From: Candidatus Sumerlaeaceae bacterium
GTDB taxonomy: Bacteria; Sumerlaeota; Sumerlaeia; Sumerlaeales; Sumerlaeaceae
Direction of reading: 5' to 3'
Assembly (NCBI GenBank): GCA_049968255.1
Contig: JBMFRB010000007.1
Span: 64,001 to 128,000 of the forward strand
Length of the DNA stretch: 64,000 nt
In this document: one piece after another, positions 1 to 64,000 of the stretch
How positions within the stretch are numbered: the first letter of the stretch is position 1
Layout of the letters: each line of letters opens with the position of its first letter
Translations under genes and position numbers: made by a program
Notes under the pieces: model-generated
What the model was told of the DNA's origin: nothing
Database searches by the model: none
The model's input: only the letters and a program-made list of their open reading frames with translations

Positions 1-188
1 AAATTATGGAGCTATTCGCTGAACTCAACGAGCAGGGCGTGACGCTCGTTATTGTGACGCACGAGCCGGACATTGCTGCGTGGTGCAAGAGAGTGATTCA
101 GATGCGGGATGGCAAAATTTTGGACGATCGCCCGATTGCCCCGCGGCGTCCCATGCTTGCGAAAGCGCAGCTAGAGCTTTCAAAATAA
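1..188 (+). CDS. ABC transporter ATP-binding protein, MacB/LolD type (3' end only, begins before the window)
   Basis: C-terminal H-loop VIVTHE followed by RVIQMRDGKI, typical of MacB/LolD ATPases. Confidence 0.85.
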   Translation, partial: IMELFAELNEQGVTLVIVTHEPDIAAWCKRVIQMRDGKILDDRPIAPRRPMLAKAQLELSK

Positions 189-255
189 CAATTTGACACA
201 TTTCGTAAGGTGCAATCCTTTGCGCTTACGCTTTGGCATGAAGAGGTCACCCAAG

Positions 256-1344
256 ATGGGCGTGATGAAGAAAAGTGCGGTTCGAAACAGCTCCGAGAAG
301 TTTCGCGACAGGCACTTCTTGCGCTTGTGGACGCTCATTTATTTGCTGAGTACGGCGACCTGTTCTTATTCTTACCATCAAATGCTCAAGGAGCTAGAAG
401 AGAGGGGCATTCCTTGCTGTCGTCGAACACTTTTGCGGGACCTGAGAGTTCTCCAAAGTGCTGGCTGGCCTCTCAAATGCACAACTCGACGCGACGGCTC
501 GAAGTGGTGGCGCCTCGAGCTGAAGAGCGGAATTCCCCTTCCCTTTCCGGCGGAAGCTAATGAAGTCTTGGCTCTGGCTGTTGCTCGAAATGCTCTGATG
601 CTTACGGATTTCGCCCAGCTGGTCAGATACCTCGACCAATTGTGGAACCGCGTGGGCCAGATCTACCCAGAGGGATACAGGCGCCTTTACGACGAGGTAT
701 CCGCTAACGTTGTGGTGCAAAAAGCGTCGATGCGCGAAAAGATGCAGGACATCGGGCACTACGATCAGCTTATGCGGGCAATTGAGGAGCGACGTAAGGT
801 CCAAATTACCTATCGCGACCATGAGGGACGCCTGTCGAAAGATCGGATTATTGCGCCACTAAAGCTTTTCATCGCATCGGGACACACGTATCTCCGTGCT
901 TTTTGCTACCTCCGCGGAGAAAAACGGAATTTCAGGCTATCGAGGCTGCAGGGGCAAGTGGTTATGCTGCGAGAACAGTTTTCGGAAGAATTGCTCCGAG
1001 GCATTGACAAAGAGCTGGACTATGCTCTGGGCGGGTTTCATGCAAAACCAGAGCTCGTTGTGCTGGCCGTGGATGATATGCTGGCTAGTTATTTGGAAGA
1101 AAATCCGCTCCACGTTTCGCAAAAGATCGTAAGAGACAAACGATTTATCAAAGTAGAACTATTCGTAGGATTGAATGAAACGCTTTTCCACAAACTCTTG
1201 GGTTTTGGCGAACACATCCGCGTGCTAGAGCCAGCGAAGCTGCGCTTGCTCCTTGCCGAGCGCCACAAAGGCGCATTTGAATCCTTCTGCGAGCCTGACG
1301 GCAACGGGCATCAGCCAGAATTACCTCTGCTGGTAGAAGAATAG
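256..1344 (+). CDS. WYL-domain transcriptional regulator (wHTH-WYL-WCX, PafB/PafC/DriD/BrxR-like)
   Basis: N-terminal HTH (RRTLLRDLRVLQSAGWPL), WYL core (AIEERRKVQITY...RIIAPLKL...TYLRAFCYLRGEKRNFRLSRL), WCX tail (LLGFGEHIRVLEPAKLR). ATG 256 has a GAGGT SD; alternative starts 193/238/265. Confidence 0.92.
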   Translation: MGVMKKSAVRNSSEKFRDRHFLRLWTLIYLLSTATCSYSYHQMLKELEERGIPCCRRTLLRDLRVLQSAGWPLKCTTRRDGSKWWRLELKSGIPLPFPAEANEVLALAVARNALMLTDFAQLVRYLDQLWNRVGQIYPEGYRRLYDEVSANVVVQKASMREKMQDIGHYDQLMRAIEERRKVQITYRDHEGRLSKDRIIAPLKLFIASGHTYLRAFCYLRGEKRNFRLSRLQGQVVMLREQFSEELLRGIDKELDYALGGFHAKPELVVLAVDDMLASYLEENPLHVSQKIVRDKRFIKVELFVGLNETLFHKLLGFGEHIRVLEPAKLRLLLAERHKGAFESFCEPDGNGHQPELPLLVEE

Positions 1345-1389
1345 GGCTACATCAGGCGCAACGAGGCTTGTCTCTTTTTTCACAACCTA

Positions 1390-1404
1390 TGACCACCCTT
1401 GTCA
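1390..1404. promoter_or_regulatory. Candidate WYL operator TGAC-N7-GTCA
   Basis: Perfect 4-bp inverted repeat with 7-nt spacer about 45 nt after the WYL stop; GAC-N7-GTC spacing matches the DriD-type WYL box as I recall it. Confidence 0.5.
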
Positions 1405-1581
1405 CCCCTGCTTCGTACTTAACAGCGGAACGGCACGAGGGCTGCGGGTTCGCCGTGGGCAGGGGGGAACAACAAGGAGCCACGGCTGAGCTCAGGGGGT
1501 AGACGGCGCCTCGTGCCTTCCAAAACTCAAGGGGCTTGTGGAGGGTGGAAGAGGAAACCCCTAGAGACGAAGGCAGGGGGG
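1405..1581 (+). ncRNA. Putative structured non-coding RNA of unknown family
   Basis: Nested helices: 1405-1416/1567-1579, 1427-1440/1509-1521 (bulged C1431), 1441-1444/1504-1507, 1446-1458/1480-1493. G-U pairs favour the + strand; a terminator follows directly. Confidence 0.55.
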
Positions 1582-1583
1582 CT

Positions 1584-1630
1584 GCGGATCGAGAGGATAA
1601 GGCATCTTCTCTCGATCCGCTTTTTTGTTT
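1584..1630 (+). terminator. Rho-independent terminator
   Basis: GCGGATCGAGAG...CTCTCGATCCGC stem followed by TTTTTTGTTT. Confidence 0.85.
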
Positions 1631-1802
1631 AGGAGCTAAGGAGTACATTTTCTTTGCGGTCAGCCTGGATATCGACGTTCGCTGTCTATTCTGGCCGCAG
1701 CAGCTCTTTTCCTTCCCCCTCAATCTCGATTGTTATTTCGAATGTCATAATGTTATTATTATTTCTCCATTCTGTGGCAATCCGCACAACCGTGCCTCGG
1801 AG
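1629..1802 (-). pseudogene. Decayed fragment of a MacA/HlyD-type efflux periplasmic adaptor
   Basis: Minus strand reads LRGTVVRIATEWRNNNNIMTFEITIEIEGEGKELLRPE*TANVDIQADRKENVLL, resembling the adaptor beta-barrel motif (LRPGMTANVxI...NVLLVP), with an in-frame TAG at 1686-1688. Confidence 0.65.
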
Positions 1803-2147
1803 ATGGCGCACCAGAATTTAGTATGTTGTGTCCTTACTGCCGATATTGCGCTCTGGTTCTGTGGACGTTGCTTAGGTATGTGGCATGTAAGGAGCGCGAA
1901 AAACATATGGCCCAGTGCAGGATTCGAGCTTTGAGTCGAAACGTCTCCTACTCGCGTGATTTGGCTACCCGAGATAGGTCTTTTTCCGGTTTCACGGTAT
2001 TCTCGTTTTCCAAGGCGGTAGGACTTGCGTGTCAGGCAAGAGCTTGGCAATGAAACCACGACGTGTGTGCCAAGTGTTGCTGCGCCAGCGGGCCGGAGCG
2101 TGGTTTTTCCTTTACCGCGCGTGGCCACAAGTCCGAGATACGGGAAT

Positions 2148-3272
2148 ATGCGTGTGGCCCTAGTGCACGACTGGCTCAATGGAATGCGGGGCGGTGAAAA
2201 GGTTTTTGAGGTGCTTTGCGAACTGTTCCCGCAGGCCGACGTCTATACTTTGTTCTATGAGCCACGGAAGGTTTCCCCTCTCATTCGCACGATGAAAGTG
2301 CATGAGTGGTGGGCCGCACGGTGGATTCCCTTCGCCCGGCGCTCCTATCGTTGGTTTTTGCCAGTGCTGCCCAGTGCGGTGGAACATTTCCCTATTCGCA
2401 ACTATGATCTGGTGATCTCTACTTCGCATTGCGTAGCGAAGGGGATTCGGCCTGAGCCCAAGACCACGTTGCATATCTCGTATTGCTTCACGCCGATGCG
2501 ATATTTGTGGGACAAATTTGACGATTATTTTGGCGATTTGTACCATCCAGCATCGCTGGCTATGCTGGCGATGCGCGCCTGGCTTCAGCAGTGGGATGTG
2601 AAATCGTCATCGCGTGTGACGCATTTCTTAGCACCTTCGGAATACGTGCGGGAACGGATCCGACGAATTTATCAGCGTGAGGCAATTGTTTTACCGCCAC
2701 CGGTGGATTGGAACAGATATTCGATGATCGAACGCCTGCCGTCGGAGTTCTTCCTTGTCGTGTCTGCGCTTGAACCCTATAAGCGGGTGGACGTAGCGGT
2801 GGAAGCCTGCAACCGGCTGCGCGTACCTTTGAAAGTTGTGGGCACTGGCACGCAACTTAGACGGTTGCGTCGGCTTGCAGGGCCGACGGTCGAATTTCTT
2901 GGCTGGGTAAGCGATTCGCAACTAGCAGCTCTGTATTCGTGTGCGCGGGCAGTTCTGTTTCCGGCGGATGAGGATTTTGGAATTGTGCCTCTGGAGGCGA
3001 TGGCATCAGGGTGTCCGGTCATCGCCTATCGCAAAGGTGGTGCACTTGAGACTGTGGTGGAAGGTCACACGGGGATTTTCTTTGATCAGCAGACGCCAGA
3101 GTCGTTGTGCGCGGCGATCGAAAAGTTCGAGGACATGAACTTTGATGAGGATTTTGGGCGACGTCATGCGCAGCGTTTTTCACGGGACATTTTCAAGGAA
3201 CGGCTGAAAGAGACGATTATTAAACTTGCTGGTTTGTCGTCTGGAACGATGCGGGCTGTACAATTGCCTTGA
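2148..3272 (+). CDS. Glycosyltransferase family 4 (GT-B)
   Basis: MRVALVHDWLNGMRGGEKV N-terminus; EDFGIVPLEAMASG signature. Confidence 0.92.
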   Translation: MRVALVHDWLNGMRGGEKVFEVLCELFPQADVYTLFYEPRKVSPLIRTMKVHEWWAARWIPFARRSYRWFLPVLPSAVEHFPIRNYDLVISTSHCVAKGIRPEPKTTLHISYCFTPMRYLWDKFDDYFGDLYHPASLAMLAMRAWLQQWDVKSSSRVTHFLAPSEYVRERIRRIYQREAIVLPPPVDWNRYSMIERLPSEFFLVVSALEPYKRVDVAVEACNRLRVPLKVVGTGTQLRRLRRLAGPTVEFLGWVSDSQLAALYSCARAVLFPADEDFGIVPLEAMASGCPVIAYRKGGALETVVEGHTGIFFDQQTPESLCAAIEKFEDMNFDEDFGRRHAQRFSRDIFKERLKETIIKLAGLSSGTMRAVQLP

Positions 3273-3351
3273 GATGCTTGAAGCTTTCGTGCTTGCACCT
3301 CGTTGCCGCTCTGTTAGAAGTTATTTAGCCTGATTTGGGAGTGTGTGACGG

Positions 3352-4653
3352 ATGACGGTCGTGGCAATGCTTTTGGCGGGCGGACAAGGGTCGCGTCTGT
3401 CAATTCTTTCGCAGCACCGTGCGAAACCGGCAGTGCCATTTGGCGGAAGTTACCGAATCATTGATTTCACCCTCAGCAATGTTATGCATGCGGAAATTCC
3501 CTATATTGGCATTCTCACCCAATATAAGCCTTACTCGCTGATGGAGCATTTTGGCAATGGCGAGTGGTGGGGATTCGCCGGCCGAGGACGTGTGGGACGC
3601 ATTCTTCCCCCCGCCACAGGTGAGGAAGACAGCGACTGGTACGCGGGCACAGCTGATGCGGTGTGGCAGAACCGCAATTTTCTGGCGCGCTTCAGCCCCG
3701 AGTTGGTCCTCGTGTTATCGGGTGATCATATCTACCAGATGGATTACGCCGATCTGATCGCATTTCACCGTGAACGAAAAGCCGAGCTGACTATCGCCAT
3801 GCAGCGGGTCCCGTGGGAGGATACATCGCGGTTTGGTGTGGCGTTGACGGATGAGCGGGGTCGGATAGTGCAATTTCAAGAAAAACCTAAGAGCAATCCC
3901 ATAAGTAATCTCGCTTCTTTGGGCATTTATGTCTTCGACACGGACGTCCTGCTTCGGCGGTTGGCCGAAGACGCAGAAAACAATCAGAGCAAGCACGATT
4001 TCGGCATGAACGTGATCCCAAGTATGCTCGACCGCGATAGAGTTTACGCGTACGAGTTTTCAGGTTATTGGCGCGATGTGGGGACGATCCAATCGTATTG
4101 GGATGCCAATATGGAGTCGCTGGATCCGAGATCGGGCTTAGATCTGGTGGAGTGGCGGGTCCGCACAAATTATTACGATCCCCGGCCGCAAAATGAGCTT
4201 CCGGCTCGGATCGGTCCGCAGGCGCGTATATCGAATAGCTATGTGCCGCGTGGCTGTGTGGTGGAAGGAGTTGTGGAACACTCGATTCTATTCCCAGGGG
4301 TGCATGTGGAGCGCGACGCTGTTGTGCGCGATTCGATCGTGATGAACAACTCGTACATTGCACAGGGTTGCGCGATCGAGCGGGCGATTCTCGATAAGAA
4401 CGTCCGTGTGGAACAATGCTGCCGGATTGGCACAAGTGAAACCAGTATCCCGAACAAGGATTTCCCCCATTTACTCGATTCGGGACTCGTGGTCGTGGGA
4501 AAAAATTCGCATCTGCCCGCTGGCATGGAAATAGGGAAGAACGTGCTGATTTGTCCGGATGTTGAACCGCAAGATTTCACCAGTGGGAAACTGGACTCAG
4601 GAATGACGGTTTACCCTTCGAAAAAACAGCACCGAGGAGCGTTGACTGGGTGA
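3352..4653 (+). CDS. glgC: Glucose-1-phosphate adenylyltransferase
   Basis: LAGGQGSRL, RAKPAVPFGGSYRIIDF, WYAGTADAV, LSGDHIY, FQEKP, YWRDVGT motifs; C-terminal beta-helix. Confidence 0.95.
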   Translation: MTVVAMLLAGGQGSRLSILSQHRAKPAVPFGGSYRIIDFTLSNVMHAEIPYIGILTQYKPYSLMEHFGNGEWWGFAGRGRVGRILPPATGEEDSDWYAGTADAVWQNRNFLARFSPELVLVLSGDHIYQMDYADLIAFHRERKAELTIAMQRVPWEDTSRFGVALTDERGRIVQFQEKPKSNPISNLASLGIYVFDTDVLLRRLAEDAENNQSKHDFGMNVIPSMLDRDRVYAYEFSGYWRDVGTIQSYWDANMESLDPRSGLDLVEWRVRTNYYDPRPQNELPARIGPQARISNSYVPRGCVVEGVVEHSILFPGVHVERDAVVRDSIVMNNSYIAQGCAIERAILDKNVRVEQCCRIGTSETSIPNKDFPHLLDSGLVVVGKNSHLPAGMEIGKNVLICPDVEPQDFTSGKLDSGMTVYPSKKQHRGALTG

Positions 4654-5657
4654 GCACAAGATTGTTGTTAGTGTGGTTACTGGGGGCGATTCTGATGAGT
4701 TTTTCGTCGGGGGTGCTCGCCGAGGTTGTGCAAAAGGGGCCACTGGCAGGAAAGAATGTTCTGCCGGTGGGCCACGCGGACGTGACAGTGGCGGAAAGCC
4801 CCATGGCCGCCATGATGGTCATAAAGCATGCTCCTGCGAACTATGATAAGCTTGCTCGTTTCGACGCAGCGCTGCAGACAACGATGACGGCTGGTATTCC
4901 TGCGTTTGCGCTGGTTGAGCTCGATAATGAAGATCAGCTCGATGTTGTGGAGGAAATCGTAGGACAAAGGGGCATCCGATTGCCAGTCTTTGGCACAACG
5001 GAGGACTTGCTCGGCGAAAACGAGGCGAAACTTTACATTTTGGTCGATGGACGTGCTTTGCTGGTCGAGGGGCTGGACTTCGAGAAACTGCTCTCTGAAC
5101 TTACCAGCCGCCGTCAGTCGGCCACGGAGTCCGGGCGAAGCGACGCTGCGACTTCGGCCCCTGCGTTGCTGCCAGCGAAAAATCCACTGTACGTGAATCA
5201 GCGCTACGAGTTCTCAGTGCGCTGGCCGCCAGGGTGGAACTATCGCGTGGCACGCAATAACGACGGTGCGGTGGGCGTGGCTCCCCCCGGGAGTGGGCTC
5301 GAAGCGCGAGTTTGGGCCGCGCCCGAGATCAAAAGTAATGACCCGAGTGACCCGCCCGCTTACGTGCAGATCAAGGACTACCTGAACTTTCTCAAAACAC
5401 AGGCTCGGGGAGAGATCCGCGTGGAGAGTAAACTCAAAGTATTCGATGGAGACATTGAAGGGCGAGATTACACTTACTCCTACGAGCGTGCAGGAAATGG
5501 CGTAAAGCCGGATCAGAAGTATCGAGGACGGATTCAGGCGTTTGTTGTGGACGGAGTTGCAAAGCTCATCTGCGTGGAAGGACCCGAAGAAGAGTTTCGC
5601 CGAGAGGAAAACACTGTAGACAAATTTATTTACTCATTCCACCCGAGCATTGACTGA
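4650..5657 (+). CDS. Exported hypothetical protein, possible PsbP/Mog1-like C-terminal domain
   Basis: Signal peptide ending VLA; YVNQRYEFSVRWPPGW resembles the start of a PsbP-like domain; start overlaps the glgC stop. Confidence 0.7.
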   Translation: MSTRLLLVWLLGAILMSFSSGVLAEVVQKGPLAGKNVLPVGHADVTVAESPMAAMMVIKHAPANYDKLARFDAALQTTMTAGIPAFALVELDNEDQLDVVEEIVGQRGIRLPVFGTTEDLLGENEAKLYILVDGRALLVEGLDFEKLLSELTSRRQSATESGRSDAATSAPALLPAKNPLYVNQRYEFSVRWPPGWNYRVARNNDGAVGVAPPGSGLEARVWAAPEIKSNDPSDPPAYVQIKDYLNFLKTQARGEIRVESKLKVFDGDIEGRDYTYSYERAGNGVKPDQKYRGRIQAFVVDGVAKLICVEGPEEEFRREENTVDKFIYSFHPSID

Positions 5658-5716
5658 GCTGAACCTTCGCCTGGCGGCCACGAGGGCTAAAGAGAAGAAG
5701 AGGGTTCTCTCTGGTT

Positions 5717-6529
5717 TCAGTAGTTCAGGTCGCGGCGGAGAAAAAGCCAGAAACTCACAGCAAGGAACGCAACGAGCGCAATTAGACTTGTTGAAAACAT
5801 GTAAAGGGTGCGCTCTTGAAACCAGGCCTCGTACATTCCGCCGATTTTAGCGTCGGCTATTTTTAGAGGAAGATCGTAATAGGTGCTAAAAATAAACTGA
5901 CTGAGCTCGTAGCCGGCGATGCTAATAAATTGTTTCGCGGCGGTGACTGTGAGATAGAGGCCAAGTGCTATACCGACGGCGGTTCCGCCTGAGGTGACGA
6001 GCACACTGATCATGAAACCAAATGCCACGGTAGCAAGCTGAGGGATCAATGCCAAAGCAAGCCCCGTCAGGCAGACCACAAATTGCGTGGCCAGCGGTGG
6101 AACATCCAGCGACGAGTCGATGGCTTCGTTCAGGGGATATTTCTGAGCTACCATTGCCGCGATAAGGGCGTTGGCCACCTCGAGAAGCACGAGATACAGC
6201 ACTGCGGATAATAACTTGGCGATGAGAAATTGCGAGCGGGTGACAGGGCGAACCAAAATGGTGCGCAGAGTGCCTCGCGATGTTTCGGGAGCAACCGTCA
6301 TCGCCGCGAAGATCGTCGCGAAGATCGGCGTGGTGAGGGTGGAAGACAGGATCAAAGAACTTATGAAATAGTTGAACGCCGTGACCTGACCAGGCGTGGC
6401 GAAGCTTTCGACACTCTGCTTCGCGACAAACGCCATGAGAGCACTGCATGCGAGCCCGATGTATGGCAATTTTGTGCGCCATACCTTCGCCATTTCGGAA
6501 ACAAAAAGTCGCCGTACCTCGGAGAGCAT
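5717..6529 (-). CDS. ABC-2 type transporter permease
   Basis: About 6 TM segments; ETSRGTLRTILVRPVTRSQFLIAK motif; C-terminal FLRRDL. Confidence 0.88.
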   Translation of the reverse strand: MLSEVRRLFVSEMAKVWRTKLPYIGLACSALMAFVAKQSVESFATPGQVTAFNYFISSLILSSTLTTPIFATIFAAMTVAPETSRGTLRTILVRPVTRSQFLIAKLLSAVLYLVLLEVANALIAAMVAQKYPLNEAIDSSLDVPPLATQFVVCLTGLALALIPQLATVAFGFMISVLVTSGGTAVGIALGLYLTVTAAKQFISIAGYELSQFIFSTYYDLPLKIADAKIGGMYEAWFQERTLYMFSTSLIALVAFLAVSFWLFLRRDLNY

Positions 6530-6691
6530 TGCAATTGCTAAGCTAAGTGGCCGGAGGGAGCGATTGTAAAGATAGAAAACACGTTGCGCCACGTGAGCGA
6601 GTTACCGCTTTATGACGCAAAGAGCGAATAAAGGAGGCGCCTGAGGCGCGATTGTGAGCAAAACCAAAAACGAGACCCGACAGTGGCGACA

Positions 6692-7480
6692 ATGAAGATT
6701 GTAGACACCCATGCGCACCTTCATGACCACGAGTTTAGAAACGACTTTGAGAAGGTGCTGGAACGAGCGCGCATCAACGGCGTGGAACGTATCGTCCTCA
6801 TTGGTGAAGACGTGGCAAATAGTGCGGATGCCTTGGCCAAAGCAAAAAATTACCCTGAGTGGTGCTGGGCAAGTGTGGGTTTGCATCCGCACCGGGCGAA
6901 AGATTTTAGTCCGAGCACTGTGGAAGCCCTGAAAGATCTCGCGACGTCGGATCCGCGTGTCGTGGCGATCGGTGAAATTGGCCTGGATTTTCATTACAAC
7001 TTTGCCACGCCGGAGGAGCAGGTGCCGGTGTTTCGGGCGCAGATTGAACTGGCACACGAGCTACGTCTACCAATCGTCGTTCACTGCCGCGAGGCTTATG
7101 ACGTGGCCCTTGGGATTCTCCGCGAGCACGCTTCGGGAGCCCCAGCGGCCCCCTGGGGCGTTATGCACTGCTATTTCGGCACGTCTGAGCAAGCGGCGGC
7201 CTTTTTTGACTTGGGCTTACTGCTGGGCATTGGCGGCTCAGTCACGTTCAAAAAAGCGGAGGTCGTGCACGATGTGGTGCGAAAAATGCCATTGGATGCC
7301 ATGGTGCTGGAGACGGATGCGCCCTACATGGCGCCGGTGCCACACCGCGGCAAACGCAACGAACCAAACTATTTGCCATTAGTCGTCGAGCGCATTGCAG
7401 AGCTGAAATCCACGGTGGCTGGTTGCGTGGCTGAAGCAACGACCTACAACGCATACCGGCTCTTTCGGTGGTCTAGTTAG
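6692..7480 (+). CDS. tatD: TatD family hydrolase/DNase
   Basis: DTHAH, GLHPH, IGEIGLD, VVHCREA, LETDAPY, RGKRNEP motifs. Confidence 0.95.
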   Translation: MKIVDTHAHLHDHEFRNDFEKVLERARINGVERIVLIGEDVANSADALAKAKNYPEWCWASVGLHPHRAKDFSPSTVEALKDLATSDPRVVAIGEIGLDFHYNFATPEEQVPVFRAQIELAHELRLPIVVHCREAYDVALGILREHASGAPAAPWGVMHCYFGTSEQAAAFFDLGLLLGIGGSVTFKKAEVVHDVVRKMPLDAMVLETDAPYMAPVPHRGKRNEPNYLPLVVERIAELKSTVAGCVAEATTYNAYRLFRWSS

Positions 7481-10056
7481 CCTCGGCTTGATTGGGATAC
7501 CTGTTTCGAAGTGCGACGGTAAAGGACGTTCTTGTCGGGCGGAATATTGCGATAGTCGAGCCCGTCGCGCCAACTGCTGCCGGAGGCATCCGAGCGGAAG
7601 GTCTCGCGGAAGTAGCCAAGGCCGATGAGCTCGTCCATGCCGAGCCACGAGTTAGCGCGGTGCTTGTCCTCATTTGGGACGTAGAGGTAGTACTTTATCC
7701 CTAGCGAATCGAGGACGCGCATGCGCTCTTCGGGTGGTTTGTGGTAGGCACGCTGAACTAACCAATCGTCGAGATGGACAATTCGAATTTGGGGTTCAAT
7801 GAGCAGGTGACGGTTCTCATGCGTAAGCACGAGTGTGCCGGGGGCGAGGGAGTTGATCTGGCGCAGCATGAGCATGTCGCCGTCGAATTCCATGCGGTAG
7901 AAAAGATCGCGATCTATGAAGAGATTTCGCAGGGCTGTGAGTCCGACCTGAGAATAAGTCTGCGTGCCGAGTGTGCCGCTGGATTTCAGCTTGAATCCCA
8001 TGGCGGCCATGAGAACGCCAGGGGCAAGGCCGATGATGATAGAGGCGAGATAAAGCTGGCGGCGCGTGCCCATGGTGGGGCAAAGCTCGAAAACTCGGGC
8101 GGCAAAAATGGCAAACAGCGGAAGGACGATGATAATTTGATAAAGGTACATGTCCGCGACGCAGTAGGCGTAAAACCAGAGGAGGACAAAGAGCAGGGCG
8201 GCAACGAAGGAGAATTTCGTCCAGTCGTCAAGCAAGATGTGTAAGTCTTCTTCGTCGTCTGCCTCAGAGCTGCTCCTCCCTTTGCGAAAGGCGCGGAAAG
8301 CCGTCTGCCCAGCAAAAATCATAAAGCCAGGGACGCATAAGGCCATGAAAACTGGGCCCAGACGCCAGTGAAGTGGTCCGCTCACAAAATAATACCAAGA
8401 GTTTGCGATTTTTTCCGTCAAGGTACTGCCGACCCGGCCCAGACCGTCGCCGTTGAGCCGCCATTCGACTTCGGCGGATTTCATGACTGCTGGGTTTACG
8501 TTTTTGCTAGGGAAAACATTGTAGAAGAACGCGTAAACGGGATTGCCGGTCAGCACGATGTTGCGGACATACCAAGGTGAGGCCACAAGCACAGCGACAG
8601 CTAGCACGACGAGAAAACGAGGGGAACGAACCAGCTTCGAAAATCGTAGGCGTTCGGCAGCATTTAGCTCCTCCCATGCTCGCTGGTCGTAGGGGGTAAG
8701 GTCTATTTCGCCCGTGGCGCTCCAGTCATCTTCCCAGTCGTCGTCGACGGACAGGCGCGGACGGGGCGGAGTGAGGCTGTTGACGGCACGCTCGCAAGAT
8801 CCGCCGCGGGTGTGAGCGAGAAATGTGGCTAAACATGCGACTGGCCACAGAACCCACATGAGATAATTGATGTGGACTGCAAAAGCCGGAATAAGCCACG
8901 TGAGTGCAAGTCCAGAAAGTGAGCCACTGACAATGAGTTTGGCCGCCGCGTAAAGAAAAGCCGCCGTGAACAGGATCGCCACAGCATAGTCGCTGGCGTA
9001 CTGAAAGTAAGCGATCCCGTACGGGATAGCACGAAAGAGCAGTGCGCATGAAGCCGCGAGAAGACGATCGCGCGTGAATTCCAGCACAGTCGCGTAAACG
9101 AGAACGACGGTGGCAATGCCTGCGACAGCGGGAAGCACCTGTGCGTAAGTGTCCTGCCACCCCCCCATGAGCGTGGCGGTTTGCGCAGTAAGAAGTGGAT
9201 ACAAGTGAGGATAGTTTGAACCGAGGCCGATGCCCACCTGACCGCAGATCTTCACAGGAAAGCTGTGTTGCAAAAATATCATGCGCGCGTAGCCAATGTA
9301 GAGGATGAGGGAGTCCCAGTACGTCTCGGGCAACGCAATAGCGTGGCAGAAGATCAGAAAAGAAGTGACTCCGATGAGAAACCAAATTGCGAGCTGATAG
9401 AGCGCCTCAGTTTGGTTCGCAGACGAAATGGTGTTGCGTTTGAAATACGCCAGAGCGTTACCGCGACGCCGATCACGCACAAACTGGCCATCTTCGTGAG
9501 GATAAATGGGATCCGGACGCGCGCGACGCCATTGGCGCACTCCCCACGCAACCGCAAACAGTGCTATCCACACGCCGATGACGACGGGCTGATAAAGCCA
9601 GCCCGCTAGCGTGACAAGCTCGAAGGTTACGCCGACGATGCCGCAGCCAATCACCAACGCCACGGCTGCCCGAGGCAGGGCGGCCATGCAGTCTTCGAAC
9701 CAGTCAAGGACGAGCCAACCAAGAAAAACGTAAAAGACGATCATGACAAAAGAAGCAAGGAGCGCAAGCCAGGGCACGTTCTCCCACCAAATGCGATAAG
9801 GTCCCGTGAAAAGGGAACGAATGATAAAAGGATAACTACCCGGCTGATCAGGATCGCCGATGAGGAATTGTGGAATGTAATTTGCCAAAGATGGCCAGTA
9901 GGCGATGAGCCCCTGGAATCGCACAAGCCCTTCGCGTGCCAGAAAATAGAGAATAAGAAGCCACATCCATGCGAGGACGATTGCGCGCAAGGTTCTGGTA
10001 AAAGCGTCTTCGCCCGATAAAGTCTTCGAATGATCAGGGGATTGCTCGGTTGTCAT
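7477..10056 (-). CDS. Polytopic membrane glycosyltransferase, GT-C (GT39/ArnT/PMT-like)
   Basis: 859 aa with many TM segments; WDSLILY loop, NYPHLYP, PWYVRNIVLTGNPVY motifs. Confidence 0.75.
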   Translation of the reverse strand: MTTEQSPDHSKTLSGEDAFTRTLRAIVLAWMWLLILYFLAREGLVRFQGLIAYWPSLANYIPQFLIGDPDQPGSYPFIIRSLFTGPYRIWWENVPWLALLASFVMIVFYVFLGWLVLDWFEDCMAALPRAAVALVIGCGIVGVTFELVTLAGWLYQPVVIGVWIALFAVAWGVRQWRRARPDPIYPHEDGQFVRDRRRGNALAYFKRNTISSANQTEALYQLAIWFLIGVTSFLIFCHAIALPETYWDSLILYIGYARMIFLQHSFPVKICGQVGIGLGSNYPHLYPLLTAQTATLMGGWQDTYAQVLPAVAGIATVVLVYATVLEFTRDRLLAASCALLFRAIPYGIAYFQYASDYAVAILFTAAFLYAAAKLIVSGSLSGLALTWLIPAFAVHINYLMWVLWPVACLATFLAHTRGGSCERAVNSLTPPRPRLSVDDDWEDDWSATGEIDLTPYDQRAWEELNAAERLRFSKLVRSPRFLVVLAVAVLVASPWYVRNIVLTGNPVYAFFYNVFPSKNVNPAVMKSAEVEWRLNGDGLGRVGSTLTEKIANSWYYFVSGPLHWRLGPVFMALCVPGFMIFAGQTAFRAFRKGRSSSEADDEEDLHILLDDWTKFSFVAALLFVLLWFYAYCVADMYLYQIIIVLPLFAIFAARVFELCPTMGTRRQLYLASIIIGLAPGVLMAAMGFKLKSSGTLGTQTYSQVGLTALRNLFIDRDLFYRMEFDGDMLMLRQINSLAPGTLVLTHENRHLLIEPQIRIVHLDDWLVQRAYHKPPEERMRVLDSLGIKYYLYVPNEDKHRANSWLGMDELIGLGYFRETFRSDASGSSWRDGLDYRNIPPDKNVLYRRTSKQVSQSSRG

Positions 10057-10189
10057 CAGCTCGTTTCTTGGCGAAAACTATTGCGCTCTTCTATCGAAAA
10101 ATTGCCCGATAAAATGATTGCAGAAACGAGGTCCGCTGCCACTTTTTCTGAGCAGGAACAATGGTAACGGAAAGCAAGAGGGAGTCTGT

Positions 10190-10522
10190 ATGCGACGTAC
10201 GCGTGCCGACAGAGTTCTTTTTCTGAGCGGTCTTTTAAAAATCCTCGGATACGTACTATTTGGCTTGGGAGTTTTCTCGGGGCTCTTTGCGGTCGGGCGG
10301 ACTTTTGTGTCTTGCTTCGGCATGCATTGTTCTTTTTTCTCCCTCGTTCAGGCGCTGGCCGTAGCGCTTATAAAACCGTGCTTTGCGATTGCTGTGGGCT
10401 TTTGCCATTTGGGTTTATCTTCAGCTCTCGTGTTGCTCGTTGATATAAGCGAGAACACGTGGCGAGCTGCGGACGCGCTAGAAGGCAAACCCACTGTTCC
10501 GACGCCTCGCAGAGACGAATAG
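10190..10522 (+). CDS. Small membrane hypothetical protein
   Basis: SD GAGGGAG before ATG; two to three hydrophobic segments; LLVDISENT motif. Confidence 0.65.
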   Translation: MRRTRADRVLFLSGLLKILGYVLFGLGVFSGLFAVGRTFVSCFGMHCSFFSLVQALAVALIKPCFAIAVGFCHLGLSSALVLLVDISENTWRAADALEGKPTVPTPRRDE

Positions 10523-10558
10523 CGAGAGGATATTATTTGCGCGAAGGGAAACACACCA

Positions 10559-11527
10559 TTGGCTTACATTCTTGTTACTGGTGGAGCCGGTTTTATCGGA
10601 TCGCATTTAGTGGAAGCGCTGTTATCACGCGGTCATTTGGTGACAGCCATTGATGACCTCTCGACCGGTACGATTTGGAATCTGGACGTAGCGCGAAAGT
10701 CGGCGCGCTTCAGCTATTATATCGATTCCATCATGAACGAGCGACTGATGGCGGAGCTCGTCGACCGTGCGGACATGGTCTATCACCTGGCTGCAGCGGT
10801 GGGAGTTCGGCTCATTGTCGAACGGCCTGTCCACACGATTGAGACGAACATCCGCGGAACCGAGATTGTTCTCGAGCTGGCCGCGCGAAAGAAAAAGAAA
10901 GTGCTTCTGACCTCCACGAGTGAGGTCTACGGAAAGAGTACGAAGGTGCCGTTCAGCGAGCATGATGATTTGCTGCTGGGGTCAACGACACGGCCACGCT
11001 GGGCCTACGCTTGCAGCAAGGCAATCGACGAGTTTCTCGGCTTGGCCTATCACAAACAATTCGGGCTCCCGGTAGTGATTGTCCGGCTTTTCAATACAGT
11101 AGGGCCGCGCCAAACAGGACAATATGGCATGGTCGTGCCGCGCTTCGTTGAACAAGCGCTACGCGGGCTTCCCCTCACCGTCTACGGCGACGGGACACAA
11201 ACACGTGCGTTCGCCTACGTGGGTGATGTCGTGGAAGCGATGATCGAGCTCATGGAAACACCGGCGGCAGCCGGGCAAGTTTTCAACGTCGGCAACGATC
11301 GCGAGATTTCCATACGAGAGCTGGCTCGGCTGGTTATCGAACGGACCGGCAGTTCAAGCACAATCGATTTCATTCCATTCGAAAAGGCATACGATGAAAA
11401 TTTCGAGGACCTGCAAAGACGCGTCCCAGACCTCACAAAAGTTCGTGCGCTGATCGGCTATGCGCCGAAGGTGAGCATCGAAGAGATTCTAGACAAAGTC
11501 GCGGATTATATGAGGGAGCGTCTTTGA
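10559..11527 (+). CDS. NAD-dependent nucleotide-sugar epimerase/dehydratase (extended SDR)
   Basis: GGAGFIGSH, STSEVYG, YACSK (YxxxK), RLFNTVGPRQ. Confidence 0.93.
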   Translation: MAYILVTGGAGFIGSHLVEALLSRGHLVTAIDDLSTGTIWNLDVARKSARFSYYIDSIMNERLMAELVDRADMVYHLAAAVGVRLIVERPVHTIETNIRGTEIVLELAARKKKKVLLTSTSEVYGKSTKVPFSEHDDLLLGSTTRPRWAYACSKAIDEFLGLAYHKQFGLPVVIVRLFNTVGPRQTGQYGMVVPRFVEQALRGLPLTVYGDGTQTRAFAYVGDVVEAMIELMETPAAAGQVFNVGNDREISIRELARLVIERTGSSSTIDFIPFEKAYDENFEDLQRRVPDLTKVRALIGYAPKVSIEEILDKVADYMRERL

Positions 11528-13053
11528 TGAACCGGCCAAAAACGAAACCGACCCCACAAGTGTGGGGCGAGCGGATGAGTGAGTCACCCGATGTGGCTGC
11601 GGTGCAGTATTGCGCGGGAAGGGACGTGGCGCCGCGGCCTATGGCGGACGCCGTGTTGGTCCCCTATGATTTGTGGCAAAACCGGTCGCACGTTGCCATG
11701 CTCGCTCGCCAGGGAATCATCGCGCATGAGGAGGCAGCACGCATCTTCCAAGCGCTGGATGATTTCGAAAAACGTTGGACCGCCGGCAAGCTCGCGCTGG
11801 ATCCACAAAAAGAAGACGTCCACATCAACATCGAACATTTTGTGGCCGCCACCGTGGGAGCGCAAGTTGCCGGAAAAATGCACACGGCGCGAAGCAGAAA
11901 CGACCAGTCTGCTACGGTGGTGCGAATGTACATTCGCGAGCAGCTTTTGTCGTTTGGCGAGCAAATTCTCGCAGCCGTAGAAGCTATTCTCGCCCAGGCG
12001 CGACGCCATGTGCGGACATTGGTGGCGGGGCTTACGCATTACCAACCAGCAAGCATCACAACGATAGGTCATTGGTTCGCCTCTTACGCCGAGGCGCTCC
12101 TGCGTGACGCTGCACGGGTGGTGAAAAGCTTTGATACTATAAATATCTCGCCCCTCGGCGCTGCAGCGGCATTCGGGACGTCATGGCCGATCGACAGGAC
12201 ATTCACGGCTGACCTGCTCGGTTTCGATGCGGTGCAGGAAAACTCACTGGATTGCATCACAAACCGCTGGGAGATGGAGGCGGAGGCTGCGACGTGTGTA
12301 GCCTTTGGGATGACGCATCTGAGCATCGTCGCCCAGGATCTGATTTTGCTCAGTCAGCCGCATTTTGGAATCGTGCGATTGGCGGACCGGCACACGACGG
12401 GATCGTCTATCATGCCGCAGAAACGCAATCCGGATTTTGCGGAGGTCACCCGCGCCAAAGCCGTGTTGGTGCAGCAACTGCTGGCCACACTGTTGGGCAT
12501 CGCCCGCGGTCTGGTGTCGGGCTACAACCGCGACACGCAATGGACGAAGTACGTCATCATGGACATTTTTGAAGAGGCATCGCCAGCGCCAGCGATTTTC
12601 CGCTCGGTCTTTGCAGCGCTGTCTGTTGATAAAGAACGGGCGTTGGCGACGGCCTCGAGCCATTTTGTGGATGCCGTAGATTTTGCCGATTCACTTGCAC
12701 GCGATGTTGGCCTTCCATTCCGCACAGCCTACAAGATTGTTTCGCGCGCTGTGCGCCAGTGTGAGATCCTCGGCCACCTCGAGACAGAAACAGTAAAACG
12801 GCTTGCAGCAGAAGAGAGTTCCGAGTCGCAGAACGTGGCGTTCCACTTGTCGCCACGGGAAATTGTTGAGCGAAAGAAACACCTGGGAGCCCCGGCACCC
12901 GAAGCTGTTCTTACCAACATCGAAAAGATGCAGGAAAAGCGAAAGCTCCTTTTGAAGGAGCTAGGCGATCGGCGACGGAAATTGAATCGTGCAAGACAGC
13001 AACTTGCGAAAATGATCGAGCGCGTGATCAGGAATGCTTCTCCACGGAGCTAG
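11527..13053 (+). CDS. argH: Argininosuccinate lyase
   Basis: EDVHINIE, HTARSRNDQ, GSSIMPQKRNPD, GYNRD motifs. Confidence 0.93.
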   Translation: MNRPKTKPTPQVWGERMSESPDVAAVQYCAGRDVAPRPMADAVLVPYDLWQNRSHVAMLARQGIIAHEEAARIFQALDDFEKRWTAGKLALDPQKEDVHINIEHFVAATVGAQVAGKMHTARSRNDQSATVVRMYIREQLLSFGEQILAAVEAILAQARRHVRTLVAGLTHYQPASITTIGHWFASYAEALLRDAARVVKSFDTINISPLGAAAAFGTSWPIDRTFTADLLGFDAVQENSLDCITNRWEMEAEAATCVAFGMTHLSIVAQDLILLSQPHFGIVRLADRHTTGSSIMPQKRNPDFAEVTRAKAVLVQQLLATLLGIARGLVSGYNRDTQWTKYVIMDIFEEASPAPAIFRSVFAALSVDKERALATASSHFVDAVDFADSLARDVGLPFRTAYKIVSRAVRQCEILGHLETETVKRLAAEESSESQNVAFHLSPREIVERKKHLGAPAPEAVLTNIEKMQEKRKLLLKELGDRRRKLNRARQQLAKMIERVIRNASPRS

Positions 13054-13089
13054 TGTGATAGCAAGATAATAACGTGCTTAGCTAATATG

Positions 13090-15615
13090 CTAAGGAGCTC
13101 TTTCTTTCTGCCCTTGCACAGCTGCGCCCAGCCACAGGAGAGCTGCTTGCTTTGCGCCTTTTCCCACCTCAAGGTTTGGTCCGACGCAGGATGGACAGCC
13201 CTCAGTGCACTGACAGCCTTCGACGATTTCGAGAGCCGCACGGAAGATGGTCGTGTAGACTTCGAACACCTTGCGCGCCAGACCAATACCGCCGGGATAC
13301 TTGTCGTAAACGAAGAGAGTCGGGGCGGATGTGTGAGGATCGCGGAGATTCGCTACGACGCCGACGTCGCGAGGGTCGCACAAGACATAGAGCGGCACAA
13401 CATTCGTCAAAACATTAGCAACGCCTTGAAGCCCTGCGCCGGCGTCGAGGAATTCTTCTTCGAACCGAGCCAAGACAGAAGAATCGAAGCAAAACCAGGC
13501 GGACTCCGTCTGCATTTCGAGCGGTGGGATGCTAACTTCGCCGTAACCGATGTTCTCGTGAGTCTCGAACCGCAATTTTTTATATTTGGCGATTATCGTG
13601 ATAACAGCAACGTTACCGTAAGAACGCGTCACTAGCGCCGTTGCAGTGGGAATGATTGCGCTGTCCCTCGCGTTGGGGAGTGATTGCGGCTCCAGAGATT
13701 TCCACGCGCGCTCGGCAGAATTGTCCACTATGTCGCGCGAAGCGGGGACAGGTTCGTCCGGTCGCGGTATGACGGGGTACTCCAGCGATTGCGCTGCTAG
13801 CTTGGTTGAGCGAGGCACGGCGGTTTCGATCGAGGCGTCGGCAAAGGCACCGCTTGGAATGTTCTCATGCAGATCTTCATAAAGAACACGGATTTCTGTC
13901 TTGGCTAGGGCCTCTGTGTAGTACTCGCTCTTGTGGGGACGCGCAAAAGCAGTGCGGCGATCCCAGTCGAGATGGTCTATGTAGTAGACCTCGCCCAAAT
14001 GCATATAAATCGCCTCCGTGTGGATGAGAAAAGGAGCAGAGTCGTAATCAATTTCGGCAATGACACGGTTTTTGTCGGTCACGTCCACCACAACAAAATT
14101 TTCTGCACTTGCACTGCGAAGGGAGATGTTTTCGCTCGGGTAAATATCAGCCGACCAAAACCATTTGTCGCCCACGTGGCGCAGAAGGTGATCAGCTTCG
14201 AGAAATTCAAGATAGGAAGTCGGATCAACTCCGCCGAATCGCTCGCCATCGACGAAGGGCAACTCGAATGCGGCGCATTTCACATGCGCTGACAGAATTG
14301 CTGGGTTGTCCGGGTTCACAATCGCCATTTCTGGCGGCTTGCCAAAGAAGTAATGGGGATGAGTGATGACGTATTGATCAATGGGGAGCGAGCTTGCCAC
14401 AAGGATTGCTGCCGCAGCTTCGGCTTTTCGACCTGCTCGACCCGTTTGTTGCCAAGTGCTAGAAACCGATCCCGGATAGCCGGCGAGAATGGCTACACGG
14501 AGCTGACCAATGTCGATGCCGAGTTCTAGTGCATTTGTGCTGACAATTCCGAGAATTTTGCCCGACTTAACGCCCCGTTCAATAAGGCGGCGTTCGTTTG
14601 GCAAGTAGCCGCCGCGGTAGCCCGCAATACGATCGGGGCTCTGACGCATGCGAGGCATTGCTTTGCGCAGATAATTGACGAGCAGTTCCACTCGCATGCG
14701 ACTTCGCGCGAAAATAATCGTCTGAAGGTTTTCAGCCAAAAAACGCGTGGCGAGACGGCGAGCCTCGTTCACGACATTGCGGCGGATCCCAAGCTCTTTA
14801 TTCACCACTGGTGGATTGTAGAAGAGAAAGTACTTTTCGCCACGGGGGGCACCGCTTTTGTCCACGAGCTGAAATTCCACTTCACACAATTTTTCTGCGA
14901 TCTCGAGGGGATTAGCGATGGTGGCCGAGCAGCAGATAAATTGCGGATGTGAGCCGTAGAACTCGCATATGCGCCGAAGCCGACGCAGCACGTTGGCGAC
15001 ATGCGAGCCGAACACGCCGCGATAGTGGTGGATCTCGTCAATGACAACAAATTTTAGATGCTCAAAGACACGACTCCAGCTTGTGTGATTTGGAAGGATG
15101 CCGGTGTGGAGCATATCGGGATTCGAAAGAATTACGTTGCCAGCAGTCCGAATTGCTCGACGTGCCGAGGTTGGCGTGTCGCCGTCGAAGGTGAAAAGTT
15201 TGACTGGGCGTTCAGAGGCAGCCGCTAGTTCTTCGAGTTCGATGTATTGATCCTGCGCTAGCGCTTTGGTAGGATAGAGATAAAGAGCGCAGCACTTGGG
15301 ATCTTCAAAAATGCGTTGAAGCACTGGCAAGTTGAAGCAAAGTGTTTTGCCAGAGGCAGTTGGTGTGACAACGACAACATTTTTGCCGCTGAGCGCAGCC
15401 TGAATTGCCTCGGCCTGGTGCGAGTAAAGGCGTTCGATGCCTCGTGCACGCAGTGCTTTCACGAGCCGCAGATCAAGTTCTGCGGGAAAATCGGCATATT
15501 GTGCCGGACGGGCAGGAATGTGCTCCAGGTGCGTGAAGTTTCGCGCGATGTGCGGAATTGCCAGAAGCTTTTCGAGCACAAGGTGCAGATCCGGCTGACG
15601 TGGTGAAGAAGGCAT
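13090..15615 (-). CDS. SF2 DEAD/DEAH helicase with C-terminal DUF1998 Zn domain (MrfA/YprA/SftH/Hrq1-like)
   Basis: LYSHQ Q-motif, TPTASGKT, DEIH, SAT, LELGIDIG, QTGRAGR; C-terminal CQCTEGCPSC. Confidence 0.93.
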   Translation of the reverse strand: MPSSPRQPDLHLVLEKLLAIPHIARNFTHLEHIPARPAQYADFPAELDLRLVKALRARGIERLYSHQAEAIQAALSGKNVVVVTPTASGKTLCFNLPVLQRIFEDPKCCALYLYPTKALAQDQYIELEELAAASERPVKLFTFDGDTPTSARRAIRTAGNVILSNPDMLHTGILPNHTSWSRVFEHLKFVVIDEIHHYRGVFGSHVANVLRRLRRICEFYGSHPQFICCSATIANPLEIAEKLCEVEFQLVDKSGAPRGEKYFLFYNPPVVNKELGIRRNVVNEARRLATRFLAENLQTIIFARSRMRVELLVNYLRKAMPRMRQSPDRIAGYRGGYLPNERRLIERGVKSGKILGIVSTNALELGIDIGQLRVAILAGYPGSVSSTWQQTGRAGRKAEAAAAILVASSLPIDQYVITHPHYFFGKPPEMAIVNPDNPAILSAHVKCAAFELPFVDGERFGGVDPTSYLEFLEADHLLRHVGDKWFWSADIYPSENISLRSASAENFVVVDVTDKNRVIAEIDYDSAPFLIHTEAIYMHLGEVYYIDHLDWDRRTAFARPHKSEYYTEALAKTEIRVLYEDLHENIPSGAFADASIETAVPRSTKLAAQSLEYPVIPRPDEPVPASRDIVDNSAERAWKSLEPQSLPNARDSAIIPTATALVTRSYGNVAVITIIAKYKKLRFETHENIGYGEVSIPPLEMQTESAWFCFDSSVLARFEEEFLDAGAGLQGVANVLTNVVPLYVLCDPRDVGVVANLRDPHTSAPTLFVYDKYPGGIGLARKVFEVYTTIFRAALEIVEGCQCTEGCPSCVGPNLEVGKGAKQAALLWLGAAVQGQKERAP

Positions 15616-15712
15616 CGCTTACACCTTTGTTAGATTCGAGCTGCAAAAAACTTTCGCTAACTCTCAATCTAGGTGCACCGAATTTTGGCTCAATGGTAAA
15701 TTAGGGGCACAA

Positions 15713-16675
15713 ATGCAGAACGAACACGAGAACGAGTACAAACGGGAGCGCAGACCGAGCCTGCGCCACTGGCTTGAATATGCCGGGTGGAAGTTGGCAG
15801 CGTGTGTGCTTCCCCGCCTTCCGCGGCGCGTCGTTGTAAAGATTGCGGATGTGCTGGGATGGGTGATGTACCGCGTGCTGCGGGTGCGCCGGAGGGTGGT
15901 GGAGGAGAACCTCGAGCGGGCGTTCGGTACGGGCAAAACTCGCGCCGAGCTCGACGCCATTGCTCTGAGAACTTACCAGAACGCTGTTTTATCATTTTGT
16001 GAATTTATTAACCCTTACTATTCAGGGCAAGGAGCTCTTGCTGTCTTTCGAGAAATTCGAGGAATGGAGCACGCCGAGCCTTTTAGATCACGGCCAGCAG
16101 TTTTTCTCACGGGGCATATCGGAAACTGGGAACTACAAGGAGCAGCGGTCGCGGCACTTGGTTTTCAGATGGATGCTGTGCTCAAGCCGCTCCACAATCC
16201 ATTAATTGACCGAGAGGTTGCGCGGCGCCGTCTTCAGCGAGGTTTTGGACTCATTCCGACAACAGGTCCACTGAAGGCGATTGTCAGCTCCATCCGCACG
16301 GGACGACATCCTGTGTTCCTCGCTGATCAGGATGCGCGACGGTCTGGTATGTTTGTGGATTTTTTTGGTCATCCTGCCTCGACAGCGACAGGACCGGCTT
16401 ACTTCGCGCTCAAGCTAAAAGTGCCAATCATAGTCGGTTTCTCGACACGCAACCGCGATCGTCAGCGGACCCTGACGCTACATATCTTCCCGCCTATTGA
16501 GCCAGATGCCGACGCGCCATTTCAGGAGGAGCTTCTGCGACTCACGCAAGAGCATGTGAACATGCTTGAGGGGCTGGTTCGTGACTATCCCGACAGCTAT
16601 TTCTGGCTGCACCGCCGGTGGAAAACGCGTCCGAGAAGAGGCGAGTGGCTGGCAGCAACGAAAGGAAGTGAATAG
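15713..16675 (+). CDS. Lipid A biosynthesis lauroyl/lysophospholipid acyltransferase (LpxL/HtrB family)
   Basis: HIGNWE, LADQD, FFGHPA, YFWLHRRWKTRP motifs. Confidence 0.9.
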   Translation: MQNEHENEYKRERRPSLRHWLEYAGWKLAACVLPRLPRRVVVKIADVLGWVMYRVLRVRRRVVEENLERAFGTGKTRAELDAIALRTYQNAVLSFCEFINPYYSGQGALAVFREIRGMEHAEPFRSRPAVFLTGHIGNWELQGAAVAALGFQMDAVLKPLHNPLIDREVARRRLQRGFGLIPTTGPLKAIVSSIRTGRHPVFLADQDARRSGMFVDFFGHPASTATGPAYFALKLKVPIIVGFSTRNRDRQRTLTLHIFPPIEPDADAPFQEELLRLTQEHVNMLEGLVRDYPDSYFWLHRRWKTRPRRGEWLAATKGSE

Positions 16676-16773
16676 GTCGCCACGGAAACATTCTTCGGTG
16701 AATTCGCATCTGCTTGAAGTCAAACGTTTTGGCATTGCATTCGCTAAGAATGGAGCAGGTATAGTCACAGGCG

Positions 16774-17808
16774 ATGGTTCGGGTAGAGAATCTGTCGAAA
16801 TATTTTGGCGACATCAAAGCCGTGGACGGCCTGAGCTTCGAGGTGCTTGAGGGTGAAATCCTTGGTTTCCTCGGTCCGAACGGGGCGGGCAAGACCACTG
16901 CGATGCGCATTTTGACGTGCTATTTTCCTCCAACATCGGGCCGGGTGACTGTGGGGGGATTTGATGTAGTGCGAGATTCAGACGAGGTCAGGCGCATTAT
17001 TGGCTACATGCCGGAGCACGTGCCTGTTTACCGTGACATGACGGTGCAAGACGCACTGGATTTTGTCGCCCACGCGAAAGGTTATCGGCGCACCGCGCGC
17101 AGGCGTTTTGTGGATGCGGTCGTGGAGGAGACAGGGTTAGGTGAGGTGCGCCACCGCTTGATCGGCCATCTTTCGAAAGGCTATCGCCAACGCGTTGGCC
17201 TGGCGCAAGCGCTGATTGGAGACCCCAAAGTGCTGATTCTCGACGAGCCGACTGTGGGACTAGACCCACGCCAAATCACGGAAGTGCGGCGGCTTATCAA
17301 GAGCATGGCCGGACGGCGAACTGTGATATTGAGCACGCACATTCTGCCAGAGGTACAAATGACGTGCTCGCGGGTTGTCATCATCAACCAGGGGAAAATT
17401 GCGGCCAGCGGAACGCCGCAAAAGCTGACGACTCAAATGCGAGTGGGTAGCCAGCTTGTGCTAAAGGCCGTAGCACCGCGCACTAAACTTCGCACGATGC
17501 TGGAAACACTTGCGCACGTGAAGAAGGTGAGCTTGCGCGAGCGGGGCGAGAACGAGGGTAACGGGGAAGGTTTTGATGAGAATCGTCTGTGCGAGTTTTT
17601 AGTAGAGACGTCCACACTGTCACCTGAGGTGAACTCGACAATTGCCGAGACTATCGTTCGACGCGGTTGGCAGCTCGTGGAACTTTATGAAGTTGGGATG
17701 ACACTCGAGGAGATTTTTCTGCGGGTTATTGCCAGCGATGCTGCGGAACTCGAGACGTCGACAACAGGCGAAGGCGAGAAAACACGCTCGACGGAGGGGC
17801 GCGCATGA
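16774..17808 (+). CDS. ABC transporter ATP-binding protein, GldA-like
   Basis: GPNGAGKTT, LSKGYRQRVG, LILDEPT, STHILPEV. Confidence 0.93.
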   Translation: MVRVENLSKYFGDIKAVDGLSFEVLEGEILGFLGPNGAGKTTAMRILTCYFPPTSGRVTVGGFDVVRDSDEVRRIIGYMPEHVPVYRDMTVQDALDFVAHAKGYRRTARRRFVDAVVEETGLGEVRHRLIGHLSKGYRQRVGLAQALIGDPKVLILDEPTVGLDPRQITEVRRLIKSMAGRRTVILSTHILPEVQMTCSRVVIINQGKIAASGTPQKLTTQMRVGSQLVLKAVAPRTKLRTMLETLAHVKKVSLRERGENEGNGEGFDENRLCEFLVETSTLSPEVNSTIAETIVRRGWQLVELYEVGMTLEEIFLRVIASDAAELETSTTGEGEKTRSTEGRA

Positions 17809-18581
17809 GGATGCGTTTCTATCCAATTTTCCGCCGAGAGATCAAAAGCTATCTTACAAGTCCGACGGTCTATATTGCAGCAGGGCTTTTCCTTTTCATG
17901 AGTGGTTTGCTGTTCTACGGCATTTTGGAGAATTTCTCTCTGCTTTCGGGAGATGCTCAATACCGCCGTGAAATGGGCTTTGAAAAGCTAAACTTCACTC
18001 GCCACGTCGTGTCGAATCTTTATTGGGTCGTCAATTTTCTTCTTTTGTTTGTGGTGCCGGCTTTCACCATGCGGCTCCTCGCAGAGGAGAAAAAGACAGG
18101 GACTTTTGAGCTGCTTGTGTCGCTCCCTTTTCGCGACTGGGACATCGTGCTTGGCAAATTTTTTGCGGCTTATGCGGTGCTGGCAGGAATTCTTGGCATT
18201 TGTAGCTACTTCGTGCTCATCATGACCCGCTTTGGAACGCCGGAATTGCCGGTCATCGGGATCGCTTACCTGGGAAGCTTCATTGTGGCGGCCGCCTACG
18301 TGGCCGTTGGGTTACTAGCATCCTCGTTGACCGAAAACCAGATCGTTGCGGCGATCCTAGCTTTTGTCATCTTGCTAGGGCTTTACCTGGTTGGGGATCT
18401 AAGTACGCCAGCGGGCGCTGGCGTTGGGCGAGTGTTAGAGGCCCTGTCGCTGCGATATCATAGCGAGCAATTCACCCATGGTCTCTTGCGTGTTCAGGAC
18501 GCTGGGTACTTTCTGTTGGTCGTGGCGGTGGCGCTGTTCCTAACATGCCGAGTTTTAGAGATTCGGAGGATGCGAGCCTGA
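17805..18581 (+). CDS. ABC transporter permease, GldF-like
   Basis: TMRLLAEEKKTGTFELL, SSLTENQIVAA motifs. Confidence 0.9.
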   Translation: MRMRFYPIFRREIKSYLTSPTVYIAAGLFLFMSGLLFYGILENFSLLSGDAQYRREMGFEKLNFTRHVVSNLYWVVNFLLLFVVPAFTMRLLAEEKKTGTFELLVSLPFRDWDIVLGKFFAAYAVLAGILGICSYFVLIMTRFGTPELPVIGIAYLGSFIVAAAYVAVGLLASSLTENQIVAAILAFVILLGLYLVGDLSTPAGAGVGRVLEALSLRYHSEQFTHGLLRVQDAGYFLLVVAVALFLTCRVLEIRRMRA

Positions 18582-20185
18582 TGCGAGTTAATCCTCTGCG
18601 AATTCTGTCGTACTTGGGATTTCTGCTGCTGCTGACGGGGCTCGTGGCCACAGGGCTCCATGGTCGTTTTACGCAAGTGACCGCGGGGATCAGTCTGGGT
18701 GGATTGCTTCTTTCCTTACTTTTCTTCGCCCCACGCTCCACACGTAACCTGCGGCTCTACGCGGCTTTTTTTGCGTACTCGTTTTTTGTCATTGGCACAC
18801 TGGTTTTGCTTTTCCTGATTCTGGAGCATCATGGGTGGCAGTATGACGCAACGCGTAACAAACGTTATAGCCTGACGCCCATTACGCGGAGTTTCCTCCG
18901 TCGCCTCCCCCAACCGGTGCACATCACAGCATTTGTCGCAGAGACGGAGCGGGACCAGGCGCGCTTGCTTCTTGAGCAATATGCAACGGCAAGCCCCAAG
19001 GTTTCGTACACGATCGCAAATCCATTTCGGGAAGTGGGTCTGGCGCGGCGCTACGGCTTGCAGGTCATGCCGGGCGACATCTTTATAGAAACGGTTACGA
19101 CTTCCACGCAGACGTCGAGCCGAATCGCACGCGTCAACCGGCTGCGCGAGGAGGATATCACGAATGGCATCGTGCAGGCGCTTCGCGATCGTGATTTGGT
19201 CCTCTATTTCCTGATTGGTCATGACGAGCTACCACTGGAGCGCAGTACTGCTGTGGCGGCTCTTGCAGGGCAACGCGTGTCGGTACGCGATTTGGCTTGG
19301 GTGCGGGATCAGTTGGAGCGCATGGGGATGCGAGTTGTTCCGCTGTTGCTAGCGCAACGGGGCAAAGTGCCCGCTGATGCAAGCGCCATTGTGTGGGTTG
19401 GTCCGCGCGCTGACCTCTCGGGCCTGGAGGCGCAGGTGCTCCGCCAATACCTCGAAAACGGCGGGCGTGCGCTATTGCTGCTGCCACCGGATATTCCTCA
19501 AGCGACCGGTGAGATTTCCATGGTGTTTCGCAACACGGCCGAGCTCTTGATGCGGTTTGGAATTGTGCTGCCGAATGAACTGGTCACGCGTGTGGCGTCG
19601 AATCAGAGCAATGCGGATCATTTCAGCATCCCAGTAGCTTTGCTTTCGCATCCCATCACACAAATTTCGGTGGATGATCCGTTGTTCTTTGTGTACGCGC
19701 GGCCAGTGCAACCGGCAACTGTCTTGCCGGCGGATACGCGGGTGGACGTGCTGGCCCAGAGTTCGCCGGACTGCGTGAGACTAAGTAGCGGCGAAATCGC
19801 GACAGCGTTGGTGCGCCGGCAGGATCTCTCGAAAGTTTTGTCACCCCAGGAAATTGGCACTATACCTCTGGGTGTGGCTGCTGCGCGCCTCGACCCTCGC
19901 CAAGCCGAAGAGAAGGCAACGCGCCTCGTGGTTTTCGGCAATGCGGATTTCGTGTCGAGCGAGCGAATCAACCAGAAAGCGTGGCTTCTTTTCAGTAATG
20001 CGATCAATTGGCTGGTGCAAAAGGGCGAGTTGTTGCCGATTCCTTCGACTGATATTGAAAACACGCCCGTGGTGCTAACAGATGGCGAGAAGCAGTTCCT
20101 TTTCCTGGTGATGGTGATCCTCGTTCCAACAATCGTGGGGCTACTTGGGCTAGGCTACAGTTTGGCAAGACGGGAGCAGCAATGA
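18581..20185 (+). CDS. GldG-like ABC transporter auxiliary protein
   Basis: DATRNKRYSLT, YFLIGHDE, YLENGGRALLLL, RLVVFGNADF; N- and C-terminal TM segments. Confidence 0.85.
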   Translation: MRVNPLRILSYLGFLLLLTGLVATGLHGRFTQVTAGISLGGLLLSLLFFAPRSTRNLRLYAAFFAYSFFVIGTLVLLFLILEHHGWQYDATRNKRYSLTPITRSFLRRLPQPVHITAFVAETERDQARLLLEQYATASPKVSYTIANPFREVGLARRYGLQVMPGDIFIETVTTSTQTSSRIARVNRLREEDITNGIVQALRDRDLVLYFLIGHDELPLERSTAVAALAGQRVSVRDLAWVRDQLERMGMRVVPLLLAQRGKVPADASAIVWVGPRADLSGLEAQVLRQYLENGGRALLLLPPDIPQATGEISMVFRNTAELLMRFGIVLPNELVTRVASNQSNADHFSIPVALLSHPITQISVDDPLFFVYARPVQPATVLPADTRVDVLAQSSPDCVRLSSGEIATALVRRQDLSKVLSPQEIGTIPLGVAAARLDPRQAEEKATRLVVFGNADFVSSERINQKAWLLFSNAINWLVQKGELLPIPSTDIENTPVVLTDGEKQFLFLVMVILVPTIVGLLGLGYSLARREQQ

Positions 20186-21954
20186 GCTGGAAAAGGCTGA
20201 TCTTTGCAGCGGTTGCATTTGTTCTGGCCGTAGGCTTATACCTGGTGGACCGCATGCAGGCCGAGAAAGCGGTCTACGCGGCGGTAAACGAATCGTCGCT
20301 GGCCCCGGGCATCAATGCGAGTGAGGTGCAGGAGATCGAGCTGCGCAATCGCTTTGGCACAATTCGGCTGGTGCGTGAGGGCAAGCAGTGGCGCATGCGT
20401 CAGCCCATTGATGCGCCAGCCGATCCGGAGGCCATTGAGCAATTGCTCGTCAACGTGACCGGTGCGCGCAAACGCAACGAACTTGAGGTGACTTCTTTGG
20501 AGGAGTACGGTTTTGACAATCCAACGGTTCAGCTTGTCCTAAAAACGACAAAAGGCCAGACGTTCGAATTGGCAGTAGGTCTCGCTTCCACCTACACGGG
20601 TCAGGTCTTTGCGAACTATCCCGGCTCGAAGCGTGTCTTTACAATCAGTGAGGCGATAAAAAACACGCTGATGCGCCAGCCCACCGATTTCCAAAGGACG
20701 CGGCTTCTTGATATAGACGCTGGCGCACTTGATAGTTACACAGCTATCAAGATAACGAGACCGGACAAGCCGCTAGAGCTCAGGAATGAGCGGGGACAGT
20801 GGCAAATCGCTATGCCGGAGACAGCTCCCGCAGAAAACACTGTGGTGGAGGAATTTCTTCGACGCATTGGCATGCTGCGCGCTGCGGGATTTGTGACACA
20901 GGCGTCGGATCAACCCACGAGTGTGGCTGCTGCGCTTGATGCGCTTACCCGGCCGGTCATGACGTTTGAGCTTCAACGCGCTGCTGGACCATCACAGAAA
21001 CTTATCGTGGGAAAATTGGGCCAGGCTCAGCAGCCGCTCTACGTTGCCAAACGCAATGACGATCCGGAGATTCTCTACTTTGGCCACGAGAAATATGAAG
21101 AGCTCGACGTGGACGAGAATTATTTCCGCTCGCGCCAACTTTTCACATTGCGGCCGACCGACGTCGGGTATGTGGTTTTCGAGATTGGCCGTGCGCGAAC
21201 AGATCTGCGGCGCAACGAGCGCAATGAATGGGAATTTGTGGGCGATCCGACCCGCCGTGTGGATCAAGACAAGGTGAATTTGCGGTTGGAAGCTTTGCTG
21301 AAGATGCGCGTGCGGGAGTATGTGGACAGCGACCCGCGTGATCCATCGGTCTACGGACTCGTGCCGCCGCGATTCCGATTTACCGTCACTGCGCGTGACA
21401 AGTCAAAAAGTGAAATCCTGGAAATAGGCAAGAGCGAGCCGCAGAACGTGACAAGCGTCTACGCGCGCCGCGGGGGACAGCCCATGGTGTTTACTGTCGA
21501 AATGGGACGGGAGCTCATTGTGCTACCGGAGAGTCTGGCTGATCCGCATTTCGCTGCTTTCGACGAAGCGCGTGCCACACGCATCGAGATCGAGCTTGAC
21601 GGACAGAAGTATGATCTACGGCGGGAAGGCATGGAGTGGAAGTTATTGCGCCCCGGGCAGACGCTCTACGCGCCTGCAGATATGAGCAAACTCAAGCGTG
21701 TGTTTGAGACAGTGAACAAGCTTGGCTTCGAGAAAGACTTTACGGCGAGCGGTGAGACGGTTATTGCCCCAGTGGAGCAACCAGCTTTGCGCATGACCGT
21801 TTTCGGCGATGGCGAAACCCCCTTGAGTGTTGTCGAAGTAGGAAAGCGTCTTCCGAAGACGTCGTTTGTAAAGGATGCACGCGGGCGCACTTACGAAGTC
21901 TTGAACTCCGAGCTCGATCTGCTGATGGCGCAGTTGCGCTCTCTTTTGGAATAA
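20182..21954 (+). CDS. DUF4340-like membrane-anchored protein (about three tandem domains)
   Basis: Recurring units such as WRMRQPIDAPAD, EEYGFDNP, SVYGLVPP; sits downstream of GldG. Confidence 0.8.
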   Translation: MSWKRLIFAAVAFVLAVGLYLVDRMQAEKAVYAAVNESSLAPGINASEVQEIELRNRFGTIRLVREGKQWRMRQPIDAPADPEAIEQLLVNVTGARKRNELEVTSLEEYGFDNPTVQLVLKTTKGQTFELAVGLASTYTGQVFANYPGSKRVFTISEAIKNTLMRQPTDFQRTRLLDIDAGALDSYTAIKITRPDKPLELRNERGQWQIAMPETAPAENTVVEEFLRRIGMLRAAGFVTQASDQPTSVAAALDALTRPVMTFELQRAAGPSQKLIVGKLGQAQQPLYVAKRNDDPEILYFGHEKYEELDVDENYFRSRQLFTLRPTDVGYVVFEIGRARTDLRRNERNEWEFVGDPTRRVDQDKVNLRLEALLKMRVREYVDSDPRDPSVYGLVPPRFRFTVTARDKSKSEILEIGKSEPQNVTSVYARRGGQPMVFTVEMGRELIVLPESLADPHFAAFDEARATRIEIELDGQKYDLRREGMEWKLLRPGQTLYAPADMSKLKRVFETVNKLGFEKDFTASGETVIAPVEQPALRMTVFGDGETPLSVVEVGKRLPKTSFVKDARGRTYEVLNSELDLLMAQLRSLLE

Positions 21955-21984
21955 AGGCCGCAGCATGGTGCGCGAGGGTTGTTT

Positions 21985-22053
21985 TTTCTCGCCCCGTCGG
22001 GGAGAAAGAGTCGAGGGGGCGATGCCGCCGACGCACAGCGTCGCCCCCTTCGA
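21985..22053. terminator. Tandem hairpins between convergent DUF4340 gene and gltA (probable terminator)
   Basis: TTTCTCGCCCC-GTC-GGGGAGAAA and TCGAGGGGGCGATGC...GCGTCGCCCCCTTCGA inverted repeats. Confidence 0.5.
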
Positions 22054-22083
22054 TGCCAAAAGTTGTCTTGCCATCCTGGGAAG

Positions 22084-23370
22084 TTAGCGCTGATCCATGG
22101 ACACGTAATCTCGCTTGCTGGGCCCGATATAAATCTGACGCGGGCGTGCAATACGCGCGGTGGGATCGTCATGCTGCTCTTTCCACTGAGCGATCCAGCC
22201 TGGAAGGCGCCCAATTGCGAACATCACAGTGAACATGTTGATGGGAATGCGCAAAGCCCGCATAATGATGCCGCTGTAGAAGTCCACGTTGGGGTAGAGT
22301 TTGCGCTCGACGAAGTAGGGATCATTCAATGCCAACTCTTCGAGTTTTCGCGCGATATCGAGCAGAGGATCCTTGACCCCGAGCTTCGCGAGAACTTTAT
22401 CGCACTGATCTTTGAGGATGCGGGCACGTGGGTCAAAATTTTTGTAGACACGATGGCCAAAGCCCATGAGGCGGAAGCCACTGTCCTTGTCCTTAGCCAT
22501 TTTCAAGCACTGCTCGGGAGTAAGGCCGCCCTTATGCATGGCTTCGAGCATTTCGATCACAGCCACGTTGGCACCGCCGTGGAGTGGTCCCCAAAGCGCG
22601 CATACGCCGGCCGCGCAAGATGCGAAGAGATTTGCGCGGCTTGAACCGACCATGCGGACTGTGGATGTGCTGCAGTTTTGCTCGTGGTCGGCATGAAGAA
22701 TGAGAACGAGATTCAACGCGTCCTCGACCTCTTCAGGAACCTCGTACTCGGCATAGGGCATGGAGAACATCATGTGAAGAAAGTTCGCGCAGTAGCGACG
22801 CTTGGGATCGGGATACATGAAGGGAAGTCCACGGGAACGCCGGTAGGAATAAGCTGCAATGGTGCGAACCTTACTGATGAGTTTTGCCGCAGCCTGCTCG
22901 AATGCTTCGTCGTCCTCAAATTTGGAGAACTGAGGCTCGAAGCACGAGAGCGTATTGATCATAGCCGACAGGATTGCCATCGGTGGGGCATCGACAGGAA
23001 AGCCTTCGAAATGGTGCTTCATAGCCTCATGCAGCGGGGCATACTCTGTAAGCAAAGCACTGAAACGCTCGAGCTCGTCTTGCCTAGGAAATCGGCCGAA
23101 AATCAGCAGCCATGCGACTTCGATGAAGTTGGGGTAATCCACGAATTGTTCAATGGGCACGCCTCGATAGCGGAGAATTCCTTTTTCTCCGTCGATGAAC
23201 GTGATGGCACTCTTGCAGCTGCCAGTGTTGCCATAGCCTGGGTCATAGGTGATGTAGCCGGTCTTGCTGCGAAGGTTCGTGATGTCTATGGCTTTCTCAC
23301 CCTCGGTCCCCAAGATGACGGGGAGTTCAATAGTCTGATCGCCGAGGATTAGTTTCGCCGTTTCTGTCAT
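22084..23370 (-). CDS. gltA: Citrate synthase (type II)
   Basis: LHADHEQNCST, GPLHGGAN, GFGHRVYKNFDPR, YPNVDFYSG. Confidence 0.97.
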   Translation of the reverse strand: MTETAKLILGDQTIELPVILGTEGEKAIDITNLRSKTGYITYDPGYGNTGSCKSAITFIDGEKGILRYRGVPIEQFVDYPNFIEVAWLLIFGRFPRQDELERFSALLTEYAPLHEAMKHHFEGFPVDAPPMAILSAMINTLSCFEPQFSKFEDDEAFEQAAAKLISKVRTIAAYSYRRSRGLPFMYPDPKRRYCANFLHMMFSMPYAEYEVPEEVEDALNLVLILHADHEQNCSTSTVRMVGSSRANLFASCAAGVCALWGPLHGGANVAVIEMLEAMHKGGLTPEQCLKMAKDKDSGFRLMGFGHRVYKNFDPRARILKDQCDKVLAKLGVKDPLLDIARKLEELALNDPYFVERKLYPNVDFYSGIIMRALRIPINMFTVMFAIGRLPGWIAQWKEQHDDPTARIARPRQIYIGPSKRDYVSMDQR

Positions 23371-23684
23371 TGCTGAACGACTCCTTGTTCGTTTCGTTAG
23401 GACTCCTTTATTTTAGAGCAGTACCAATTCCGTACACAAAAAAATGTAAGGGTCAATGCCAAAATAGGTTCCAAGATATGTCAAGGATGGTAAGCCCCAA
23501 AATAGTACTGGAACAGCCATATTTTTTTTTGCTTGCGGCCCCTACGTAAGCCCATCGCAATCCCTGCTGGGAAACTGAAATCCCAAGAGCAGGTAATAGC
23601 CGGCTTGGCTTTGGCTTCGAAAAGTCTGGCCTGCGCTTTTTCGTGGTACGTATAGGAACTCAACATAATGAAAGGAGCAACCGC

Positions 23685-26600
23685 ATGGCTGATCAGATGA
23701 TGATCACTGTGGACGGCAACGAGGCAGCAGCAAGTGTCGCTTACCGTCTGAACGAAGTGATCGCGATCTATCCCATTACTCCCTCTTCGCCGATGGGCGA
23801 GCTGTCGGACGAGTGGGCTGTGAAGGGTAAGAAAAACCTGTGGGGAACGGTGCCGCAGGTCACGGAGATGCAATCGGAGGGCGGAGCTGCTGGCGCGGTT
23901 CACGGCGCTCTCCAAGCGGGAGCACTGACCACGACGTTCACAGCATCGCAGGGTCTGCTTCTGATGATCCCTAATATGTACAAGATCGCTGGTGAACTAA
24001 CCTCGATGTGTATGCACGTGACGGCGCGGACGGTGGCGACCCATGCCCTGTCGATTTTCGGCGATCATTCGGATGTGATGGCGTGTCGGCAGACAGGATT
24101 TGCGCTGCTCGCTTCAGGAAGCGTGCAAGAGGCTCACGATTTTGCATGCATTGGCCAGGTTGCCGCTCTGCGGTCGAGAGTTCCCTTTCTTCATTTCTTT
24201 GACGGATTTCGCACCTCGCACGAAGTTGCAAAAATTTGCTATTTGAGTGATGACGAGCTGCGCCAAATGGTGCCCGAGGAACTGGTGGCGGCCCACCGCG
24301 CTCGGGCGCTCAATCCAGAGAAACCGGTCCTTCGCGGCACGGCGCAAAATCCCGACGCATTTTTCCAAGCGCGCGAAGCATGCAATCCTTACTACGTGGC
24401 ATGCCCTGAGCACGTGAAGGATGTCATGGAACAGTTCGCCAAGATAACCGGACGTGCTTATAGGCTTTTCGACTATGTGGGCGACGCCGAGGCTGAGCGA
24501 GTAGTGGTGCTCATGGGTTCTGGTGCCGAGACTGCTCACGAGACGGTCGAGTGGCTGATGAACAAGGGCGAGAAAGTTGGCGTTGTGAAGGTGCGCCTCT
24601 ACCGTCCTTTTGATGTGAAATCGTTTATCCAAGCGCTGCCCAAGACCACACAGGCCATCGCGGTGCTCGACCGCACGAAGGAGCCGGGAGCCGTCGGTGA
24701 GCCGCTTTACCTGGACGTGGTGGCGGCGCTTGACGAGGCACAAGCGCTGGGCATTTCGCAGTTTGCGCACCAGCCAAAAGTCATCGGCGGGCGTTACGGG
24801 CTATCGTCGAAAGAGTTTACACCGGCGATGGTCAAGGCGGTGTTCGACGAATTAGCCAAGCAGCAACCCAAGCGGCACTTTACGGTGGGGATCATGGACG
24901 ATGTGACCCACCTCTCCCTTGCCTATGATCAAGAGCTCGACATTGAGCCTGAGGATGTCCAGCGGTCGGTTTTCTTTGGTTTAGGGTCGGACGGGACGGT
25001 TGGTGCGAACAAGAACACGATCAAAATCATCGGCGAAGAAACGAACAACTGGGCGCAAGGCTATTTTGTGTACGACTCAAAGAAGGCAGGGGCCGTCACG
25101 ATTTCCCATTTGCGGTTTGGTCCGCGAGTGATCCGCTCGGCCTATTTGGTGAAACAGGCGCAGTTTGTGGGGTGCCATCAGTACAATTTCCTCGAGAAAT
25201 ACGATGTGCTCGAGTATGCCGCGCCAGGTGCGGTGTTCCTGCTGAATTCGCCGCTAGGGCCCGACAAGGTCTGGGACGACCTGCCGCGAGAAGTCCAAGA
25301 GCAGATTATCGACAGGAAGATTCGCTTTTACGTGATCGATGCGTACGATGTGGCTGCGAAGACAGGCATGGGGCGACGCATCAACACGATCATGCAAACG
25401 TGTTTTTTCGCGATTTCGGGTGTGCTTCCCCGTGAGGAAGCCATTGCCCAGATCAAGAAGGCGATTGAGAAGACTTACGGCAAGAAGGGCCCCGAGGTTG
25501 TGAAGAAGAATTTCGAGGCCGTGGATCAGACGCTGGCCAACCTCTTCGAGGTGAAGGTGCCGGCTCAGGCCACGTCGCAGAAGCGTCGGCCGCCGATCGT
25601 GCCGGACGAGGCACCCGATTTCGTGAAGCGAGTGACGGCGGTAATGCTCGCAGGCAAGGGCGACCTGCTGCCGGTGAGTGCATTCCCCGTGGATGGAACA
25701 TGGCCTACAGGAACGGCAAAGTGGGAGAAGCGGGCCATTGCGCTGCAAATCCCCGTGTGGGATCCAAAAATCTGCATCCAGTGCAACAAATGTGCGCTTG
25801 TGTGTCCTCATGCAGCAATTCGCCCGAAAATCTATGAACCGTCGTACCTTGAGAAAGCACCGGCGACATTCAAAAGCACGGACTTCCGTTCTCCGGATAT
25901 GAAGGGCTTAAAGTACACAATTCAGGTCGCTCCGGAGGACTGCACTGGTTGCGAAGTGTGTGTGGCCGTTTGTCCGGCAAAGGACAAGTCGAATCCGAAA
26001 CACAAAGCGCTGGACATGGCACCTATGCCGCCGCTGCGAGAGGCGGAGCGGGAAAATTTCCGGTTCTTCCTCGATCTGCCGGAATTTGACCGTACGAAGC
26101 TCGAAATCACAGTGAAGGGCACGCAATTTTTCGAGCCGCTCTTTGAGTTTTCGGGTGCTTGTGCTGGCTGCGGAGAGACGCCGTACGTTAAGCTTCTGAC
26201 TCAGATGTTCGGTGATCGAGCATTGATCGCAAATGCCACGGGGTGTTCGTCGATTTACGGTGGCAACTTGCCGACGACGCCTTATACGACGAACAAAGAC
26301 GGGCGCGGTCCGGCATGGAATAACTCGCTGTTCGAGGACAATGCTGAGTTTGGCTTCGGTTTCCGCCTCGCGATTGACAAGCAGAAAGAGTTCGCTGAGG
26401 AGCTCCTGAGGAAGCTTGCTAGCCAGATCGGCGAACAGCTCGTTGAGGAAATTCTGAAAGCAGACCAATCGACGGAGGCTGGAATTCAGGCACAACGCGA
26501 GCGGGTAAAAGTCCTGCGCGCAAAGCTTGGTCAGCTCGATACGCTGGATGCACAGCGCCTCGCGTTGCTGGCCGATTACCTCGTCAAAAAGAGCGTCTGG

Positions 26601-27260
26601 ATCGTGGGCGGCGACGGCTGGGCCTACGACATTGACTTCGGGGGACTGGATCACGTCTTTGCCTTGAACCGTGACGTGAACATTCTTGTGCTCGACACCG
26701 AAGTTTACTCAAATACCGGCGGACAGCAATCGAAAGCCACTCCCCTGGGTGCAGCAGCGAAGTTTGCCATGGGGGGACGCCCATTGCCCAAGAAAGATTT
26801 AGCACTTATGGCCATGAACTATGGTCATGTTTATGTGGCACGCGTGGCGTTCGGGGCACGTGATAACCAGACCGTTCTCGCTTTCAAGGAAGCCGAATCG
26901 TATCCGGGAACGTCGCTGATTATAGCGTATTCGCACTGCATCGCGCACGGCTATGATCTCGTGCACGGGCCGGATCAGCAGAAACTTGCCGTGGAAAGCG
27001 GCTACTGGCCTCTCTTCCGGTTTGATCCTCGTCGCGCGGCAGCTGGAGAATCTCCTCTGAAACTCGATTCGCCAGCACCGAAATTTGACGTGGGTGAATT
27101 CATGCGCAACGAGACTCGTTTCCGGATGGTGGAGCAAATGAATCCGGAGCGCTTCAAGCAGTTGGTTGAGGCAGCTCGTCACGAGGTGAGCACGCGGTAT
27201 CACCTCTATGAGGAGCTGACGAAGGCCTTCGCGATTGACGGAACCAAGAAAGAGAATTGA
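23685..27260 (+). CDS. nifJ: Pyruvate:ferredoxin/flavodoxin oxidoreductase
   Basis: YPITPSS, MQSEGGAAG, two 4Fe-4S motifs (CIQCNKCALVCP, CTGCEVCVAVCP), GACAGCGE, GGDGWAYDI; SD AAAGGAG. Confidence 0.97.
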   Translation: MADQMMITVDGNEAAASVAYRLNEVIAIYPITPSSPMGELSDEWAVKGKKNLWGTVPQVTEMQSEGGAAGAVHGALQAGALTTTFTASQGLLLMIPNMYKIAGELTSMCMHVTARTVATHALSIFGDHSDVMACRQTGFALLASGSVQEAHDFACIGQVAALRSRVPFLHFFDGFRTSHEVAKICYLSDDELRQMVPEELVAAHRARALNPEKPVLRGTAQNPDAFFQAREACNPYYVACPEHVKDVMEQFAKITGRAYRLFDYVGDAEAERVVVLMGSGAETAHETVEWLMNKGEKVGVVKVRLYRPFDVKSFIQALPKTTQAIAVLDRTKEPGAVGEPLYLDVVAALDEAQALGISQFAHQPKVIGGRYGLSSKEFTPAMVKAVFDELAKQQPKRHFTVGIMDDVTHLSLAYDQELDIEPEDVQRSVFFGLGSDGTVGANKNTIKIIGEETNNWAQGYFVYDSKKAGAVTISHLRFGPRVIRSAYLVKQAQFVGCHQYNFLEKYDVLEYAAPGAVFLLNSPLGPDKVWDDLPREVQEQIIDRKIRFYVIDAYDVAAKTGMGRRINTIMQTCFFAISGVLPREEAIAQIKKAIEKTYGKKGPEVVKKNFEAVDQTLANLFEVKVPAQATSQKRRPPIVPDEAPDFVKRVTAVMLAGKGDLLPVSAFPVDGTWPTGTAKWEKRAIALQIPVWDPKICIQCNKCALVCPHAAIRPKIYEPSYLEKAPATFKSTDFRSPDMKGLKYTIQVAPEDCTGCEVCVAVCPAKDKSNPKHKALDMAPMPPLREAERENFRFFLDLPEFDRTKLEITVKGTQFFEPLFEFSGACAGCGETPYVKLLTQMFGDRALIANATGCSSIYGGNLPTTPYTTNKDGRGPAWNNSLFEDNAEFGFGFRLAIDKQKEFAEELLRKLASQIGEQLVEEILKADQSTEAGIQAQRERVKVLRAKLGQLDTLDAQRLALLADYLVKKSVWIVGGDGWAYDIDFGGLDHVFALNRDVNILVLDTEVYSNTGGQQSKATPLGAAAKFAMGGRPLPKKDLALMAMNYGHVYVARVAFGARDNQTVLAFKEAESYPGTSLIIAYSHCIAHGYDLVHGPDQQKLAVESGYWPLFRFDPRRAAAGESPLKLDSPAPKFDVGEFMRNETRFRMVEQMNPERFKQLVEAARHEVSTRYHLYEELTKAFAIDGTKKEN

Positions 27261-27271
27261 GGGATCGGACT

Positions 27272-28264
27272 ATGGACTTATCAACGACCTACCTCGGACT
27301 GAAATTGGCGCATCCGTTCATGCCGGGCGCTTCGCCTCTCGTGGATAACTTGGGCTTGGTCAAGCGGTTAGAAGACGCTGGTGCTTCGGCCATTGTGATG
27401 CACTCGGTCTTCGAAGAGCAGATTCTGCGCGAGGGCATGAGTACCCTCGAGGCGATTGAAGGCACTGCTGAATCCTACGCGGAAGCGCTCAGCTATTTCC
27501 CAAAAGCCGAAGAGTTCCGGCTCGGACCGGACCAATACCTCGAACAGATCCGCAAGATCAAAGAGTGTGTGAGCGTGCCGGTCATTGCTTCGCTCAATGG
27601 TTCGACCCCTAGTGGCTGGATTGAATACTCGAAGCTGATTGAGCAAGCAGGAGCGGACGCACTCGAATTGAACGTCTACATCCTCGCCACGAATCCATGG
27701 GAAACGGGCGAAACGATCGAAACGCGCGTGCTGGATATTGCTCGCGCCGTCAAACGCTCGGTGAAAATTCCCGTGGCCGTGAAACTTTCTATGTTTTATT
27801 CCTCGCTGGCGAATTTTGCCAAGCGATTGGACGAGATCGGGGCCGAGGGCCTGGTGCTTTTCAACCGCTTCTATCAGCCCGACATTGACGTCGAGAATCT
27901 TGAAGTCGTTCCCACGCTGCACTTAAGCAACTCGTCAGAATTGCTGCTGCGGCTTCGCTGGCTGGCCATCCTCTACGGGAATGTGAAGGCGTCGCTTGCA
28001 GTGTCGGGTGGCGTACACACGGTGACAGATGCCATAAAGGCATTGATGACGGGCGCACAGGCCGTGCAAATGGTCTCGGCACTCTTATGCAATGGGCCAG
28101 AGTACCTCGCGAAAATTCGCGAGGGCTTTGTGGCGTGGATGCAAGAGCACGAGTACGAATCCGTCGCCCAGATGATAGGAAGCATGAGCTTGCAAAAGTG
28201 CGCTGACCCGGCGGCATTTGAGCGGGCTAATTACATGCGAGTCCTGCAGAGTTACAAACTGTAG
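27272..28264 (+). CDS. Dihydroorotate dehydrogenase-like FMN protein (nifJ-associated family)
   Basis: MDLSTTYLGLKL, IASLNG, LELNVY, LFNRFYQPDID, SGGVH, FERANY. Confidence 0.92.
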   Translation: MDLSTTYLGLKLAHPFMPGASPLVDNLGLVKRLEDAGASAIVMHSVFEEQILREGMSTLEAIEGTAESYAEALSYFPKAEEFRLGPDQYLEQIRKIKECVSVPVIASLNGSTPSGWIEYSKLIEQAGADALELNVYILATNPWETGETIETRVLDIARAVKRSVKIPVAVKLSMFYSSLANFAKRLDEIGAEGLVLFNRFYQPDIDVENLEVVPTLHLSNSSELLLRLRWLAILYGNVKASLAVSGGVHTVTDAIKALMTGAQAVQMVSALLCNGPEYLAKIREGFVAWMQEHEYESVAQMIGSMSLQKCADPAAFERANYMRVLQSYKL

Positions 28265-28288
28265 GCATTGCCTTAAACTGTTGAACCT

Positions 28289-28327
28289 TGGTGCGCCGGT
28301 TCTTGGCCGGCGCACCATCGTTTTTTT
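28289..28327 (+). terminator. Rho-independent terminator
   Basis: TGGTGCGCCGG-TTCTTGG-CCGGCGCACCA stem then a T7 tract. Confidence 0.8.
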
Positions 28328-28413
28328 GAAGGAGGAACTTGTGCACGCCGAACGTTTCGGATTGCTCAGCGTATAAAAAACCAACGCAGGGAAAACCACC
28401 AGGAGGTCACATC

Positions 28414-28713
28414 ATGTCCGCAAGACTTTCGGATCAGGTCATAGGTGAGAAGCTGCAGAATCTTCCGGCCTGGCGACGTGAAGGCGACGCAATTGTTCGC
28501 GATGTCACGTGCAGAGATTTTCGCCATGCCCTCGAAGTTGTGAATTGCGTAGGAGATTTGGCCGAACGCATGGATCATCACCCCGATCTTCTCATTCACC
28601 GTTGGAATCGTATGCGCATTGTGCTCTCGACTCACAGTGCGGGGGGATTGACGGAGAATGATTTCGCGCTCGCCCAGGAGATTGAGAGTCTTCTGCTGCA
28701 AATGGGAATTTAG
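28414..28713 (+). CDS. Pterin-4-alpha-carbinolamine dehydratase
   Basis: AERMDHHPD, LSTHSAGGLTENDFALA; SD AGGAGG. Confidence 0.92.
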   Translation: MSARLSDQVIGEKLQNLPAWRREGDAIVRDVTCRDFRHALEVVNCVGDLAERMDHHPDLLIHRWNRMRIVLSTHSAGGLTENDFALAQEIESLLLQMGI

Positions 28714-30892
<2,179 letters not shown>

Positions 30893-31082
30893 CGTCTTGC
30901 TGTGCTTAGCAATACCGTTGGCAACATTTCTAGTTCATTTCCAACACACGGCTCGAAATGGTTGCGAAAATTGTTTGACGCATTTTGGGGGGGTGAGAGA
31001 CTGACTTGTGACATCTGGCACGAATTGCGGATTTTTCCCCGCGATCGCGATGCCATTTCACAACATGAAGAGGAGTCAGGCC

Positions 31083-32222
31083 GTGACACGTCGCAACTAC
31101 ATCTTTGCACCGGGGCCGGTCAACGTCCCGCCACAAATTCTGGCCGCAACCGCCAAGCCCATCATTCACCATCGCTCAGCGGATTTTGATCCGCTGTTTG
31201 CCAAGGTTAGCGAAGGGCTGAAATATGTGTTCCAAACGAAAAATCCAGTGGTGATCTTCGCGTCTTCGGGCACGGGCGCAATGGAAGCCGCTATTGTGAG
31301 CAGTGCTAGCCCCGGGGATCGCGTGCTGAGCCTGGAAGCTGGCAAATTTGGCGAGCGCTGGGGCGAGATCGCTCAGGCCTATGGTCTTGCCGTAAACCGC
31401 AAACAGTGCGAGTGGGGCAAAGCTGTTGATCCGCAGATTGTTGCGGAGGAGTTGAAGCAGCATCCGGAAACAAAAGCGGTTTATATTGAATTATGTGAGA
31501 CGTCGACTGCGACCGTCGAGAACGTCAAAGCAGTCGCAGAAATCACGCGCACCACGGAAACACTTCTGATCGTGGATGCAGTGAGCGGGCTATGCGCCGA
31601 GGAGCTCCGTATGGACGAGTGGGGCATTGACCTGATCGGCGCCGGTTCGCAAAAAGCGTTGATGTTGCCGCCCGGCTTGGGTTTTGTGGCCGTGAGCGAG
31701 AAGGCACGCGAGGCGATTAAGAAGTCCACGACGCCCAAGTTCTATTTTTCGCTGGAGAAAGCGCTCAAGGAACTCGAAAAGAATACGACTCCATTCACAC
31801 CGGCTGTGTCCCTGATCTTCGGTCTCGAGGTTGCCCTCGATATGATTCGCGAGGAAGGGATCGAGAACGTCTGGAAGCGCCATGCGCGCCTGGCAGAGGC
31901 CGCTCGGCGCGCGGTGAAGGCGATGAATCTTAAGCTCTATTCGCAGAATCCGGCAAACACATGCACGGCAGTGATGGCACCCGAAGGAATCGAAGGCGGC
32001 AAGATCGTGAAGGGTCTCAAGGAGATGGGCTTCACGATTGCTGGCGGGCAAGGCCACTTGAAGGGGAAAATTTTCAGATTTGCCACACTCGGCTGGTACA
32101 ACGAATACGACGTTCTGACCATCATCGCAGCGATCGAAAAAGTGCTTCAGAAGCTAGGCCACCAATTCGTGCCCGGAGCCGGCGTTAACGCTGCGATGGA
32201 GTATTTCCAACAGAACCCATAA
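31083..32222 (+). CDS. Class V PLP aminotransferase (alanine-glyoxylate/serine-pyruvate family)
   Basis: PGP, HHRS, SSGTGAME, VDAVS, GSQKALMLPPG, GGQGHLKGKIFR; GTG start after a GAGGAG SD. Confidence 0.93.
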   Translation: MTRRNYIFAPGPVNVPPQILAATAKPIIHHRSADFDPLFAKVSEGLKYVFQTKNPVVIFASSGTGAMEAAIVSSASPGDRVLSLEAGKFGERWGEIAQAYGLAVNRKQCEWGKAVDPQIVAEELKQHPETKAVYIELCETSTATVENVKAVAEITRTTETLLIVDAVSGLCAEELRMDEWGIDLIGAGSQKALMLPPGLGFVAVSEKAREAIKKSTTPKFYFSLEKALKELEKNTTPFTPAVSLIFGLEVALDMIREEGIENVWKRHARLAEAARRAVKAMNLKLYSQNPANTCTAVMAPEGIEGGKIVKGLKEMGFTIAGGQGHLKGKIFRFATLGWYNEYDVLTIIAAIEKVLQKLGHQFVPGAGVNAAMEYFQQNP

Positions 32223-32245
32223 GCTAACTCTTTAACGAATTAAAT

Positions 32246-32292
32246 AGGTCGGGGAGCCGCTGTCTCGGTAGGGCGGTTCCCCGACCTTTCTT
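32246..32292 (+). terminator. Rho-independent terminator
   Basis: AGGTCGGGGAGCCGC...GCGGTTCCCCGACCT stem with a T-rich tail. Confidence 0.75.
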
Positions 32293-32374
32293 GTGAAACA
32301 ATGCCAAGAGCGAAGATGTCAATATGCGACAATTCTTGCCACGAACCTCATAGCAAGATTGCCTAAGATTAGGG

Positions 32375-32806
32375 CTAAGTTTGCGCTTGGACGGACGGTG
32401 CGGGCGTTTTTTCAAAACGTCGGAAGCATCGATAGCCGAAGGTTCTGGCGGCACGCCCTTGATCGGGAAACCCGAACGCATCAAACCACCCTTCTTCTTC
32501 AGCCCGCCATCGACAGTCCCAATCGAAATCGTAAACCGTTTCTCCGTCGTTGACGGAAAGCTTTCCGACGAAATTACTGCAGCCGGAAAATCCTTCGATA
32601 CGCACCCTGCGGACTGCCAGAGCAGGCTCGCATTCGAGCAATTGAGAAATGACGCGCAGGATTTTCACCGCGGGAAGTTGTGGTGAAAATTGTACGAGCT
32701 CATTTGACACGCCAGTCTTAGCCACCATTTTCACTGCAGCAGTAAATTCGGGCGTGGCAGAACTCTGGCTGAGCAATTCTTCGATTGTTGGCACTTGCGG
32801 TTGCAT
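32375..32806 (-). CDS. Hypothetical protein
   Basis: 143-aa ORF filling the gap, GGAG SD, aromatic-rich C-terminus FDWDCRWRAEEEGWFDAFGFPDQ. Confidence 0.75.
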   Translation of the reverse strand: MQPQVPTIEELLSQSSATPEFTAAVKMVAKTGVSNELVQFSPQLPAVKILRVISQLLECEPALAVRRVRIEGFSGCSNFVGKLSVNDGETVYDFDWDCRWRAEEEGWFDAFGFPDQGRAARTFGYRCFRRFEKTPAPSVQAQT

Positions 32807-32929
32807 GGCGCTGGCGTTTGTCTCCGTGATTTGAGAAGGAAATGTATGGTCTGAGGTTATTGCTGAAGGCGTAAATCTATTTAGTGTTCAATGCGATGCG
32901 GTTCTTCTAGATCCGGGACAAAGTGAAAT

Positions 32930-34531
32930 ATGCGAACGATGATTCGACGCTTCCTTACGATTTGCCTCATTGCCAGTATGGCATTGTGTTGCCTTAGCTC
33001 GGTCGCGGCTCCAGCGAAATCCTCTGGCGCCAAGAAGAGCAAGACGCGCCCCAGCCAGACGTCAAAACCGTTGGCGAGAAGCACTGCCCAGGAGTCGAAA
33101 CGAACCACGATAACGGACCATGCGTTTACGACCATCACGCGTGAGACACTCCCTGCGGCCATTGAACATGACGTGGGACAGGTGGAGGGCCGCAGCCGCT
33201 GGGGCATCATGGTTGTGGACGTTGCGAGTGGAGAGGTTCTCTATCAGCGAAACGCGAAAGAGCATTTCATCCCAGCCTCTAATCGCAAACTCTTTACGGG
33301 AGCTCTCGCCCTCGATCAACTTGGGCCGGATTTCACCTACCGGACATATCTCTACAGGACTGGGCCAGTGGATGCGAATGGAGTCCTGCAAGGTCATCTG
33401 ATCATTTTGCCGCAGGGGGATCCAACATTCAACAGTGAATTGTTTCGCCAAGCACACGTGCCGCCGGACTGGATTTTCCGCGACTGGGTGGAAAAGGTAC
33501 GGGCCGCGGGGATTCGCTCCGTGGCAGGAGAACTGATCGTTGATTGCTCGGACTGGGTTCTTAGCGATCTCGAACCGAAGGGCTGGCCGACGCGTATCAT
33601 GCAGGATTACTACGCGCCGCAGACGAGTCCGCTGACCCTCAATGAAAATCTTATACAAATGATCGCCAAGCCTGGCAGGCCGGGTGAGGCAGCAATCATT
33701 GAATTTGCTCCACCCGCGGAAGGTTATCCAATTATTAATAAAACTGTTACAGGAGGGCGGACGGCGCTCACTGTGCGCCGCCTCAAAGAGGGTGGGATCG
33801 AGGTGAGCGGCACAATCGCCGCGGGAAGCAAGCCTTACCCGTTGCCAACCATTCCCTGCGATAATCCAACGCTTTATGCAGCTGCTGTTTTCCGCAGCCA
33901 CCTGCATCGGGCGGGGATCCCCGTGCAAGGCAGCTTGCGGCTCAACACGAAGCGCCAAGCCCTGCCGAAACTCTCGACCGAGAATGTCATTGCTGTGTAT
34001 ATCTCGCCTCCTATGCAAGAAATCGTTCAGCGAATGATGAAACATAGCAATAACCACTTTGCCGAGCAAATCTATGTCTCGGTGTCGGCAGTAAAGCTGG
34101 GGCGTGGCAGCTACACAGCGTCGAAACAACTGGAAGCTGACATGCTGAAGCGTTTCGGGATTGATCGCGATGGAGTGCGTGGCGAGGACGGCAGTGGGTT
34201 ATCCGAGCTCAACGCCATCACACCAGAAGCTGTGTGCAAGCTTCTGATCGGAATGGCACGCCATCCTGCCGCCCAGTCTTTCTATGATGCGCTGGCTGTG
34301 GGTGGGCTCGACGGCACTCTGCGTGGTCGCCTGAAGTCAGATGTGACCATGGCACGCGTGCATGCGAAGACCGGCTATATTCGCAACGTGGTGTGCTTGT
34401 CTGGGTATGCGGATTCGGTAGGCGGCAAGCGCTATGCGTTTTCGTTCCTTGTCAATGACGTGAAGACTGGTCCTGCCGCTATCAAACAGGTTCAGGACAA
34501 ATTGTGCGAACTGTTGTGTAAGCTGAACTGA
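32930..34531 (+). CDS. dacB: D-alanyl-D-alanine carboxypeptidase/endopeptidase (PBP4, peptidase S13)
   Basis: Signal peptide; PASNRK (SxxK), SNN, DGSGLS, AKTG. Confidence 0.94.
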   Translation: MRTMIRRFLTICLIASMALCCLSSVAAPAKSSGAKKSKTRPSQTSKPLARSTAQESKRTTITDHAFTTITRETLPAAIEHDVGQVEGRSRWGIMVVDVASGEVLYQRNAKEHFIPASNRKLFTGALALDQLGPDFTYRTYLYRTGPVDANGVLQGHLIILPQGDPTFNSELFRQAHVPPDWIFRDWVEKVRAAGIRSVAGELIVDCSDWVLSDLEPKGWPTRIMQDYYAPQTSPLTLNENLIQMIAKPGRPGEAAIIEFAPPAEGYPIINKTVTGGRTALTVRRLKEGGIEVSGTIAAGSKPYPLPTIPCDNPTLYAAAVFRSHLHRAGIPVQGSLRLNTKRQALPKLSTENVIAVYISPPMQEIVQRMMKHSNNHFAEQIYVSVSAVKLGRGSYTASKQLEADMLKRFGIDRDGVRGEDGSGLSELNAITPEAVCKLLIGMARHPAAQSFYDALAVGGLDGTLRGRLKSDVTMARVHAKTGYIRNVVCLSGYADSVGGKRYAFSFLVNDVKTGPAAIKQVQDKLCELLCKLN

Positions 34532-34538
34532 GCTTGGG

Positions 34539-35396
34539 ATGACCTTGCTGCAGCGCGTGCGCATATTTCTCGAAATGATCAAATTTGAGCACACGGTGTT
34601 TGCGCTGCCGTTTGCTTTGGCGAGTGCACTCATTGCAGCGAAGGGCATGCCGCCAATGGATAAACTGTTGTGGATCACAGGGGCTGCTGTTTGCGCGCGA
34701 ACAGCAGCGATGAGTTTCAACCGCTATGCGGACGCGGAACTGGATGCCTGGAACCCACGCACGCAAGGGCGTGCTATACCGCAGGGACTGCTTAGCCGGG
34801 AGTTTGCTCTGGGGATGACTATTCTCTGCTCAGCAGCGTTCGTCGGGTGCGCCGCCGCGCTCAATCGCTTGGCCTTGTTTCTTTCCCCAGTCGCGCTGCT
34901 CGTGGTTCTTGGCTATTCTTATACCAAGCGTTTCACGTCGCTGTCGCACTTTATCTTGGGATTAGGGCTTGGTATTGCGCCAGCTGGGGCGTGGATTGGG
35001 ATCAAGGGCACGCTGGGGTGGCCTGCGGTCTTGCTGTCGCTAGCGGTGATCACGTGGGTAGCAGGATTCGATCTGATTTATGCGTGCCAGGATTTTGAAT
35101 TTGACAGGCGATTCGGGCTTTATTCCGTACCTGCGCGCTTTGGTGTTGCCGTGGCGCTGCATCTGTCAGCGGCGCTCCATGTTCTCACGGTGATTTTGCT
35201 TGCGTTGGCGGGAGCCGCTGCGGGGCTCGGCTGGTGGTACTACGTGGGTGTACTTGTGGTTGCATGCTTGTTGGTTTACGATCACCGCCTTGTGCAACCG
35301 GGCGATCTGTCGCTCCTCGAGCAAGCGTTTTTCACTGTTAACAGTTGGGTGGGAGTCACTGTGTTTGCCTTTACGGCGTTGGATGTTCTCCTGTGA
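34539..35396 (+). CDS. UbiA-family polyprenyltransferase (MqnP-like)
   Basis: IKFEHTVFALPF, FNRYADAELDAWNPRT, YSYTKR, GFDLIYACQD. Confidence 0.92.
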   Translation: MTLLQRVRIFLEMIKFEHTVFALPFALASALIAAKGMPPMDKLLWITGAAVCARTAAMSFNRYADAELDAWNPRTQGRAIPQGLLSREFALGMTILCSAAFVGCAAALNRLALFLSPVALLVVLGYSYTKRFTSLSHFILGLGLGIAPAGAWIGIKGTLGWPAVLLSLAVITWVAGFDLIYACQDFEFDRRFGLYSVPARFGVAVALHLSAALHVLTVILLALAGAAAGLGWWYYVGVLVVACLLVYDHRLVQPGDLSLLEQAFFTVNSWVGVTVFAFTALDVLL

Positions 35397-35399
35397 GGC

Positions 35400-36515
35400 G
35401 TGATGGAAATCCGTGAGGTCGCCATTCGTGACTTTCGAAATCTTCGCCGGATCGAGGAGCGATTCGACGCGGGGTTGAACCTCATTTTTGGGCGAAATGC
35501 GCAAGGGAAAACGAATCTTTTGGAAGCCTTGCACATGCTAGTAACGGGGCGAAGTTTTCGCACCCGAAACGAGCGGGAGCTTGTGCCGTGGAATTCAGAG
35601 GATTACTCAGCCACCATAGTTCGCGCAAAGGTTCAGCGAAGGGATGGGGAAGATTTTTATCACCTTGCTTTCAACAAGACGCAAAAATTCGTGTCGGTGA
35701 ATGGCGATGCTCTTACGCGCTTGGGCGATTTGGTTGGGCGACTCAATGCTGTGTTGTTCACGCCTGCAGACCTGCAACTAGTGCAAGGGGCCCCATCGCA
35801 GCGGCGTCGTTTTCTGGACATTTGCCTCTCCCAGACAAGTCGCCTCTACCTGCAAGCTCTTCAGCGCTATGATGCGGCGCTGCGACAACGCAACGCGGTG
35901 CTGAAGATGCATCAGCGCAAACACTTAGCGACGGAGCTAGCACCGTACAACCAAGAATTGGCTGCCAGTGGTGCCTTGATCATGGTGCACCGGGCTCAGG
36001 CACTTGAGGAACTGTCGGCTTTGGCGCGGAGCTTTTATGAGCAAGTGGCAGGCGAAGACGAAATGCTGAATGTGCATTACTCACCATCGGTCAGCAGCGA
36101 CACGCGCGAGGAGTCTGGGCTCCGGGAGAAAATCAAAGAAGCACTTGAGCGAATGCTGCCGGAAGACAGCACGCGCGGCGTGACCAATGTAGGGCCTCAC
36201 CGCGATGATTTTGGTTTCAGAATCGGCCTGCGCGACGCACGCGATTATGCGTCTCAAGGGCAACAACGAACGTGCGTGCTGGCATTGAAATTTGCGGAGC
36301 TTTCCTTTTTGACGAAGCGGCGCGGCGAGCCTCCAGTCCTTTTTCTCGACGACCTCATGAGCGAGCTGGATGCAGGACGCCGCACCCAGCTGCTGGAATG
36401 TTTGCCGAGGGAGGTGCAGACGTTTATTACACTGACTGAGCGAGAACTTGTTCCGGGCCAAGAATTTGGGGGAATTTTTGAAATGAAAAACGGTGAGCTT
36501 CGGCGAGTGCAATGA
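35400..36515 (+). CDS. recF: DNA replication/repair protein RecF
   Basis: FRN, GRNAQGKTNLLEA, GPHRDD, SQGQQR, LDDLMSELD. Confidence 0.96.
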   Translation: MMEIREVAIRDFRNLRRIEERFDAGLNLIFGRNAQGKTNLLEALHMLVTGRSFRTRNERELVPWNSEDYSATIVRAKVQRRDGEDFYHLAFNKTQKFVSVNGDALTRLGDLVGRLNAVLFTPADLQLVQGAPSQRRRFLDICLSQTSRLYLQALQRYDAALRQRNAVLKMHQRKHLATELAPYNQELAASGALIMVHRAQALEELSALARSFYEQVAGEDEMLNVHYSPSVSSDTREESGLREKIKEALERMLPEDSTRGVTNVGPHRDDFGFRIGLRDARDYASQGQQRTCVLALKFAELSFLTKRRGEPPVLFLDDLMSELDAGRRTQLLECLPREVQTFITLTERELVPGQEFGGIFEMKNGELRRVQ

Positions 36516-36803
36516 GTGAGGCTTTGCTCCGACAATCACACGGCGCCAACATGCTGGGTTGTGAATTCCTCATGTGAAAAAGTGGTAATCAGTCGTTAGC
36601 ACTTCTGGGGGCTTCACTGCAAACCACCTTTAGCGTACTATTCATGTGCAGAATAACGCGTGTAGCGTCCAGTAGCTTGTCATAGAAATTAGAATAGAGC
36701 TTCTGTAGAGGCAGCCGGTTCAATTCCGGCTCGAATGCCTGAAGAAGCGTAGCAACCGTTTCAACGACACGCTCCTTAGGAAGGAGCGAGGAGGTTACAA
36801 CCG

Positions 36804-39281
36804 GTGTTCGAAAAGGCACCTTACACCCCTGGGATGAAAGAGGTCCTGCGAATTGCCAAGTCCCTTGCGTCAAAGTACGGCCACGATTACGTCGGGCCCG
36901 AGCACTACTTACTGGCAATCTTGGAAAAGGGCGAAGGATTTGCAATCCGGACGTTGGAAACAATGGGGGTAGATTTGAAAGCGTTGGAAGGCGAGATTCG
37001 GCAAACGCTGAAGGCTGGCCAGGAAGTGGCGCCACCTCATACCCCGCCAAACCCCGACGCGAAACGTATCTTGGATGAGTGCAAAGATATTGCGCAGGAG
37101 CTCCATCACAATTGGATTGGCACGGAGCATTTGCTTTTGGGGATCCTGCGTGACGGCGATAACATCGCGGCGCGGGTATTGCTCCGTTTCGATGTGGATT
37201 TTAAAAGAGCGGTGCCTGTGGTGCGCAGTTTGCTGGATAACAAAGATTACGACAGTGCAAAGCCCAACAAGGAGGGCGAGAAGGAAAAATCGAAGACCCC
37301 GGCGCTCGACACGTTTGGACGCGATCTGACGCAGCTAGCGCGTGAAGGGAAACTTGATCCGGTCATTGGGCGCGAGGATGAGATCGAGCGCATTCTGCAG
37401 GTTCTGTGCCGGCGCAGCAAAAATAACCCCATTCTCCTGGGTGAGCCGGGCGTGGGCAAGACGGCAATTGTCGAGGGCCTGGCGCAACGTATCGTGAACG
37501 AAGAGGTGCCGGAACTTCTTCTCAATAAGCGGCTGATTTCTCTCGATCTGGCGGCGGTGGTCGCAGGGACCAAATACCGCGGCCAGTTTGAAGAGCGCAT
37601 GAAGGCGATCATGCAGGAAATTCGTCGCTCGCAAGACGTTCTGGTTTTCATTGACGAGCTGCACACGCTCATTGGGGCGGGCGCAGCGGAAGGTGCAATT
37701 GACGCGGCCAACATGCTGAAGCCGGCACTTTCACGCGGCGAGATGCAATGCATCGGTGCGACCACGCTTGAAGAGTACCGTAAGCACATCGAGAAAGATG
37801 GGGCACTCGAGCGGCGTTTCCAACCGATCATCATTAATCCGCCTACGTTGAAGCAGACAGTGGAGATCCTCCGAGGACTACGGCCGCGCTATGAGGAACA
37901 CCACGGGGTGATTATCTCGGACGAGGCAATTGAGGCGGCGGTGTATCTGAGCGATCGCTACATCACTGAACGGCAGTTGCCCGACAAGGCTATTGACGTC
38001 ATTGATGAGGCAGGATCGCGGGCACGGCTGAAGGCTAATATGAAGCCGACAAGGATTAAGGAGCTTGAAAAGCAGATTGCGCAGCTCGAGGAGCAGCTTC
38101 GCGTGCTGTCACAGCAAATGGAGTTCGAGAAGTGCAAGGAGCTGAAGGAACAGCGCGATGCGCTCCTTGAGGAGAAGCGGCAATTGTTTGAAGAATGGCG
38201 TTCGAAGCTCACAGACGCGAAGATCATCGCCACAATCACAGCCGAAGATGTGGCCCACGTTGTGAGCAAATGGAGCGGGGTCCCCCTGTCGCGTCTGGAG
38301 GAAGAGGAAAGCCGTCGACTGCTCAAGATTGAAGAGGAACTGGCCAAGCGCGTGGTCTCGCAGGAAGAGGCAATCAATGCTATCGCGCGGGCCATCCGCC
38401 GCGCCCGGGCAGGGCTGAAAGACCCAAATCGGCCCACGGCTTCGTTTATTTTCCTCGGCCCCACCGGCGTGGGCAAGACGGAGCTGGCCAAGGCGCTCGC
38501 AGAGTTCCTTTTCGGCGATGAGGGAGCGCTCATCCGCATTGATATGAGTGAGTACATGGAAAAGTACTCAATTTCGCGCCTGCTTGGTGCTCCTCCGGGA
38601 TATGTCGGATATGAAGAAGGAGGGCAGCTCACAGAGCAGGTTCGGCGTCGGCCGTATTCGGTTGTTCTTTTCGACGAAATCGAGAAAGCTCACCCCGACG
38701 TATTCCACTTGCTGCTTCAGGTGTTCGATGACGGTCGCCTCACGGATTCGTGGGGTCACGTGGTGGATTTCCGCAACACGGTCATCATCATGACGTCGAA
38801 CGTGGGAACAAAGAGTTTGCGCAAAAGCGGCACTTTGGGATTTACGTCGGCGGACGAGATTCAGGATTACAAGTCGCTAAAGGACAAACTGCTCGGCGCG
38901 ATGCGGCAGGTCTTTACTCCGGAGTTCATCAACCGCATTGATGAAACAATCGTGTTCAAGTCGTTGACGCGCGAAGACATCGGGCGCATCGTGGACATCA
39001 TGATTCGGCGACTCAATGAACGGCTCGAGAAGAAGGAGCTGCACGTGAGGCTGACTGAAGCAGCGAAGCAGTTCCTCATTGAGAAAGGCTACGACAGCGA
39101 GTATGGTGCGCGACCGATGCGCCGCGCCGTGCAGCGTTACGTGGAGGATCCGCTGGCCCAGCTCGTTGTTGAGAATAAAGTCTCGAAAGGTGAGGTCGTG
39201 GCGGATCTCGATCCGGAAAAACAGGAGCTGATATTCTCGTCGGTGCACGAAGCGGACCTTGCTGAGCCAGTTCCATCCTGA
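36804..39281 (+). CDS. clpC: ATP-dependent Clp protease ATPase ClpC
   Basis: Double Clp_N repeats, two AAA+ modules ([16 protein letters not shown]), short UVR-type middle domain, LGF ClpP-docking loop. Confidence 0.93.
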
Positions 39282-39308
39282 GAAGAGAAAGCGGATCACA
39301 AAAAATGG

Positions 39309-39347
39309 CGGCGAGCGGAGGCAGGACTTCCGCTCGCCATCTTTTTT
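39309..39347 (+). terminator. Rho-independent terminator after clpC
   Basis: GGCGAGCGGAG...TTCCGCTCGCC stem followed by a T tract. Confidence 0.75.
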
Positions 39348-39398
39348 CAAGGCAATGCCGGCGTCTCGATGTAGTATTTAGAAGTGATTTAGCAGTGT

Positions 39399-39472
<74 letters not shown>

Positions 39473-39597
39473 CTTTGAGTGTTTCCCGTGCGGCTTGCCA
39501 TCAAGGCGGCGGAAAAAACATATTGTGCATCGTGGCGAGGCAGGGACTATGATTTTTTGGTCCGAGACAACCGACGCCCGCACTGAAATCCGAGATC

Positions 39598-40569
39598 ATG
39601 ATGAGCAATAACGAGAAAAATCCTGCTGCGAGAAACGCCATTCAAAAGGTTGCAGAAAATGTTGCACGCGTCATCCGCGGCAAGGACGACGTGATCGAGC
39701 TTGTCTTGGCAGCTCTTCTCGCCGGTGGTCATGTGTTGCTCGAGGACGTTCCGGGAGTGGGAAAAACCACGTTGGCAAAGTCTCTCGCCCGCTCGCTTCA
39801 TGCAGATTTCCGTCGTGTGCAATTTACGCCGGATCTACTCCCGTCTGATATCACAGGAACGAACATTTACCGGGCGGACGAGCACCGCTTCGAGTTTCGC
39901 CATGGGCCGATTTTCACCAATATCTTGCTGGCGGACGAGCTGAATCGCGCGACTCCGCGCACGCAGTCGAGTTTGTTGGAGGCAATGGAGGAGCGGCAGG
40001 TCAGTGCTGACGGCAACACCTATCCGTTACCGGCATTTTTCTTTGTGATTGCTACACAGAACCCAGTGGAGCAGGAGGGGGTGTATTCCCTGCCGGAAGC
40101 ACAACTGGACCGTTTTCTCATGCAAGTGGCGTTGGGATATCCCTCGCGAGCGGACGAAGCGGCGCTTGTGCGCGAGCGACTTTCTCATGATCCTTTTTTC
40201 GACCTCTCACCTGTCGCTTCAGGGGACGACGTCCTTGCGGCGCAACGAGAGTTAGTGCTCATTCATGTCGATGCAACGGTACTTAACTACACGCTTAGCT
40301 TAGTAGAGGCCACACGCCGCCATGAGGAAATTCTCTTGGGGGCAAGTCCGCGTGCAACGCTGGCGCTGATCGCTGCAGCACGCGCACTGGCCTATTTGCG
40401 GTCGCGGAATTATGTCCTGCCAGATGACATCAAGGAACTTGCAGTCCCAGTGCTAAGTCATCGCTTGATACTTCAATCAAGAGCACTCATCGCCGGACGT
40501 CGACCTGAGGAAGTATTAAGGGAAATTTTGAATCACGTGCCTGTGCCGCTTCGTGGTCCAGACGATTAA
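39598..40569 (+). CDS. MoxR-family AAA+ ATPase
   Basis: LLEDVPGVGKT, RVQFTPDLLPSD, DELNR, ATQNP, LPEAQLDRF, GASPR. Confidence 0.95.
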   Translation: MMSNNEKNPAARNAIQKVAENVARVIRGKDDVIELVLAALLAGGHVLLEDVPGVGKTTLAKSLARSLHADFRRVQFTPDLLPSDITGTNIYRADEHRFEFRHGPIFTNILLADELNRATPRTQSSLLEAMEERQVSADGNTYPLPAFFFVIATQNPVEQEGVYSLPEAQLDRFLMQVALGYPSRADEAALVRERLSHDPFFDLSPVASGDDVLAAQRELVLIHVDATVLNYTLSLVEATRRHEEILLGASPRATLALIAAARALAYLRSRNYVLPDDIKELAVPVLSHRLILQSRALIAGRRPEEVLREILNHVPVPLRGPDD

Positions 40570-40578
40570 TTCCGAACA

Positions 40579-41880
40579 ATGAAAACGCTTCAGCATGACG
40601 TTCAGGTGAGGTATAAATTCCTGGGGCGGCTTTACGTTTGGATTTTCCTCACGAGTGTGTTTCTTACCACAGGCCTGATGCTCGGCTCGCCCAGGAATCT
40701 TGCGGTGGGAGCGGCCCTTGCCTCGGTCATTCTCCTACAAGCAATACGCCTCCAAGGGGTGGAAAAAACTCTCCGGATCACGCGCCGCCACACTCCCCAA
40801 TGCCTGGAAGGCGACCGAGTGAGCATCGAGTTGCAGCTCGAAAGCATCGGAGCAAGACGCTTTTCTCTTGTTAGCATTACAGATCGCTTCGCGGCAGGCG
40901 GACGGTCCGTAAAAGGCGCGATTCTTGATTTTCCACCGCGTGCCTCTCTTCGTTTCGGCTACCGCCAGCTTTGTGATTTTCGGCGAGGGATGTTCGTGCT
41001 AGGGCCAGTCCAACTGGCAGTGACCGACGAGCTGGGGCTCGTAGAGAAAACAGCGATCTTTCCTGTGTTCACTGATTTGCTTGTCTGTCCGCGACCAATT
41101 CCAGCGGACACGCTCAACCTGCTTGGTGAAGGAACAGCAAAGCATGTCGGCACTGAAATTATTCGTCGAATCGGCCGAAGCGAGGAGTTTTCGGGCGTGC
41201 GGCAGTACCGCAGCGGCGATGCATGGCGCACGATTCACTGGCCGACAACGGCACGCATTGCCACCCTGCATGTTAAGGAATTCGACCGCAATGCAGTGAC
41301 ACAGGTTACGATCATCGCGGATATGTTCGAGACCGGCCACGCAGGCATTGGCGCCGTGACTTCGTTCGAGCAGAGACTACGGGCGGCCGGTACTTTGGCA
41401 ATCAGCGCCATTGAGAAAAATCACCTGGTGCGGCTGGTGGGCGCTCAGACTCCTATCGCCACAACGTCGTTTGGCGGAGGCACAAGACACCTCCAGGCGC
41501 TCATGCAATGGCTTGCCTTGCGAGCCCCTCGGGGCCGGGGGCATATCGAGCCTGTGCTGTTGGAGCAGATTCCGTTTGTTCGTCGCGGAAGTACCGTTGC
41601 CTTGGTGCTGAGCAGTGCCAACGTCGAGATATTCCAACTCGAACGTATCGTTTCGGCGTTACGCTGTCGGACCGTTGAAGTCATCGCGGTGGTGGTTGAG
41701 GACCGCAGTTATTTCAAGATCCGCGCGGATCAAACAAGTATCTTTGCTGATGCTCCACCGCTGGAGGAACTTGTGGGCAGACTTCGGCTCGCCGGTTGCC
41801 GCACGTACGTACTTCAACGGGGAACCGATCTTCTGGAAGGGCTCCGCGATCAAGATTGGAGCGGCGAGGTGAAGCCATGA
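40579..41880 (+). CDS. DUF58 domain protein
   Basis: N-terminal TM segments; RRG, EFSGVRQYRSGD..RTIHW..TAR, VKEFD motifs. Confidence 0.9.
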   Translation: MKTLQHDVQVRYKFLGRLYVWIFLTSVFLTTGLMLGSPRNLAVGAALASVILLQAIRLQGVEKTLRITRRHTPQCLEGDRVSIELQLESIGARRFSLVSITDRFAAGGRSVKGAILDFPPRASLRFGYRQLCDFRRGMFVLGPVQLAVTDELGLVEKTAIFPVFTDLLVCPRPIPADTLNLLGEGTAKHVGTEIIRRIGRSEEFSGVRQYRSGDAWRTIHWPTTARIATLHVKEFDRNAVTQVTIIADMFETGHAGIGAVTSFEQRLRAAGTLAISAIEKNHLVRLVGAQTPIATTSFGGGTRHLQALMQWLALRAPRGRGHIEPVLLEQIPFVRRGSTVALVLSSANVEIFQLERIVSALRCRTVEVIAVVVEDRSYFKIRADQTSIFADAPPLEELVGRLRLAGCRTYVLQRGTDLLEGLRDQDWSGEVKP

Positions 41881-43031
41881 GTGCGACCGCTCTCGCGTAT
41901 GTGGCTGCAACGACACTGGCTATTGAGACAGCCGCCATGCTGCTTGCAATGCGCTTTCCGCAATGGGGAGGAGTGGCAATTTTCGCTAGCGTGGCGCTGG
42001 GTAGCGTGGTGGGACGGATCGCTTATGCAATGCGCAAAGGCATCGCCGAGTACATCGGCGAGATGGCTTTTGCGGAGCGAGCCTTGTTCGCGATTGTCCT
42101 TGTGCTTCTGTTCGCTGCTCCTTCGCTGTGGTCGAAGCAGTGGGAGCCTGCCCTCGGTGGAGTGGTGGTGCTTGCCGCGCTCACAGCTATGCTCTCCACC
42201 CCAGCAAGTTTTTATGCCCTTTACGTTGCGGCAAGTCTTGCCCACGCAGCTACACTGCCGGTTGTGCGAGGCGAAGTCGGCAATTTTGTTGTCGCGATTT
42301 TTCTCAGCACGCTGCTGGTTGCTAATGTTGCGGATCACTTTGCATTTCGGGCTCAATTTTTGCGCCTGAGTCGAGAATCCACGGCGCGTACGATTTTTTC
42401 AGCGCTGGTGGTGCCATGGTTCGCTGCATTGCTCGTCGCTGGAGCAGCCTTGCTGCTTTTGCCGGAAGGCACTCCTTTACTATCGAGAGGACCGCTCTCT
42501 TCGGGCCGCGTGCAGTTTGTCGCACGTTTCGACGGCGAACTCGCCACTGTTGGCAACGCCCTGTTTCGCGTTGCGAGTCTGCTTATGGTGAGTAGTGGGG
42601 TTCTTTTTTTATATTGGCTTCACCGCCGGTGGCAGCTTCGGCGCGCACAGCGGCTGATAGAGTTGGAGGAAGAAATGTTAGCAGATTATTTTATGGAGCT
42701 TGGCCGTGAGAAGGGAGCAAAAAGGACGCCCTCACGACCGCGCACGCTGCGTGGCAAAATGGTCGCGGCATTTGAGCGTTTCCTTGTGGAAGGGGCAACA
42801 GCGGGCTTTCCCCGCCGCGAGCCGATGACAGTTCAGGAATACCTCACAGTCCTTCGTCAGCGGGAGCTTGTTTCGGCTGAGATTGCAGACAAGCTGCTTA
42901 GGGAGTTTTTGCCGGCTAGGTATGGAAAAGCGCATGTGAAGAAGGAGGACGTGCAACGGTTTTCTAAGCTTGTGGAGCAAGCCATTGCCGACCTGCAGGC
43001 GCGGCTTACCTCCGCTGTGAGAGCTAATTGA
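41877..43031 (+). CDS. Membrane protein with C-terminal DUF4129-like domain
   Basis: About 8 TM segments; C-terminal GFPRREPMTVQEY...ARYG motif. Confidence 0.75.
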   Translation: MSATALAYVAATTLAIETAAMLLAMRFPQWGGVAIFASVALGSVVGRIAYAMRKGIAEYIGEMAFAERALFAIVLVLLFAAPSLWSKQWEPALGGVVVLAALTAMLSTPASFYALYVAASLAHAATLPVVRGEVGNFVVAIFLSTLLVANVADHFAFRAQFLRLSRESTARTIFSALVVPWFAALLVAGAALLLLPEGTPLLSRGPLSSGRVQFVARFDGELATVGNALFRVASLLMVSSGVLFLYWLHRRWQLRRAQRLIELEEEMLADYFMELGREKGAKRTPSRPRTLRGKMVAAFERFLVEGATAGFPRREPMTVQEYLTVLRQRELVSAEIADKLLREFLPARYGKAHVKKEDVQRFSKLVEQAIADLQARLTSAVRAN

Positions 43032-43045
43032 GGAGTATCCCCTGC

Positions 43046-45763
43046 ATGAGTGGCGCAAGACACAACAACATATGGGATCGCATCGAGCCACTTCTCAACG
43101 GCGTTGAGAAACCTGCGCGTTATATCGGCGGTGAGTTCAATATCGTGCGCAAGCCTGACGAGCAAGTAGATGTTCGCGTGGCGCTAGCCTTCCCGGACAT
43201 TTACGACCTGGGAATGAGCTATCATGGCTTCAAGATTCTTTACGAGTTGGTCAATGCTGTTCCACGCTTTCAGGCGGAGCGTGTATTTGCCCCGGCAGTT
43301 GATTTTGAGGCCCTTTTGCGCGAGAAAGGCATACCGCTCTACACGCTGGAAACATTCTGTCCGTTGTACGCTTGCGACGTCATTGGTTTCTCTCTTCAGC
43401 ACGAAATGTGCTATACGAACATCCTGAACATGCTCGATCTTGGGGGCGTACCTCTTTTGGTTAGCCAGCGTGGCGAGAACGATCCGATTGTGATTGCCGG
43501 TGGCCACGGTGCATTCAACCCCGAGCCGTTAGCTGATTTTGTTGATGCATTCGTGATTGGCGATGGGGAATGGGCGCTGCTACAAATCTTAGCAACAATT
43601 CGTGACTTTAGGCATCCGGGTGCACAGGAGATCGAGAGGCTTTTGCAGCTCGAATGCTATCGGGGGGATGGCGCACGCGCGCGACGCCGGGCTGTGCCCA
43701 CGTTTGATCGTATTGAGGCGGAAGACGTCCGTTCATGGCTGCGCAATGGTGCGCAAACGCGTGAAGAACTTCTGCTTTCGTTGGCCAACATCCCAGGGGT
43801 GTACGTGCCACGCTTTTATCAATGCAGCTACAAGGAAGACGGCACGTTGGCAAGCATCGTCCCGGTTCGGCAGGATGTTCCTGGGCGTATCCAGAAGACG
43901 AATTACGATTTGCGCTCCGATTTTGGCAGCGTCAAGCCAGTGGTCCCGCTGACAAGGATTGTTCACGACCGGTTTGCGATCGAAATCAAGCGGGGTTGCA
44001 TGACTGGTTGCCGATTCTGCCAGGCCGGGATGATTACGCGCCCGCTGCGAGAACGCTCCCCGCAACAAATTATTGAAATTGCACGGCACGGAATCCGTAA
44101 CACGGGTTACGAGGAGATTTCCCTCTTGTCGCTCTCAAGCGCAGATTACTCGCAGATTCTGGCTTTGACACATGCGCTCCATGCAGAATTTGGACCGAGA
44201 GGCATATCGATTTCGCTGCCCTCGCTACGCATTAACGCTTTTGACGTCGAGTTAGCCGACGCCATCGCGACTGTGAGAAAAACTGGTTTCACATTTGCTC
44301 CGGAAGCTGGAACAGAGCGGCTACGGCGTGTGATCAACAAAGTTGTCGATGAGGAGCGACTGGTTACGACCATCGAGCGCGTGCTGCAGAAGGGCTGGCG
44401 CACGCTGAAGTTCTACTTCATGTGCGGCTTACCCACAGAGACCGACGCCGACCTCGACGGAATCGTCGAAATTGCGCGCAAGGCCATTGAGCTGGGTAAA
44501 CGCTACTGTGGAAGGAACTTTCAGCTCAATGTTTCGCTTTCACCTTTCGTGCCGAAGCCCCATACACCGTTCCAGTGGCATGCGCAGCCGACGCTGGATG
44601 AACTCGAGAGAAAGTATTCCTATGTTGACCAACGTCTGGATAAGCGTTATGTGTCCTTCAAAAAACACAACGTTTACGAGAGTGTGATTGAGGGCGTGCT
44701 CAGCCGGGCAGATCGGCGAGTTGGGCGCGCGATTTATCGCGCTTGGCAGTTAGGTTGTAAATTTGATAACTGGCACGAGCATTTCCGTTTCGACTTGTGG
44801 CAGCAGGCCTTTGCCGAGACAGGAATTGATCCATATTTCTATGCGCACCGGGAGCGACATCCGGATGAGGTCTTGCCGTGGGATCATATCGAGGCATCGC
44901 TGGGAAAAAAATTCCTGTGGAAGGAAAAAGAAAAGGCTGAGCAAGTTGCGTTCACGCCTGACTGTTCGACGAACAAATGTGCCGGCTGCAACGTTTGCGA
45001 CTTTCGCGAAGTAAAAAATATTTTGTCTGTGCGCGAGGATGGAGAGTTTTTCGCGCCGACATCAGAGACCCCGTCGCTTCGCGAGCAAGAGATGCCGGTT
45101 GAACGGGTGCGGCTGACCTACTCAAAATCTGGGGCACTCCGCTTTATCTCGCATCTCGATTTTGTCAAAGTCATTACACAGATCATGAGAAGAGTGGATC
45201 TGCCCTTAGCCTTCACTCACGGCTTCAATCCGCAGGCGCGTTTGCAGTTTGCGCCGCCGCTTCCTCTCGGTTTTGAGGCCGCCGCCGATCTCGTGGACAT
45301 ATGGCTGACAGAGTGGATGTCCGAGGATGAGCTACTGAGCCTCTTGCGCACCATTGAGCTTGATGGCTTGAGCTGGCTTCGCTGCGAACAAATCGCCATG
45401 GATCTTCCTTCGCTTGGATCCGATGTCGTCGGGGCAAACTACGAGATTTGTTTTCCGGCCTCCCAAGTAGATTTGCTTCTTCTTTCGGAACGTTTTCGCA
45501 AATTCGAAAAGGCCATCGAATGGCCTCTGACCTTGGAGAAAAAAGGAAAGACTGCCAGGCGCGATCTCAAGCGCTCGATTGGTAAATTATCGTGGATGGC
45601 GACAGACGATGCCGTCGTTGTTGAAATGCAGATGTCGCTCGTGAGCGGCGAGCATGTGAACCCCCTGGCTGCGCTGGAAGCCATCTTGGGGATGCGGTTC
45701 ACATCATGCGTTTTTGTGGTGCGAAAGTCTTTAATACTCCAGAGTCACGTCGCTGCCGTTTAA
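43046..45763 (+). CDS. TIGR03960-type radical SAM protein fused to a TIGR03936/DUF2344 domain
   Basis: VEKPARYIGGE, FPDIYDLGMS, RGCMTGCRFC, PKPHTPFQW; C-terminal RFISHLD...GFNP..RLQFAPPLPLG. Confidence 0.92.
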   Translation: MSGARHNNIWDRIEPLLNGVEKPARYIGGEFNIVRKPDEQVDVRVALAFPDIYDLGMSYHGFKILYELVNAVPRFQAERVFAPAVDFEALLREKGIPLYTLETFCPLYACDVIGFSLQHEMCYTNILNMLDLGGVPLLVSQRGENDPIVIAGGHGAFNPEPLADFVDAFVIGDGEWALLQILATIRDFRHPGAQEIERLLQLECYRGDGARARRRAVPTFDRIEAEDVRSWLRNGAQTREELLLSLANIPGVYVPRFYQCSYKEDGTLASIVPVRQDVPGRIQKTNYDLRSDFGSVKPVVPLTRIVHDRFAIEIKRGCMTGCRFCQAGMITRPLRERSPQQIIEIARHGIRNTGYEEISLLSLSSADYSQILALTHALHAEFGPRGISISLPSLRINAFDVELADAIATVRKTGFTFAPEAGTERLRRVINKVVDEERLVTTIERVLQKGWRTLKFYFMCGLPTETDADLDGIVEIARKAIELGKRYCGRNFQLNVSLSPFVPKPHTPFQWHAQPTLDELERKYSYVDQRLDKRYVSFKKHNVYESVIEGVLSRADRRVGRAIYRAWQLGCKFDNWHEHFRFDLWQQAFAETGIDPYFYAHRERHPDEVLPWDHIEASLGKKFLWKEKEKAEQVAFTPDCSTNKCAGCNVCDFREVKNILSVREDGEFFAPTSETPSLREQEMPVERVRLTYSKSGALRFISHLDFVKVITQIMRRVDLPLAFTHGFNPQARLQFAPPLPLGFEAAADLVDIWLTEWMSEDELLSLLRTIELDGLSWLRCEQIAMDLPSLGSDVVGANYEICFPASQVDLLLLSERFRKFEKAIEWPLTLEKKGKTARRDLKRSIGKLSWMATDDAVVVEMQMSLVSGEHVNPLAALEAILGMRFTSCVFVVRKSLILQSHVAAV

Positions 45764-46836
45764 CGGGAGCGTAGCGCTCGACCAATGCGTGTGAGTAACA
45801 ATTCCAAGACGTAAGTGCGATCAGTCTGGCGGGGAACATACTCATAGGCATTCATGACGGCACGGCTAGCTTGCACAAGCGCCTCGACGTCGCTTGCCCC
45901 GGCAAATTTTCGGACTTGGTCAGTAACGTCACGAAAGATCGCAAGTTGAGCAGCGGTGCTCGCTGAAACAGTTCGCTGAAGCAAGGCATCCCGCAGCCAC
46001 GCAAGAAGTGCATCGAGCGTTTGTGTGAGCTTTTCCGAGGCGTCGCCTTCGTGACATCTCTGGGCGAGACGACGAGCCGTGCCGAAGAGCGCCAGAAAAC
46101 CGTGCTCGCGGAACTGGATCATTTCCGTTGCCAGTGCGGCGTGGTCGGCGTGAGCGTCTTGGTTAAGCATCTCTAAAAAGCGACCTGGCCGTCCGCCACT
46201 GATTGAGAGAAGCAGGTGGCGAGCTTCGGGAGATAAATCGGGCGCCAGTTCTCTGCTAAATGCTTCCATTTCGCGAATGCTGACGGGAGAAAGGTTCAAT
46301 GGAGCGCACCGCGACCGGATCGTGGGCAGGACGTCAGTTGGTCGCGAAGCGAGCAGGAAAATCTTCAAGTACGACGGAGGCTCTTCTATCAATTTTAGCA
46401 AATAATTAGCTAACGAGAGGTTCATCCGCTCAGCTTTTCGAAAGACTAACACTTTGCAGCGGCATTCGAGCGGCGGTGCGTCAACAAAACGATAATATTG
46501 AAGGTCGTCGGGGTCATCCTTGCCTGGCTTCCATCCGCTCAACGTGAGCTGGCCAGAGGCGCTTCGCGGCTCAATGAGGAGGAAATCCGGTGTACGACCA
46601 AGGCGAATTTTGCGGCAAATATGACAGGGGCATTCAGGTGGCGCTCCGAATTTGCAGTTGAGCAGTTTTGTGGTTGCGTAAGCGAGACTCGTGCGGCCGA
46701 TGCCGGAAGGGCCAGTTATGAGCACAGCATGCGGCAGGACATCGTCCGCCACCGCGTTGTGCAGATATTGTTTTATGGACTCGTGGCCGACTAAAGTGCG
46801 CAATGTGTGTTCGCGCGGATCAATGATAGGGTTCAT
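45760..46836 (-). CDS. holB: DNA polymerase III subunit delta'
   Basis: PHAVLITGPSGIG, CPCHIC Zn module, ANYLLKLIEEPP, LPTIRSRC. Confidence 0.85.
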   Translation of the reverse strand: MNPIIDPREHTLRTLVGHESIKQYLHNAVADDVLPHAVLITGPSGIGRTSLAYATTKLLNCKFGAPPECPCHICRKIRLGRTPDFLLIEPRSASGQLTLSGWKPGKDDPDDLQYYRFVDAPPLECRCKVLVFRKAERMNLSLANYLLKLIEEPPSYLKIFLLASRPTDVLPTIRSRCAPLNLSPVSIREMEAFSRELAPDLSPEARHLLLSISGGRPGRFLEMLNQDAHADHAALATEMIQFREHGFLALFGTARRLAQRCHEGDASEKLTQTLDALLAWLRDALLQRTVSASTAAQLAIFRDVTDQVRKFAGASDVEALVQASRAVMNAYEYVPRQTDRTYVLELLLTRIGRALRSR

Positions 46837-46896
46837 GCCTACCTTCTTTCGGCGGGACAAAATTAGCGTGGAAAGGGGTGCCTTCGGCAAGTATCT

Positions 46897-47505
46897 TCAA
46901 GGGGCCACACTTTCCTGCTCAAGTTCGGAGAGATATTCCCGGATCAGGACTTTCGCGTGATACGCGTCGCGCAAAAGCACGTGGATGTCGCCTCCATGAT
47001 GGCCGAGCACGGTGGCTTGCGAGAGTGTGCAAGGAATGCCCTGATTGCGAAGAAGGCCTAACACGAGACTGCACTTGAGCGGATCAGAAATCCGCGCAAC
47101 ACGAATGGTGGTATCGTTGCCATAGGAGGTGGTTCGAGAATCGTCTTCTTCCGGCTCACTTTGAAGTTCTACGCCGCATTCCTCGCAGATCTCCGTTTCA
47201 GGCACGTAGGCACTTGCGCACACCGGACAATACCGGAGTGGTAGGACCTCAAGCGAGGCGTTGGCCACACCGTCAATGCCAAGCGCTGTCTCCTCTTCTG
47301 TCGGTGCTTGGGATGTTTTGCTTACGGTGTGCTGACGAGTCGGAGAGCGTCCAATTTTGCGCATCAATAGCTGCAGGGCGGCCACAATTGCCAACGTGGG
47401 AAGAATTGTGCCGACCGACGCCGTGGACAGGCCGTGAAAAGACGTTGCGTCGGCATAACCAATGCCGGTCGTCACCGTTGTAATTTCTTGCGCTTGCGCT
47501 GACAT
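46897..47505 (-). CDS. Hypothetical single-TM protein with zinc ribbon and DUF2007-like C-terminus
   Basis: TM segment, CPVC-x10-CEEC, then SLVLGLLRNQGIP...DIHV motif; start uncertain. Confidence 0.7.
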   Translation of the reverse strand: MSAQAQEITTVTTGIGYADATSFHGLSTASVGTILPTLAIVAALQLLMRKIGRSPTRQHTVSKTSQAPTEEETALGIDGVANASLEVLPLRYCPVCASAYVPETEICEECGVELQSEPEEDDSRTTSYGNDTTIRVARISDPLKCSLVLGLLRNQGIPCTLSQATVLGHHGGDIHVLLRDAYHAKVLIREYLSELEQESVAP

Positions 47506-47616
47506 AGTTCTTGGTTTAGTCTTCCATGGCAATATATTGTTTTTGTGGCAAGGCATTTCCGGGACGAGAGGAGGCGGAGATATTGCGTATCGCACGCTGA
47601 GAAAAAACGATAGATG

Positions 47617-47633
47617 TCTACAATTTTTATAGG
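47617..47633. promoter_or_regulatory. Candidate Rrf2/CymR operator (copy 1)
   Basis: TCTACAATTTTTATAGG imperfect palindrome about 30 nt upstream of the Rrf2 gene; near-identical copy at 50510. Confidence 0.55.
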
Positions 47634-47662
47634 AGATTTCGGTAAAAGATTGCGGTGACGGC

Positions 47663-48097
47663 ATGAAACTGACGAAGAAAGCAGAGTATGCGATTCGAGC
47701 GATGATTGCGCTGGGGAGGGACCCCGCGAGCCAGCGCACCATTGCGAGTATTGCGCAGGAGCAGAAGATTCCGAAAAAATTCCTGGAGCAAATTTTGCTG
47801 GCCCTAAAAGGCGCTGGTCTGGTGGTGAGCCGTGCTGGCCCCCACGGTGGTTATCGCCTTGCGAAAGGAGCTGAGGCAATCTCGCTGGGGTCAATTTTAC
47901 AAGCGATTGACGAGCCCTTGGCGCGAGGCATCGTTCGTGGTGGGAGCCGACGAGTCAGTGGCGAGTCCCCTCTCGACCACGTGTTGGCCGAAATTCGTCA
48001 GTGTTTGGCGCAGCGAATCAATCAGGTCACGCTTGCAGAACTCGCGGCTGAAGGCACCACCCCTGAACAGGTGGAAGAACTCATGTGGTACATCTAA
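47663..48097 (+). CDS. Rrf2-family regulator, CymR-like
   Basis: [35 protein letters not shown]; no Fe-S Cys triad; C-terminal MWYI. Confidence 0.93.
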
Positions 48098-48116
48098 ATT
48101 TGTGGAGGACAAATTC

Positions 48117-49091
48117 ATGGCACGGGTTTTCAACAACATTATCGAAACAATTGGCAATACACCCCTGGTTCGCCTGAACAAGGTCACAGAGGGAGCCGAG
48201 GCGACTGTTTTGGCGAAGCTGGAATTTTTCAATCCCTTGTCCAGCGTAAAGGACCGCATTGGAGCGGCGATGATCGAATGGCTTGAGAAGAACAAGGGAA
48301 TCGAGCCGGGAAAGACTACGCTCATTGAACCGACGAGTGGCAACACGGGCATTGCTCTTGCGTTCGTTGCAGCAGCCCGAGGCTATCGGCTGATTCTTAC
48401 CATGCCCGAAACGATGTCTATTGAGCGCAGAAAACTGCTTAAAATTCTAGGGGCCAAGCTGGTGTTGACCGAAGGTACGAAAGGGATGAAGGGAGCTATT
48501 GCTAAGGCAGAAGAGTTGGCGCAGAAGATTCCGAATGCGGTGATTCCACAGCAGTTTTCAAATCCCGCAAATCCTGAAATTCACCGGAAGACAACGGCGG
48601 AAGAAATTTGGCATGATACGGATGGCGAAGTCGATTACGTGGTGGCAGGGGTCGGGACAGGCGGCACGATCACGGGTGTCGCCGAGGTGATCAAATCGCG
48701 GCGGCCGTCGTTCAAGGCCATCGCTGTTGAGCCGGCTGGCTCACCGGTGTTGAGCGGCGGTCAACCAGGTCCGCACAAGATCCAAGGTATCGGCGCTGGT
48801 TTCGTTCCGGAGGTTCTGAACACGAAGATCATTGACGAGGTCATAACCGTGCGCGAGGAGGATGCCGCAGTTTACGCCAAGCGCGTGGCTCGCGAGGAAG
48901 GGATTGGCATCGGCATATCGAGCGGGGCGGCTGTGTGGGCAGCGTGCCAAGTGGCCAAGCGTCCAGAAGCAAAAGGCAAAACCATTGTGGTGATCATTCC
49001 GTCACCAGCCGAGCGCTACCTTAGTTCTTGGCTTTTCCAGGATATTGATGTGGAAAGCGACGACGTCGAAGGCGAAATGGGTTTGCGCTAA
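48117..49091 (+). CDS. cysK: Cysteine synthase A
   Basis: [36 protein letters not shown]; SD GGAGG. Confidence 0.97.
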
Positions 49092-49131
49092 TTCGCTAAG
49101 GCCACAAGTCCGCGAAAGGAGGGAGCAGGCC

Positions 49132-49521
49132 ATGTTTTTTAGACGTTTTCTCGCAATGAGAGGAAGTCTTCTCTTTGTTGTGGCCCTGCTTTCAGGTTGT
49201 GGCTCTGCTCCCCCCCTCCCCTTTAGCAATGTGCCGGTGACTATTCCGGCTTTCACCTCCGACCGCCCAACAACCACGAGTGTGATGCGCGTCGGCAGTT
49301 GGATCGAAGAAACTGTGGCACTTCCGAGTGCCAAATTGGAAGACGTCGAAAGAGCAGTTCAACGCTTAAAGAATGAGGGGTGGAGGGTGTTACAGACCGA
49401 AATGCAGGTGAATTCGTGGCAGTTCCTGCTCGAAAAAGAAGGTGTCCAGGTCAATTTTCTTTATCACGCCGGACGCGGCGCCACAGTGATAGCTCGCCGT
49501 CGAGCAGAGGGAAAAGATTGA
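49132..49521 (+). CDS. Hypothetical lipoprotein
   Basis: Lipobox LSGC after a hydrophobic stretch; GGAGGGAG SD. Confidence 0.7.
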   Translation: MFFRRFLAMRGSLLFVVALLSGCGSAPPLPFSNVPVTIPAFTSDRPTTTSVMRVGSWIEETVALPSAKLEDVERAVQRLKNEGWRVLQTEMQVNSWQFLLEKEGVQVNFLYHAGRGATVIARRRAEGKD

Positions 49522-49533
49522 AAGGGCCAACGC

Positions 49534-50376
49534 ATGCGGCTTGAGCTCAAGGACATTTCTCGAACGTACGTTAGCCATCGGCGCAACGGTTTCAACCAGG
49601 TGGCCGCGCTTGGTCCACTGTCGTTGACAATCGACTCGCGCGAGTTTTTTGCGATCTTAGGCCCGTCCGGCTGCGGCAAGTCGACCTTGCTCAACGTGAT
49701 TGCTGGCTTCGAAAAATCGGACACTGGCGAAGTTCGGCTCGATGGCAAGCTCGTCCGCCAGCCGGGACCGGATCGAGCCGTCGTGTTTCAGGAACCGGGA
49801 TTGATGCCATGGTTGACCGTGCGCGAGAACATCGAGTATGGTCTCAAATTACAAGGCCTAAGTCCTGCTGAAAGAAGAGACCGCGCGATGCATTATCTTA
49901 AAATGGTCCACCTGTCTAAGTATGCGGACGCGCGCCCTCATGAGCTGTCCGGAGGCATGAAGCAACGGGTAAGCATCGCTCGCGCGCTGGCTTTGGAGCC
50001 TCGGATTCTGCTCATGGACGAGCCGTTCAGTGCGCTGGACGCCCAAACACGCGATCTTTTGCACGATGAGCTCCAGAGGATCTGGATCGAGACTCACGTG
50101 ACGGTGATTTTCGTGACGCACAATATCAATGAGGCGGTTTATCTGGCGGACAAGATTTTGATCATGACGGCGCCTCCGGGCCAGGTCAAGCGAGTTCTAC
50201 GGGTACCTTTCGCCCGTCCCAGGCAGAAGACGTCCTCAGATTTGAGCGTATTTGCGGCCATGCTGCACAAGGAAATCAAGGAAGAGGTGGACAAAGTCGC
50301 TGCGCGTGAATTTGATCCGGATTGGACGCCGGCCGTGCGCGGGGAGGCACTTGTTGACCCGGCTGCCGAGATTTGA
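49534..50376 (+). CDS. ABC ATPase, SsuB/TauB/NrtD family
   Basis: GPSGCGKST, LSGGMKQR, MDEPFSALD, FVTH. Confidence 0.93.
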   Translation: MRLELKDISRTYVSHRRNGFNQVAALGPLSLTIDSREFFAILGPSGCGKSTLLNVIAGFEKSDTGEVRLDGKLVRQPGPDRAVVFQEPGLMPWLTVRENIEYGLKLQGLSPAERRDRAMHYLKMVHLSKYADARPHELSGGMKQRVSIARALALEPRILLMDEPFSALDAQTRDLLHDELQRIWIETHVTVIFVTHNINEAVYLADKILIMTAPPGQVKRVLRVPFARPRQKTSSDLSVFAAMLHKEIKEEVDKVAAREFDPDWTPAVRGEALVDPAAEI

Positions 50377-50509
50377 GCACGAAGGCTAGTCCGCGGCCTT
50401 TTGTCTCCGCCAACAGCGTGAATTGGCTCCGAACTAGCACCGCACCCCTGAGAGGAGGGAGCAATGAGGTAGATGGCCAAGAAGAGGAGGCATAATGATT
50501 ATCTATAAA

Positions 50510-50526
50510 TCTACTATTTGTATCGG
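50510..50526. promoter_or_regulatory. Candidate Rrf2/CymR operator (copy 2)
   Basis: TCTACTATTTGTATCGG, 14/17 identical to 47617-47633, just upstream of the binding-protein gene. Confidence 0.5.
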
Positions 50527-50544
50527 TGAAGTGAGGTTTGGATA

Positions 50545-51648
50545 TTGATTAGAAAACACTTATCGAGCTTCAGTAAAATCTTCAGTTTAGCGCTCTCTGT
50601 GACCCTTTTCTTAGCAGGTTGCCTTAGACTGGAATCTCGGCAGTCTGAAGAGGTCATTCGTCTCGGCTTCTTTGCTAATGTGGCGCATGCGCCTGCAATT
50701 ATCGGTGTGGAACGGGGGGACTTCGAGAAAAGCTTTGCCCCTCTTGGGGTGAAGGTGCAGCCAGTGCTATTTTCGTCGGGGCCAGCGGTCATTGAAGCCA
50801 TTTACGCAAGCCGACTCGACATTGCCTACGTTGGCCCTGGCCCGGCAATCAATGGCTACGTGAGAAGCGGGGGAAGCGCAATCCGCGTTGTCAGTGGGTG
50901 TGCTGCCAACGGGGTGGCCGTTGTGACTCGAAAAGATAGCGAAATCAGGGGCTGGCCGGACCTCGCAGGGAAACGGGTGGCCATTCCTGCCATCGGTAAT
51001 ACTCAATTTTTTTCTGCCACGTATTTTCTCGATCGCCTCACCACAAACCCTGATGCGAAAGAGAAAACCGTACTGATGCCGGTACACCTTGGTGATGCAG
51101 CATTGCTTCTGAAAAAGCATCAAGTCGACGCAGCATGGCTGCCTGAACCCTGGCCCGCAAAGCTGGAGATCGAAGACGCAATGGCCATCGTTGGCGAAGA
51201 GCGTGAACTTTGGCCCGAAGGTAAATTTCCGTCAACTCTTTTAGTCGTTCGCCGCGAATTTGCGGCTAAGCATCCGGAGTGGGTGAAACGCTTTATCGGC
51301 ATTCACGAGACTCTTTGTGCGGAGTTGTCGTCCGAAACAAAGCATCTGGCTGGTGCGCTTGCCGACGGAATATACAAACTCAGCAAAACACGAATCAGCA
51401 AACACGTCGTGGCAAGAGCTCTCGATCGAATCACATTCACGACCGATCCACTTTCTCAACAAATTCATCGTTTTTATGAGATGGCAAGTGTGTCTGGGTT
51501 TTTGAGAAGAGCGCAACGTGTCGATCTCGATGGGATGTTTTTCGAGGAAGAGCTCAGATTTGGCCCTGCTACTCGGGGGTTTTCCGCGGCAAGTGCGGGA
51601 CGGCTTCCTTCCATTGCGTCCAGTGTTTCAGGAGGCGAATCGCAATGA
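50545..51648 (+). CDS. Sulfonate/nitrate-type ABC substrate-binding lipoprotein (SsuA-like)
   Basis: Lipobox LAGC; RLGFFANVAHAPA, YVGPGPAIN, GNTQ, PEPW. Confidence 0.9.
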   Translation: MIRKHLSSFSKIFSLALSVTLFLAGCLRLESRQSEEVIRLGFFANVAHAPAIIGVERGDFEKSFAPLGVKVQPVLFSSGPAVIEAIYASRLDIAYVGPGPAINGYVRSGGSAIRVVSGCAANGVAVVTRKDSEIRGWPDLAGKRVAIPAIGNTQFFSATYFLDRLTTNPDAKEKTVLMPVHLGDAALLLKKHQVDAAWLPEPWPAKLEIEDAMAIVGEERELWPEGKFPSTLLVVRREFAAKHPEWVKRFIGIHETLCAELSSETKHLAGALADGIYKLSKTRISKHVVARALDRITFTTDPLSQQIHRFYEMASVSGFLRRAQRVDLDGMFFEEELRFGPATRGFSAASAGRLPSIASSVSGGESQ

Positions 51649-52433
51649 GAGCAAAATGGATCTCTGAAGAGAGCAGAAGATCTCTTGTGGCTCAGCTTGT
51701 TTTTGTTGGGCTTTTTTTGGCCGCTTGGCAAATTCTTGCGAGCACTCGAGTGCTTCCGGCCTATTTGTTTCCGCCTCCGTCTGCGGTGTTTCAGGCTTTT
51801 GCGGATATGCTTTCCGGGGGCATGCTTTGGCAGAGTGTGGGCCTTAGTGTCTATCGGATGCTTGTGGGCTATGGCATTTCTTTGGTTTTGGGCACCGTGA
51901 TCGGGGTCATGCTTGCGCGGTCGTGGGCGGCTAAGGCGACGCTGGGTTCCTTGGTTCTTGCTCTGCAGTCCCTGCCCAGTATTTGTTGGCTTCCTTTTGC
52001 TTCACTGTTTGTGGGCCTGGACGAACGTGCTATTGTGGTGGTGGTCATTTTAGGGGCGACGTTTTCCATTGCGGTCGCGACGGAAAATGCGATTCGAAAT
52101 GTGCCGCCCATTTACGTAAAAGTGGGGCAAGTTCTGGGAGCGAGAGGTCTTGTGTTTGCGCGCGATATCCTTTTTTTCGCTGCGCTGCCCGAGTGGCTTG
52201 GCGGAATGAAACTGGGCTGGTCGTTTGCGTGGCGCAGCTTGATGGCGGCGGAGCTCATTCGGCAGGATGCGCTTGGAGTCGGACGGCTGCTTGAGATAGG
52301 GCGAGCATTTAACGATGTGCCGATGATGCTGGCGGCGATCTTCGTGATTGTTCTCCTCGGCGTGGGAGTTGATCGCGGTGTCTTTGGGACGATCGAAACG
52401 AAGGTTCGGCGAGTCTATGGCCTTCAGAAATAA
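51645..52433 (+). CDS. ABC permease, SsuC/TauC-like
   Basis: FPPPSAV, LQSLPSICWLP, FAWRSLMAAEL. Confidence 0.92.
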   Translation: MRAKWISEESRRSLVAQLVFVGLFLAAWQILASTRVLPAYLFPPPSAVFQAFADMLSGGMLWQSVGLSVYRMLVGYGISLVLGTVIGVMLARSWAAKATLGSLVLALQSLPSICWLPFASLFVGLDERAIVVVVILGATFSIAVATENAIRNVPPIYVKVGQVLGARGLVFARDILFFAALPEWLGGMKLGWSFAWRSLMAAELIRQDALGVGRLLEIGRAFNDVPMMLAAIFVIVLLGVGVDRGVFGTIETKVRRVYGLQK

Positions 52434-52437
52434 AAAG

Positions 52438-54822
52438 CTAAGGGCAAAACCTAGACGTGGGTTGGTTCGAGAAGAATCTACCGAAGAGCCAGAACATCGC
52501 TGCACTCAGCGAGATCATAGTGACAAAAGCGCCTAAGCGAAGACTCGCCGGCTGATAAACGAAGCGAACAAGGTGCCGGCCCGAAGGGAGGGCCGCGGCA
52601 CGCATCCATCCATTTGCTCGCAGGAGCTCATGCGGCTTGCCCTCAGCCCAAACGTGCCACCCCGGGTAGGTGGCATCGGCGAGGGCGAGAAATGACGGTA
52701 AAGGCACATTGATCTCGACGCCGATATCGTTTCCGATGTCCCAGAGTACTTCAGCACTTCCGAGATTCCCTTTTGACTGAGTGAAGGGGAACTCGGCAAC
52801 TGGCTTGCCTTCTACGTAGATTTCATCACCTGACCATTCGCGATTGAGGGTGAGGGCCAACGATTGAATGGCGTCATGGACGCGAAGAGCCCGCTGCCAA
52901 ACTTGCGCACGCATGGTTTTTGGCGAGAGCTGGGCAAAGACCCACTGGTCTTCGCGGAGAACTATCGTCGCTGTCGGCGGCAAGAGGGCCAATGTATTCG
53001 TCGTAGCCAGAATCCAGCGTGTGCCCGCAGAGCGAAGATAGGTCCATTGGGCCTCTTTGGAAATCCGCGTGGGTGCTCCAGGTACGACGAAAGAGAGCTT
53101 TGTGGCAGCGCGTGCGTAGGAGAGCGGGAGGCGGGGCACGTGAACATTGATTACGGGATGGCCGGAACGCAGAAGCTCCGCCGGGGCACCCGGTGCGTCC
53201 GCAAAGAGCAAAATGCGCGAGGACGGATCTGAAGAAAGTTCTTTGAGGACCCCCTGAGCTTGGCTGAGCGCCGACAGAGTGCCGGAGTGCGTTGTGTGCA
53301 AGAGTAGAACGTGACTGGTTCGAAGATCGACAAGCACGAGGCCAAAGAGCGCTAAGAAGAACACCCGTAGCGGCAAGCCATGCGCCGCAGCACCGTAAAG
53401 AGCGGAGAGGAAAAGAAGAATGAGGCACTGACGCAGGAAGGGTTTTGCCCGCGAAGGTCTCGTGGCCTCCAGCTTTGGTGACTTCTGTAAAACGCTCGCT
53501 GCAACAGCTCCAGTCGATGCGCTGTTCGTGGAGGCCCACTGCTGTTGCAGGGGACTGTCGCTAAGACCCGGTTTCGCCAAGCTCCGTTGTTTAGTCAGAA
53601 GGCCTAATTGGAGTGCCGCAGCAATGATCACAGAGAGCACGGCAATCGCCAGCAGCCATCTGGCTTGGCGCGCAAGGTCTGATTTCGCGGAGCGTCGGAG
53701 ATTTTGCCACAGATCAGTGGCCACTGCGCGACAAAGCAAGAGCCCCACAAACGCGCTCGCGAGGCCCGTACCCAAAATTGCGGCCTGGCGCAGGGGCTCG
53801 CCATCGTGCAACCAGAATGCAGTTGCGCTCGCGAAGCAAATAAGTGCGGAGTGACCAACAATCGAGACCATGGTGCGAAAACGGATTTGTCGCCAGCGCG
53901 TCAGCCCAGCCGCCAGAAACATTGCCCAAACAAACGAGAAGTAGGGAACTAAAGTGACGCGATCGTTGGCAGTGGCCTCTGGCCAGAAAATGCCGAGGAG
54001 TGACAGACTTAATCGTGGGGGGGCAGAAGGAAGAACCTCCATTGAGTGGAAGCGGAACTCTAATCGTGGGAGCGCCGCAATAGCTCCAACGCCAAACAGA
54101 AGGAGGATAATTCCCAAGAACGCGAAAGGTCGCATCGAACGGGCGGCACTCACACGCGGAAAAGAACAAAAGTCGCTTGAGAGACTTGCTAAGCTCCAGG
54201 CTGCAAGCAGCGCAGTAACAAGGCCGCACCAACCGGCGACCAGAACAGTCCAAGACGCAAATATGACAAAGACACTTGTGCAGTGGATTTGGTGTTTTGC
54301 CTCGGAAGGCCTGAGATAGAGTGCCAACCAAGGCAGCGAGGCGGCAATCGTGGCAAGCGACACAAAACCGTTAGTGGAAAATGCGAGGAACAAAGGGCTC
54401 GCCGCGTAAATCAGAGCTCCGAGCAAAGCGAATGCCGACGGGAGCTGTTGCCCTTTGAGCCAACGCTGAACCCCCGCGCCCGCGATAATGAAATGGAGGG
54501 CAACAAGAAGCCACAGGCTCGCGCGAGGGGAAAGTCGGAAGACACTCGCGGCCAGAACAAAGGGATCTGCGAAAAGCGCGCCGCCCGGCGAAGCTGCCCA
54601 ATAGGGCAATCCTGTGGCCGGCAACGAAAACCACAAAGGGAGAGTCGCACCCCCACGCTCGGAAGCCCACCTCAAAATTGGAGAATGCCAGAGAGTCGTA
54701 AAGGAAAGAGGCCCGCCAGGCCACTCGTCTCCGGAGATCGCTGCCCCAAAAAAGAAGATGGCGAAGAGCGCGAAGAGGGCAAGAGGCGCTAAGCTGGTGG
54801 CGATGCGGTGTTTGCCCAACAT
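52438..54822 (-). CDS. YfhO-like polytopic membrane protein (GT-C-like)
   Basis: LPLW..L..TGLP N-terminal motif, many TM segments, C-terminal YPGW...RANG..RA..LPSGRH.V.F.Y.P. Confidence 0.8.
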   Translation of the reverse strand: MLGKHRIATSLAPLALFALFAIFFFGAAISGDEWPGGPLSFTTLWHSPILRWASERGGATLPLWFSLPATGLPYWAASPGGALFADPFVLAASVFRLSPRASLWLLVALHFIIAGAGVQRWLKGQQLPSAFALLGALIYAASPLFLAFSTNGFVSLATIAASLPWLALYLRPSEAKHQIHCTSVFVIFASWTVLVAGWCGLVTALLAAWSLASLSSDFCSFPRVSAARSMRPFAFLGIILLLFGVGAIAALPRLEFRFHSMEVLPSAPPRLSLSLLGIFWPEATANDRVTLVPYFSFVWAMFLAAGLTRWRQIRFRTMVSIVGHSALICFASATAFWLHDGEPLRQAAILGTGLASAFVGLLLCRAVATDLWQNLRRSAKSDLARQARWLLAIAVLSVIIAAALQLGLLTKQRSLAKPGLSDSPLQQQWASTNSASTGAVAASVLQKSPKLEATRPSRAKPFLRQCLILLFLSALYGAAAHGLPLRVFFLALFGLVLVDLRTSHVLLLHTTHSGTLSALSQAQGVLKELSSDPSSRILLFADAPGAPAELLRSGHPVINVHVPRLPLSYARAATKLSFVVPGAPTRISKEAQWTYLRSAGTRWILATTNTLALLPPTATIVLREDQWVFAQLSPKTMRAQVWQRALRVHDAIQSLALTLNREWSGDEIYVEGKPVAEFPFTQSKGNLGSAEVLWDIGNDIGVEINVPLPSFLALADATYPGWHVWAEGKPHELLRANGWMRAAALPSGRHLVRFVYQPASLRLGAFVTMISLSAAMFWLFGRFFSNQPTSRFCP

Positions 54823-54823
54823 T

Positions 54824-55453
54824 TCAGATTTCGTCTTCCTTCAAGCGCACAAGGTTCGCTTTGAGATCAACGACATCCATGAACTCGCCGAGCATTTCGA
54901 GGAGTCGGTGGATCGGCAAACCGACAACATTCCAATAGTCGCCTTCGATGGATGTGACGAACTTTTTGGCTCCGCCCTGGATGGCGTAGGCACCGGCCTT
55001 GTCCATTGGCTCACCAGAACGAACGTATTGCTCAATTTCGTCATCAGTAAGAGGTCGAAACGCCACAGTCGTTTCGACCGCGTCGAGGAGGACGGAGCTG
55101 GGAGTGGCTTTCACAGCGAGTCCGCTAATCACACTATGACAGCGGCCGCTGAGGGCCCTCAACATTGCCCGAGCATCTTCTGTGTCGCGAGGTTTGCCGA
55201 ATACCTGGCCGTTGAGCGCAACCACTGTGTCGCAGGCAATGAGAATGTGGTGCGGCCATTCGTGTGCGCGGGCCTGAATTTTTGAGTATGCTGCTTTCAA
55301 CGCGAGTTCCCGTGGCGTCGCGTAAGGGATGGCCTCCTCCTCAATGTTAGCCGGTGCAATCTCAATGCGAGCCCCGAGTTTTTCGAGAATGGCGCGACGG
55401 CGCGGGGATGCTGATACCAACACGAGAGGCCTATCATCAGTGTTGTAGTTCAC
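54824..55453 (-). CDS. maf: Maf family nucleoside triphosphate pyrophosphatase
   Basis: SASPRR, DTVV, GKP, DKAGAYAIQ, NVVGLP. Confidence 0.93.
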   Translation of the reverse strand: MNYNTDDRPLVLVSASPRRRAILEKLGARIEIAPANIEEEAIPYATPRELALKAAYSKIQARAHEWPHHILIACDTVVALNGQVFGKPRDTEDARAMLRALSGRCHSVISGLAVKATPSSVLLDAVETTVAFRPLTDDEIEQYVRSGEPMDKAGAYAIQGGAKKFVTSIEGDYWNVVGLPIHRLLEMLGEFMDVVDLKANLVRLKEDEI

Positions 55454-56298
55454 GGTTCCCTGCCATTAGGAAAGAGAATGCGCTCTAGACTTCCTAATAC
55501 AACGCCGGCGATCAGGATGACGATAACAACCAATGGGAAGACAAAAAGAAGTGCAGCGACAGTTTTTTGGCGCGCCAAAACGGTGAGAACTGCAAAGAGA
55601 AAACCAGCGATCGAGGTCCCCGGACCACGGAGAGAGAGTCGGGCCGGGTAGGCTGTAAAACGGAGGGAGGCAAGGCTAGCACCGGCGAGTATGGTTGTGA
55701 ACGCGTGCAAGAAATGCTCCAACGTGCCGAGTGTGGTAACGAAGACAGCGACAGAGGCCACAAAGAGCAGAACTGACGCAGCGCCTTCCAAACCGTCGAG
55801 CAACTTCACGACGTTCATCGCAAACAGCATCCAAAGAATCGTGGCCGGCCATGCCCACGCACCAAGTGCGACTTCGGTTGTCGGGATCGGACTGAGAACG
55901 GTAAACCGCACGCCTGCGAGCGAGACGATCACACAGGCGAGGATCTCGCTCGCCGCCTGCACCGTCCAACGGGCCAACCATCCATGCGAAAGGAACGAGA
56001 TCCGGCCTAAGAAATAATTTGTAAATAAGATCATGGCACAAACAGCAACAGCACACAGAAGTTTGAAGGCATCTGAAACCGCGTAGAAGCGATCCTGAGG
56101 AGCCAAGATCCACGGCAGGAAAAGAGTCATCACAACGCCTCCCGCAAGCAAGCCGCCGAGAAGCGGCGCGGCGGCCAGTGGGGAATTTGTTGTGCCGGCG
56201 GACGGACGTGTGTTTCTGCGCCATGCCGTGTAGCCAGCAATCATGCCCCCGATGAAACTCGACAGTCCCAGAAGAGATGTGAGCGCGAGGCCAGTCAT
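55450..56298 (-). CDS. Degenerate MraY/WecA-family (PNPT) membrane protein
   Basis: PLLGGL, NVVKLLDGLEG, YPARL motifs; about 9 TM segments; several catalytic motifs altered. Confidence 0.75.
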   Translation of the reverse strand: MTGLALTSLLGLSSFIGGMIAGYTAWRRNTRPSAGTTNSPLAAAPLLGGLLAGGVVMTLFLPWILAPQDRFYAVSDAFKLLCAVAVCAMILFTNYFLGRISFLSHGWLARWTVQAASEILACVIVSLAGVRFTVLSPIPTTEVALGAWAWPATILWMLFAMNVVKLLDGLEGAASVLLFVASVAVFVTTLGTLEHFLHAFTTILAGASLASLRFTAYPARLSLRGPGTSIAGFLFAVLTVLARQKTVAALLFVFPLVVIVILIAGVVLGSLERILFPNGREP

Positions 56299-56301
56299 GA
56301 C

Positions 56302-57231
56302 TTAGCTTCTCCTCCGACCAAAATGCTCAGCAATCCAGGTGCGTGCAAACATTAGGCTACAACGTAGCGCGATGCCACAGAATGTCGCAACATCCACGAG
56401 CACAATCCCTCGGCTATAATGCTTGCGGTAGAAGCGCCACATACTGCGATGGCGCTGGTAGGTCATGGCATACGGGACGAGGCGTGTGGATTTGCCGATG
56501 TGGTGCAGGATTCTTGCGTCGGGGAGATAGACGACGCGCCATCCAGCCATTTTGATCCGATAACACCAGTCCACGTCTTCGGCGTACATGAAGAATTCTT
56601 CATCGAATCCGCCGACTGACTCGAACACTTCGCGCCGAATAACAAGTGCGGCACCGCTTACCCAATCCACGTCCATCGTCTTGTCGTGGCCGATATCGGT
56701 CATCAGATACTGGCTGGAGAAGCGGTTGCGAGGAAAGAGCTTAGTCATGAGCGAGTAGCGATGGAAAAGAGCTGTGCGGAAGCTCGGGAATCGGCGGCAG
56801 GAGTACTGAAGGGTTCCATCAGGATTGAGCAGTTTCGGACCGAGGGCACCCACATCCGGATGCGTGTCCATGAAATCGCTTATTTGCTGAAGCGCATCCC
56901 CAATGATTTCGGTATCGCTGTTGAGGACTAGAAAATAACGCCCGCGTGCTTGACGCATGCCGATATTGTTCGCGACGGCAAAGCCGCGGTTTTCCGGAAG
57001 GGCGATCAAGCGCACGCGTGGGAATTCGCTGGTGACCATTTCGGAACTTCCGTCCGTGGAGCCATTGTCAACAACAATGATTTCCACATCGTCGGCTGGT
57101 TGTGGCTGGTGCAGCGAACGCAAGCAAACACGCAGAACATCTTTTGTGTTGCGATTGACAATCACGACGGAGAGACGTGGCAGCTTGGCCTCCGGAGCAG
57201 CCACTCCCCTATGTTCGGTACGCTCCAGCAT
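56302..57231 (-). CDS. Glycosyltransferase family 2 (WbbL-like)
   Basis: VVDNGSTDGS, NRGFAVANN, LNSD, WVSGA, FFMYAEDVDWC. Confidence 0.93.
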   Translation of the reverse strand: MLERTEHRGVAAPEAKLPRLSVVIVNRNTKDVLRVCLRSLHQPQPADDVEIIVVDNGSTDGSSEMVTSEFPRVRLIALPENRGFAVANNIGMRQARGRYFLVLNSDTEIIGDALQQISDFMDTHPDVGALGPKLLNPDGTLQYSCRRFPSFRTALFHRYSLMTKLFPRNRFSSQYLMTDIGHDKTMDVDWVSGAALVIRREVFESVGGFDEEFFMYAEDVDWCYRIKMAGWRVVYLPDARILHHIGKSTRLVPYAMTYQRHRSMWRFYRKHYSRGIVLVDVATFCGIALRCSLMFARTWIAEHFGRRRS

Positions 57232-57248
57232 GAACGTTTCTCGGCCGG

Positions 57249-58490
57249 CTAATCTCCCAAGTTTCCTGCTGTTTCGGCCAGGGTCTTTTCGTAAGCCTCG
57301 GCCACTTTCGGAAAGGAAAAATGCTCAATGGCATAACGCCGCCCGCGCTCGCCCATTGCGTGACCTTCGTCGGGATGGGTTTTCAAATACGAGATATGGC
57401 GCGCCAGCTCGTGCGGATCTCGTGTGCGGCTGACGAGGCCACATCCTGCCTCGCTTAGTATCTCGTCAATCACACCGGCGACACCGGCGACGATGGGGCG
57501 GGCGCTGGACATGTACTCATAGATTTTTGATGGCACTGTGATGAGCGTAATGTCGTTTTTCATGTAGGTGACGATGAGTGCGTCGGAAGCAGCGAGAAGG
57601 GCGGGGACTTTTGAGCGGGGCTGATACGGAATGATGCGAACGTTGGTGAGGCCCCACTGTGCGATTTTTTCTTCCATCATAGGCTGAGCCACGCCTTTGC
57701 CGACGAAAAGGAAGAGAACCTCGGGATCGGTGTGGCGGACAATCCGTGCCGTTTCGAGAATCGTTTCAAGACCCATGAGCAGGCCGAAATTCCCAAGAAA
57801 AGAAACTACATAGCGGGCATCAAGACCGTATTCGCGACGTACAGTTTCGCGATCCACCTTTGATGAATCGTATATATCAGGGTCAACCCAATCCGGAAGG
57901 AGCCGAATCTTTTCGCGAGGCACACCTTTCGCTGCGATATTGTCAATGAATCCGCGCGTGACGACGCCGATGCGCCGTGATCGATCATAGACGCGCTTTT
58001 CTGCCCATTTGGAAAGGGCAATGAGAAGGGGATGGCGCAACATCCCGACAGCGATGGCGCAGTCGGGCCAAATGTCGCAGACATCGAACATGAGGGGCCA
58101 GCCTCGCAACAAACTGAGGCCTAGTCCGGCAATGCCGTTGGGCAACGGGCTGATTGCAACAAGAACGTCAAATGGTCCGCGGAGAAACAGTGCCTTGAGG
58201 AAGCCGAGGGTCATGAATGACGAGTAGGCAAGCATCCGGCGCATGAAGGTGTCGGGCTTATTTGAGCCGTAGGTCCACACTCGATAGAGCTTGGCTCCGC
58301 GAAAATTTTCGAACCGTGGTTGCTGGCGCGTCACTTCCCCGCTGCGCATCGTGGATGGATGGCTGGGAATGCCGGCGATCACCGTGACGTCGTGGCCGTG
58401 TTGCACAAGGTATTCGACTATTTCCACGGCTCGTGTGGAGGTCCCCACTGTCTCGGGATAGAAATGCTGATGCAAAACCAGGATTTTCAT
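57249..58490 (-). CDS. Glycosyltransferase family 4 (WbuB-like)
   Basis: MKILVLHQHFYPE, DIWPD, PSKIYEYMSSARPI; possible upstream start at 58577. Confidence 0.92.
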   Translation of the reverse strand: MKILVLHQHFYPETVGTSTRAVEIVEYLVQHGHDVTVIAGIPSHPSTMRSGEVTRQQPRFENFRGAKLYRVWTYGSNKPDTFMRRMLAYSSFMTLGFLKALFLRGPFDVLVAISPLPNGIAGLGLSLLRGWPLMFDVCDIWPDCAIAVGMLRHPLLIALSKWAEKRVYDRSRRIGVVTRGFIDNIAAKGVPREKIRLLPDWVDPDIYDSSKVDRETVRREYGLDARYVVSFLGNFGLLMGLETILETARIVRHTDPEVLFLFVGKGVAQPMMEEKIAQWGLTNVRIIPYQPRSKVPALLAASDALIVTYMKNDITLITVPSKIYEYMSSARPIVAGVAGVIDEILSEAGCGLVSRTRDPHELARHISYLKTHPDEGHAMGERGRRYAIEHFSFPKVAEAYEKTLAETAGNLGD

Positions 58491-58573
58491 TTTGTCTCTT
58501 CCCACATTCGCGGACTCGTAAGAAGAACGCAATGCTATGTCAATCTTGGGCATGTGGCTAGAAACTTGTGTGC

Positions 58574-59170
58574 TCAACCGGTTTTGACGCGAGCGCTGGT
58601 ACTGAGCGAAGCGCGCGAGATGCTACGGCGCAAGGATTCATCGAGATGAAGCGCGGTGAGGTCGCTAAGCGCAAACCACCGGACTTCACGATGTTCTTCC
58701 CTACGTCCTAGCGGAACCTGATTGGCTGATGCGATAAAAAGATAACGGACATCGTAGTGATAATGAGCTGGGACGTCTCCATGGGGGGGGATGAGATGGA
58801 TATCGAGATCGAGTGGTACAGGGGGCTGCGGGTGAGGTACCAGCTCCGTAAGTCCGCTTTCTTCGTGTGTTTCGCGAAGCGCCACCTCGAACGGGTCTTT
58901 TTCCCCTTCGTCGCCATGTCCGCCAAATTGGAGCCACGCTCCTAATTTGCGGTGGAAGCCTAGGCACACGAATCGCCTGCAGGGCGAGACCACCAGGCCG
59001 CTCGCGGTGAAATGGGCGGGATAGGCATGGCGATCAAAAGGATCGGCAAGTTGTTCCGCGAGCGCGAGCATCGCATCTCGAATTTGTTCGTCGCGAGCAT
59101 CGTGTGGTTGAAAGCACGCCAGTGCTCGTCGGAGTGCATGGTGATTTGCGTCCTCACGCGGTGAGCACAT
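58574..59170 (-). CDS. NUDIX hydrolase
   Basis: HFTAS, HRKLGAWLQFGGH, ALRETHEESGL Nudix box, HYDVRY. Confidence 0.9.
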   Translation of the reverse strand: MCSPREDANHHALRRALACFQPHDARDEQIRDAMLALAEQLADPFDRHAYPAHFTASGLVVSPCRRFVCLGFHRKLGAWLQFGGHGDEGEKDPFEVALRETHEESGLTELVPHPQPPVPLDLDIHLIPPHGDVPAHYHYDVRYLFIASANQVPLGRREEHREVRWFALSDLTALHLDESLRRSISRASLSTSARVKTG

Positions 59171-59912
59171 CGGGGCCGTCATCGGTGACTGCAACAGTGT
59201 GTTCAAAATGTGCGGAGAGCGACCCGTCGGCTGTGACGACAGTCCAGTCGTCATCGAGCACGCGCGTTTTCCAAGTGCCTGCGTTGACCATCGGTTCGAT
59301 GGCGAAGACCATGCCAGGGCGTAACCGCAAGCCGGTGTTTGGCGTGCCAAAGTTGAGTACTTGGGGGGGTTCGTGCATGGCGCGTCCAATACCGTGACCG
59401 GTGTACTCGCGCACGATGCTGAACCCCGCTTCCTCGACGACTTTCTGAATTGCGGCCGACAGTGTGCCCAGGCGATTATCAGGGCGCATCTCGCGGATTC
59501 CGGCTCCGAGTGCCGCTTTCGTCACCTCGATGAGACGGCGTGCGAGATCACTCACTTGGCCAACGGGATAGGTGTAAGCAGAGTCCGCATAGAATCCGCC
59601 CAGGATGAGGCCGCAGTCTACGGCGACGATGTCGCCTTCGCGTAGGACTCGTGCACGGGGAATGCCGTGGACAATCTCTTCATTGACCGATGTGCAAAGA
59701 GTCGCGGGATAGCCTTCATAACCGAGAAACGCAGGAATGGCTCCTGCGTCCTCGATAAGCTTGCGCGCAAGAGTGTCGAGCTCGGCTGTGGTAATGCCGG
59801 GTTGTATGTGCCTTTCCAGCTCAACAAACACAGCACGCAAAAGTTTACCGGCTTTGCGCATCTTTTCGATTTCAGCAGGCGATTTTATTTCTATCCGAGA
59901 TTTGGCATGCAT
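59154..59912 (-). CDS. map: Methionine aminopeptidase type I
   Basis: CTSVNEEIVHGIP, GHGIG..MHEPP, AIEPMVN, SAHFEHT. Confidence 0.97.
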   Translation of the reverse strand: MHAKSRIEIKSPAEIEKMRKAGKLLRAVFVELERHIQPGITTAELDTLARKLIEDAGAIPAFLGYEGYPATLCTSVNEEIVHGIPRARVLREGDIVAVDCGLILGGFYADSAYTYPVGQVSDLARRLIEVTKAALGAGIREMRPDNRLGTLSAAIQKVVEEAGFSIVREYTGHGIGRAMHEPPQVLNFGTPNTGLRLRPGMVFAIEPMVNAGTWKTRVLDDDWTVVTADGSLSAHFEHTVAVTDDGPDVLTA

Positions 59913-60048
59913 GAAGATCTCACCCGGAACCGCACATTCTCATCAGGCCGATTTTGCGGCCGTCGTCCAATAAAGACAAAACGGCTCGCTGAAGTGTTGG
60001 GGTTCAACGAGCCGCTTTTGAGCAATCACGTCAAAATCCAAGCACATC

Positions 60049-61464
60049 TTAGCGCCAGCGCGCGACGGATGCGGTGCGGCGGAGCGCAAAGCCCTCGTAA
60101 TGGCGCATAAGAAGTTGCGATTCGATTTGCTTGAGAGTGTCGAGAGTCACACCGACTACAATGATGAGGCCAGTGCCGCCAATGAAATTCGCTGCAGGGA
60201 CAGGCATTCGGTAAGACGTTTCGAGAATGAGCGGCACAACCGCGATAGCAACTAGGAAAAGAGCGCCGCCGGTGGTGATGCGGGTGAGGACGTAATCGAT
60301 GTATTCCGCTGTAGGCTTGCCCGGGCGTTTTCCGGGGATGAATGCACCAGACTTTTTCAGATTGTTCGCGATGTCGTCCGGATTGAAAACGACAGCGGTA
60401 TAGAAGTAGCAGAAGAAGCCCGTAAGCAGAGCATAGAGCACAATGTAGAGGTTGATGCTTCGCAGAAGAAGGAAGATTCCGCCCTGTTCGAGGCCAAACC
60501 AACGTTGAAAGAGAGTATAGAGGTTGAAATTTGAGCCAGGGGAAAAGAGGTCGCCCAAGACGCCACCTCGGGCCCCAGAACCGAGATAGGAGGCAACAGT
60601 GGCGGGGAAAGTCAGGATTGCCGACGCAAAGATGACCGGAATCACGCCAGCCGTGTTGATCTTTAGCGGCAAATAGTTTGTTCCCCCCGCGAGGACCCGG
60701 CGTCCGACAACCTTTTTTGCATGCTGGATGGGGATACGGCGCGTGCCTTCCTGGACAAGCATGATAGCCATTGTCGCAATGACGAAAAGGATTGCGGTCA
60801 CGGGCGCCCAAATGGCTGGCACTCCCCCGTTGCTAATCTGGGCCCACAAGGATGCTATGTCGGTAGGATAGTGGGCAATAATGCCTGCAGCAATGATTAT
60901 GGAGATTCCGTTGCCGATGCCTTTCTCGCTGATGCGCTCGCCAAGCCACATAATGAAGCACGTGCCCGTGGTCATGGCGATGATCGTGACGACAAGGAAA
61001 AGTCCGGTATAGCCGCCATGCATGTAGGTGAGTCGCTCTTTGAGAAGCATGATCCCAAGGCCAAGCGACTGAAAGGCTGCAAGGAAGACGGTGCCAATGC
61101 GGGTCCACCGGTTGATTTTTCGTTGGCCGAGGACGCCCTCTTGCTGGATCTTTTGAATCTGGGGGAAAACCACCGCCATGAGCTGAATGATGATTGAGAC
61201 GCTAATGTAGGGCATAATGCCCAGAGCAAAGACACTCATGTTGCGGAAGGCATAGCCGCCGAAGAGGTCCACGACTTGGAAAATTCCTCCGCCGCCTTGC
61301 GCCATTCTGCTGATGAATTCCTGCAGGGCGTGGCGGTCAATAAACGGAGTCGGGATATGAGCTCCGATCCGGTAGACTACGAGGATCATCAGTGTGTAGA
61401 GGACCTTCTTTTTGAGGTCCGGAATTTTCCAAATGTTGCCGAGGGCGCCTATACTTCCAATCAC
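60049..61464 (-). CDS. secY: Preprotein translocase subunit SecY
   Basis: FALGIMPYI, WLGERISEKGIGNG, GVIPVIFAS, FIPGKRPG, GGTGLII. Confidence 0.98.
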   Translation of the reverse strand: MIGSIGALGNIWKIPDLKKKVLYTLMILVVYRIGAHIPTPFIDRHALQEFISRMAQGGGGIFQVVDLFGGYAFRNMSVFALGIMPYISVSIIIQLMAVVFPQIQKIQQEGVLGQRKINRWTRIGTVFLAAFQSLGLGIMLLKERLTYMHGGYTGLFLVVTIIAMTTGTCFIMWLGERISEKGIGNGISIIIAAGIIAHYPTDIASLWAQISNGGVPAIWAPVTAILFVIATMAIMLVQEGTRRIPIQHAKKVVGRRVLAGGTNYLPLKINTAGVIPVIFASAILTFPATVASYLGSGARGGVLGDLFSPGSNFNLYTLFQRWFGLEQGGIFLLLRSINLYIVLYALLTGFFCYFYTAVVFNPDDIANNLKKSGAFIPGKRPGKPTAEYIDYVLTRITTGGALFLVAIAVVPLILETSYRMPVPAANFIGGTGLIIVVGVTLDTLKQIESQLLMRHYEGFALRRTASVARWR

Positions 61465-61526
61465 TTGTCCGGCCTTCTGTTGTCAAAAGAGTCGTTTAGC
61501 GTATTCGCTCGGTACCAGCGGGAGAT

Positions 61527-61982
61527 TTACGCGCTGGGTACTGATTCAGCTACTCCGCCGGCGGCCTGAATCTTCTCAATGGCACCTTTGGAGAAAGCAG
61601 TAGCTTTGACTGTCAGCTTTTTGGTGAGTTCGCCTTTGCCAAGGATTTTCACCCGCTTTGCGCTGGTTGGTATTTTGCCAGCTTTCTTGAGCATATCGAG
61701 ATCCACAACGGTATTGTCGTCGAAGCAATTCAGGACGCTCACATTGACGACGTCATACTCGACACGGAAAGGATTATGGAAGCCACGCTTAGGGACGCGC
61801 CGAATGAGTGGCATTTGCCCGCCCTCGAAAGCGCCACCGTAGCCTTTTCCGCGGCCGCTACGAGCCTGCGAGCCTTTATTTCCGTGTCCGGCCGACTTGC
61901 CAAGCCCGGATGCCTCGCCGCGGCCACGACGTTTCCGCTTCTGCAGACGCCCAGGGTCTTTCCCAAGCTCATGAATTTTCAT
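61527..61982 (-). CDS. rplO: 50S ribosomal protein L15
   Basis: RGRG..SG.GK, FEGGQMPLIRRVPKRGF, KILGKG. Confidence 0.97.
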   Translation of the reverse strand: MKIHELGKDPGRLQKRKRRGRGEASGLGKSAGHGNKGSQARSGRGKGYGGAFEGGQMPLIRRVPKRGFHNPFRVEYDVVNVSVLNCFDDNTVVDLDMLKKAGKIPTSAKRVKILGKGELTKKLTVKATAFSKGAIEKIQAAGGVAESVPSA

Positions 61983-62170
61983 GCTTCTTCCACCTTTTCT
62001 ACTTTGCAGAGGTAACCAACCTGATCAAGCATCCCCTTGATTTGAGGCGTAAGTGTGTGAACTTTCGATTGATTGAGATGAGTAAAACCGAGCGCACGCA
62101 GGGTGCGACGGTGCTTGTGAAGGCGATTGATTCCGCTTTTTACCCAGGTGATTTTGACTTTTTCTGCCAT
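61979..62170 (-). CDS. rpmD: 50S ribosomal protein L30
   Basis: KITWVKS...TLRALG...IKGM; position between rpsE and rplO. Confidence 0.95.
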   Translation of the reverse strand: MAEKVKITWVKSGINRLHKHRRTLRALGFTHLNQSKVHTLTPQIKGMLDQVGYLCKVEKVEEA

Positions 62171-62191
62171 TGTTGAGCGTGCCTCCTAAGC

Positions 62192-62947
62192 TCAGGCTGA
62201 GGCGCCTTCGCCCCCCTGCACGGGAGCCGAGGCGGCCACTTTCTGTTCCATTAGTTGCGAAGCTCGCTTCTTACCAACGATATGCTCCAATTCTTTGTTT
62301 CGAGATTTGGCAACCTCTTCCGCGCTCAGCAGCGACGAAAGTGCGCTGATTGTGGCTTTCACAACATTTATCTTATTGTTCGTGCCGAGCACCTTGGTGA
62401 GAACGTCGCCGACGCCCGCGAGCTGGAGCACCGCGCGTACCGCCGGCCCCGCGATAATTCCCGTACCCTCGGCGGCGGGTCGCAACATGACCTTGGCTGC
62501 ACCAAAGTGGCCGATAATCGGATGAGGAATTGTGCGCCCGACGAGCGGGACGCGAACGATATTCTTCTTTGCGTCTTCGACAGCTTTCGCGATGGCTTCT
62601 GGAACCTCATTGGCTTTGCCGAAACCTGCGCCCACGTGGCCATTGCCGTCGCCCACCACAACGAGAGCAGCAAAGCTGAACCGCCGACCGCCCTTCACTA
62701 CTTTGGCGGTGCGGTTGAGCATCACGAGCTCTTCTTTGAGGGCCAGCTCACTGACGGAGATCTTATTGCGAGAGCTTTCCCAAATGCGATAGAGAGACTC
62801 GACTGGAGGCTCGGCGCCAACCGCGCTAGCATCATGAGTGGCCTGGGATGCGTCAGCCGCGGCGTTCGCGCCGTTGCTTTCCTGAGGCGACGTCTCGCTA
62901 GGCGAGGGTGTCTCTTGCATTTTGTTTTCCGGGGCTTCTGGATTCAT
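62192..62947 (-). CDS. rpsE: 30S ribosomal protein S5 with N- and C-terminal extensions
   Basis: [38 protein letters not shown]. Confidence 0.97.
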
Positions 62948-63002
62948 GCTCACCGTTTTCCTGCCTTTTTCCAACCTCGTGTATTGAGCGTAACCAACGC
63001 CA

Positions 63003-63371
63003 TTAGAATTTTAATCCACTTTCGCGAACCGCTTCCGCAAAAGCCTTCACGACGCCGTGGTAGGGGTATCCACTGCGATCGAATACGACCTTTGTGATTC
63101 CTGCGGCGATCGCTTTTTCGGCGATTTCCTTGCCAAGACGCTTTGCGTACTCCTGATTGGCGAAGGTCTTTCTGCCTTCGGCCTTCAGTGTTTTCGTGTT
63201 CGTCGTGACCGCGGCCAACGTGCGTCCGGCCAAGTCGTCCACGAGCTGTGCGTAGAGATGCCGTAGGCTTTTGTAAATGCAAAGACGCGGTCGTTCCGGA
63301 GTTCCGGAAACTTTTTTGCGTATGCGCTTTTTGCGGCGTTCACGCAATTCGTATTTGTGTTTAATCAACAT
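63003..63371 (-). CDS. rplR: 50S ribosomal protein L18
   Basis: [27 protein letters not shown]. Confidence 0.97.
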
Positions 63372-63430
63372 AGAGTTTCACCCTTCCGTCCACCGCGAGT
63401 AGGTGGCACATTGCCTTGGGTTGTGATGTG

Positions 63431-63970
63431 TTACTTTGCACCTGCTTTTCCAACTTTGCGGAGAATCTTCTCATCCACGTACTTGATCCCTTTGCCCTTG
63501 TAGGGTTCAGGCGGCCGCAGGGCGCGAATGTTTGCGGCCACTTGGCCGACTGCCTGTTTGTCGTACCCGGAAACGATAATCGAAGTAGGCTTTGGGACCT
63601 CGATAGTAATACCGGTGGGGGGATCGAATTCCACGGGGTGCGAATAGCCCAATTGGAGCACAAGCTTTTTGCCCTCCATAGAGGCGCGGTAGCCGACACC
63701 GTTAATTTCAAGCTCCTTTTTGAAGCCTTCGCTGACACCGATGACCATATTGCGGATAAGGCGCTGGGCCAAGCCGTGAAACGCTCGGGCCTGCCGATCA
63801 TCGCCATGACGCGAGACGTGCACAGCACCATCGCGAACCTCAGCCGACACACGATCTGGCAGCACCCACGTCATTTGACCTTTGGGCCCTTTGACGACGA
63901 TCTCGTTGACCGTGATTTTGACCTCAGTGCCTTTCGGGATCGGTACAGGTACTTTTCCTATCCGGCTCAT
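63431..63970 (-). CDS. rplF: 50S ribosomal protein L6
   Basis: MSRIGK, GVGYRA, LGYSHP, RPPEPYKGKGI. Confidence 0.98.
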   Translation of the reverse strand: MSRIGKVPVPIPKGTEVKITVNEIVVKGPKGQMTWVLPDRVSAEVRDGAVHVSRHGDDRQARAFHGLAQRLIRNMVIGVSEGFKKELEINGVGYRASMEGKKLVLQLGYSHPVEFDPPTGITIEVPKPTSIIVSGYDKQAVGQVAANIRALRPPEPYKGKGIKYVDEKILRKVGKAGAK

Positions 63971-64000
63971 CTTTTTTATCTTTCCTGCTTAGTCACTTGT

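Follow-up and report, generated by a model that had tools for sequence, protein, structure and literature searches.

The locus described here occupies the first part of the analysed window, a stretch of DNA of 64,000 nucleotides, and comprises a gene for a WYL-domain transcription factor, a palindromic operator with a -10-like hexamer, a predicted non-coding RNA and its terminator (Table 1). The host is an uncultured Sumerlaeota bacterium. The regulator gene is open from a TTG codon at position 193 and encodes 383 aa, with the earliest in-frame ATG at 238. Pfam analysis revealed a WYL domain (PF13280, 2.2e-16), which is followed by a WCX domain (PF25583, 2.6e-8); the gene is full-length, as had been proposed in a sequence-only reading of this DNA. 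The best match in a PDB sequence search was PafBC (6sj9) with an E-value of 5.4e-9. The domain order is wHTH, helical linker, WYL and WCX, and the AF2 model of the protein (pLDDT 71) shows helices at 47-75 and strands at 80-94. The top Foldseek matches of this model are DriD (8tp8, 5e-15) and PafBC (9fnd, 1e-14) with at least 330 alignment columns; both are matched over their full length and rank above BrxR and CapW (E-values of about 1e-8). The global TM score against DriD and PafBC is only about 0.3, which is expected with flexible multi-domain chains. The CRISPR-associated "WYL" model of PADLOC also matches the regulator at 1.1e-30. By domain order and predicted fold, the protein is a transcription factor of the DriD/PafBC type. 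The weak hairpin behind its gene may act as terminator or insulator of the WYL gene; no conserved counterpart was found in the same-genus relative G002.

Table 1. Features of the regulator and RNA locus, with positions in the window.
Feature	Position	Strand	Basis and remarks
WYL-domain transcription factor gene, DriD/PafBC architecture	193..1344	+	ORF call, Pfam, PDB sequence match, AF2/Foldseek
Weak hairpin and T-rich run, possible terminator/insulator of the WYL gene	1353..1380	+	Terminator-like site 1353-1370, then TCTCTTTTTT
Operator TGACC-N5-TGTCAC (contains TGAC-N7-GTCA), presumed WYL-dimer binding site at the -35 position	1390..1405	+	Sequence, relatives, DriD consensus
-10-like hexamer TACTTA	1416..1421	+	Starts exactly 10 nt past TGTCAC
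Long 5' hairpin	1427..1521	+	MFE folds; GGAACGGCACGAGG (1427-1440) pairs with CCTCGTGCCTTCC (1509-1521)
Predicted non-coding transcript, ~199 nt	1428..1626	+	Start inferred from the -10 position, end at the terminator T-run
Block M1 GGGCAGGGGGGAACAACAAGGAGCC, purine-rich apical loop of the 5' hairpin	1457..1481	+	MFE folds
Block M2 GGAAGAGGAAA, purine-only, predicted mostly unpaired	1547..1557	+	Related blocks in other copies
Block M3 GGCAGGGGGG, 2 nt before the terminator stem	1572..1581	+	Best conserved RNA element
Intrinsic terminator, 14-bp stem, 9-nt loop, T6	1584..1626	+	-24.3 kcal/mol; stem 1584-1620, T6 1621-1626

The palindrome TGAC-N7-GTCA, which the sequence-only reading had placed at 1390-1404, is present there with the halves TGAC (1390-1393) and GTCA (1401-1404) separated by 7 nt. 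The bare pattern occurs 35 times in the 3.1-Mb genome against about 45 copies expected from composition; it is no rarer than chance, and its significance derives only from the relatives. Of ten species genomes, nine have the same asymmetric palindrome next to their WYL orthologue, and so do the metagenome contigs L082 and L084. A -10-like hexamer starting with TA was found exactly 10 nt past the 3' half-site in 10 of the 12 WYL-linked sites. When 13 genomes of the family were searched with the pattern TGACM-N5-TGTCAC-N10-TA, 13 matches were obtained compared to one control match. All 13 lie in genomes with a WYL orthologue and none in the three genomes without it, and the expected conservation of the palindrome beside WYL homologues was thus borne out, with a clear tie to the regulator. 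In the window's own genome (G000) the promoter of the RNA is the sole full match to this pattern, and it reaches a matrix score of 33.4 against 19.5 for the next best genomic site, with a matrix that includes the G000 site itself. In genome G001, both copies carry TGTCGG as a variant of the half-site and lack a TA at the canonical spacing, which counts against the explanation proposed below. No operator site was found upstream of the WYL gene itself within the 64-kb window.

Five loci with this promoter carry a protein gene instead of the RNA. Their ATG start codons are located about 30-45 nt past the -10-like hexamer, as would be expected if transcription began shortly behind it, and a GGAGG-type ribosome site precedes the ATG in four of the five (none was seen in G007). 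Because of the fixed 10-nt spacing to the hexamer, the palindrome is more than a simple operator and is, judged by comparison of these sites, part of an activator promoter of the DriD type.

The first 150 nt of the predicted RNA consist of 65% purine and 41% G, which places them in the top 0.3% and the top 0.2%, respectively, of the 150-nt windows of the genome. The ORFs which touch the stretch 1405-1583 are short or implausible (1368..1502, 44 aa; 1513..1632, 39 aa). A further ORF of 132 aa (1536..1934) reads through the terminator and an antisense ORF (1352..1723) comprises 123 aa; Pfam gave no match for these two, the longest of the region. No ORF is common to the five RNA copies from species genomes. 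Both G001 copies (G001a and G001b) and the metagenome copy L084 contain no ORF of at least 12 codons, and L082 contains one of 13 codons. By comparison, the stretch 1428..1626 is non-coding, in agreement with the earlier view that it holds no credible ORF. An Rfam scan of positions 1-6000 at E ≤ 1 gave no match except a chance match of 21.6 bits at 150-234, and at the gathering score only one tRNA was found in the whole 64-kb window. The loci with the G001, G002 and G006 copies had no match at E ≤ 0.1. A housekeeping RNA, which had been considered as a counter-explanation, did not emerge at the locus: the 6S RNA of this genome (RF00013) is located at C2:256854-257036 with 62.1 bits, and an identity with 6S RNA was rejected. 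As far as the Rfam models reach, the RNA corresponds to no described RNA family. Among sequencing runs compared by shared words with positions 1-3300, one DNA run with a small share and no RNA run was found.

The description of the region as nested hairpins held in part. The fold of 1380-1632 has a free energy of -107.2 kcal/mol (z = -3.27), and none of 200 shuffled sequences was as good. However, the terminator contributes much of this energy, and for the RNA body alone (158 nt) z is -1.6, a fold matched by 21 of 300 shuffles. Five copies were folded, of which four have body z values between -0.1 and -1.6 and only G002 reaches -3.7. In four of five copies the RNA body is predicted to fold no better than its composition would lead one to expect, which counts against the explanation favoured below. 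The copies come from only six organisms, a number too small for covariation statistics; MAFFT alignments of them were poor and structurally incoherent, and the RNAalifold consensus of G000 and G002 followed a misaligned stem. Across the copies, the RNA body is a G/purine-rich sequence with conserved sequence blocks, not a conserved nest of hairpins.

Three blocks were recognised. In the hairpin of G002 equivalent to the one that carries M1, the sequence of the apical stem differs while the loop contains a similar CAGGGG..GAAAAG block (two sequences, compared by eye). The counterparts of M2 are GGAAGAGGAAA in G002, GGGGAGAGGAAAA in G001a, GGGGAGGAGAAAA in G001b, GGGAGAGGGGA in G006, GGGAGGAGG in L082 and GUGAGGGGAAA in L084. 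In six of the seven copies, all but G001b, the M3-type sequence GGCAGGGG is no more than about 6 nt away from the terminator stem. A family-wide pattern scan found the arrangement of M3 plus terminator only at WYL-linked loci; three other look-alikes of GGCAGGGG plus hairpin (in G003 and G007) were rejected, as they lie in coding sequence or belong to the terminator of another gene. The strong intrinsic terminator that had been proposed is present with a 14-bp stem and a T6 run. It was missed in our consensus scan because its loop measures 9 nt and the scan allows loops of 3-8 nt only. The terminator hairpins of the five folded copies range from -24 to -26 kcal/mol, their stems being unrelated in sequence, and the L082 and L084 copies likewise fold into a terminator hairpin. 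Read on the minus strand, the hairpin has no T-run behind it.

The RNA unit was found in seven copies in six organisms (G000, G001 with two copies, G002, G006, L082 and L084), always directly past the promoter. The units are about 90-210 nt long and have purine-rich blocks in common. In G001, two complete units are arranged in tandem, each with its own operator and terminator. BLASTN of 1345-1640 against 40 relatives found no homologue (best non-self match E 0.002 over 21 nt), and the homology of the RNAs is therefore recognised by position and motifs only. A profile search of G000 with nhmmer found the RNA once, without a second copy. For the regulator, a profile search with a four-row WYL alignment yielded two loci in genome contigs and none in metagenome contigs. 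In all six organisms the same glycosyltransferase (GT) gene is located 3' of the RNA in the same direction. A metagenome search with the GT protein gave 53 loci, of which the best nine (L081-L089) were checked for WYL gene and operator; three of these nine carry a WYL gene, and L081 is identical to L084 in sequence there. The proposed module of regulator, operator, RNA and terminator thus recurs behind WYL orthologues in six organisms, and its linkage to the regulator is established by comparison across related genomes.

The absence of a protein effector, also part of the sequence-only reading, applies to G000 but not to the sister genera, in which the same promoter drives genes for Cas3, a Cas3_C-like protein, a helicase and a radical SAM protein. 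In one of the RNA-bearing genomes a second copy of the promoter drives cas3. Homologues of two cargo proteins (from G012 and G007), each used as a single query, were not found in G000. Neither a CRISPR array (k-mer script) nor a Cas3_C gene was found in the G000 assembly; CRISPR arrays often remain unassembled. Each of the two deep branches of the WYL tree contains RNA-bearing loci, and the regulator proteins there are only 34-41% identical. The RNA-bearing loci are basal in this tree (midpoint root only), which points to the RNA as the older cargo, and the RNA is probably the ancestral partner of the regulator.

Considering these results, we propose with moderate confidence that the locus encodes an activator similar to DriD together with a small RNA which is its dedicated and probably ancestral target. 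It would represent a regulatory unit of two genes, a WYL activator of the homodimer type which is built like DriD of Caulobacter, and an RNA gene. The palindrome would be the operator of the activator and occupy the place of the -35 element at a fixed distance from the -10-like hexamer, an arrangement in which RNA polymerase should start only with the activated regulator bound. By analogy with DriD and PafBC, the regulator may be activated by single-stranded DNA (ssDNA) arising from damage or infection. The promoter would then drive a non-coding RNA, rich in G and purines and about 200 nt in length, which ends at the strong terminator. Most likely this is a regulatory small RNA acting in trans, probably with Hfq, and the unpaired conserved purine blocks GGAAGAGGAAA and GGCAGGGGGG may form its contact surface. 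Features expected of such an RNA are found here, namely a predicted promoter of its own, a terminator with a U-tail, no conserved ORF, and an Hfq gene in the genome (PF17209, 6.8e-21, C2:321271-321459).

Most known small RNAs pair with ribosome-binding sites. A G/purine-rich RNA cannot pair with these, and this counts against a small RNA acting by base-pairing. Pairing of the RNA with the neighbouring GT leader was no better than that of shuffled RNA (fraction as good 0.18-0.87), and the same applies to a conserved TTTTYCTTTAC motif located 31-33 nt upstream of the GT start codon with or without the RNA (0.14-0.94). A genome scan for complements of M3 gave 23 sites without a pattern. A role as sponge of a conserved CU-rich RNA was unsupported by duplex energies, as 0.25-0.57 of the shuffles were at least as good. 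A search for CsrA (PF02599) in the genome (95.75% complete) gave no match. A CsrA sponge of the CsrB/RsmZ type was rejected, and the classic GGA sponge model is left without a partner because no CsrA gene was found.

Instead of pairing with a target, the RNA could bind a protein or sensor through its repeated G/purine-rich blocks and so tune the response, in the role of a sponge, a decoy or a feedback ligand; a possible partner is the Sm-like WYL domain of the adjacent regulator. We consider this unlikely, although several observations agree with it. No base-pairing target stood out in the pairing tests, most copies contain two blocks of the GGCAGGGG type, one in a loop and one before the terminator, and regulator and RNA are still adjacent across deep divergence. 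WYL domains are described as Sm-like and as binding single-stranded nucleic acid (PMC6789036, PMC11804915). Against it stand the lack of a CsrA match and the ligands shown for DriD and PafBC, which are ssDNA and not RNA (PMC11804915, PMC10853764). A more far-reaching version, to which we assign a low probability, would be a closed pair for nucleic acid sensing. The G/purine-rich transcript, or the G-rich non-template DNA strand displaced during its synthesis, would be a ligand of the WYL domain, so that the activity of the regulator would be amplified or shut off whenever the RNA is transcribed. Such an ancient switch would later have become a socket for Cas3, Cas3_C-like and helicase effectors in sister lineages.

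Other explanations do not involve an RNA acting in trans. If the element were a leader or attenuator acting in cis, transcription from the WYL promoter would proceed towards the GT-glgC genes, with read-through gated by the terminator. The constant position of the GT gene is consistent with this, as is the gap between terminator and GT gene of about 35-100 nt in five organisms (only about 35 nt to the GT start codon in L084), but in the window the gap amounts to 521 nt (1627-2147). The element is absent upstream of the GT orthologues of G004, G007 and L083, and those of G003 and G005 have a different one, so it does not travel with the gene as a riboswitch or attenuator would. The TTTTYCTTTAC motif, being present regardless of the RNA, suggests a separate control of the GT gene. 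Taking into account also the strong terminators and the tandem units of G001, we regard a leader as improbable. Equally doubtful is a functionless remnant, an orphan WYL promoter that has lost its protein cargo and whose terminator merely insulates the next gene. Protein genes behind the same promoter in sister genera, the RNA similarity too low for BLASTN and a body structure mostly not above composition would fit such decay. However, lineages as divergent as those of the two deep WYL branches have retained M2, M3 and the extreme purine bias, the whole unit was duplicated in G001, the basal position of the RNA-bearing loci argues for the RNA as the older cargo, and no homologue of either tested cargo protein was found in G000. 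That the region encodes a small protein is hardly credible. Some copies do contain short ORFs, of 15-39 codons in G000, 34 codons in G002 and 17 codons in G006, but their peptides are unrelated, three other copies lack any ORF of at least 12 codons, and by eye the upstream sequences contain no ribosome-binding site at a suitable distance.

The WYL regulators PafBC, DriD, BrxR and CapW are known as switches of protein-coding DNA-damage and phage-defence genes. A literature search for a WYL-dependent small RNA, with most subscription journals outside its coverage, found none. A small RNA linked to its regulator is of a known kind; the link to a WYL factor and the G-rich RNA family appear to be new. 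Should the RNA prove real, the dedicated and probably oldest output of a DriD-like sensor from a candidate phylum would be a non-coding RNA, and WYL signalling would gain a post-transcriptional arm. The extreme G/purine bias is unusual among bacterial regulatory RNAs. In addition, the comparison provides a testable promoter grammar for this clade of regulators (TGACC-N5-TGTCAC-N10-TA), and the exchange of cargo behind one conserved promoter (RNA, Cas3-related proteins, helicase, radical SAM) could help to read other WYL loci.

The proposed pair of DriD-like activator and small RNA can be compared with several known systems. OxyR-OxyS, SgrR-SgrS and GcvA-GcvB are pairs in which the gene of a transcription factor adjoins the small RNA gene that it activates. 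They have in common with the locus an RNA next to its regulator, a promoter of its own and an intrinsic terminator. In contrast, the regulator here is of the WYL family, the arrangement is tandem and not divergent, and the RNA is G/purine-rich and not C/U-rich. BrxR and CapW, regulators of phage defence, are repressors of adjacent protein operons. The WYL fold (Foldseek), the PADLOC match and the Cas3 and Cas3_C-like genes under the same promoter in relatives connect them to the regulator described here, whereas the position of the site fits activation, the cargo in G000 is an RNA and no CRISPR array or Cas3_C gene was found there. The 6C RNA of Corynebacterium has C-rich loops and no sequence or Rfam relation to the RNA, and it is not known to depend on a WYL factor. 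It is a small RNA linked to the DNA-damage response, a link that would apply here by analogy, and is increased about two-fold with mitomycin C (PMC6789036).

PafBC, which acts at the mycobacterial RecA-NDp or -26 promoter, has WYL and WCX domains like the regulator and is its best sequence match in the PDB. In its "sigma adaptation", an activator-specific element replaces the -35 element beside a normal -10 element (PMC11804915), similar to the promoter found here. PafBC is reported to be a heterodimer or fusion which recognises a motif that is not palindromic and which needs RNA polymerase for binding to DNA, whereas the site described here is palindromic, which fits a homodimer. DriD of Caulobacter crescentus, known from the didA, bapE, recJ and dnaG promoters, differs in its half-site (CGAC, here TGAC), its phylum and its sequence (identity about 20%). 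The adjacent target here, the only full match in G000, is a non-coding RNA, and the window has no such site before the regulator gene itself. On the other hand, DriD has the same full-length domain order and is the best fold match. Its operator consensus ATACGAC(X)7GTCGTAT (PMC10853764) has the palindromic geometry CGAC-N7-GTCG, compared to xGAC-N7-GTCx here. DriD promoters are described as lacking a -35 element, their binding site being placed at a constant distance from the -10 element (PMC13004042); likewise, the site here takes the -35 place at a fixed -10 distance, with no recognisable -35 element. The regulon in the sister genomes also resembles that of DriD in holding genes of DNA metabolism, namely those for the helicase, the radical SAM protein and Cas3.

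The WYL regulator gene claimed in the sequence-only reading was borne out by matches to both the WYL and the WCX domain. It is the sole clear WYL gene of the window's genome. At E<=1e-30, orthologues were found in 10 of the 13 genomes of the family, this genome counted, and in none of 62 genomes from the rest of the phylum. By sequence, PafBC is the best relative of solved structure (5.4e-9). With the AF2 model of the protein (pLDDT 71), chains of DriD (5e-15) and PafBC gave full-length structural matches, above BrxR and CapW (~1e-8). The PADLOC model of CRISPR-associated WYL proteins also matches (1.1e-30).

Features of the WYL locus in the window, and protein genes behind the WYL-type promoter in other genomes of the family (L025 etc., loci cut from these genomes)
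Feature	Position	Strand	Remark
WYL regulator ORF	193..1344	+	WYL domain 2.2e-16, WCX domain 2.6e-8
Weak hairpin with T-run	1353-1380		3' of WYL ORF
Palindrome TGAC-N7-GTCA	1390-1404		read from sequence
Terminator hairpin	1584-1620 (stem)		14-bp stem, then T6; fold
Cas3_C-like cargo protein	L025:2589-3419		G011
Cas3_C-like cargo protein	L028:212-1150		G010
Cas3_C-like cargo protein	L029:518-1342		G012
Cargo protein without family	L024:562-1329		G004
Cargo protein without family	L027:2623-3504		G007

The bare palindrome is not rarer than chance in the window's genome (35 copies vs. ~45 expected). An asymmetric form, (G)TGAC(C)-N5-TGTCAC, adjoins the WYL gene in nine of the ten orthologue loci (exception: G003), either 3' of the gene or inside a divergent upstream gap. 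The same palindrome accompanies the orthologue on two metagenome contigs, L082 and L084 (L081 is identical to L084 at this locus and the two were counted once), so the conserved palindrome behind WYL homologues that had been proposed as a check is present. A TA-initial hexamer begins exactly 10 nt past the 3' half-site in 10 of 12 sites; the exceptions are both sites of G001, which carry the variant half-site TGTCGG. Over the 13 family genomes, TGACM-N5-TGTCAC-N10-TA gave 13 matches versus 1 for the reversed control, all in orthologue-bearing genomes and none in the three genomes without an orthologue. The window's site is the only strong position-matrix match in its genome (33.4 vs. 19.5 for the next best, with the site itself included in the matrix). 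Two intergenic sites of this genome outside the window, C5:6700-6725 and C12:28758-28783, share CACAACCYATGAC..GTCAC and the upstream flank with the window operator; the TA at the canonical distance is absent from both. A divergent gene and a pyrH-like gene flank one of them, and the other is ~300 nt 5' of an acetyltransferase-like gene (names by eye).

Between palindrome and terminator lies an ORF-poor, G-rich stretch. Transcription typically starts ~7 nt past the -10; from this spacing, the predicted transcript would extend from ~1428 to 1626. Over the first 150 nt, purines make up 65% and G 41%, values in the top 0.3% and 0.2%, respectively, among 150-nt windows of the genome. The strong intrinsic terminator noted earlier was recovered by folding. 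The nested hairpins held up in part: the whole stretch from palindrome to terminator folds better than shuffles (z -3.27), but the body without terminator does so weakly (z -1.6; 21 of 300 shuffles were as good). An Rfam scan of the window yielded nothing relevant. 6S RNA was ruled out, as the genome's 6S RNA is on another contig. No second copy of the predicted RNA was found in this genome.

Equivalent units, with the promoter followed by 90-210 nt and a strong terminator, occur in the window's genome, G001 (two tandem units), G002, G006, L082 and L084. No ORF is common to them, consistent with the earlier statement that the stretch holds no credible ORF. The copies share a loop block CAGGGG..GAAAAG (M1) and a purine block GGRAGAGGAAA (M2), and in six of seven GGCAGGGG (M3) stands immediately 5' of the terminator. 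In the five copies that were folded, the terminators reach -24 to -26 kcal/mol, and their stem sequences are unrelated. The long 5' hairpins of the window and G002 are equivalent, with apical stems differing in sequence (two sequences compared by eye). In a family-wide scan for M3 and a T-run, the motif directly precedes a strong hairpin at WYL loci only; three look-alikes elsewhere were coding sequence or the terminator of another gene.

At other loci the promoter drives proteins: of 275-313 aa that weakly resemble Cas3_C (best 3.6e-6) in G010, G011 and G012, and of 256-294 aa without family match in G004 and G007. These cargo proteins of sister genera, 256-313 aa long, form two families, encoded immediately behind the WYL-type promoter. 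At all five loci an ATG follows ~30-45 nt past the -10-like hexamer, preceded in four by a GGAGG-type ribosome site (none in G007). In G004, the genes driven by extra promoter copies encode a DEAD-box helicase, a radical-SAM protein and an ECF sigma factor. The extra copy of G006 (L054; C1:2674936-2674963, gene downstream) drives a Cas3 gene with Cas3_HD and DEAD helicase domains; one regulator would then control CRISPR nuclease and RNA together. A tree built from 12 WYL proteins (midpoint root only) places the RNA-bearing loci on both deep branches and the protein-cargo loci in a derived group, which suggests that the RNA is probably the older cargo.

The same glycosyltransferase (GT) gene comes next after the RNA unit at all six loci, and the element could be its leader. 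This is less likely because the two are 521 nt apart in the window, G001 carries two complete units in tandem, and the element is missing at orthologues of the GT gene elsewhere. More probably, the predicted RNA is a trans-acting regulatory RNA that the WYL sensor would induce and that would act together with Hfq. Hfq and LexA are encoded in the genome; no CsrA was found there. Pairing with a conserved CU-rich RNA, the GT leader or the motif 5' of the GT gene was not above that of shuffled RNA. The main rival to a trans-acting RNA is that it binds a protein or the sensor instead.

The conserved motif 5' of the GT gene, TTTTYCTTTAC (window 2103-2115), lies ~31-33 nt before the start codon in G001, G002, G006, G007, L082 and L084, a distance that is constant with the RNA upstream or none. 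It may belong to a promoter or a leader. In L084 it coincides with the T-run of the RNA terminator. The window's gap (1630-2147, ~520 nt vs. ~35-100 nt in five related loci) is AT-rich in one part, where a sigma-70-like site lies (1730-1759); Pfam gave no match for the gap's ORFs of 76-144 aa. Outside the window (C4:197931-198005, minus strand; loci L066-L077) there is a second small-RNA-like element, whose conservation is far stronger. Two hairpins with compensatory changes surround an invariant AACCUCCUAACCUCAAGAUUAG, with a terminator at the end. It is present in 12 of the 13 family genomes (the window's counted) and in none of 28 others of the class, without Rfam match in the two loci scanned. 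In G003 and G005 this element lies just 5' of the GT gene.

Small RNAs adjacent to regulators are already known as a kind. None dependent on a WYL factor was found in the literature searched, and according to a PafBC paper of 2019 (PMC6789036), no small RNA of mycobacteria had yet been linked with the damage response. According to sections of the DriD reports, the dimer binds ATACGAC(X)7GTCGTAT (PMC10853764), and its promoters have no -35 and keep the site at a constant distance from the -10 (PMC13004042). Part of a PafBC study describes replacement of -35 recognition (PMC11804915). The window's locus resembles DriD in its palindromic site with constant spacing to the -10, and PafBC in a regulator element standing in for the -35. 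The palindrome is therefore, by its geometry, part of a putative DriD-type WYL activator promoter, at which the regulator would, by analogy, bind and activate.
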